16,693 nucleotides of DNA. It comes from Thermoplasmatales archaeon (GTDB taxonomy: Archaea > Thermoplasmatota > E2 > UBA202 > DSCA01). The DNA lies in the NCBI GenBank assembly GCA_011049295.1, contig DSCA01000203.1, positions 1 through 16,693 on the forward strand. Reading direction: 5' to 3'. Numbering within the stretch: the stretch's first letter is position 1; the number at the start of each line of letters is the position of its first letter. Positions 1 to 16,693 of this stretch are shown here, one piece after another. Below the pieces are notes generated by a model. The model worked only from the letters and a program-made list of their open reading frames with translations, was not told the origin of the DNA and did not search any database. The translations under genes and the position numbers were made by a program.

Positions 1-121
1 CTGCAGCATCGCCCACAATGATAGACTTCTTTCAGCGGTTAGCATGTATCCAGCAGGTGCTGATGCTGGCCCCATCACCACCTGCTGCGTGCTGCCTTCT
101 CATTTACCGGACAACGCTTGT

Positions 122-322
122 TTACGGTTTCTCGTCCGGCAGACACTCCGAGGCAGGCACGCCTCCCAGACCCCAGTGTGATTTGGGCACCTCGTGCACC
201 AGCACTTCCACTGCCCGGGCCGGAATGCCCAGGTCCTCAAACACCCGGGTTATCTCTTTTACCAGGTGGCGAGCCCGCTCCGGGGCCACACCCTTCCACA
301 TGTGTACGTGTACAATCGGCAT
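122..322 (-). CDS. 4-oxalocrotonate tautomerase family protein (66 aa); start moved to the internal Met-Pro
   Basis: Translation from 322 reads MPIVHVHMWKGVAPERARHLVKEITRVFEDLGIPARAVEVLVHEVPKSHWGLGG, the beta-alpha-beta tautomerase signature. The Met-Pro N-terminus supplies the catalytic Pro1. A TATA-like element sits 25 nt upstream on the minus strand. The track's 385 start adds 21 non-conserved residues. Confidence 0.8.
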   Translation of the reverse strand: MPIVHVHMWKGVAPERARHLVKEITRVFEDLGIPARAVEVLVHEVPKSHWGLGGVPASECLPDEKP

Positions 323-343
323 GTTTCCCCGATGGGCTGCGCC

Positions 344-351
344 TTTAAAAA
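344..351 (-). promoter_or_regulatory. TATA-like box (tttttaaa on the minus strand) about 26 nt upstream of the tautomerase ATG at 322; leaderless
   Basis: AT-rich octamer in a 71-nt divergent intergenic region. The spacing fits archaeal TATA/TSS geometry. Confidence 0.45.
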
Positions 352-364
352 GGTGCGCCATAAC

Positions 365-373
365 TATAAATAA
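365..373 (+). promoter_or_regulatory. TATA box (tataaataa) about 25 nt upstream of the ATG at 394; leaderless stomatin transcript
   Basis: Near-consensus archaeal TATA element centred at 369. There is no SD before the ATG. Confidence 0.5.
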
Positions 374-393
374 GGTTATGCCCATGTAACCAT

Positions 394-1161
394 ATGGCCA
401 TTCCCCTCTCTGCCATCGTGCTGCTGGTTTTAATCGTCATCGTGGTTCTGGCTGCGGCCATCAAAATAGTGCGGGAATATGAGAGAGGGGTCATCTTCCG
501 GCTGGGCCGCCTGCTGGGGGCCAAGGGACCGGGCATTTTCTTCATCATTCCCATCTTTGACAACATGATAAAAATAGACCTGCGGGAGCACGTGCTGGAT
601 GTGCCCTCCCAGGAGGCCATCACCGCCGACAACGTGCCGGTGAGGGTCAACGCCGTGGTCTACTTCCGGGTGATGAACCCGGAGGACGCCGTGGTGCGCA
701 TCCAGAACTACATGCTGGGCACCTCCCAGATGGCTCAGACCACCCTGCGCAGCGTCATCGGCCAGGTGGAGCTGGACGAGGTTCTGCGGGAGCGGGACAA
801 AATCAACCAGCGTCTGCAGGCCATTCTGGACCAGGCCACCGACGAGTGGGGGGTCAAGGTGACCTCCGTGGAAATCAAGGACGTGGAGATTCCGGAGGGC
901 ATGCAGCGGGCCATGGCCAAGGCCGCCGAGGCTGAGCGGGACCGCCGGGCGCGCATCATCGCCGCCGAGGGGGAGCTGCAGGCGGCTGAGAAGCTGTCGG
1001 AGGCGGCCAAAATCATCAGCCAGGAGGAGGGCGGACTGCAGCTGCGCTTTTTGCAGACGGCGGCCGATATGGCCTCCTCGTCCAAGGGCTCCACCACCAT
1101 CCTGCTGCCCATTCCCATCGACCTCATCAGCTGGTTCCGGAAAGCCAGGGGAGAAAAATAG
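394..1161 (+). CDS. SPFH/band-7 domain protein (stomatin/prohibitin homologue), 255 aa
   Basis: N-terminal TM helix, then an SPFH core (REYERGVIFRLGRL, VDLREHVLDVPSQEAITADNV, VNAVVYFRV), then a coiled-coil Ala/Glu-rich tail. This is the typical prokaryotic stomatin architecture. Confidence 0.9.
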   Translation: MAIPLSAIVLLVLIVIVVLAAAIKIVREYERGVIFRLGRLLGAKGPGIFFIIPIFDNMIKIDLREHVLDVPSQEAITADNVPVRVNAVVYFRVMNPEDAVVRIQNYMLGTSQMAQTTLRSVIGQVELDEVLRERDKINQRLQAILDQATDEWGVKVTSVEIKDVEIPEGMQRAMAKAAEAERDRRARIIAAEGELQAAEKLSEAAKIISQEEGGLQLRFLQTAADMASSSKGSTTILLPIPIDLISWFRKARGEK

Positions 1162-1163
1162 GG

Positions 1164-1829
1164 CTAGAGACTGGCCAGGGAGAGCAGGGCCAGGCCCAGG
1201 GCGGCGGCCACCGGCGTGTACCGGCTCAGCGGCGAGGGCTCCGGGGAGGTTTGTGGCAGCGGGGTCAGATTGAGCGTAGCCAGAGCCACGGCTGTGGCGG
1301 TGACCGCGGCCGTGGTGGACAGCAGGTGCCAGAGGGTGAAGGGCAGAGCCAGGGTGAAGCAGGCGCTCAGTCCTTCCAGGGTATGGGGATACCATCCCAG
1401 CCAGCAGCCCAGGTTGGTCCACAGGTCGTAGAGGAGGACGGAGCCCACCCCCAGCCCCGCCATCTGGGCCACGGAAATGGGGCCCGGGCTGAGGCGGGAC
1501 CGGGCGTAGCCGCCCAGCAGGGCAATGAAGGCGAAGCCAGACCAGGTGAACAGAAAGATGGCCGTGTTGCCCAGCACCACATCGGTAACCAGCATGACGG
1601 CCAGGGGTATGAGCAGCGCGTACCGGCGACCCAGCAGAAGGCCGCCGAGCAGGGAAACGGTGGCCACCACGAAGAACAGGTCCATCATGAACAGGGGCTG
1701 GGTGATGCCGTGAAGGGTGACGGTGAGATGCGGGGTGGAGGGCAGCAGGCCGGACAGGAAGAATCTTCCGGCGACTCCCGCCGCTACCAGACAGAGAGCG
1801 ATGCCCAGTTTTTTGACGTTCATATTCAT
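1164..1829 (-). CDS. Polytopic membrane protein of about 6 TM helices, function unknown; possible substrate-capture or transport partner of the upstream DUF4430 gene
   Basis: A 221-aa ORF with good codon bias and 6 hydrophobic segments. A GAGGG SD lies 8 nt upstream of the ATG (aaagagggaaactATG). The gene sits 40 nt downstream of the DUF4430 gene on the same strand. Confidence 0.65.
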   Translation of the reverse strand: MNMNVKKLGIALCLVAAGVAGRFFLSGLLPSTPHLTVTLHGITQPLFMMDLFFVVATVSLLGGLLLGRRYALLIPLAVMLVTDVVLGNTAIFLFTWSGFAFIALLGGYARSRLSPGPISVAQMAGLGVGSVLLYDLWTNLGCWLGWYPHTLEGLSACFTLALPFTLWHLLSTTAAVTATAVALATLNLTPLPQTSPEPSPLSRYTPVAAALGLALLSLASL

Positions 1830-1869
1830 AGTTTCCCTCTTTTTACGAAACCCACGAGCATATTAAAGG

Positions 1870-2304
1870 TTAACCGTAGGTGGTAAATTTCCATTCCACG
1901 GTGTCGCCCTCCTGCACGGGCTGGCGGTCCGCTCCCACCATGCCGTAGTCGCCGTTTATCCAGTACAGCCAGTAGCGGTCCTGGTAGCCGTTTTCCACGC
2001 CGGCGATGGAGCCCACGAGCAGGCTGTCGTACTGGCCGTAGTAGGTGGTCTCTACCGTGAAGTTGCCCTGGCTGGCAGCCGCTGTGAGCAGACCAAGTAC
2101 TGTGGCATTGTGGTGATGCACCGTGAGGGAGGGATACCGCCATACGCTGCCGTTGGCAAAGGTGATGACCAGGGTTGCCTGCACCGGCTGGTCTCCAGAT
2201 TGGGAAACGTCGTTCTCCTGGCTGAGGGTGTAGGCATAGACGGCCAGGATGGCTGCAAAGACCGTGGATAAAACGGCGATGGCTGCCAGGATTTCCCGTC
2301 TCAT
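1870..2304 (-). CDS. DUF4430-like protein (transcobalamin/intrinsic-factor C-terminal-like fold) with an N-terminal signal/anchor helix, 144 aa
   Basis: N-terminal hydrophobic helix MRREILAAIAVLSTVFAAILAVYAY. C-terminal pattern YWLYWINGDYGMVGADRQPVQEGDTVEWKFTTY matches the W.Y.VNG...G......GD.I.W.Y signature of DUF4430 and the transcobalamin beta-domain. Confidence 0.65.
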   Translation of the reverse strand: MRREILAAIAVLSTVFAAILAVYAYTLSQENDVSQSGDQPVQATLVITFANGSVWRYPSLTVHHHNATVLGLLTAAASQGNFTVETTYYGQYDSLLVGSIAGVENGYQDRYWLYWINGDYGMVGADRQPVQEGDTVEWKFTTYG

Positions 2305-2398
2305 GTGTCCACCATAAATTTTTTTTTACAAAAGTAAAGTAAATTTTATATTTAAGGCTTGCGGGAAGGTTTAAGAGGCAACTGCGTATTGAGCACCA
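2305..2398. promoter_or_regulatory. AT-rich bidirectional promoter region between the divergent DUF4430 operon (-) and the regulator gene (+)
   Basis: A 94-nt spacer at about 25% GC in a roughly 63% GC background. It contains tttttttttacaaaagtaaagtaaattttatatttaagg with TATA-like elements oriented toward both starts. Confidence 0.5.
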
Positions 2399-3214
2399 AT
2401 GGACCTGCTCAGAGAAAAATCCCTCTCCACCCAGGTGCTCATTTTGCTGGAAATAGTCACCGGTCACCACTCCCGCCTGGCCCCCATCGCCGCCAAAATC
2501 GGCATCACCAAGCAGGCGGTCTCAGACTACCTGAAAAAAATGCGGGAGGACGGGCTGGTGAGAATGGCCGACGGCGAATACCGGGCCACCATGCAGGGCA
2601 CCCAGTTCCTGCACGCTCAGCTGCTGGAGCTCAAGCGGTTCTTGGAAAGCAGTCTCCAGAAGCTGGACATCATCGAGCGAGGGATAGCCATGGCCGGCAA
2701 CCCCATCCGGGAGGGAGACACGGTGGGGCTGTTCATGGAGCAGGGCATGCTGACCGCCTACAGCGGAAAAACATCATCCTCGACGGGGGTTGCCGTGCAC
2801 GACGCCTCCCCCGGAGAGGAGATAGCCATCCGTCACCTGAACGGCATGGTGGCCCTGGAGATGGGAACGGTGTACATGCTGGAACTCCCCGGCCCCGGGG
2901 AGGGAGGCTCTCGGGCCCTGGACGTGGAGGGCGTAGCCTCCACGCTGGAGGAGCTGTCGCCCCACCTGGTGGGGGCGGCGGGGGCGGTGGCCAGAGCCGT
3001 GCTGCACAAAATAGGCCAGAAACCGGACCTGGAATTCGGCATAGCCCCGGCCACCGTGGAGGCGGCACAGCGGGGGCTGAGCGTGGCCCTGCTGGGCAGC
3101 AGCGACGAAATATCTCCAGTGCTGTCCGCCATCGAGGAGTTCAACCGCTCGTCGCCCAGACGCCTCCCCTGTCAGGTCATCCGTTTTTCTCCTAAAACTA
3201 TTAAAAAGAGATAG
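2399..3214 (+). CDS. Winged-HTH transcriptional regulator with an uncharacterised C-terminal domain of about 190 aa, 271 aa
   Basis: The N-terminal 75 aa (LSTQVLILLEIVTGHHSRLAPIAAKIGITKQAVSDYLKKMREDGLV) are a MarR/ArsR-like wHTH. I do not recognise the rest. The alternative-frame ORF 2359-3195 is Arg/Gly-rich and spurious. Confidence 0.7.
   Translation: MDLLREKSLSTQVLILLEIVTGHHSRLAPIAAKIGITKQAVSDYLKKMREDGLVRMADGEYRATMQGTQFLHAQLLELKRFLESSLQKLDIIERGIAMAGNPIREGDTVGLFMEQGMLTAYSGKTSSSTGVAVHDASPGEEIAIRHLNGMVALEMGTVYMLELPGPGEGGSRALDVEGVASTLEELSPHLVGAAGAVARAVLHKIGQKPDLEFGIAPATVEAAQRGLSVALLGSSDEISPVLSAIEEFNRSSPRRLPCQVIRFSPKTIKKR
3201..3208 (+). promoter_or_regulatory. TATA-like element (ttaaaaag) about 24 nt upstream of the ATG at 3228
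   Basis: It lies inside the last codons of the regulator gene. The spacing supports ATG 3228 rather than GTG 3219 as the start of the ligase. Confidence 0.35.
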
Positions 3215-3227
3215 CGATGTGGAAACC

Positions 3228-4769
3228 ATGACGCTCTACGACCTTCTGAAACGAGGGGAGCGCCTGCACGCCGACCGACCCGCCGTCCTGTTCGGGGACG
3301 AGGTGCTCACCTACCACAAACTCAGGGAGCAGGCAGACGCGGTGGCCTCCTCCCTCCTGGAGCTGGGCATACAAAAGGGCGACAAGGTGGGGGTGTGGCT
3401 GCCCAACAGCGGCCGCTTTCTCTCCCTGTATTTCGGCATCACCGCCGTGGGAGCCACCATGGTGCCCCTGAACACCCGGTATCGTGCCCATGAGGTGTCC
3501 TACATCCTGCGCAATTCAGAGGCCCGAGCCCTGTTCATGGTGCCCTCCTTCCTCAAAATGGATTACCGGGAGATGCTGGCCGAGGTGCGCCCCCAGCTGG
3601 AAGGCCTGCAGCACGTGGTGGCCGTTGATGCAGAGGACAGCAGCGACGACGTCGGCCTGTCCTGGAGGGAATTTGTGGCCGGGAGCCGGCACTGCGACCC
3701 CGAGGAGCAGAGGGCGGAAGACGAGGACGTGGCTCTCATCCTCTATACCTCGGGCACCACCGGCCAGCCCAAGGGGGTGATGCTCACCCACCGCAACCTG
3801 GCCACCAACGCCCGGGTGACCGGAGAGGTCATGGAGGTGACCCCGGAGGACCGCTATTTCGTGCCCCTTCCCCTGTTCCATTCCTTCGGCCTGGTGCTGG
3901 GATGCCTGACCCCTCTCACCTTTGGCAGCAGCATCGTGCTCCAGGACGTGTTCGACGCCCGGGAGGCCCTGGAACTCATGGAGAAACACCGGTGCACCAT
4001 GAACTTCGGGGTACCCACCATGTTCATGCTGGAGCTGGAGGAGATGAGAAAGAGTTCCTACCACCTGTCTCTGCGCAGCGGCATGATGGGCGGCGCCCCC
4101 TGCCCCATAGAGGTGGTGAAGGGGGTACGCCAGGAGATGGGCTGCAACGTGTGCATCGGCTACGGCATCACCGAGACCTCCCCCCTCATCTCGCTCACCC
4201 GCTACCACGATGACGACGTCCAGCGGGCGGAAAGCGTGGGCCGGCCCCTTCCCGGGGTGGAGGTGCGAATCGTGGACGACCAGTGGAGGACCCTCCCGGA
4301 CGGGGAAATTGGGGAAATCGCCATTCGGGGCAACGTTATGAAGGGCTACTACCGGATGCCCGAGGCCACCCGGGAGGCCGTGGACGACCAGGGCTGGTAC
4401 TACAGCGGAGACCTGGGAAAAATGGATGCACAGGGCTACCTGTACATCACCGGGCGGAAAAAAGACATGATTGTGGTGGGAGGATTCAACGTCTATCCCC
4501 GGGAAATCGAGGAAGTGCTGTTCACTCATCCCGGGGTCCAAAACGTGGCCGTCATCGGGGTTCCCGACCCCCGGCTGGGGGAGGCGGTCAAGGCATGCAT
4601 CGTCCCCCGCGGCCAGGTGAGCAAAGAGGACATCAGGGAGTTCTGCCGCCAGAGGATGGCCAACTTCAAGGTGCCCACGTACGTGGAATTCATGGACTCC
4701 TTCCCCATGACGGCCAGCGGAAAGATTCAGAAGTACAAGTTGAGGGAGCAGCATGACCCATCCCAGTGA
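3228..4769 (+). CDS. AMP-forming acyl-CoA synthetase/ligase (ANL superfamily, FadD-like), about 513 aa
   Basis: Canonical motifs YTSGTTGQPKGV, GYGITE, YYSGDLG and GRKKDMIVVGGFNVYPREIE. The track's start at 3219 is GTG. I prefer the in-frame ATG at 3228 (MTLYDLL...). Confidence 0.9.
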   Translation: MTLYDLLKRGERLHADRPAVLFGDEVLTYHKLREQADAVASSLLELGIQKGDKVGVWLPNSGRFLSLYFGITAVGATMVPLNTRYRAHEVSYILRNSEARALFMVPSFLKMDYREMLAEVRPQLEGLQHVVAVDAEDSSDDVGLSWREFVAGSRHCDPEEQRAEDEDVALILYTSGTTGQPKGVMLTHRNLATNARVTGEVMEVTPEDRYFVPLPLFHSFGLVLGCLTPLTFGSSIVLQDVFDAREALELMEKHRCTMNFGVPTMFMLELEEMRKSSYHLSLRSGMMGGAPCPIEVVKGVRQEMGCNVCIGYGITETSPLISLTRYHDDDVQRAESVGRPLPGVEVRIVDDQWRTLPDGEIGEIAIRGNVMKGYYRMPEATREAVDDQGWYYSGDLGKMDAQGYLYITGRKKDMIVVGGFNVYPREIEEVLFTHPGVQNVAVIGVPDPRLGEAVKACIVPRGQVSKEDIREFCRQRMANFKVPTYVEFMDSFPMTASGKIQKYKLREQHDPSQ

Positions 4770-5931
4770 CGACCTCCGGGGGAGCTCCTCGGACAAACTG
4801 CGGGGAAAAACCGTGGTCCTGGGCGTCACCGGCAGCATCGCCGCCGTGGAGAGCGTCAAACTGGCCCGGGAGCTGACCCGGCACGGGGCCCGGGTGATTC
4901 CGGTGATGAGCCCCGCGGCCTGCCGCATCCTGCACCCCGACGCCCTGTGGTTTGCCACGGGCAGAAAGCCGGTCACCGACCTGACCGGGGACGTGGAGCA
5001 CGTCCGCCACTGCGGACGGCGAGAGAACCAAGCGGATATGCTGCTGGTGGCCCCCTGCACCGCCAACACCCTGTCCAAAATAGCCCTGCGGATAGACGAC
5101 ACCCCGGTGACCACCATGGCCACCACCGCCGTGGGCTCCGGCCTGCCGGCGCTGCTGGTCCCCGCCATGCATGCCGCCATGTACGACAATCCCTTCGTCA
5201 GGGACAACCTGCAGAGGTGCCGGGAGCAAGGCATCCATCTCGCCGACCCCCGCCGGGCAGAGGGAAAAGCCAAGATGCCGGAGATGGAGGACGTCGTGGC
5301 CCGGGTGCTGCGCCTGCTGGGAAAAAACGACTGGGCGGGAAAGCAGGTGCTGGTGGTGGGCGGGGCCACCGCCGAATACCTGGACCCGGTACGGGTGCTC
5401 ACCAACCGGTCATCGGGAAAAATGGCCCTGGCCCTGGCCGCCGCGGCCTACCAGCGGGGGGCGGAAGTGGAACTCTGGCACCACGGACTGAACCCCCCTG
5501 CTTACCTCAGCAGTAGCACCTTTACCACCAGCGTTGACCTGGTGCGCCGCGTCCAGCAGGCCGGCCGGTACCACTGCATCATCAACTGCGCCGCCATCAC
5601 CGACTTCACCTGCCGAGCCCAGGAGAGAAAAATGGCCTCCGGCCAGCCCCTGGACCTGCACCTAGAGCCGGTGCCCCGGATCAATCCCCTGCTGAGGGAG
5701 CACGCCAACCTGCTGGTGGGCTTCAAGCTGGAAACCGACCGGGAGCGGGCCCTGGAGCGGGCCTGGGAGACGCTGCACCGGGACGGGCTGGACTACGTGG
5801 TGGCCAACACCACGGCCTCCCTGGGAGGAGACGACGCCCAGGCCTGGATTATAGACCGGGAGAAAAACACCACGCCGGCCAGCGGAGCCAAATCCCAGGT
5901 GGCGGACAGACTCCTGGACCTCATACGATGA
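4753..5931 (+). CDS. coaBC: Bifunctional phosphopantothenoylcysteine decarboxylase / phosphopantothenate-cysteine ligase (CoaBC/Dfp), 392 aa
   Basis: N-terminal flavoprotein domain (KTVVLGVTGSIAAVES, PCTANTLSKIA) and C-terminal CoaB domain (GGATAEYLDPVRVLTNRSSGKMA). It overlaps the upstream ligase gene by 17 nt. Confidence 0.9.
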   Translation: MTHPSDDLRGSSSDKLRGKTVVLGVTGSIAAVESVKLARELTRHGARVIPVMSPAACRILHPDALWFATGRKPVTDLTGDVEHVRHCGRRENQADMLLVAPCTANTLSKIALRIDDTPVTTMATTAVGSGLPALLVPAMHAAMYDNPFVRDNLQRCREQGIHLADPRRAEGKAKMPEMEDVVARVLRLLGKNDWAGKQVLVVGGATAEYLDPVRVLTNRSSGKMALALAAAAYQRGAEVELWHHGLNPPAYLSSSTFTTSVDLVRRVQQAGRYHCIINCAAITDFTCRAQERKMASGQPLDLHLEPVPRINPLLREHANLLVGFKLETDRERALERAWETLHRDGLDYVVANTTASLGGDDAQAWIIDREKNTTPASGAKSQVADRLLDLIR

Positions 5932-6764
5932 ATGCCATCGCCTTTGCCCCCGCCCATGTCACCGGCTTTTTTGAAATATGCCGCACCTCCTCCCCGGAGA
6001 CCACCGGCTCCCGGGGGGCTGGTCTCTGCCTGTCCCTGGGGGCCACGGCCAGCGTGGAGCGCAGCGATCACACAGAGGTTATGGTAAACGGCCGTCCCGG
6101 GGGGGAGGTCACCGCCACCGCCCTCCGCCTGCTCACCCCGGAACCCCTCCGTGCCCATGTCACCCTGGACTTGCCCGTCTCCCAGGGCCTGGGGATGAGC
6201 GCCGCCGGAACCCTGGCCTCCACCCTGGCCGCTGCCTCCCTGCTGTGGCTGCCCCGGAAACGGGCGGTGGCCGCGGCTCACGTGGCCGAGGTTCGCTGCT
6301 CCACCGGCCTGGGAGACGTGCTGGCGGCGGCCCGGGGAGGGATAGAGGTACGGCTATCGCCGGGGCTGACCGGAGAAATCATCGGGGTGCCCGGAGGAGG
6401 GGAGGTGGTGGTGGCCGTGGTGGGCCCCCCGCTGCCCACCGTACAGGTGGTGACCGACGACCGGCAGGGGCAGCACATCTCCCGGGTGGGGAGACGATGC
6501 GTGGAGGACATGCTGCGCCGGCCCACCCTGGACAACCTGTTTTTTTTGTCCCGGCGGTTTGCCGAGGAAACAGGGCTCCTGCAGCCGGCGGTGGGGGCGG
6601 CAGTGGAGGCAGCGGCGGAGCATAGCCGGGTCTCCATGTGCATGCTGGGAAACGCGGTGTTTGCCATGGGGGACACTCCCGCCCTGCAGGAGGCGCTGGC
6701 CGGGCACGGAGACGTATACACCTGCCGTGTAGCGCAGAGAGGAGCCCGGCTCATCGGCCACTGA
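5928..6764 (+). CDS. GHMP-family kinase, probably archaeal pantoate kinase (PoK), 278 aa
   Basis: GHMP motif II PVSQGLGMSAAGTLASTLAAA. ATGA stop/start overlap with coaBC. Size and context fit COG1829 pantoate kinase, but archaeal GHMP shikimate kinase is not excluded. Confidence 0.65.
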   Translation: MNAIAFAPAHVTGFFEICRTSSPETTGSRGAGLCLSLGATASVERSDHTEVMVNGRPGGEVTATALRLLTPEPLRAHVTLDLPVSQGLGMSAAGTLASTLAAASLLWLPRKRAVAAAHVAEVRCSTGLGDVLAAARGGIEVRLSPGLTGEIIGVPGGGEVVVAVVGPPLPTVQVVTDDRQGQHISRVGRRCVEDMLRRPTLDNLFFLSRRFAEETGLLQPAVGAAVEAAAEHSRVSMCMLGNAVFAMGDTPALQEALAGHGDVYTCRVAQRGARLIGH

Positions 6765-6788
6765 GGTGGCCGTCAAAATTCGACAACG

Positions 6789-6796
6789 TTTTATAG
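6789..6796 (+). promoter_or_regulatory. TATA box (ttttatag) about 24 nt upstream of the ATG at 6816
   Basis: Near-consensus archaeal TATA in the 51-nt spacer after the PoK stop. Confidence 0.45.
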
Positions 6797-6815
6797 GCCG
6801 TACGGGTTTTTCGCC

Positions 6816-6989
6816 ATGGTCATTTTCGGCGTTCCCCTGTGGCTGCTGCTTCTCGTGGTCATTGCGGTCGTTCTCATCGGTTGGAAACTGGTGAAGTTTG
6901 CCCTCACCCTGCTGCTGTTGCTCATCCTGGTGCTGGGCATTCTGATGGTGGCAGACCTGATATGGCCCCACCTGACGTCGCTGTTCTAG
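6816..6989 (+). CDS. Small hydrophobic protein, 57 aa, two predicted TM helices; not in the ORF track
   Basis: ATG..TAG ORF encoding MVIFGVPLWLLLLVVIAVVLIGWKLVKFALTLLLLLILVLGILMVADLIWPHLTSLF. It has its own TATA at -24 and coding-like GC3 bias. It sits in a 265-nt gap that no credible ORF otherwise covers. Confidence 0.45.
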   Translation: MVIFGVPLWLLLLVVIAVVLIGWKLVKFALTLLLLLILVLGILMVADLIWPHLTSLF

Positions 6990-7001
6990 ACCCGGATTAA
7001 C

Positions 7002-7010
7002 TCTTTAAAC
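7002..7010 (+). promoter_or_regulatory. TATA-like element (tctttaaac) about 24 nt upstream of the hutI ATG at 7030
   Basis: AT-rich element in the 40-nt spacer. Confidence 0.35.
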
Positions 7011-7029
7011 AGCCGCCCATTTACCTCTT

Positions 7030-8208
7030 ATGATTCTCATCAGGGAGGCCAGCGAGGTTTTTCTGCCTGACGGCGTGGCCACCCATGCCTCGGTGCTGAT
7101 TGAGGATGGACGCATACGGGACATCGGACGGCAGGTGACGGCCCGGGGGGCGGAGGTCATCGACGCCCGGGGCAAGACCCTGCTGCCCGGCTGGGTGGAC
7201 AGCCACACCCACGTGGTGTTCGCCGGCTCCCGGGAATTCGAGCTGGACCTGAAGCTCCAGGGTGCCACCTACCGGGAGATTGCCGCCCGGGGGGGAGGCA
7301 TCGGCTACACGGTGCAGCAGACCCGCCGGGTGTCGGAGGAGAGGTTGCAGGCAGAGGCGGAGTTGCGCCTGGACGCCATGCTGGCCCACGGGACCACCAC
7401 CGCCGAGGTGAAAAGTGGCTACGGCCTGGACACCAAAAGTGAGGTCAAGATGCTGCGGACGGTCCGCCACCTGAACGAGCGGCATCCCGTGGACCTGGTT
7501 CCCACCTTCATGGGTGCCCACGCCATACCTCCGGGCGTGGACCGGGAGGATTACGTCAGACTGGTGAGGGAGGAGATGATTCCCCGGGTGGCGGAGGAGC
7601 AGCTGGCCGTGTTCTGCGACGTCTTCTGCGAGGAGGGATACTTCAGCGTGGAGGAGTCACGGGCCATCCTGCAGGCGGGGCGGGAGCACGGCCTGACCCC
7701 CCGGGTGCACGCCGACGAGCTCTCCGACTCCGGGGGGGCGGAGCTGGCGGCCGAGCTGAAGGCGGCCAGCGCCGACCACCTCCTCATGGCCTCCCCCCGG
7801 GGGCTGAAAAAAATGGCCCGGGCCGGGGTGCCCGCCGTGCTGCTCCCCGCGGTTCCCTTTTCCCTGATGCAAAAGAGGTACGCCCCCGCCCGGAAGATGC
7901 TGGAGCTGGGACTGGATGTGGCCCTGGCCACCGACCTCAATCCCAACTGCTGGACGGAAAACATGCAGTTCGTCATCCAGCTGGCCTGCTTTGCCATGGG
8001 CATGACCCCCCGGGAGGCCATCCACGGAGCCACCCTGGGGGGGGCCAGGGTGCTGGGTCTGGAACGGGAGGTGGGCAGCATCGAGGTGGGCAAAAAGGCC
8101 GACCTGCTGCTGGTCAATGCCCCCTCCCATCTGTTCGTCCCCTACCACTTCGGGGTGAACCTGGTGGAGACGGTCATCAAGGACGGCGTGGTGGTATGCG
8201 GGGGGTAG
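7030..8208 (+). CDS. hutI: Imidazolonepropionase (HutI, amidohydrolase superfamily), 392 aa
   Basis: Collinear with bacterial HutI: LLPGWVDSHTHVVFAGSREFELDLKLQGATY, GGGIGYTVQQTR, TTTAEVKSGYGL, PVDLVPTFMGAHAIPP, HADEL..GGAELAAELKAASADHL, ADLLLVNAPSHLFVPYHFGVN. Confidence 0.85.
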   Translation: MILIREASEVFLPDGVATHASVLIEDGRIRDIGRQVTARGAEVIDARGKTLLPGWVDSHTHVVFAGSREFELDLKLQGATYREIAARGGGIGYTVQQTRRVSEERLQAEAELRLDAMLAHGTTTAEVKSGYGLDTKSEVKMLRTVRHLNERHPVDLVPTFMGAHAIPPGVDREDYVRLVREEMIPRVAEEQLAVFCDVFCEEGYFSVEESRAILQAGREHGLTPRVHADELSDSGGAELAAELKAASADHLLMASPRGLKKMARAGVPAVLLPAVPFSLMQKRYAPARKMLELGLDVALATDLNPNCWTENMQFVIQLACFAMGMTPREAIHGATLGGARVLGLEREVGSIEVGKKADLLLVNAPSHLFVPYHFGVNLVETVIKDGVVVCGG

Positions 8209-8825
8209 CACTGGTCTCCGGAGGGATTGACTCCCCGGTGGCCCTGTACGTGATGGCCCGTCACATGGAATGCCTGGCCCTGCACATGGACACCCGCCCC
8301 TTCCTGCCCATGGACGAGAGGGGCAAGGTGGCATCCCTGGTGCGGCGGGTGGCGGAGGCGGCGGGGAGGCAGATACCGCTGTGGCACGTGCCCTTCGGCG
8401 AGGTGGTGCAGAGGGCCATCGCCGCCCACACCCGCCCCCACTACCACTGCCTGCTGTGCAAGCGCATGATGTACCGGGTGGCGGCGGCCCTGGCCGGGCA
8501 GCAGCGGGCATCCGTGGTGGTCACCGGAGAAAACCTGGGCCAGGTGGCCTCCCAGACTCTGCACAACCTGCGGGTGCTGGAGGAAAGCATCGACCTGCCC
8601 GTGGTGCGCCCCCTGATTGGGCTGGACAAGCAGGAAATCGTGGACCTGGCCCGGCACATCGGCACCTACCAGCTGTCCATCGAGGAGGCGCCCTCCTGCC
8701 TGCTGGTGCCGGACGCCCCGGCCACCGCCGCCGCCCTGGAGGCCGTGCACGCCGAGGAGGAAAATCTGGACGTGGCCGGGCTGACGGCCCGGGCATTAAA
8801 GGAAGCGCGCATGGAGAAACTTTAA
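8196..8825 (+). CDS. Stand-alone ThiI-type PP-loop ATPase domain protein (tRNA-sulfurtransferase catalytic domain; no THUMP or rhodanese domain), 209 aa
   Basis: PP-loop ALVSGGIDSPVA at the very N-terminus, plus ThiI hallmarks TGENLGQVASQTLHNLRVLE and RPLIGLDKQEIVDLARHIGTY. It has a CxxC (HCLLCKRMMY) like methanogen ThiI. It overlaps hutI by 13 nt. Confidence 0.8.
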   Translation: MRGVALVSGGIDSPVALYVMARHMECLALHMDTRPFLPMDERGKVASLVRRVAEAAGRQIPLWHVPFGEVVQRAIAAHTRPHYHCLLCKRMMYRVAAALAGQQRASVVVTGENLGQVASQTLHNLRVLEESIDLPVVRPLIGLDKQEIVDLARHIGTYQLSIEEAPSCLLVPDAPATAAALEAVHAEEENLDVAGLTARALKEARMEKL

Positions 8826-8833
8826 AAAATAAA
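8821..8833 (+). promoter_or_regulatory. TATA element (tttaaaaaataaa) about 24 nt upstream of the tRNA-Val 5' end
   Basis: It overlaps the stop codon of the ThiI-like gene. The spacing is right for the mature 5' end at 8851. Confidence 0.45.
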
Positions 8834-8850
8834 CGCCCATTATAGCAGAG

Positions 8851-8924
8851 GGGCTCTTGGTCTAGCTGGTTATGACGTCGCCTTGACATGGCGGAGGTCC
8901 TGGGTTCGAATCCCAGAGAGCCCA
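8851..8924 (+). tRNA. tRNA-Val (anticodon GAC), 74 nt, no encoded CCA
   Basis: Manual fold: acceptor GGGCTCT/AGAGCCC, D-loop with A14 and G18G19, anticodon stem TCGCC/GGCGG with loop TTGACAT (U33, GAC, A37), 5-nt variable loop, T-arm CTGGG-TTCGAAT-CCCAG, discriminator A. Confidence 0.9.
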
Positions 8925-8966
8925 CTGGTGGCACGAGGGGAGCCGGGGCGCCCGCCCATGAACAAG

Positions 8967-9004
8967 TTTTATATAGGCCAGAGTCAATAGTAAATGGGAG
9001 GTGA
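8967..9004 (+). promoter_or_regulatory. TATA box (ttttatatag, 8967-8976) plus a strong SD (GGGAGGTGA, 8996-9004) upstream of the ATG at 9008
   Basis: Unlike most genes in the window, this one has a canonical SD 3 nt before the ATG. Confidence 0.5.
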
Positions 9005-9007
9005 AAA

Positions 9008-9421
9008 ATGAGGAGAATAATGGCCACGGCTGCGGCGGTGCTGGTGGCGGCAGCAGCCCTGATGCCCGCCCTGGTGACAGAGGCAGAGGCTGGCACCCTG
9101 GACGGAGTGGACATCAGATGGGAGGGACGGCATCTGGTGGTCACCAACAACAACGACTATTCCATCTACAACCTGTGGGTGGGAAACCTGACCCTCACCG
9201 GCTTTATAGTGTTCGGACGGATGATTGGCTTCAACACCACCATATCTGAGGTCCTCCCCGGCGCCAGTTGCTCCCTTTCCCTGGGAACGGGCATGCTCTT
9301 CGGTTTCGGTCCCGCCAGGCTGACCGTCGTGGTTTCCTACCTCGACCAGGGGGAGCAGGTGAGCCAGGAGGCCACCACCAGCCTCTTCCTGCTGGGCCCC
9401 TTCACCCTGTTCCTGGGGTAA
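9008..9421 (+). CDS. Small secreted/exported protein of unknown function (signal peptide, hydrophobic C-terminus), 137 aa
   Basis: N-terminus MRRIMATAAAVLVAAAALMPALVTEAEA-GT looks like a cleavable signal peptide. A beta-rich middle follows. The C-terminus SLFLLGPFTLFLG is hydrophobic. Confidence 0.6.
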   Translation: MRRIMATAAAVLVAAAALMPALVTEAEAGTLDGVDIRWEGRHLVVTNNNDYSIYNLWVGNLTLTGFIVFGRMIGFNTTISEVLPGASCSLSLGTGMLFGFGPARLTVVVSYLDQGEQVSQEATTSLFLLGPFTLFLG

Positions 9422-9463
9422 AAAACTGACTGCCGTACGGGAATCGGACACCCTGCGCTATTC

Positions 9464-9473
9464 TTAAATATAT
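9464..9473 (+). promoter_or_regulatory. TATA box (ttaaatatat) about 24 nt upstream of the ATG at 9493; leaderless
   Basis: Near-consensus TATA. No SD. Confidence 0.5.
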
Positions 9474-9492
9474 CCGCCCGCATCCCACCCCC

Positions 9493-10119
9493 ATGACCCG
9501 CTACGAGCTGGTGGCCCTGGACATGGACGGCGTGCTGGTAGACATGCGCAGCTCCTGGCGCTACATCCACACCTGCTTCGCCACCGACAACAGAGACACC
9601 GTGCAGGCCTACCTGCGAGGCGACATCGGCAGCCGGGAGTTCATGGAGCGGGACATCGCCCTGTGGCGCCGAGCCAACCGGTGCCGGGCGGACCTGGAAA
9701 AGGCCTTTGACCGGGTGGCCATCATGCCGGGAGCCCGGGAGTGCATCCAGGCGCTGCACGAGCAGGGCGTGGCCACCGCCATCGTGTCCGGCGGACTGGA
9801 CATCCTGGCCCGGCGCATCGCCGCCCAGACCGGCATCCGTCACGTGCTGGCCAACGGCATCCACGGCGAGCTGGAGGGCAGCATAACGAGGGTGCCCATC
9901 GAGGACAAGGGCATGGCGGTGCGGGACCTGGCCACAGAGCTGGGGGTACCAAGAGAGCGGGTGGCGGCGGTGGGCAACTCCCGCTACGACATCTCCATGT
10001 TTGAGGCGAGCGGCCTAGGCATCGCCTTCAATCCCTGCGACCAGCAGGTGGTGGAGGCCGCGGACGTGGTTATCAAAGAAAAAGATTTAACCAGACTTCT
10101 TGATTACCTGCTGGCATGA
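9493..10119 (+). CDS. HAD-superfamily hydrolase, subfamily IB (phosphoserine-phosphatase-like), 208 aa
   Basis: Motif I LVALDMDGVLVD, motif II IVSGG, C-terminal VGNSRYDISMFEASGLGIAFNP (a GDGxND variant), as in SerB-like phosphatases. Confidence 0.8.
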   Translation: MTRYELVALDMDGVLVDMRSSWRYIHTCFATDNRDTVQAYLRGDIGSREFMERDIALWRRANRCRADLEKAFDRVAIMPGARECIQALHEQGVATAIVSGGLDILARRIAAQTGIRHVLANGIHGELEGSITRVPIEDKGMAVRDLATELGVPRERVAAVGNSRYDISMFEASGLGIAFNPCDQQVVEAADVVIKEKDLTRLLDYLLA

Positions 10120-10736
10120 TTTCCTTCAATCTGCTGGTGCTGTTCATCGCGGCCCTGGTCTTCTATCTCCTGTTCTCCCTGTTTTACGGGGCCTTCGTGG
10201 AGGTGGGGTTCTCCCGGCTGGAGGCCAGCCTGATCGTGTTTGGCTCCCTGCTGCTGGGCCTGGTGGACATCTATCTTTTCACCTATGGAAACTGGCGGAT
10301 TGCGGTGAACATAGGCGGGGCGGTGATTCCGGTGATGGTCAGCGTCTACCTGACGGCCAAGAGAAAATTCGTGGGCCGGGCCCTGCTGGGCATCGCTCTG
10401 GTGTCCCTGTTCACCTACCAGGTCACCGAGGTGACCACCCGGGGTATCTCCTCCCCCTTTCCCCTCTGGCTCCTGCCCCCGGCGGTGGCCAGCCTGTTCT
10501 CCCTGCTGGCCTGCTACCGGAAGCCCAGGCAGGCGGCGCCCCTGGCCTACGTGACCGGAACCCTGGGGGTGCTGGTGGGAGCGGACTTTTTCCACCTGCC
10601 GGAGCTGCTGCGCCTGCCCACCCCCCAGACGGTCACCGCCTCCATCGGGGGAGCGGCCATCTTCGACATGGTGTTTCTGGCGGGCATCATCGCCGTGCTC
10701 ATCGACTCCCTGTTCATGGCCCGCCGACAGGGATAA
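10116..10736 (+). CDS. Integral membrane protein of about 6 TM helices, unknown function (resembles the DUF1614-type archaeal/bacterial family), 206 aa
   Basis: ATGA overlap with the HAD gene. Highly hydrophobic, with NIGGAVIP and SIGGAAIFD repeats that suggest an internal duplication. The alternate-frame ORF 10100-10747 is Gly/Pro/Arg-rich and spurious. Confidence 0.7.
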   Translation: MISFNLLVLFIAALVFYLLFSLFYGAFVEVGFSRLEASLIVFGSLLLGLVDIYLFTYGNWRIAVNIGGAVIPVMVSVYLTAKRKFVGRALLGIALVSLFTYQVTEVTTRGISSPFPLWLLPPAVASLFSLLACYRKPRQAAPLAYVTGTLGVLVGADFFHLPELLRLPTPQTVTASIGGAAIFDMVFLAGIIAVLIDSLFMARRQG

Positions 10737-10738
10737 AC

Positions 10739-10746
10739 ATTTATTA
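10739..10746 (+). promoter_or_regulatory. TATA-like element (atttatta) about 25 nt upstream of the ATG at 10768; leaderless
   Basis: It starts 3 nt after the stop of the membrane-protein gene. Confidence 0.45.
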
Positions 10747-10767
10747 GGCAAGCCTATTTGTCCTTTC

Positions 10768-11070
10768 ATGATAATTGCGGAACTGGCCATCTTTCCCACC
10801 TCGGAGGGAACATCGGTGAGCCGCTACGTGAAGGCCGCCGTGGAGGCGCTGGAGGAGACGGGGCTGACCACCCACACCGGCCCCATGGCCACCTGCATCG
10901 AGGGTCCGGATCTGTCTGCCATTCTGCGGGCGGTGGAAAGGGCCCACCGGGCCATGGTGGACATGGGTGCCCGGCGCATCCATATCGACCTCCGCATTGA
11001 CCACCGCCTGGACAAGGAGGCCACCATGGCCGCCAAGCTGGCATCCATTGGAAAGGGTGACCATGCATAG
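10768..11070 (+). CDS. MTH1187/YkoF-family protein (UPF0045; thiamine/HMP-binding-like ferredoxin fold), 100 aa
   Basis: MIIAELAIFPTSEG...SVSRYVKAAVEALEETGL...TGPMATCIEGP is the characteristic N-terminal strand, G-rich loop and helix of the MTH1187/YkoF family. Size matches. Confidence 0.75.
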   Translation: MIIAELAIFPTSEGTSVSRYVKAAVEALEETGLTTHTGPMATCIEGPDLSAILRAVERAHRAMVDMGARRIHIDLRIDHRLDKEATMAAKLASIGKGDHA

Positions 11071-12019
11071 CCTGTGGGTGGAGAAGTACCGTCCGGAAAC
11101 ACTGGACCAGGTGGTGGGGCAGGTGGGGGTGGTGGACAGCCTGCGGGCCTACGCGGCGTCGGGCAGCATTCCCCACCTGCTGTTTGCGGGGCCGGCGGGA
11201 ACCGGCAAGACCACCTGTGCCATCGCCCTGGCCAAGCAGCTGTACGGCGAGACTTGGAGGGACAACTTCGAGGAGCTGAACGCCAGCGACGAGCGGGGCA
11301 TAGACGTGGTACGGGGAAAAATCAAGAACTTCGCCCGCACCGCCCCCCTAGGGGAGGCCTCCTTCAAGATTATTTTTCTGGACGAGGCGGATTCCCTGAC
11401 CCCGGACGCCCAGTCCGCCCTCCGCCGCACCATGGAGCGCTACGCCCGCATCTGCCGCTTCATCCTCTCCTGCAACTACTCCTCTAAAATCATTGACCCC
11501 ATCCAGTCCCGGTGTGCGGTGTTCCGCTTCTCCCCCATCGACCGGGAGGACATGCGATGCCATCTCTCCCGGGTGGCCCAGCGGGAGGGGCTGGAGATAA
11601 CCGGGGACGGCATGGAGGCCCTGCTGTACATAGCCCGGGGGGACCTGCGCAAGGCCCTCAACGCCCTGCAGACCTCGGCCACCCTCTCCCAGACCATAGA
11701 TGCCGACTCGGTGTACTGCACCACGGCCACGGCCCGGCCCGAGGAGGCCCAGCAGGTGATGGAGGTGGCCCTGCGGGGAAACTTTCTGGAGGCCCGGGCC
11801 CTCCTGGACAAGATGCTGATTGACTACGGGCTGAGCGGGGAAGACGTCATCAAGGGCATGCACAGCGCCCTGTTCGACCTGCCCATCCCGGAAAAGGCCA
11901 AGGCGGACATCGTGGAAAAGATGGGAGAGGCGGAGTTCCGCATGGTGGAGGGGAGCAACGAGCGCATTCAGATTGAGGCGCTACTGGCCCATCTGGCGAT
12001 GGCGGGGAGAGCGCGATGA
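11063..12019 (+). CDS. rfcS: Replication factor C small subunit (clamp-loader AAA+ ATPase), 318 aa
   Basis: MHSLWVEKYRPETLDQVVGQ (RFC box II), Walker A LLFAGPAGTGKTT, Walker B IIFLDEADSLT, SRC motif PIQSRCAVFRF. A GGGTGA SD lies 4 nt upstream. The true start is ATG 11063. The track's GTG 10967 start runs through the upstream gene in another frame. No intein. Confidence 0.9.
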   Translation: MHSLWVEKYRPETLDQVVGQVGVVDSLRAYAASGSIPHLLFAGPAGTGKTTCAIALAKQLYGETWRDNFEELNASDERGIDVVRGKIKNFARTAPLGEASFKIIFLDEADSLTPDAQSALRRTMERYARICRFILSCNYSSKIIDPIQSRCAVFRFSPIDREDMRCHLSRVAQREGLEITGDGMEALLYIARGDLRKALNALQTSATLSQTIDADSVYCTTATARPEEAQQVMEVALRGNFLEARALLDKMLIDYGLSGEDVIKGMHSALFDLPIPEKAKADIVEKMGEAEFRMVEGSNERIQIEALLAHLAMAGRAR

Positions 12020-13620
12020 AAAAGGCGGACCTGCCCCTCGTCCGGTGGGATCGGGTGCAGGAACGCTCCTATCAGATTAACGTTTTTGAGCAGGTGAAGG
12101 ACCGGAAATCCCTGGTGGTGCTGCCCACCGGGCTGGGGAAGACCATCATTGCCATCCTGGTGCTGGCCTACCGGGCGGAGCGGGGGCGCATCCTGTTTCT
12201 GGCGCCCACCAAGCCCCTGTGCGAACAGCATGCGGTCTCCATATCCCGGCTGACCTCCCTGGAGCCGGTGGTGGTCACCGGGGAGCTGTACGGCCCGGAC
12301 CAGAGGAAGGAGATATATCGCCGGGGAGAGGTGGTGGTGGCCACCCCGCAGACCGTGGAGAACGACCTGGACCGGGGCGTCAATCCGGGTGACTTCAGCC
12401 TGATTGTGTTTGACGAGGCCCATCGGGCGGTGGGCAGCTACGCCTACGTGGGAATCGCCCGGCGCTATCTGCGGCGGGGCAGCCAGATACTGGGCATGAC
12501 CGCCTCACCGGGGAGCGATTACAAAAAACTGAGGGAGGTGGCGGACCATCTGGGCATCGAGCACGTGGAGCTGCGCACCGAGCAGGACCCCGACGTGCAG
12601 CCCTACCTGGCCCAGCGAAGGATGCGCTGGGTGCTGGTGGACATGCCGGAGGAGGTGAAGCGCATTGTGCGCCGCCTGGACGTCATGCTCACCGATTTTT
12701 TGGCCGAGCTGGCCACCTACACCCGGCAGGCCCGTAACCTGTCGGCGGGCAAGCTGAGCAAAAAGGCGCTCATCGACATCCAGAGCCGGATGCGGAGTCA
12801 TCTGGGGAAGCGGGGGGGCTCCATGTACAAGGCCATCAGCGTGGTCTCCGCCGCCATCAAGCTGGCCCATCTCAAGGACATGCTGACCAGTCAGGGTGTG
12901 GAGGCCGCCCAGAGCTACCTGGCCAAGCTGGAGTTCGACCGGTCCAAGGCGGCGGCCAGCATCCGCAAGCACCGGCTGTATCCATCCATCCGGCGGGACA
13001 TCGTGACCCTGGAGGCGCAGCGGCCCAAGCTGGAGAAGACCCGGGACATTCTCCTTCAGCACCTGGAGCGCCACCCGGACGGACGGGTCATCCTGTTTGC
13101 CGAGTACCGGGACACCATCGATTTTTTGCTGAGGGCCATCCAGAGCCTTCCCGGGGTGAGGGCCCGCAGATTCATCGGCCAGGCCCGGGGCGCCAACGAC
13201 GGCATGAGCCAGGAGGAACAGAAGGAGACCCTGCAGGCCTTCCGGGAGGGGGAGTTCAACGTTCTGGTGTCCACCAGCATCGGCGAGGAGGGCATCGACG
13301 TGCCGGCCACCACCCTGGTGCTGTTCTACGAGCCCGTACCCTCGGCCATCCGGGCCATCCAGCGGCGGGGGCGGACCGCCCGGGACGGGGTGCCGGGCAT
13401 GGTGGTCATCCTGATTATGAAGGGCTCCCGGGACGAGGCCTACTACTGGAGCAGCAGGGGCAAGGAGAAGAAGATGTACCAGCAGATTGCCCGGCTGAAG
13501 CGGGAGCTGGAAACAGCGGAGACCCCGTCCGGGTGGCATCCCTCCCCGCCGAAAAAAAGGGAGAAGGTGCCCACCGACCAGCGGGGGCAGAGCCGGCTGG
13601 ACAGCTTTTATCCCGGGTAG
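12016..13620 (+). CDS. Hef/FANCM-family SF2 helicase (helicase module only; no XPF/ERCC4 nuclease or HhH2 domain), 534 aa
   Basis: Motif I VLPTGLGKT, II VFDEAHRAVG, III LGMTASPG, VI QRRGRTARDG, with a roughly 200-aa helical insertion between the RecA lobes as in Pyrococcus Hef. The protein ends about 10 aa after the helicase core. ATGA overlap with rfcS. Confidence 0.85.
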   Translation: MKKADLPLVRWDRVQERSYQINVFEQVKDRKSLVVLPTGLGKTIIAILVLAYRAERGRILFLAPTKPLCEQHAVSISRLTSLEPVVVTGELYGPDQRKEIYRRGEVVVATPQTVENDLDRGVNPGDFSLIVFDEAHRAVGSYAYVGIARRYLRRGSQILGMTASPGSDYKKLREVADHLGIEHVELRTEQDPDVQPYLAQRRMRWVLVDMPEEVKRIVRRLDVMLTDFLAELATYTRQARNLSAGKLSKKALIDIQSRMRSHLGKRGGSMYKAISVVSAAIKLAHLKDMLTSQGVEAAQSYLAKLEFDRSKAAASIRKHRLYPSIRRDIVTLEAQRPKLEKTRDILLQHLERHPDGRVILFAEYRDTIDFLLRAIQSLPGVRARRFIGQARGANDGMSQEEQKETLQAFREGEFNVLVSTSIGEEGIDVPATTLVLFYEPVPSAIRAIQRRGRTARDGVPGMVVILIMKGSRDEAYYWSSRGKEKKMYQQIARLKRELETAETPSGWHPSPPKKREKVPTDQRGQSRLDSFYPG

Positions 13621-15014
13621 CCCCCGATGTGCAGGCTGGGGTCGCCCAGCAGCACCCATTCCTGCACGGTTTTGGCGTCCAGGGCGGTGTCGTGGAAGGC
13701 CTGCTGGCTCCAGTCTACGGGAAACTCGTCCAGGTAGGAGGAGATGGCCTGCCGCCAGGCGTCGCCCAGCACCTGCTGCCCCTGCTGCCCGTAGGCGTGG
13801 AAAAACAGCACGTTGAGGTGGTCGCCGCCTCCCTCCGTGGCCTCCTGCTTGTCCTCCCTGCCGTAGCCCAGGCCAGTGCAGCCCAGGGTGGCTATGGCTC
13901 CGCCGTTGGTGCAGCGGGTGAGACGCCACCCCCAGCATTCGTAGACGGGGAGGCCGAAGGTCCAGGTGGTATGGGTGAGACTGATGTTGAACATGCAGTT
14001 GTGGCATCCGCCCACCACGCACACCGGCAGCCAGTGGCCGTTGGTGAGCAGGGGCATGTGCAGGTTCTGCAGCCCGTAGATCCACACCGAGTCGTCGTAG
14101 GGGGGATGGGTGGCCCAGGTGGTGGGGCTGCCGTGGCCGGCGAAGAATAAAAAGCCGCAGCCCTGGTTGATGGTGCCCACCACGTCCCGCCAGCCCTGCA
14201 GGGAGCCGTCCGAGGTGTACAGGGTAACCGGGGTGAAGTCGGTCATGTGCTCCAGGGCCTGCCGGGTGACCTCCTCTCCCTCGAAGTAGTCGTTGAAGGT
14301 GTAGGTGTCCCCGGCCACCGCCACCATGCGCTGGAACCAGCCGGGGTCGGCGGGGGTGCTCTCGTAGGAGATGATTTTGTTCACCATGATGTCCACCTCC
14401 CGGGCGTTGCGGCAGGGAAGCCGGCCCACGGCCACCTCCGGGTAGAGGTCGGCTACATCCTCGGCCGGCTGGCGGGCCCGCCACTCGCCGTAGATGCCGT
14501 CTCCATCGGTGTCCCAGGATGAAAAGGTGCCATTGCGGTCGTAGATGTCGGCAAAGTACAGGTCGCTGATATACCGTTTTTCCTGGGTGGCCACGTTGTC
14601 CTCGATGTGGCTGTACCGCACGGGCAGCCACCAGGGCTCGCCGCTCAGCGAGGGGCGCCGCCCCCCCACCAGCAACAGGTAGGATATGTTCCAGGTGTCC
14701 AGGGCATATCGGACAAAGTACTTTATCTGCTCCGCCTGGTCCCGGCCCTGCACCGGGGTGTAGGTTCCCCCGTAGATGTCCTCCAGGGTGACCGTCAGGG
14801 TGGCCAGGCCCCTGTTGTCCTTGTGCTCCGTCAGGGGGGCCAGGTGTGCCTCCCAGGCCGCCGGGGTGACCACCAGCAGGTCATACCGGTCGGTGACCGG
14901 CTGGGCCTCCCACCGCACCCGGTCCCCCTGAAGGGGAACGGTGGTCAGGGCGGTCAGGGAGCCGGACATGACCAGGACGCCCAGCGCCACCATCACGATT
15001 GTTTTTCCAGACAT
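13608..15014 (-). CDS. Secreted clan-CD cysteine peptidase, C25/gingipain-like, 468 aa
   Basis: Signal peptide MSGKTIVMVALGVLVMSGSLTA. The clan-CD pattern is a hydrophobic strand plus His-Gly (FLFFAGHGSPTTW) followed by a hydrophobic strand plus Cys (LPVCVVGGCHNCMF). A GGAGG SD lies 6 nt upstream on the minus strand (15021-15025). The gene converges on the Hef gene with a 13-nt overlap. Confidence 0.6.
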   Translation of the reverse strand: MSGKTIVMVALGVLVMSGSLTALTTVPLQGDRVRWEAQPVTDRYDLLVVTPAAWEAHLAPLTEHKDNRGLATLTVTLEDIYGGTYTPVQGRDQAEQIKYFVRYALDTWNISYLLLVGGRRPSLSGEPWWLPVRYSHIEDNVATQEKRYISDLYFADIYDRNGTFSSWDTDGDGIYGEWRARQPAEDVADLYPEVAVGRLPCRNAREVDIMVNKIISYESTPADPGWFQRMVAVAGDTYTFNDYFEGEEVTRQALEHMTDFTPVTLYTSDGSLQGWRDVVGTINQGCGFLFFAGHGSPTTWATHPPYDDSVWIYGLQNLHMPLLTNGHWLPVCVVGGCHNCMFNISLTHTTWTFGLPVYECWGWRLTRCTNGGAIATLGCTGLGYGREDKQEATEGGGDHLNVLFFHAYGQQGQQVLGDAWRQAISSYLDEFPVDWSQQAFHDTALDAKTVQEWVLLGDPSLHIGGYPG

Positions 15015-15117
15015 GCTGTGCCTCCACTACCATAAGCCGCAGGGCCTAAAAATGGTTTTCCCTCGCGCATCACCGGCCCGAGGTTAGCGTTAAGTAGCCC
15101 CCACCGTTTTTATCCCC

Positions 15118-16212
15118 ATGACCTCCTGCGCACTGGACATCCGGGAGCTCTCCCGGGTTTTTGACGGGGAAAGCAGGCCCACCTATGTCAGCCTCTACTC
15201 CGACGGCACCGACCCCCGGTTCATACACCGGCGCCGGCAGGCCATCCGATCCGCCCTGCCCTCCCACCTGCGGGAAAACTTCCAGCAGACCATGCAGGAA
15301 GTCACTCGCTACCTGAATGACCACGGCAGCCGCAACGTGGCCCTTTTTGCCTCCGCCGCCCATGATTTTTTCAAGGCGGTGAGCCTGACCGATGCACCCC
15401 CCAACCTCCTGGTGGTGGACTCCTCCCCCTACATTCGCCCCCTGGCCGCCCTGGACGACCAGTGGGAGGGATTCACCCTGGTGCTCATGAACACCCATCA
15501 CGCCAAAATATACAGCGTGGCCTGCAGCGACATCGCCCGGGAAAAAGAGCTCTCCCGGGAGGTGATGAACAAGCACAAAAAGGGAGGCATGTCCCAGGCC
15601 CGGTTCCAGAGGCTGCGCAGGGGCAGCATCCACCACTTTTACCAGGACCTCAGGGGGGCCCTGCCGGCCCCGGGCAGCCAGAAAATCATCCTGGCCGGCC
15701 CCGGAGAGGCCAAGCACCAGTTCCTCCACCATCTGTCCCCGCCTCTGCAGGAAAACGTGGTGGCCCTCATCGATGCCCCCATGGACGGCGAGCAGGAGCT
15801 GTGGGAGGACTCCATCCACGCCATGCGCGAGCACGGTCAGGAGGTGAAAGGACGCCTGCTGGACCAGCTGAAGAAGGAGATACTGACCGACGGACTGGCC
15901 GCCTACGGCGTCTCCGAGGTCACCCGGGCCACCCGCAACGGTCAGGTGGAAGTGCTGTTCGTGGAGCGGGGACACCGGCAGCGGGGCTGGCTGTGCGAGC
16001 GATGCCAGCGCCTGGGGACAGGCACCGCCCCCTCCTGCCCCACCTGCGGGAAGCCGGTAACCACCGTGGACGTGCTGGAGGAAATCATGGAGTTTGCTCA
16101 GCGTACCGGCGCCCCTGTCACCTTCGTGGATGACGACTTTGTGGGGCAGATGGGCCACGTGGCAGCTCTTCTCCGCTATCGAACCGAGAATACAGGAGAG
16201 GCGGTGGCCTGA
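15118..16212 (+). CDS. eRF1/Pelota-superfamily paralogue with degenerate GGQ (GGM-SQ), no NIKS motif and a C4 zinc-ribbon insertion in the C-terminal domain, 364 aa
   Basis: Central domain aligns with eRF1 domain 2: KHKKGGMSQARFQRLRR versus eRF1 KHGRGGQSALRFARLR, and KIILAGPGEAK versus LVLAGSADFK. The C-terminal domain ends FVDDDFVGQMGHVAALLRY versus eRF1 FVSDKS.EG.QF.KGFGGIGGILRY, and is interrupted by CERCQRLGTGTAPSCPTCGK. The N-domain has an eRF1-like YVSLYSDGTDP but none of the stop-codon-recognition motifs. Confidence 0.8.
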   Translation: MTSCALDIRELSRVFDGESRPTYVSLYSDGTDPRFIHRRRQAIRSALPSHLRENFQQTMQEVTRYLNDHGSRNVALFASAAHDFFKAVSLTDAPPNLLVVDSSPYIRPLAALDDQWEGFTLVLMNTHHAKIYSVACSDIAREKELSREVMNKHKKGGMSQARFQRLRRGSIHHFYQDLRGALPAPGSQKIILAGPGEAKHQFLHHLSPPLQENVVALIDAPMDGEQELWEDSIHAMREHGQEVKGRLLDQLKKEILTDGLAAYGVSEVTRATRNGQVEVLFVERGHRQRGWLCERCQRLGTGTAPSCPTCGKPVTTVDVLEEIMEFAQRTGAPVTFVDDDFVGQMGHVAALLRYRTENTGEAVA

Positions 16213-16238
16213 CCCCCCGGCGGCTGACTGTGCTGGCC

Positions 16239-16693
16239 ATGCCCTGGGCGCTGCTGGCCAGCACCTACCTGGCGTTTGTGGGACTGGAGGAACTGCTGGG
16301 ACCCACCCGGGGCTATTTGGCGGCCTTTGTGGTGTACTGGGTGGGCTGGTGCCTCCTGTTTCCCCTGTGGTTTCTGGGAAAAAAAGAGCTGAAACGTGTG
16401 CTCTCCCCGGTGAGGTTTTCCCGCAGCGGGGCGATGGCCGGGGGCCTGGTGCTGCTGGCAGTGCCGCCGGTGCTGGCCCTGGCCACGGTCTTTGTGACAA
16501 AGATTCCTCAGGCCACCGTGGCCGTGGTTCTGGGGTCCCTGGGCCTGGCGGCGGTAAACGGGACGGCCGAGGAGGTGCTGTGGCGCGGGGTCTACATCCG
16601 GGAGTTTCCCGGAGACATGCTCAGAGGATTCCTGTATCCCACTCTGGGTTTCGCCCTGTGGCATCTCGCCCCCCAGGCGGTGCATCCCCTGTC
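16239..16693 (+). CDS. CPBP-family (CAAX protease / Abi) intramembrane metalloprotease, 3'-truncated by the window edge
   Basis: The open frame from ATG 16239 encodes 3 TM helices, then CPBP motif 1 AEEVLWRGVYIRE and motif 2 GFALWHL. The track does not list it because there is no stop in the window. It lies 26 nt after the eRF1-like gene. Confidence 0.7.
   Translation, partial: MPWALLASTYLAFVGLEELLGPTRGYLAAFVVYWVGWCLLFPLWFLGKKELKRVLSPVRFSRSGAMAGGLVLLAVPPVLALATVFVTKIPQATVAVVLGSLGLAAVNGTAEEVLWRGVYIREFPGDMLRGFLYPTLGFALWHLAPQAVHPL

Follow-up and report, generated by a model that had tools for sequence, protein, structure and literature searches.

Does the overlap between an archaeal gene for an enzyme of histidine catabolism and a gene for a ThiI-type catalytic domain betray a common pathway, or have two unrelated genes simply become neighbors? 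The window, by which we mean the whole stretch of 16,693 nucleotides that was analyzed, encodes an imidazolonepropionase of 392 amino acids (hutI, 7030-8208, + strand; identified by the TIGR01224 profile, alignment with 2BB0 and metal motifs) and a stand-alone ThiI/TtuI PP-loop (PPase) catalytic domain of 209 amino acids (mini-ThiI, 8196-8825, + strand; identified by PF02568, PRK08349, AF2 and Foldseek). As the initial annotation had correctly noticed, the 3' end of hutI and the 5' end of mini-ThiI share 13 nt (8196-8208, + strand, from the ORF coordinates). From this coupling, the same annotation surmised that the domain may thiolate a small molecule or a different RNA, possibly in a novel pathway of thio-modification or salvage. 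The most likely reading is more prosaic, namely that a standard hutI lies beside a member of a catalogued, widespread and uncharacterized archaeal family of THUMP-less ThiI, the two having become neighbors in one lineage of Thermoplasmatota.

Domain content and fold of mini-ThiI

The Pfam ThiI profile (PF02568) matches mini-ThiI with 194 bits over profile positions 5-196 of 197, and TIGR00342 matches it with 181.3 bits, below the curated cut-off of 264.5 and only over profile positions 176-367. Profile searches detected no NFLD, THUMP or rhodanese domain, either in mini-ThiI or in the remaining ORFs of the window. The PF02568 match, the coverage of TIGR00342 and the domain searches thus confirm the original description of the protein as only a ThiI PP-loop domain with a CxxC motif, devoid of THUMP and rhodanese. 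The LarE profile TIGR00268 yields 32.9 bits, below its cut-off of 150.

The N-terminus of mini-ThiI is MRGVALVSGGIDSP, which places the PP-loop, the ATP-binding motif SGGIDSP identified from the sequence and the family alignment, at residues 8-14 (8217-8237, + strand). In an alignment of 45 mini-ThiI homologs with 43-82% identity (alignment A1), S8, G10, I11, D12, S13 and P14 never vary, G9 is conserved in at least 90%, and C85, C88 and C168 are likewise invariant. The stretch C85-L-L-C88 (8448-8459, + strand) supplies the first two cysteines of the CxxC+C [4Fe-4S] motif, which has been defined for the TtuI of Methanococcus maripaludis (PMC9825150). Cys168 (8697-8699, + strand), the predicted third ligand of the cluster, corresponds to the catalytic Cys344 in bacterial ThiI and lines up with 'dsC'/'edCC' in 4KR6 and 2C5S. 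The AF2 model of the protein has a pLDDT of 94.7, and in a Foldseek comparison this predicted structure matches the PPase domain of Thermotoga maritima ThiI (4KR6) with a TMq of 0.91 and an rmsd of 1.9 A, whereas the predicted similarity to QueC, TtuA and LarE is merely about 0.5 (about 0.51-0.54 for the LarE structures); the structural neighbors include TtuA and MnmA.

Mini-ThiI is a complete ThiI/TtuI PP-loop domain that carries both SGGIDS and CxxC+C, and it is unable to dock tRNA in the manner of a full-length ThiI monomer. With the M. maripaludis TtuI/ThiI (MMP1354), it shares the ThiI-type PPase domain, SGGIDS, the CxxC+C triad and the absence of a rhodanese domain, but it lacks the N-terminal ferredoxin-like and THUMP regions, some 175 residues that bind the acceptor stem and the CCA end (PMC9825150).

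Gene contexts across the family

Stand-alone ThiI-domain relatives of about 200 amino acids number in the hundreds. Almost all of the best 120 of the 3080 matches in the family search are 202-237 amino acids long, of the 150 best cluster representatives about half fall at approximately 190-240 amino acids, and the single-domain architecture recurs in ENA, JGI, Logan and NCBI on contigs that are independent of one another. Among the matches listed in a profile scan of genome contigs, most are bacterial full-length ThiI and none is a close relative of the window. In a neighbor-joining tree of PPase domains, whose long deep branches are unreliable, mini-ThiI falls within the archaeal ThiI radiation and the hutI-linked proteins are monophyletic. 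Two kinds of candidates were rejected during this survey: matches of 270-310 amino acids, most of which are 5'-truncated full-length ThiI and not new architectures, and the tandem ThiI domains of P0243 and P0249, which contain exact internal repeats and are probable misassemblies.

The THUMP-less architecture is already catalogued, as NCBIfam NF006222/PRK08349, under the label 'hypothetical protein'. The Thermococcales proteins of this model (about 190-198 amino acids) consist of the same single domain, align with mini-ThiI end to end and possess the same motifs; however, the window protein belongs to a different subfamily, with a PRK08349 score of 189.9 bits over positions 1-192 of 198, below the 251-bit cut-off, compared to 324.9 bits for a Thermococcales-like member and 244 bits for P0078. 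Literature searches retrieved no functional study of THUMP-less or stand-alone ThiI and, in the literature searchable here, no demonstrated activity for any stand-alone family member.

So what do the genes around these proteins suggest? A ThiF gene adjoins mini-ThiI in eight of 13 archaeal loci (37-47% identity). E1-like ThiF and a ThiS/MoaD-type carrier occur in the more distant mini-ThiI loci L010, L011, L013, L017, L020, L021, L032 and L033 and in P0116 and P0242, which are fusions of ThiS/MoaD(GG) with mini-ThiI; the linkage between E1 and ThiI has been noted earlier (PMC2948915). The mini-ThiI of Methanoregula is encoded near ThiN, an AIRS-family gene and a cysteine desulfurase-like aminotransferase, and in some relatives a small TBP-like ORF lies downstream. 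In this genomic linkage of a putative PP-loop [4Fe-4S] thiolase to an E1-like ThiF and a ThiS/MoaD carrier, up to direct fusion, the relatives of mini-ThiI resemble the TtuA-TtuB-TtuC and NcsA-SAMP2-UbaA systems, although TtuA and NcsA represent another PP-loop subfamily (TMq about 0.5) and the window contains neither an E1 nor a Ubl gene. Furthermore, the TtuA/NcsA thiolases act on C2 of U54 or U34, not on C4.

The second recurrent context involves THUMP-bearing proteins. Proteins of the 'ThiI-like' type represented by Pyrococcus horikoshii PH1313 (PDB 1VBK) belong to the same ThiI superfamily and combine NFLD and THUMP with a degenerate PPase domain that lacks SGGIDS and the cysteine motifs, whereas mini-ThiI has both motifs and lacks THUMP; the PH1313-type proteins, the activity of which has never been confirmed (PMC9957541), are likely to be the complementary half to mini-ThiI. 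In DPANN and metagenomic loci, such NFLD-THUMP proteins adjoin mini-ThiI (L073, L049, L095, L118/L119, L142, L145, L158 and L170), and P0276, known from a single contig, is a fusion of NFLD, THUMP and pseudoPPase of the PH1313 type with mini-ThiI. In Thermococcales, the PRK08349 members directly follow full-length thiI, whereas mini-ThiI in the window follows hutI: in Thermococcus sp. SY098, a 197-aa ThiI-only gene starts 20 nt after full-length ThiI, and the same order is found in 11 metagenomic loci. The adjacency is not universal, given that no mini-ThiI was found within 4 kb of the PH1313-like P0399 of Pyrococcus furiosus; P0399 (AAL81611) had been considered as the biochemically studied PfTtuI (PF1288, WP_011012432.1) and was rejected as a Cys-less PH1313 ortholog. 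If PF1288 is itself a protein of about 200 amino acids, one member of the stand-alone family has published activity in tRNA sulfuration. The initial annotation had anticipated that a THUMP ORF adjacent or fused in relatives would indicate a split-gene artifact. Such ORFs do occur, as genuine separate genes that are divergently oriented in several cases and not as products of a split gene. No PH1313-type gene is present in the window. More generally, the window contains no THUMP gene, ThiF or Ubl, and none was found in the 6-8 kb around mini-ThiI at the Thermoplasmatota loci examined, E1-like ThiF and the ThiS/MoaD carrier being absent from all clade loci, L001-L009.

Catalysis and tRNA docking

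How could an enzyme without THUMP find its substrate? In the structure of ThiI with RNA, it is mainly NFLD and THUMP that grip the RNA, with recognition of the CCA end by THUMP setting the specificity for U8; THUMP acts in trans, and the dimer is mediated by the PPase domains (PMC4041423). In dimers of full-length ThiI, one subunit uses its THUMP/NFLD to present U8 at the partner's PPase site. Such presentation across subunits implies that a mini-ThiI can work together with a THUMP-bearing chain provided that the two dimerize via their PPase domains. The partner could be a PH1313-type pseudo-enzyme or a full-length paralog, encoded elsewhere in the genome. With no partner genes near mini-ThiI in Thermoplasmatota, the idea of a partner in trans rests on DPANN and Thermococcales.

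The hypothesis that we consider probable is that the two overlapping genes are functionally unrelated, hutI encoding an ordinary imidazolonepropionase and mini-ThiI encoding the catalytic subunit of an Fe-S RNA 4-thiouridine (s4U) synthase that is docked in trans. The substrate, the Fe-S binding, the sulfur donor and the trans partner of mini-ThiI are what we infer under this hypothesis. ATP would be held at the SGGIDS PP-loop and used to adenylate an RNA uridine at its C4 oxygen, the most likely target being U8 or U9 of tRNA; sulfur carried by the free iron in a [4Fe-4S] cluster, with C85, C88 and C168 as ligands, would then displace the adenylate, in the manner of the Fe-S mechanism of archaeal TtuI (PMC9825150). 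The sulfur itself might be drawn from sulfide or from a thiocarboxylate of the ThiS/MoaD type made by the E1-like ThiF. A more specific version of this hypothesis, in which mini-ThiI and a PH1313-type pseudo-ThiI that docks the tRNA jointly form a two-subunit archaeal s4U synthase, is more tentative, being quite possible but short of probable.

An enzyme of this kind might also manage alone. A homodimer of mini-ThiI would then be the RNA 4-thiouridine synthase, recognizing tRNA or another RNA through the PPase domain only, in the fashion of single-domain TtcA-like PP-loop thiolases; it would take its sulfur from sulfide and need no partner with THUMP. This possibility is compatible with the completeness of the catalytic motifs, with the lack of a partner gene near mini-ThiI in every Thermoplasmatota locus examined, with the existence of other PP-loop tRNA thiolases that do without THUMP, the structural neighbors TtuA and MnmA among them, and with the use of free sulfide by M. 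maripaludis TtuI in vitro (PMC9825150). Nevertheless, we regard it as unlikely, considering that NFLD/THUMP provide the main grip on the RNA, and THUMP the U8 specificity, in the ThiI-RNA structure, and that in other lineages mini-ThiI is recurrently adjacent to, and in one case fused with, THUMP-bearing chains.

Still less probable appears to be the involvement of mini-ThiI in a ThiS/MoaD-ThiF sulfur-carrier pathway whose product is not RNA but, for instance, a cofactor, such as one related to thiamine. The linkage to ThiF, the Ubl fusions, the neighbors of the Methanoregula gene (ThiN, the AIRS-family gene and the cysteine desulfurase-like gene) and the gene for a thiamine-binding protein 1.9 kb downstream in the window could all be read in this sense. 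However, thiamine synthesis by bacterial ThiI requires only the rhodanese domain and not the PP-loop domain (PMC9825150), the links between ThiF/Ubl and PP-loop proteins in archaea are generally interpreted as tRNA thiolation (PMC2948915), and RNA is also what the THUMP proteins linked to or fused with mini-ThiI point to.

The pairing with hutI

Could the neighbor itself reveal the function of mini-ThiI? The hutI profile TIGR01224 matches the window HutI with 459.3 bits over model positions 3-376 of 377, above the equivalog cut-off of 298, and Bacillus subtilis HutI (PDB 2BB0) shows similarity over the full length with 354 bits; with E-values of 1e-138 and 1e-57, respectively, the HutI and mini-ThiI assignments are both far beyond chance. 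The metal motifs HxH (H59/H61), HADE (H227) and TDLNP (D302) are retained, and the substrate-site motifs GSRE, KSGYG and GAHAIPP are identical to those of 2BB0 in the alignment. The scores and the metal ligands uphold the earlier view of HutI as a bona fide imidazolone enzyme. It would be metal-dependent and would convert 4-imidazolone-5-propionate to N-formimino-L-glutamate in histidine catabolism, this product then presumably passing to formiminotransferase-cyclodeaminase in Thermoplasmatota. In sequence, motifs and score, the protein is like other bacterial and archaeal HutI; the difference lies in the surroundings, in that no hutH, hutU, hutG or FTCD was found among the ORFs of the 16.7-kb window. 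Relatives of HutI with 56-58% identity divergently adjoin the genes for FTCD and FTHFS (formate-THF ligase), and this context of the more distant relatives is histidine catabolism.

A TATA-like box, TTTAAA (7004-7009, + strand, read by eye), precedes the hutI ATG by about 21 nt and is likely to be the archaeal promoter of a near-leaderless hutI/mini-ThiI transcript, as predicted from its sequence. Another such box, TTTAAAAAATAAA (8822-8834, + strand, read by eye), stretches across the mini-ThiI stop codon and is likewise a likely, predicted promoter, in this case of tRNA-Val(GAC) (8851-8925, + strand, ARAGORN), which begins 25 nt past that stop. The pairing of hutI with mini-ThiI was seen only in the window's own Thermoplasmatota clade, where the mini-ThiI proteins are 53-100% identical, within a conserved block of gene order that comprises hutI, mini-ThiI, tRNA-Val, HAD, DUF1614, thiamine-binding protein, RFC and helicase; in the window, the thiamine-binding-protein gene is 1.9 kb downstream. 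The overlap in the relatives amounts to 4 nt or 13 nt, tRNA-Val is also 3' of mini-ThiI in L007, L008 and L009, and in L009 the pair is retained although the upstream neighborhood differs. Persistence of a pair with 4-13 nt overlaps down to 53% identity leaves room for a selective reason for co-expression. In the preferred reading, the two genes would form one transcript in one lineage of Thermoplasmatota, with no shared function.

Spelled out further, the pathway initially proposed would instead have the PP-loop unit adenylate a small molecule and thiolate it (say, at an imidazolone/hydantoin-type ring carbonyl), or act on another non-tRNA substrate, with HutI opening or processing the ring. 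In this clade of Thermoplasmatota, mini-ThiI would have been recruited from tRNA to a small molecule jointly with the co-translated HutI, or to thio-compound salvage, yielding a new thio-metabolite pathway. Predicted co-transcription, the overlapping ends and the retention of the arrangement in the clade are compatible with this proposal. Furthermore, PP-loop thiolases of small molecules do exist, LarE, including [4Fe-4S] forms, is among the remote structural matches, and an amide-type ring carbonyl would be chemically analogous to C4=O of uracil. Nonetheless, we found no support for this pathway and consider it very improbable, in either form. The pairing is missing outside one clade, and within that clade it is part of a longer conserved block; elsewhere, each gene has its own coherent context, FTCD/FTHFS for the HutI kin and ThiF/Ubl/THUMP for the mini-ThiI kin. 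Overlaps are commonplace in the window, where six of the 12 consecutive same-strand gene pairs overlap by 4-17 nt, so that the one between hutI and mini-ThiI carries little weight. HutI displays every hallmark of a standard imidazolonepropionase, and mini-ThiI resembles ThiI (TMq 0.91; 181 bits) far more than it does LarE (TMq about 0.53; 33 bits). Finally, the mini-ThiI gene is retained in DPANN archaea, whose genomes are very small, which would favor a role in RNA modification.

The notion that mini-ThiI is only what truncation has left of a full-length thiI, or an artifact of its assembly or annotation, is effectively refuted, notwithstanding the many truncated ThiI fragments and the apparent misassemblies (P0243 and P0249) among the database matches: the ATG at 8196 is the sole ATG/GTG/TTG in its frame since the preceding stop, the DNA upstream wholly codes for a complete HutI, whose alignment reaches the last part of the hutI model, which rules out a hidden or frameshifted THUMP, the architecture is identical on independent contigs from four sources and has an NCBIfam model of its own (PRK08349), and all catalytic residues are invariant in the 45 homologs.

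As a pair, the two genes are ordinary; the useful by-product concerns the family of stand-alone domains. The repeated location of mini-ThiI beside, or in fusion with, THUMP-bearing ThiI-like chains, and beside the genes of the E1/Ubl relay, suggests that many archaea possess a 4-thiouridine synthase split into a heterodimer. For specialists in tRNA modification, this is a testable hypothesis; if it is true, the split synthase explains two orphan protein families as well as the way in which THUMP-less enzymes find U8.

The overlapping genes and the ThiI catalytic domain

The 13-nt overlap between hutI (7030-8208, +) and the second ORF (8196-8825, +), which encodes a 209-aa protein with a ThiI-type PP-loop domain (hereinafter mini-ThiI), is present as reported in the initial annotation. 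The identification of hutI also holds: its product scores 459 bits against TIGR01224 (cut-off 298) and 354 bits against Bacillus subtilis HutI (PDB 2BB0), retains the metal motifs HxH, HADE and TDLNP as well as GSRE, KSGYG and GAHAIPP, and passes every HutI membership test that could be applied. The window is an archaeal fragment of ~64% GC; mini-ThiI matches HDS59922.1, a protein of a 'Thermoplasmatales archaeon' MAG, with 100% identity, and the same locus recurs on independent contigs from ENA, JGI and Logan. Could a THUMP domain be hidden upstream of mini-ThiI? The ATG at 8196 is the sole possible start in this frame, where start codons appear to arise only opposite Cys or Trp codons of HutI, and, because the upstream DNA encodes the intact HutI C-terminus, there is no room for such a domain.

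The description of mini-ThiI as a PP-loop domain alone is borne out by the match to Pfam PF02568 over profile positions 5-196 of 197 (194 bits), and no THUMP, N-terminal ferredoxin-like (NFLD) or rhodanese domain was detected in it or in any other window ORF. Only the C-terminal half of the full-length ThiI model TIGR00342 is matched (positions 176-367), and the protein, lacking NFLD and THUMP and scoring below the cut-off, is not a member of that family. Among 45 aligned homologues that share 43-82% identity with mini-ThiI, residues S8, G10, I11, D12, S13 and P14 of the PP-loop (SGGIDSP, residues 8-14), the GQVASQT segment (G115-T121) and the cysteines C85, C88 and C168 are invariant, and G9 is nearly so. 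The cysteines form the CxxC+C triad, which in Methanococcus maripaludis TtuI holds the catalytic [4Fe-4S] cluster (PMC9825150), and mini-ThiI would work like the catalytic domain of this Fe-S-dependent enzyme. The AlphaFold model (pLDDT 94.7) superimposes on the PP-loop catalytic (PPase) domain of Thermotoga maritima ThiI (TMq 0.91, rmsd 1.9 A). Given the invariant motifs and cysteines, the confident model and this superposition, which together establish the domain, its motifs and its fold, mini-ThiI is an intact ThiI catalytic domain. A LarE-like enzyme is rejected, LarE reaching a TMq of only ~0.5, as do QueC, TtuA and MnmA, and a decayed fragment is incompatible with the invariance of the catalytic motifs and the quality of the model.

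The hutI neighbourhood

A TTTAAA box can be read from the sequence at 7004-7009 (+), ~21 nt before the hutI ATG, and mini-ThiI has no comparable box in front of it. A TATA-like box, TTTAAAAAATAAA (8822-8834), overlaps the stop codon of mini-ThiI and lies ~17 nt before tRNA-Val. Together, these features fit a prediction in which hutI and mini-ThiI share one bicistronic mRNA and the tRNA is transcribed on its own. Throughout the window's own Thermoplasmatota clade, tRNA-Val(GAC) directly follows the mini-ThiI stop codon (window 8851-8925; L007:6654-6820; L008:2449-2615; L009:6661-6735), and it is probably by chance that a tRNA gene lies beside that of a tRNA-modifying enzyme. tRNA-Val is followed by tRNA-Leu(CAG) in some relatives, and the contigs of two relatives (L004, L005) stop at this point.

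The initial annotation proposed that hutI and mini-ThiI are functionally coupled, possibly in a new thio-modification or salvage pathway. The order hutI, mini-ThiI, tRNA-Val(GAC) is indeed kept within the clade, with overlaps of 4 or 13 nt and identities of 53-100% for mini-ThiI and 66-100% for HutI. Conserved as well, however, are the neighbours upstream (DUF7839, acyl-CoA ligase, CoaBC, pantoate kinase, a small ORF) and downstream (HAD, DUF1614, thiamine-binding protein, RFC, helicase), so that the pairing amounts to block synteny in one lineage. Furthermore, 6 of the 12 consecutive same-strand gene pairs in the window overlap, by 4-17 nt, including plainly unrelated ones, such as the thiamine-binding-protein family ORF (PF01910, 10768-11070) and the RFC small-subunit gene (11063-12019), which share 8 nt. 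For HutI relatives with 56-58% identity, the adjacent divergent genes encode glutamate formiminotransferase/cyclodeaminase and formate-THF ligase, which make up the downstream half of histidine breakdown. A hutI-like gene is missing from all 13 of the more distant archaeal mini-ThiI loci, and in 8 of these an E1-like ThiF adjoins mini-ThiI. Thus, the pairing is conserved within the clade and breaks up beyond it, where the two genes are separate and have other neighbours. This pattern of gene contexts argues for juxtaposition rather than a common pathway and leaves the proposed coupling unsupported.

Elsewhere in the window, acyl-CoA ligase, CoaBC and archaeal pantoate kinase form a cluster (3228-6764; overlaps of 17 and 4 nt), and a conserved 57-aa hydrophobic ORF without a family match lies just 5' of hutI (6816-6989); the block from the ligase to this ORF is syntenic in relatives L004, L005 and L007. 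The RFC gene, which in a mechanical ORF list is longer than in the gene calls and begins at a GTG (10967), overlaps the DEAD/ResIII helicase gene by 4 nt, and the 3' end of the latter shares 13 nt with a convergent gene for a peptidase C25 (gingipain-family) homologue (13608-15014, -; 199 bits). An aRF1/baeRF-family-10-like protein is encoded 7-8 kb downstream of hutI in the window (15118-16212) and likewise in a distant Thermoplasmatales genome in which hutI adjoins formiminotransferase-cyclodeaminase (L092:15096-16169), which may be a leftover of older synteny.

Stand-alone ThiI domains and their genomic partners

Almost all of the best 120 of 3080 mini-ThiI matches are 202-237 aa long, and about half of the best 150 representatives of 50%-identity clusters in an exhaustive search are roughly 190-240 aa, the remainder being full-length ThiI (~370-420 aa). 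Short forms were seen in Thermoplasmata, Methanomassiliicoccaceae, Methanoregula, Methanosarcinales, Micrarchaeota, Woesearchaeota, Nanoarchaeia and Thermococcales. The NCBI model for the single-domain form (NF006222/PRK08349, 198 positions), named 'hypothetical protein', aligns with mini-ThiI end to end at 190 bits (cut-off 251), whereas a Thermococcales-type short protein passes with 325 bits; the architecture is shared but the subfamily is different. The stand-alone architecture is therefore already catalogued and widespread, and mini-ThiI belongs to a known, though uncharacterised, kind of protein, on whose function a literature search found no paper. Two 'tandem ThiI domain' proteins (P0243, P0249) contain exact internal repeats and were set aside as probable metagenome misassemblies.

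At the ThiF-linked loci, mini-ThiI often has, directly behind it or close by, a small conserved ORF (L010:6621-6890; L011:6617-6934; L012:9519-9758; L016:1742-1993) with an N-terminal 'LLKPCK' and a weak TBP-fold match (E = 0.0016), which may be a stand-alone version of the TBP-like domain that E1 enzymes carry at their C-terminus. In P0116 and P0242, a ThiS/MoaD-type domain ending in GG is fused N-terminally to mini-ThiI. The archaeal E1-ThiI linkage was noted by Makarova and Koonin, who read it as tRNA thiolation (PMC2948915).

Other neighbours carry THUMP. At one Nanoarchaeia locus (L073), a 266-aa NFLD-THUMP protein (7165-7965, -) is the divergent neighbour of mini-ThiI (8001-8552, +), and at one Woesearchaeota locus (L049) two genes of these kinds (4863-5690, -, and 7959-8585, +) are 2.3 kb apart. 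The best PDB match of these neighbours is 1VBK (139 bits), Pyrococcus horikoshii PH1313, which comprises NFLD, THUMP and a degenerate PPase domain; they have lost SGGIDS, and the P. furiosus PH1313 orthologue has no cysteines. This family is large (1561 matches). A metagenome scan yielded a short THUMP gene beside a separate mini-ThiI in L095, L118/L119, L142, L145, L158 and L170, and 11 loci with full-length ThiI (381-392 aa) followed by mini-ThiI (190-195 aa) within 0.07-1.6 kb. At Thermococcales-type loci (L103-L107, L120-L122, L124-L127), a 381-aa full-length ThiI directly precedes a 190-197-aa ThiI-only gene of the PRK08349 type, an arrangement also seen in Thermococcus sp. SY098, whose genome is complete (CP141821.1, L175; 4001-5146, 381 aa, and 5167-5760); in the full-length copy (P0401) CxxC is present and the third-position Cys is missing, whereas the short copy has all three. 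Finally, P0276 (L174:4001-5581) is one 526-aa ORF in which NFLD, THUMP and a degenerate PPase are joined to mini-ThiI.

A possible two-subunit synthase

[quoted passage not shown] Archaeal CxxC+C enzymes make s4U with a [4Fe-4S] cluster, ATP, Mg2+ and sulfide (PMC9825150). For mini-ThiI, we infer a tRNA substrate (U8 or U9), cluster binding, a sulfur donor and a partner: a THUMP-less catalytic subunit would be functional if paired PPase-to-PPase with a THUMP-bearing chain, either a pseudo-enzyme of the PH1313 type or a paralogue of full length, and sulfur could be delivered as sulfide or, through the action of ThiF, as a Ubl thiocarboxylate. In the Thermoplasmatota loci inspected, no gene for a THUMP-bearing partner lies within 6-8 kb, so that another part of the genome would have to supply it; a mini-ThiI homodimer acting alone is a serious alternative. 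The repeated adjacency of PH1313-type genes to mini-ThiI, along with the one fusion, P0276, suggests that PH1313-type proteins and stand-alone ThiI domains might jointly constitute a two-subunit 4-thiouridine synthase. This linkage and fusion, although they lie outside the window, provide the more interesting lead, and the hypothesis would give the orphan PH1313 family a role.

Follow-up and report, generated by a model that had tools for sequence, protein, structure and literature searches.

A Hef-type helicase gene that stops without a nuclease domain, directly behind a clamp-loader gene, raises the question of whether we are looking at a damaged fused Hef, a helicase whose nuclease has been lost or one half of a split gene, and whether the proximity to the clamp loader has any function. 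We examined this question for a stretch of 16,693 nucleotides from a Thermoplasmatales archaeon (contig DSCA01000203.1), referred to here as the window. Our preferred explanation, to which we give a probability of about 0.85, is that the locus comprises rfcS and, behind it, the helicase half of a split Hef, that the nuclease is encoded by a separate gene, unlinked in this organism, and that the helicase is tethered through a PIP box and encoded in a co-transcribed string of genes.

Identity of the RFC subunit and the helicase

The first gene of the pair, rfcS (positions 11063..12019, + strand), encodes a replication factor C small subunit of 318 aa. Its product scores 481 bits against the NCBIfam model NF001679 for this subunit (cutoff 303), matches the Pfam domains Rep_fac_C (PF08542), AAA (PF00004) and AAA_lid_RFC1, and carries both a Walker A motif (GPAGTGKT) and an SRC motif. 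The AAA+ clamp-loader fold, the Rep_fac_C domain and the equivalog score that characterize an archaeal RFC small subunit are thus all present.

The second gene (12016..13620, + strand) encodes a protein of 534 aa that aligns over aa 9-488 with the helicase domain of Pyrococcus furiosus Hef (PDB 1wp9, E 7e-121) and also matches the structure of FANCM (9el5, E 2e-60). Pfam assigns DEAD, ResIII and Helicase_C domains to it. SF2 motifs I-VI extend over aa 37-456 and include PTGLGKT (37-43), DEAH (133-136), TASP (162-165) and QRRGRTAR (motif VI, 449-456), while the inter-lobe helical bundle PF21210 is detected at aa 241-314 (30.4 bits, cutoff 27) and the alignment with 1wp9 is unbroken across this thumb insertion. 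Both features of the Hef/FANCM/Mph1 group of SF2 helicases, namely motifs I-VI in two RecA-like lobes and the thumb insertion, are therefore found. An earlier sequence-only reading had described rfcS followed by a Hef-type helicase with all motifs and the inter-lobe insertion, and had proposed alignment with Pyrococcus Hef as a check; these results agree with it. Its statement that the protein ends about 10 aa after motif VI was in error, as we count 78 residues comprising the conserved end of lobe 2, a linker of ~35 aa and a C-terminal PIP box. The domain order is consequently SF2 lobe 1, Hef helical insertion, lobe 2, linker and PIP box.

Comparison with fused Hef locates where the homology ends. 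The helicase half of the Pyrococcus and Thermococcus proteins is homologous end to end to the window helicase (42-47% identity), but those proteins are 740-850 aa long and carry an ERCC4 nuclease and HhH2 in cis. Against the 'Hef nuclease' model NF010337 the window helicase spans only profile positions 5-516 of 781 and, at 571.8 bits, falls below the cutoff of 610; no ERCC4 or HhH Pfam domain was matched on the 534-aa protein. By both score and domain content it is therefore not a fused archaeal Hef. Its length is instead typical of proteins of the taHef type, which have ~500-540 aa, stop soon after the helicase core and are devoid of a nuclease, and its ~105 closest homologues are all helicase-only proteins of 500-550 aa that lack an ERCC4 domain. 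Judged by its sequence, the window polypeptide is a helicase-only Hef of this type.

The PIP box, QSRLDSFY, occupies aa 525-532 (13588..13611, + strand), two residues ahead of the stop, and so lies at the C-terminal extremity as in other taHef-type proteins. The pattern Qxx[LIMV]xx[FYW] occurs within the last 16 aa of 98 of 106 helicase-only homologues, for a background expectation of 0.002 per protein, and Q525 forms an invariant column of our alignment (A1). In full-length fused Hefs a PIP-like motif at the start of the linker lines up with QSRLDSFY. Because the window helicase terminates in a PIP box, a link to PCNA is plausible. No recognisable PIP box was detected by motif search in the stand-alone 224-aa nuclease described below.

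The closest characterized counterpart is Hef of Thermoplasma acidophilum (taHef, CAC12619; Rohleder et al. 2016, PMC4838364), a helicase-only protein with two RecA lobes, a thumb-like insertion, no ERCC4 domain, and a linker followed by a C-terminal PIP box through which it binds PCNA with a KD of about 1 uM; binding was tested after removal of the last 7 residues and with an I505R/F508S variant (PMC4838364). PCNA binding through this element has thus been shown for taHef, whereas for the window helicase it is predicted from sequence. The window motif has two aromatic residues and that of taHef only one, if its C-terminus is QKTIFDF, as implied by the primer sequences that PMC4838364 gives for cloning and mutagenesis. 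A further difference is that the window helicase belongs to an uncultured lineage of Thermoplasmatota, and its best 120 matches do not include taHef.

Whereabouts of the nuclease half

Directly downstream lies a convergent Peptidase_C25 gene (13608..15014, - strand; Pfam PF01364, E 2e-58), whose 3' end overlaps that of the helicase gene by 13 nt. The peptidase had been said to begin at this point; it is indeed convergent and adjacent, but it is the end of the gene that lies there. It sits in the slot that a stand-alone Hef nuclease gene holds in relatives (loci L082-L088) and is itself not part of the Hef system.

The absence of an ERCC4/HhH2 nuclease from the helicase and from every frame of the window, as originally reported, was upheld by tblastn with four nuclease queries, run at E values up to 100, which returned chance matches only (best E 0.58). 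A frameshifted or otherwise hidden downstream nuclease, one of two findings named beforehand as fatal to the sequence-only reading, is thereby ruled out. The other was a full-length Hef at this position in relatives, pointing to faulty assembly or a local deletion in the window. Fused Hefs of 740-850 aa do occur in most archaeal lineages of our genome scan, but none was seen among the closest homologues. The identical helicase ORF, with the same neighbours and gene order, is present on eight independently assembled contigs from JGI, NCBI, ENA and Logan; the ~105 homologues of similar length share the conserved PIP motif as their endpoint; the convergent gene downstream is intact; and no frame holds a nuclease-like remnant. 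A deletion, frameshift or misassembly of a full-length Hef is thus refuted, and we regard its probability as negligible.

A true loss of the nuclease half, as in the nuclease-dead FANCM to which the locus had been likened, with other nucleases relied upon instead, is a second alternative. No nuclease lies in the window or within 10 kb on either side on a 64.8-kb contig, or within 10 kb of the helicase-only genes of the reference genomes L001-L010. A separate XPF-type gene, proposed earlier as something to look for, was however located by way of cluster members and exact look-up. The MAG GCA_028719305.1 carries the exact window helicase on contig JAQUKD010000003.1 and, on JAQUKD010000043.1, a gene for a 224-aa protein (P0316) with ERCC4, HHH_2 and HHH_5 domains and an intact active site (pattern GDY...ERKxxxD, read GDY...ERKRAGD). 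An intact stand-alone ERCC4+HhH2 gene thus exists in the same genome, as far as a draft MAG defines it. Since this nuclease is present, the analogy with FANCM fails at the level of the genome.

Assignment of the nuclease to the window organism is based on MAG binning in this draft MAG, equal coverage and co-occurrence in four datasets. Bins are open to contamination and the nuclease contig has a GC content four points below that of the window (60% versus 64%), so that the ERCC4 contig might come from a co-occurring organism. The sister species shows the same GC offset. Helicase and nuclease share one bin, are both found in ENA ERZ1742330 at matching coverage (8.52 versus 8.67), and also occur together in JGI 3300027690 and Logan SRR7787560, giving co-occurrence in four of the six datasets that hold the helicase. 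The pairing is repeated in the sister species, whose nuclease (P0229) and 89% identical helicase occur in the same Logan run, and divergence of the nuclease parallels that of the helicase (92% versus 89% for the sister, about 66-67% versus 66% for the L083 clade). In loci L082-L088, which are ~66% identical, the ERCC4+HhH2 gene lies tail-to-tail with the helicase gene behind a HAD-DUF1614-ThiBP-RFC string, and the upstream context of the nuclease (PKD-Rpe-hyp-nuclease) is shared between these loci and the window organism. Taken against these observations, nuclease loss is improbable.

Other stand-alone nuclease genes, P0217 and P0219, have contexts unlinked to any helicase, and a scan of metagenome contigs with P0229 gave a single locus (L106). 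In the window organism the nuclease gene is two genes away from an Hjc resolvase gene.

Junction between rfcS and the helicase gene

The rfcS stop and helicase start do share ATGA, as first noticed, at 12016..12019 (+ strand), and a Shine-Dalgarno-like GGGGAGA (12003-12009, + strand) lies 6 nt upstream of this overlap. Upstream is a co-directional string (9493..11070, + strand) of HAD (9493-10119), DUF1614 (10116-10736) and MTH1187-family thiamine-binding-protein (10768-11070) genes, all on the + strand, whose synteny with rfcS-hef is kept by every relative with a helicase identity of 64% or more. Inspection of orthologous loci, another of the proposed checks, also found the rfcS-hef order in the 89% and 76% relatives. 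Eight lineages with helicase identities of 64-100% retain both GGGGAGA and a stop/start overlap, the latter in the form of ATGA or TAATG. The rfcS and helicase genes are thus very probably co-transcribed as the last two genes of a compact HAD-DUF1614-MTH1187-rfcS-hef string, and translation of the helicase probably starts at the conserved internal GGGGAGA with its stop/start overlap.

Whether this arrangement specifically couples the clamp loader to Hef, as the sequence-only reading suggested, is a separate matter. The packing, the overlap and the retention of GGGGAGA in eight lineages agree with coupling as such, but ATGA is weak evidence for its specificity because start/stop overlaps are usual among unrelated genes in the window. 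Six of ~10 co-directional pairs overlap, including rfcS itself with the unrelated thiamine-binding-protein gene (8 nt). The juxtaposition may therefore be functionally neutral, an inherited compact order without selected coupling of expression, and we rate this at somewhat less than even odds. Such neutrality fits the conservation of the whole five-gene string en bloc, HAD and DUF1614 included, and the disappearance of rfcS adjacency from helicase-only relatives with at most 59% identity (L004-L010, L117-L119); it sits less easily with the report of the same pairing in Thermoplasma species, which are distant relatives (PMC2643942), with the expected action of both RfcS and Hef on PCNA, and with retention of the overlap and the Shine-Dalgarno-like element while flanking nucleotides diverge. 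A stronger, speculative proposal, which we think unlikely, is that the conserved overlap and element form a selected device by which the clamp loader is made together with a fork-remodelling helicase that docks on PCNA, such that PCNA loaded at stalled forks would be passed directly to Hef, with the split-off nuclease allowing independent fork reversal and fork cleavage.

The proposed split Hef in context

Under our preferred explanation of a split Hef, an ancestral protein comprising helicase, linker, ERCC4 nuclease and HhH2 would have become two genes in this Thermoplasmatota lineage. The helicase gene would have been broken just past the PCNA-interacting peptide that stands at the linker start of fused Hefs, and the nuclease-HhH2 half would have become the separate 224-aa protein, unlinked here and tail-to-tail with the helicase in the ~66% relatives. 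If the window helicase works like its T. acidophilum counterpart, it would be a translocase that remodels forks and junctions and is recruited to stalled forks by docking of its C-terminal PIP box on PCNA.

A helicase-only Hef next to the clamp loader had been considered unusual, but this overlooked published precedent (PMC4838364, PMC2643942, PMC3082918). Co-localisation of hef and RFC-s, as in the window, was reported for Thermoplasma species in 2008 (PMC2643942 additional file 3), and with the split layout already on record for Thermoplasma, the locus is ordinary. Thaumarchaeota, Ca. Caldiarchaeum subterraneum and a few of the euryarchaeotes, a minority, are likewise reported to encode a COG1111 helicase and an ERCC4 nuclease in separate genes (PMC3082918). 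The Thaumarchaeota and Caldiarchaeum cases belong to a different phylum from the window organism, and, unlike the Thaumarchaeota-type split, relatives of the window document both the adjacent convergent and the unlinked state. Eukaryotic FANCM/Mph1 shares the homologous helicase core, and a PIP-mediated interaction with PCNA has been reported for FANCM as for taHef (PMC4838364); its PIP box is, however, N-terminal rather than C-terminal, and it carries a degenerate nuclease domain in cis where the window organism has an intact nuclease in trans.

Here the significance is small beyond proper annotation. The annotation of the helicase gene should read helicase-only (split) Hef carrying a PIP box at its C-terminus, rather than generic DEAD/DEAH helicase or truncated pseudogene, and the nuclease partner should be sought at another place in the genome. 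Our analysis extends the helicase-only, PIP-terminated architecture to well over 100 sequences of uncultured Thermoplasmatota and Methanonatronarchaeia, places the position of the Hef split just past the PIP motif and captures two stages of the split, adjacent-convergent and unlinked. These results add a modest evolutionary detail to what has been published on taHef and FANCM.

The helicase and its gene string

In the window, annotation by Pfam matches and ORFs places five plus-strand genes in a co-directional, closely packed string: a HAD hydrolase (9493-10119), DUF1614 (10116-10736), an MTH1187-family thiamine-binding protein (10768-11070), the RFC small subunit gene rfcS (11063-12019) and a Hef-type helicase of 534 aa (12016-13620). 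The next gene, a convergent Peptidase_C25 gene (13608-15014), overlaps the 3' end of the helicase gene by 13 nt. The rfcS product is a bona fide RFC small subunit, with a score of 481 bits for NF001679 (cutoff 303) and a Rep_fac_C match.

Homology searches identify the helicase as Hef-type and as the helicase half only. Residues 9-488 match the Hef helicase domain of P. furiosus as crystallised (sequence of 1wp9; E 7e-121), human FANCM (9el5) is matched at E 2e-60, and Pfam assigns DEAD/ResIII, Helicase_C and the Hef-type helical bundle PF21210. The NCBIfam 'Hef nuclease' model NF010337 (781 positions) is matched over profile positions 5-516 only, and the score of 571.8 bits falls just under the cutoff of 610, a shortfall to be expected of a Hef that lacks the nuclease half. 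Motifs I to VI span aa 37-456. The sequence-only reading had the protein ending about 10 aa past motif VI, which is incorrect: 78 residues follow, in which the conserved lobe 2 end (SRDEAYYWSS..KEKKM) is succeeded by a low-complexity linker of about 35 aa and, with two residues left before the stop, by the canonical PIP box QSRLDSFY (aa 525-532). The pattern Qxx[LIMV]xx[FYW] occurs in the final 16 residues of 98 of 106 helicase-only homologues, against a background expectation of 0.002 per protein, and Q525 is invariant in an alignment of 17 sequences. This motif aligns with a similar one at the start of the inter-domain linker in fused Hefs (e.g. QRSLSDF in a Thermoplasmatota Hef and KITSLDAFL in Thermococcus). 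Thus, the gene ends just past a predicted PCNA-interacting peptide.

Other features of the window were also observed. Adjoining genes throughout the window normally overlap at stop and start, by 4-17 nt. An overlapping plus-strand string at 3219-6764 (AMP-binding enzyme, CoaBC-like flavoprotein/DFP and GHMP kinase) is a possible archaeal cluster for coenzyme A biosynthesis. The plus-strand ORF at 15118-16212 is an eRF1-like paralogue, whose identical copy in locus L091 matches Pfam baeRF_family10, acVLRF1 and eRF1_2/3; the longer antisense ORF of 476 aa (15070-16500, minus strand) has no Pfam match and is probably spurious. Past the window's 3' end, L091 encodes a 1226-aa protein without any Pfam match (14909-18589, minus strand), which is kept in the relative with the 76% identical helicase (L097, 7248-10928).

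The nuclease half

The sequence-only reading reported no ERCC4/XPF nuclease or HhH2 in any frame downstream of the helicase, and tblastn of four ERCC4/HhH2 queries against the window at E up to 100 agreed, returning chance matches only (best E 0.58). An artefactually short helicase is ruled out by three observations. The identical 534-aa protein is present on 8 contigs from independent assemblies (JGI 3300027690, with a 64.8-kb contig, and 3300022547; NCBI MAG GCA_028719305.1; ENA ERZ1742330; Logan SRR5506739 and SRR7787560), with the same neighbours wherever the contig is long enough to show them. Gene order, including the C25 gene, is unchanged in the relatives whose helicases share 89% and 76% identity with this one. 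Finally, the best ~105 of 7514 helicase homologues (45-89% identity; Thermoplasmatota, Thermoplasmata and Methanonatronarchaeia) are all of 500-550 aa and lack ERCC4, fused Hefs of 760-806 aa ranking only beneath them. One helicase-only frame, in the Thermoplasmatales archaeon bin14 chromosome (CP070798.1; L005), carries an in-frame TAA at 10514-10516 that divides it into two ORFs, 9941-10516 and 10517-11557; possible causes are pseudogenisation, an error in sequencing or recoding.

A profile search with Hef nuclease domains showed that Thermoplasmata MAGs encode many ERCC4+HhH2 proteins that stand alone, at a length of 212-236 aa. In relatives with ~66% identical helicases (L082-L088), one such gene (P0198) comes directly after the gene for a 525-aa Hef helicase, in convergent orientation and in the slot that the C25 gene has in the window; the helicase gene is preceded by the window's string of RFC-small, Thiamine_BP, DUF1614 and HAD. 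For the window's organism, the search for a separate XPF-type nuclease found P0316 (224 aa), which retains its catalytic residues (VDHRE and GDY...VERKRAGD) and HhH2. It lies on JAQUKD010000043.1 of MAG GCA_028719305.1, the exact helicase being on JAQUKD010000003.1 of that MAG, and both also occur together in ENA ERZ1742330, JGI 3300027690 and Logan SRR7787560. Coverage in ERZ1742330 is 8.52 for the nuclease contig (NODE_5283) and 8.67 for the helicase contig (NODE_1838, 99.98% identical to the window). The nuclease contig has a G+C of 60% versus 64% for the window, an offset shared by the sister species. For that species, a single Logan run contains both the nuclease (P0229, 92% identical) and the 89% helicase. 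P0316 is preceded by genes for a PKD protein, ribulose-phosphate epimerase and a hypothetical protein, as in L081/L082, which places the rearrangement breakpoint at the junction where the helicase and nuclease genes converge. The nuclease half is kept as a separate gene, as judged from a draft MAG, matching coverage and joint occurrence rather than from a closed genome. The earlier description of a Hef without nuclease thus holds for the locus but not for the organism.

This nuclease locus (L107, 528-6528; L108, 393-8311) matches L081/L082, where the nuclease adjoins the helicase, in its upstream PKD-Rpe-hypothetical-nuclease context; after the nuclease gene come genes for an RHH protein, FtsZ, a nuclease of the beta-CASP type, the Holliday-junction resolvase Hjc and a second C25 peptidase, of 622 aa. 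Neighbouring same-strand helicase and nuclease ORFs were seen in Micrarchaeota (L079, 9953-12066), Methanocellales (L039, 9881-12259) and ANME-2 (L060, 9902-12371), and reflect either splits that arose independently or frameshifts in a fused Hef.

The rfcS-hef junction

The rfcS stop and helicase start do share ATGA (12016-12019), as had been read from the sequence. Eight lineages, whose helicases are 64-100% identical, have such an overlap (ATGA or TAATG), and GGGGAGA lies 5-6 nt upstream of the helicase ATG in 8/8, with divergent bases around it. These features are consistent with co-transcription and with coupled or SD-driven initiation. Specific rfcS-hef coupling is, however, countered by the overlap of 6 of ~10 co-directional pairs in the window, by the 8-nt overlap of rfcS with the unrelated thiamine-binding-protein gene and by inheritance of the five-gene block as a whole. 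Also against specificity, no rfcS was found within 5-10 kb of helicase-only genes in relatives of <=59% identity (L004-L010, L117-L119), and rfcL is absent from the window and from 10 kb either side of the helicase gene on the 64.8-kb contig.

Precedents and implications

The Thermoplasma acidophilum Hef (taHef) comprises 'exclusively the N-terminal helicase entity', and its C-terminal PIP box binds PCNA with a KD of about 1 uM (Rohleder et al. 2016, PMC4838364); judging by the primers in that paper, it ends in QKTIFDF. The window helicase resembles taHef in lacking the nuclease and in its terminal PIP box. Separate locations of the COG1111 helicase and ERCC4 nuclease have been described for Thaumarchaeota, C. 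subterraneum and a minority of euryarchaeotes (Nunoura et al. 2011, PMC3082918), and the window's organism is similar in this respect. Together with co-localisation of hef and RFC-s in Thermoplasma species, reported in 2008 (Berthon et al., PMC2643942), these reports give each element of the finding a precedent. The sequence-only reading was right, apart from the length past motif VI, in what it observed, and only partly right in its interpretation: the protein is helicase-only, but the arrangement is not unusual and the nuclease is retained. We conclude that the locus belongs to a known type of Hef, one that consists of the helicase alone, ends in a PIP box and is encoded next to rfcS, here in an uncultured Thermoplasmatota lineage with a separate nuclease half. 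By homology and sequence, the helicase would act as a PCNA-tethered fork remodeller and would be co-expressed with RfcS.

Follow-up and report, generated by a model that had tools for sequence, protein, structure and literature searches.

A family 10 release-factor paralogue from a Thermoplasmatota archaeon, with an invariant GG-x-SQ loop and a possible Balon-like role on the ribosome

Our analysis assigns a 364-aa protein of a Thermoplasmatales archaeon, judged by its sequence, to the baeRF-1 family 10 branch of the aeRF1 superfamily, as one of its archaeal representatives. Its gene lies in a stretch of 16,693 nucleotides (contig DSCA01000203.1 of assembly GCA_011049295.1), referred to below as the window, which is archaeal: the neighboring genes include a pantoate kinase-like gene and one for an RFC small subunit. 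A 100% identical protein was found in NCBI, JGI and ENA, the NCBI record coming from a Thermoplasmatota MAG. Every stop-codon-reading motif has been lost from the N-domain, the catalytic Gln of the M-domain loop has been replaced, and the C-domain retains the ancestral Zn ribbon and a GILRY-type motif (Table 1). The protein probably does not end normal translation but sits in the A site of ribosomes that are idle or stalled. The reading that we favor, tentatively and with a probability of about 0.45, is that of a Balon-like factor that would occupy and protect idle or arrested ribosomes in starvation or dormancy, without efficient peptidyl-tRNA hydrolysis.

Table 1. Features of the family 10 gene and its product (positions are those of the window)
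Feature	Position	Strand	Residues or basis
aRF1 paralogue gene, complete, 364 aa, baeRF-1 family 10 type	15118..16212	+	ORF, Pfam matches
N-domain, minimal eRF1-type, without NIKS, YxCxxxF and GTS	15118..15426	+	aa 1-103
N-M linker VDSSPYIRPL, conserved	15415..15444	+	aa 100-109
M-domain, RNase-H-like release-factor core	15427..15837	+	aa 104-240
Loop toward the peptidyl-transferase center, KHKKGGMSQARFQRLRRG	15571..15624	+	aa 152-169; alignment, model
C-domain, eRF1 domain 3 / Pelota-type L7Ae-like fold	15850..16182	+	aa 245-355
Cys4 zinc ribbon (C293, C296, C307, C310), predicted	15988..16074	+	within the C-domain, where aRF1 ancestrally has its ribbon
GHVAALLRY, the family version of the GILRY motif	16153..16179	+	51-sequence conservation

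Among the Pfam models of the aeRF1 clan, PF18854 (baeRF_family10) gave the best match, with 66.6 bits for a cutoff of 27.1, followed by eRF1_2 (48.2 bits) and acVLRF1 (41.0 bits, also above a cutoff of 27.1); eRF1_3 was matched as well. Relatives of the protein score 73-112 bits with PF18854, an archaeal one (P0136) reaching 112 bits and a bacterial one (P0208) 110 bits. A sequence-only reading of the window had described the protein as a paralogue in the eRF1 superfamily and not a terminator, which our searches bear out, and as a probably undescribed or poorly described branch; the family is already catalogued, in Pfam as baeRF family 10 and in a 2026 report (PMC13324472) as "potential archaeal Balon." The archaeal lineage of family 10 is very probably the 'potential Balon' lineage of that report. 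As published, baeRF-1 family 10 is a bacterial clade derived from an archaea-to-bacteria transfer (Burroughs & Aravind 2019), whereas the window comes from an archaeal host. Relatives are labeled 'peptide chain release factor subunit 1' by JGI and the identical protein 'Vms1/Ankzf1 family peptidyl-tRNA hydrolase' by NCBI; both labels are guesses without support, which matters for genome annotation.

The archaeal clade comprises at least 396 species representatives, scattered over unrelated archaeal orders (Thermoplasmatota, ANME-1, Methanosarcinales, Theionarchaea, Archaeoglobaceae and Promethearchaeota), and the best 80 genome loci were all archaeal. Bacterial members, including those of Aminicenantes and WOR-3, have the GG[W..]SQ loop and the Cys4 ribbon in common with the archaeal ones. 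A neighbor-joining tree of 152 sequences suffered from saturated distances and invalid values, with aRF1 and Balon falling inside the family, and its topology was not used; the grouping of the family rests instead on motif-defined groups and bit-score gradients.

The architecture is three-domained and tRNA-shaped; Pfam and the structure model agree on a full set of N-, M- and C-domains, the last with the ZnR, and on no additional domain. The predicted N-domain has the eRF1 N fold, as the sequence-only reading had proposed, and at profile level it aligns with that of the Balon protein Rv2629, not with aRF1. NIKS, YxCxxxF and GTS are found nowhere in the 364-aa sequence, and the NIKS region of Halobacterium salinarum aRF1 aligns to unrelated sequence in one family member. 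The linker to the M-domain is conserved: in the 51-sequence alignment D101, P104, Y105 and L109 are invariant and V100, S103, R107 and P108 at least 90% conserved, and the segment aligns with LSDYPYVVPL of Rv2629.

The M-domain is covered by three Pfam models (baeRF_family10 at aa 104-230, eRF1_2 at aa 119-228 and acVLRF1 at aa 136-228), and its loop aligns without gaps to ..RKGGQSAQRFARLR of H. salinarum aRF1 and KHKMGGQSQRRYERI of A. pernix aRF1. This alignment puts Met158 at the position of the canonical catalytic Gln and Gln160 two residues further on, where classical aRF1 has a non-conserved A/Q position; in the structure model, residue 160 begins the helix that follows the loop. The loop shows no variation at H153, G156, G157, S159, Q160, R162, F163, R165 and R167, and its GG, SQ, R, F, R and R stay unchanged from archaea to bacteria. 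Q160, invariant among the 51 aligned sequences, is kept in almost all of 150 distant representatives. Position 158, on the other hand, takes W, M, C, Q, F, L or S. Trp is the commonest there (51-95% by clade), Met occurs in 32 of the 120 closest homologues, and only ~5% of family members carry Gln (GGQSQ). The family loop has the length of that of aRF1 and reads GG-[W/M/C..]-SQ-x-R-F-x-R-x-R, with the catalytic Gln replaced mostly by a bulky hydrophobic residue. A sequencing artefact at Met158 was considered and rejected, as the identical protein occurs on 12 independent contigs and Met recurs in the 32 homologues just mentioned. Further along, the AGPG patch (aa 193-196) is conserved in the same 51 sequences: G194 and G196 never vary, and conservation of A193 and P195 is 90% or more.

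The four ribbon Cys of the C-domain are found in 120 of 120 close homologues without exception and also in most of the distant homologues, and the ribbon segment aligns with the C-x3-H...C-x2-C of H. salinarum aRF1; in classical aeRF-1 a ZnR is likewise inserted in the Pelota domain. GGM-SQ at the GGQ site, absence of NIKS and a Cys4 ribbon, all read earlier from the sequence, were recovered by alignment and motif search, and across homologues the ribbon and the GG/SQ framework are conserved and the Met itself varies. Near the C-terminus, GHVAALLRY has G346 and L352 invariant and H347 and R353 at least 90% conserved (51 sequences), and the pattern GH[VI][GA][AG][LI]LR[YF] is one of the two most conserved stretches of the family. 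The GILRY motif has a role in the eRF1-eRF3 interaction and is kept in aRF1 and aDom34 (PMC2613156). In aRF1, eRF1 and Pelota it is implicated in carrier GTPase binding.

Compared with classical aRF1/eRF1 (e.g., PDB 4af1 and 3agk), the M- and C-domains are collinear, the loop is gapless, the Zn ribbon occupies the same site, and the AGPG patch and GILRY-type motif are kept; unlike them, the protein has an N-domain ~30-40 residues shorter and reads GGM, not GGQ. With the aRF1 model TIGR03676, which serves as a near-universal single-copy archaeal marker, it scores 94.1 bits, where the equivalog cutoff is 234.7, and only aa 101-355 are matched, to model positions 116-402, leaving the N-domain out. 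Scores against H. salinarum aRF1 have a median of 49 bits in the archaeal clade and lie at 14-26 bits in the bacterial clades.

Balon was represented by the Psychrobacter urativorans protein, MSMEG_1130 of M. smegmatis and Rv2629 of M. tuberculosis. After aRF1, the weak NCBIfam matches of the protein are the three Balon families NF052287/8/9, with 46.3, 43.1 and 38.3 bits for cutoffs of 330, 320 and 480. The predicted fold superposes best on ribosome-bound Balon, whose global three-domain arrangement it resembles, and the whole model matches both aRF1 and Balon. Both NIKS and GGQ are absent, as in Balon; unlike the solved Balons, however, the protein keeps GG and the downstream SQxRF. The Balon lasso loop is divergent, reading GQAPQERAGQMREQRQ in MSMEG_1130 and AGWNGYGDFQH in Rv2629, whereas the loop of the present family is an invariant GG-x-SQ-x-RF-x-R. 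Where Balon has an EF-Tu-binding beta-hairpin, an intact Cys4 ribbon is found. Balon is further marked by an HP motif at the decoding center and by binding to the A site of hibernating ribosomes independently of mRNA. The best Pfam model also differs, being family 10 and not family 2; for Rv2629 it is baeRF_family2 (the Balon assignment), with family 10 second.

Several of these observations argue for a Balon-like factor: PF18854 as the best Pfam model with the Balon families next in NCBIfam, the profile-level alignment of the N-domain with Rv2629, and the Gly-Trp of Rv2629, which falls opposite Gly157-Met158 at the position where Trp prevails in the family. A hydrophobic replacement of the catalytic Gln in human eRF1, Q185I, is reported (by Seit-Nebi and colleagues in 2001) to abolish release activity. 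Carriers of the family are energy-limited sediment archaea. According to the 2026 report, Methanosarcinia, Syntropharchaeia and Thermoplasmatota have Balon homologues without NIKS and GGQ, always in genomes that also carry aeRF1, and a hibernation role is proposed for them (PMC13324472). Gene context adds one bacterial case: P0228 lies between two Usp genes and adjoins a GAF-GAF-HisKA_3 kinase and a response regulator, a setting of the dormancy type, similar to the one described for Rv2629. Two further bacterial loci and one archaeal-looking locus had an uninformative gene context.

Against a Balon-like role stand the loop, far better conserved than in proven Balons and read by Burroughs & Aravind as catalytically competent in family 10, the M- and C-domains, which match aRF1 with 94.6 bits and Balon with 48-49 bits, and the failure of all three Balon equivalog cutoffs. 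The dormancy-type context comes from a single bacterial locus, and the archaeal loci have no conserved hibernation-gene neighborhood. The protein also has its ribbon at the hairpin site. Archaea lack bL27, so that a Balon-type bL27 trap is impossible for this protein, and because the host is archaeal the partner would be aEF1-alpha and not EF-Tu.

The protein is predicted to enter the A site of the archaeal ribosome and to leave the codon there unread. It would probably be escorted by aEF1-alpha, which in archaea carries both aRF1 and aPelota, and would place the N-domain at the decoding center and the basic loop at the peptidyl-transferase center. In the Balon-like case a canonical aRF1 alongside would remain in charge of termination, and the protection would serve slow-growing anaerobic archaea.

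Alternatively, the protein could be a codon-independent rescue release factor, which would enter the A site of stalled ribosomes and cleave peptidyl-tRNA with its GG-x-SQ loop, an archaeal equivalent, acting on the 70S ribosome, of ArfB/ICT1 or Vms1. The cleavage could be hydrolysis by way of Gln160 and/or the backbone NH of residue 158, or a cut near the CCA end in the manner of Vms1. We consider this rather unlikely. The loop matches that of aRF1 in length, its invariant residues include GG, S159, Q160, R162, F163, R165 and R167, and in the non-catalytic relatives Pelota and Balon it has decayed, while some members retain GGQSQ. Burroughs & Aravind singled out family 10 for its well-conserved loop Gln, here Q160, as a potentially active hydrolase. 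Catalysis by bacterial RFs has been credited to the backbone amide of the Gln, and, to go by the title of a cited paper, mutation of the Gln leaves eRF1 some activity. GGMSQ also fits the GGxSQ published for aVLRF-1/acVLRF-1 and resembles the GxuQ of Vms1; the acVLRF1 Pfam match is above cutoff, and the NCBI name is that of a peptidyl-tRNA hydrolase. However, the canonical Gln is mostly Trp, Met or Cys, and Gln160 sits at the start of a helix, not at the loop tip. An N-domain with no obvious sensor of an empty mRNA channel would make unregulated hydrolysis hazardous.

The earlier suggestion of a Vms1-like Gln holds at the level of the motif. To Vms1 itself no similarity was detected: no Vms1 structure appears among the listed sequence or fold matches. 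NCBIfam acVLRF1 gives 13.5 bits for a cutoff of 125. The published aVLRF-1 proteins lack a Pelota domain and have a long N-terminal coiled coil, acVLRF-1 proteins lack an N-domain, and eukaryotic VLRF-1 has a Rei1-ZnF/ankyrin/VIM architecture; unlike every described VLRF-1 family, the window protein has all three classical domains.

A related but more doubtful reading would take the archaeal clade as a surviving intermediate on the way from aRF1 to the bacterial baeRF-1/Balon radiation, still performing chemistry at the peptidyl-transferase center, delivered by aEF1-alpha and independent of codons, whose GG-[W/M/C]-SQ loop would release or cleave peptidyl-tRNA on stalled 70S ribosomes.

Improbable, in our view, is a Pelota-like, non-catalytic splitting factor that would bind stalled or vacant ribosomes, recruit ABCE1 and dissociate the subunits. 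In eRF1/Pelota complexes ABCE1 is contacted by a C-domain of this type (PDB matches 4crm and 3j15), and 16 of 83 loci have an ABCE1 gene in divergent orientation ~1.5 kb upstream of the family gene. These loci, however, form one related set of Thermoplasmatota that also shares genes for AlaDH, saccharopine dehydrogenase and a Cas4-like protein, and because of this confinement the proximity of ABCE1 looks like inherited gene order; ABCE1 is not at the window's own locus. More generally, the conserved archaeal neighbors (AlaDH-like, saccharopine dehydrogenase, solo Cas4-like, a 92-aa ORF and ABCE1) look like clade synteny. The C25 peptidase and CPBP genes beside the window gene, whose linkage had been singled out earlier, are not conserved in the relatives' loci. 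Splitting would not need so strict a loop either. With aPelota/Dom34 the protein shares the superfamily, the C-domain fold, the lack of a catalytic Gln and predicted stop-codon independence, but the N-domain of Pelota is of another kind and the tip of its M-domain is truncated and degenerate, and the score of the protein with TIGR00111 is only 22.9 bits for a cutoff of 177.65, in agreement with the first reading that this is not Pelota. In three loci a genuine Pelota gene stands 3 kb upstream of the family gene (389 bits with TIGR00111 in L039; equivalent 342-aa ORFs in L056 and L062). A scan with aRF1 fragments over 1.27 Mb of flanks at 88 loci returned only the family gene and these three.

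A further alternative, in which the organism would use this protein as its real but highly divergent aRF1 to terminate translation, is hardly credible: TIGR03676 is the best NCBIfam match of the protein and JGI names its relatives accordingly, but the score misses the cutoff with the N-domain unmatched, the stop-codon motifs and catalytic Gln are missing, yet window genes end in TAA, TAG and TGA, the family is patchy in archaea and extends to bacteria, one MAG has two copies, and aeRF1 occurs in all genomes with a putative archaeal Balon (PMC13324472). Coexistence with a canonical aRF1 is drawn from that report and indirect evidence. A ribosome-targeting (defense) factor had also been offered as an option, and the protein has no PADLOC match; the stop-codon-independent, ribosome-directed role predicted at the same time is the consensus prediction of the literature.

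Among archaeal relatives of bacterial Balon this family is the closest, and its M- and C-domains are nearer to aRF1 in sequence; it is thus well suited to the study of how termination factors turned into hibernation factors, and of whether the invariant GG-x-SQ loop still catalyzes anything. Sediment archaea starved of energy (Thermoplasmatota, ANME-1/2) carry it in abundance. Mapping of ribosome hibernation and rescue in archaea has only just begun, and we know of no release-factor-like hibernation or rescue factor of the A site demonstrated in Archaea. Should the archaeal clade prove to be the intermediate described above, it would supply the release step that is still missing from ribosome rescue and quality control in archaea, and would mean that the class-I release-factor scaffold can work without its universal catalytic Gln.

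The family gene of the window is real, because the 100% identical protein is present on 12 contigs across NCBI, JGI, ENA and Logan and 602 homologues were recovered at E<=1e-3. The genes around it (RFC small subunit, CoaBC, pantoate-kinase-like, ThiI and C25 peptidase) are archaeal, and the MAGs carrying the identical protein are labelled Thermoplasmatota. A long antisense ORF (15070-16500) was rejected as a mere shadow that the GC-rich DNA produces.

The top Pfam match of the protein was PF18854, 'Bacterial archaeo-eukaryotic release factor family 10' (66.6 bits, cutoff 27.1), followed by eRF1_2, acVLRF1 and eRF1_3. Of the NCBIfam models, TIGR03676, the equivalog for aRF1, reached 94 bits, well short of its cutoff of 234.7, and matched only residues 101-355; three Balon hibernation-factor families and then Pelota came next, all far under their cutoffs. 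In a PDB sequence search two proteins matched best: H. salinarum aRF1 (4af1), with an alignment confined to the M and C domains, and the M. tuberculosis Balon Rv2629 (8v9k), which aligned along almost its whole length. The identical protein carries the NCBI label 'Vms1/Ankzf1 family peptidyl-tRNA hydrolase', whereas relatives are 'peptide chain release factor subunit 1' at JGI. A motif check of the 364-aa sequence found no NIKS, YxCxxxF or GTS, and GGMSQ occupies residues 156-160 of the loop KHKKGGMSQARFQRLRRG (residues 152-169), with residue 158 falling opposite the catalytic Gln in a gapless alignment to aRF1. Both the altered GGQ and the missing stop-codon motifs claimed by the sequence-only reading were thus confirmed. 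These absences, together with an N-domain that TIGR03676 does not match, set the protein apart from classical aRF1. The interpretation was partly supported: the view of a non-terminating, ribosome-directed eRF1-family paralogue stands, but the claim of novelty and the reading of the zinc ribbon are wrong. The protein is of a known kind, and our literature search found no experimental work so far on family 10 or its archaeal clade.

The idea of an undescribed branch had to be abandoned, given the PF18854 match and earlier reports. The baeRF-1 and VLRF-1 clades were defined by Burroughs & Aravind 2019 (PMC6514570), whose prediction for families with a degenerate loop was inhibition at the A site without catalysis. 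Balon, one baeRF-1 lineage, was shown to act as a hibernation factor that enters the A site together with EF-Tu, needs no mRNA and does not cleave peptidyl-tRNA; its gene often lies in a stress operon (Helena-Bueno et al. 2024). A 'potential Balon' that lacks NIKS and GGQ and branches as one monophyletic group, apart from aeRF1 and Pelota, was reported in 30% of Methanosarcinia, 10% of Syntropharchaeia and several Thermoplasmatota lineages, with its archaeal carriers also having aeRF1 (PMC13324472, Nat Commun 2026). This group is very probably the family studied here, to judge from its matching selection criteria and distribution.

In a profile search over 1.84 billion representatives, 500 proteins passed E<=1e-30, and relaxing the threshold to E<=1e-10 raised the number to 2547. 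The pattern GG[W/M/C/L/Q]S[Q/A] was clear in most of the top 150 matches and the Cys4 in nearly all. Some of the matches looked up came from bacteria (Candidatus Aminicenantes, WOR-3) and others from Thermoplasmata, and these relatives scored 73-112 bits against PF18854; Balon Rv2629 matched baeRF_family2 first (145 bits) and family 10 second. Relatives were present in 396 genomes of GTDB species representatives, the best 80 of which are mostly Thermoplasmatota and also include Theionarchaea, Archaeoglobaceae, Methanophagales (ANME-1), Methanosarcinales and one Promethearchaeota MAG. One Thermoplasmatales MAG, CAZFFN01, holds two family copies on different contigs (L046, L070), recalling the multi-copy bacterial Balon genes. 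Archaeal-type members lie nearer to classical aRF1, with a median score of 49 bits to H. salinarum aRF1 versus 14-26 bits for the bacterial groups. A neighbour-joining tree was numerically unreliable and its topology was discarded.

Across 51 relatives (43-81% identical to the window protein), residues H153, G156, G157, S159, Q160, R162, F163, R165, R167, G194, G196, G346 and L352 are invariant, as are all four clustered cysteines (exactly C293, C296, C307 and C310), and the N-M linker VDSSPYIRPL is nearly so. Within GGMSQ and Cys4, GG, SQ and the cysteines are thus conserved and the Met is not: among the 120 closest homologues, residue 158 is W in 63, M in 32, C in 18, Q in 6 and F in 1. Met158 is therefore neither an artefact, as had been considered, nor special. 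Gln160 aligns with A or Q of classical aRF1 (GGQSA in H. salinarum, GGQSQ in A. pernix and the crenarchaeal chain 8hku_ARF1); the simplest history would be an ancestral GGQSQ in which the first Gln was lost and the second fixed. The zinc ribbon, read from the sequence as an insertion, matches the C-x3-H...C-x2-C segment in the aRF1 of H. salinarum and is a classical aeRF-1 feature rather than an insertion peculiar to this protein. A ZnR inserted in the Pelota domain is standard for classical aeRF-1, and in many of the bacterial families it has degenerated until two strands are left (PMC6514570). Also retained are the AGPG patch and GHVAALLRY, the family's C-terminal GILRY-type motif; this motif is implicated in partner GTPase binding in eRF1 and is conserved in aRF1 and aDom34.

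Gene neighborhoods were compared, with neighbor counts taken over 83 non-redundant archaeal loci.

Features in the window and at other loci (L numbers) carrying the family gene
Feature	Location	Strand	Relation or occurrence
Family gene	window 15118-16212	+	ATG-to-TGA ORF, 364 aa
C25 (gingipain-like) cysteine peptidase, 468 aa	window 13608-15014	-	104 bp upstream, opposite strand
CPBP/Rce1-like membrane protease	window 16239-16693, past window end	+	27 bp after family-gene stop
CoaBC (PPCS/PPCDC)	window 4753-5931	+	4-nt overlap with next
GHMP-family gene	window 5928-6764	+	
Thiamine-binding protein	window 10768-11070	+	overlapped ~100 nt by next
RFC small subunit, longest ORF	window 10967-12019	+	GTG at 10967
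1226-aa protein, no Pfam match	L001 11807-15487	-	just past window end, downstream of CPBP
AlaDH/PNT-like gene			66 bp downstream; 42/83
Saccharopine dehydrogenase			near; 36/83
Solo Cas4-like PD-(D/E)XK nuclease, 160 aa	L006 9081-9563	-	divergent, just upstream; 35/83
Unannotated ORF, 92 aa	L006 9611-9889	-	divergent, just upstream; 27/83
ABCE1/RLI (NF009945, 877 bits)	L019 6885-8654	-	divergent, ~1.5 kb upstream; 16/83, absent from window
Pelota (TIGR00111, 389 bits, cutoff 177.65)	L039 5871-6899	+	~3 kb upstream, same strand
342-aa ORF equivalent to L039 Pelota	L056 5673-6701	+	matched by same aRF1 probe
342-aa ORF equivalent to L039 Pelota	L062 5920-6948	+	matched by same aRF1 probe
LigT-like 2',3'-cyclic phosphodiesterase and CCA-adding enzyme	L007 16885-18849		6-7 kb downstream

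Linkage to the CPBP and peptidase genes proved not to be conserved. Outside the window's species the C25 peptidase, typical of protein-degrading sediment Thermoplasmatota, adjoins the family gene at one locus (L060, 39% identity), and the comparison found CPBP beside it in no other species. CPBP gene calls of 77, 91 or 203 aa in L001-L004, from assemblies of the same species, suggest frameshift or assembly differences. In L001, genes for the exosome (Rrp4/41/42), L37ae, Pcc1 and SBDS follow the 1226-aa gene. The recurrent neighbors (AlaDH/PNT-like, saccharopine dehydrogenase, Cas4-like, 92-aa ORF, ABCE1) fit inherited synteny within one Thermoplasmatota clade. The Cas4-like gene and the 92-aa ORF occur at many Thermoplasmatota loci, where no other cas genes are visible; ABCE1 is the ribosome-recycling partner of aRF1 and Pelota. 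The three loci with Pelota or its equivalents are all of Archaeoglobaceae-type MAGs.

The gene of the bacterial homolog P0228, on a 2.78-Mb contig, lies between two Usp genes; downstream are genes for a sensor kinase (GAF-GAF-HisKA_3) and a response regulator of the LuxR type, and a Pth gene is nearby, a DosS/DosR-like dormancy context (region L008 6741-11576). Neighbors at two further bacterial loci and one archaeal-looking locus were uninformative, and PADLOC gave no match for the window protein. The LigT-like/CCA-adding pair of L007 would be of interest for Vms1-like tRNA cleavage, but it occurs once and is probably due to chance. Elsewhere in the window, CoaBC and the GHMP-family gene (172 bits against archaeal pantoate kinase NF040725, cutoff 380) resemble a module for coenzyme A synthesis of the archaeal kind whose kinase has diverged, and an RFC start at 11063 (318 aa, public gene calls) is more likely than the GTG.

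The analysis shows a three-domain protein that has lost its decoding motifs, has kept a conserved loop, a ribbon and a motif of the GILRY type, and has a predicted fold similar to that of Balon on the ribosome. The protein would bind the A site without codon reading, probably escorted by aEF1-alpha, and its basic loop would reach the peptidyl-transferase center. In archaea, aEF1-alpha reportedly carries both aRF1 and aPelota (Saito et al. 2010). We put a Balon-like, non-hydrolytic A-site plug at about 45%. In place of the catalytic Gln most members have Trp or another residue, Trp being the commonest; Rv2629, a Balon homolog shown to bind the A site, still has Gly-Trp at the corresponding site; one bacterial locus has a dormancy-type context; and the hosts are energy-limited. 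Q185I, which is said to inactivate human eRF1, was counted on the same side. A rescue hydrolase or nuclease is the less likely of the two main readings. In favor of catalysis, archaeal and bacterial members share an invariant loop that has decayed in proven Balons and Pelota, catalysis by bacterial RFs is attributed to the backbone amide of the Gln residue, and the same GGxSQ motif marks VLRF-1 families. That the protein is a Pelota-like splitting helper is improbable. On indirect evidence it is hardly credible as the true aRF1 of the organism, since it fails TIGR03676, all three stop codons are used by genes in the window, the family is patchy, found in archaea and bacteria and duplicated in one MAG, and the carriers in PMC13324472 also have aeRF1. 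TIGR03676 is generally regarded as a marker that nearly all archaea have in one copy. As for the Balon-like plug, the protein is otherwise Balon-shaped but retains the GG-x-SQ loop that proven Balons have let decay, and this invariant loop in a Balon-shaped protein is the one feature still worth attention.
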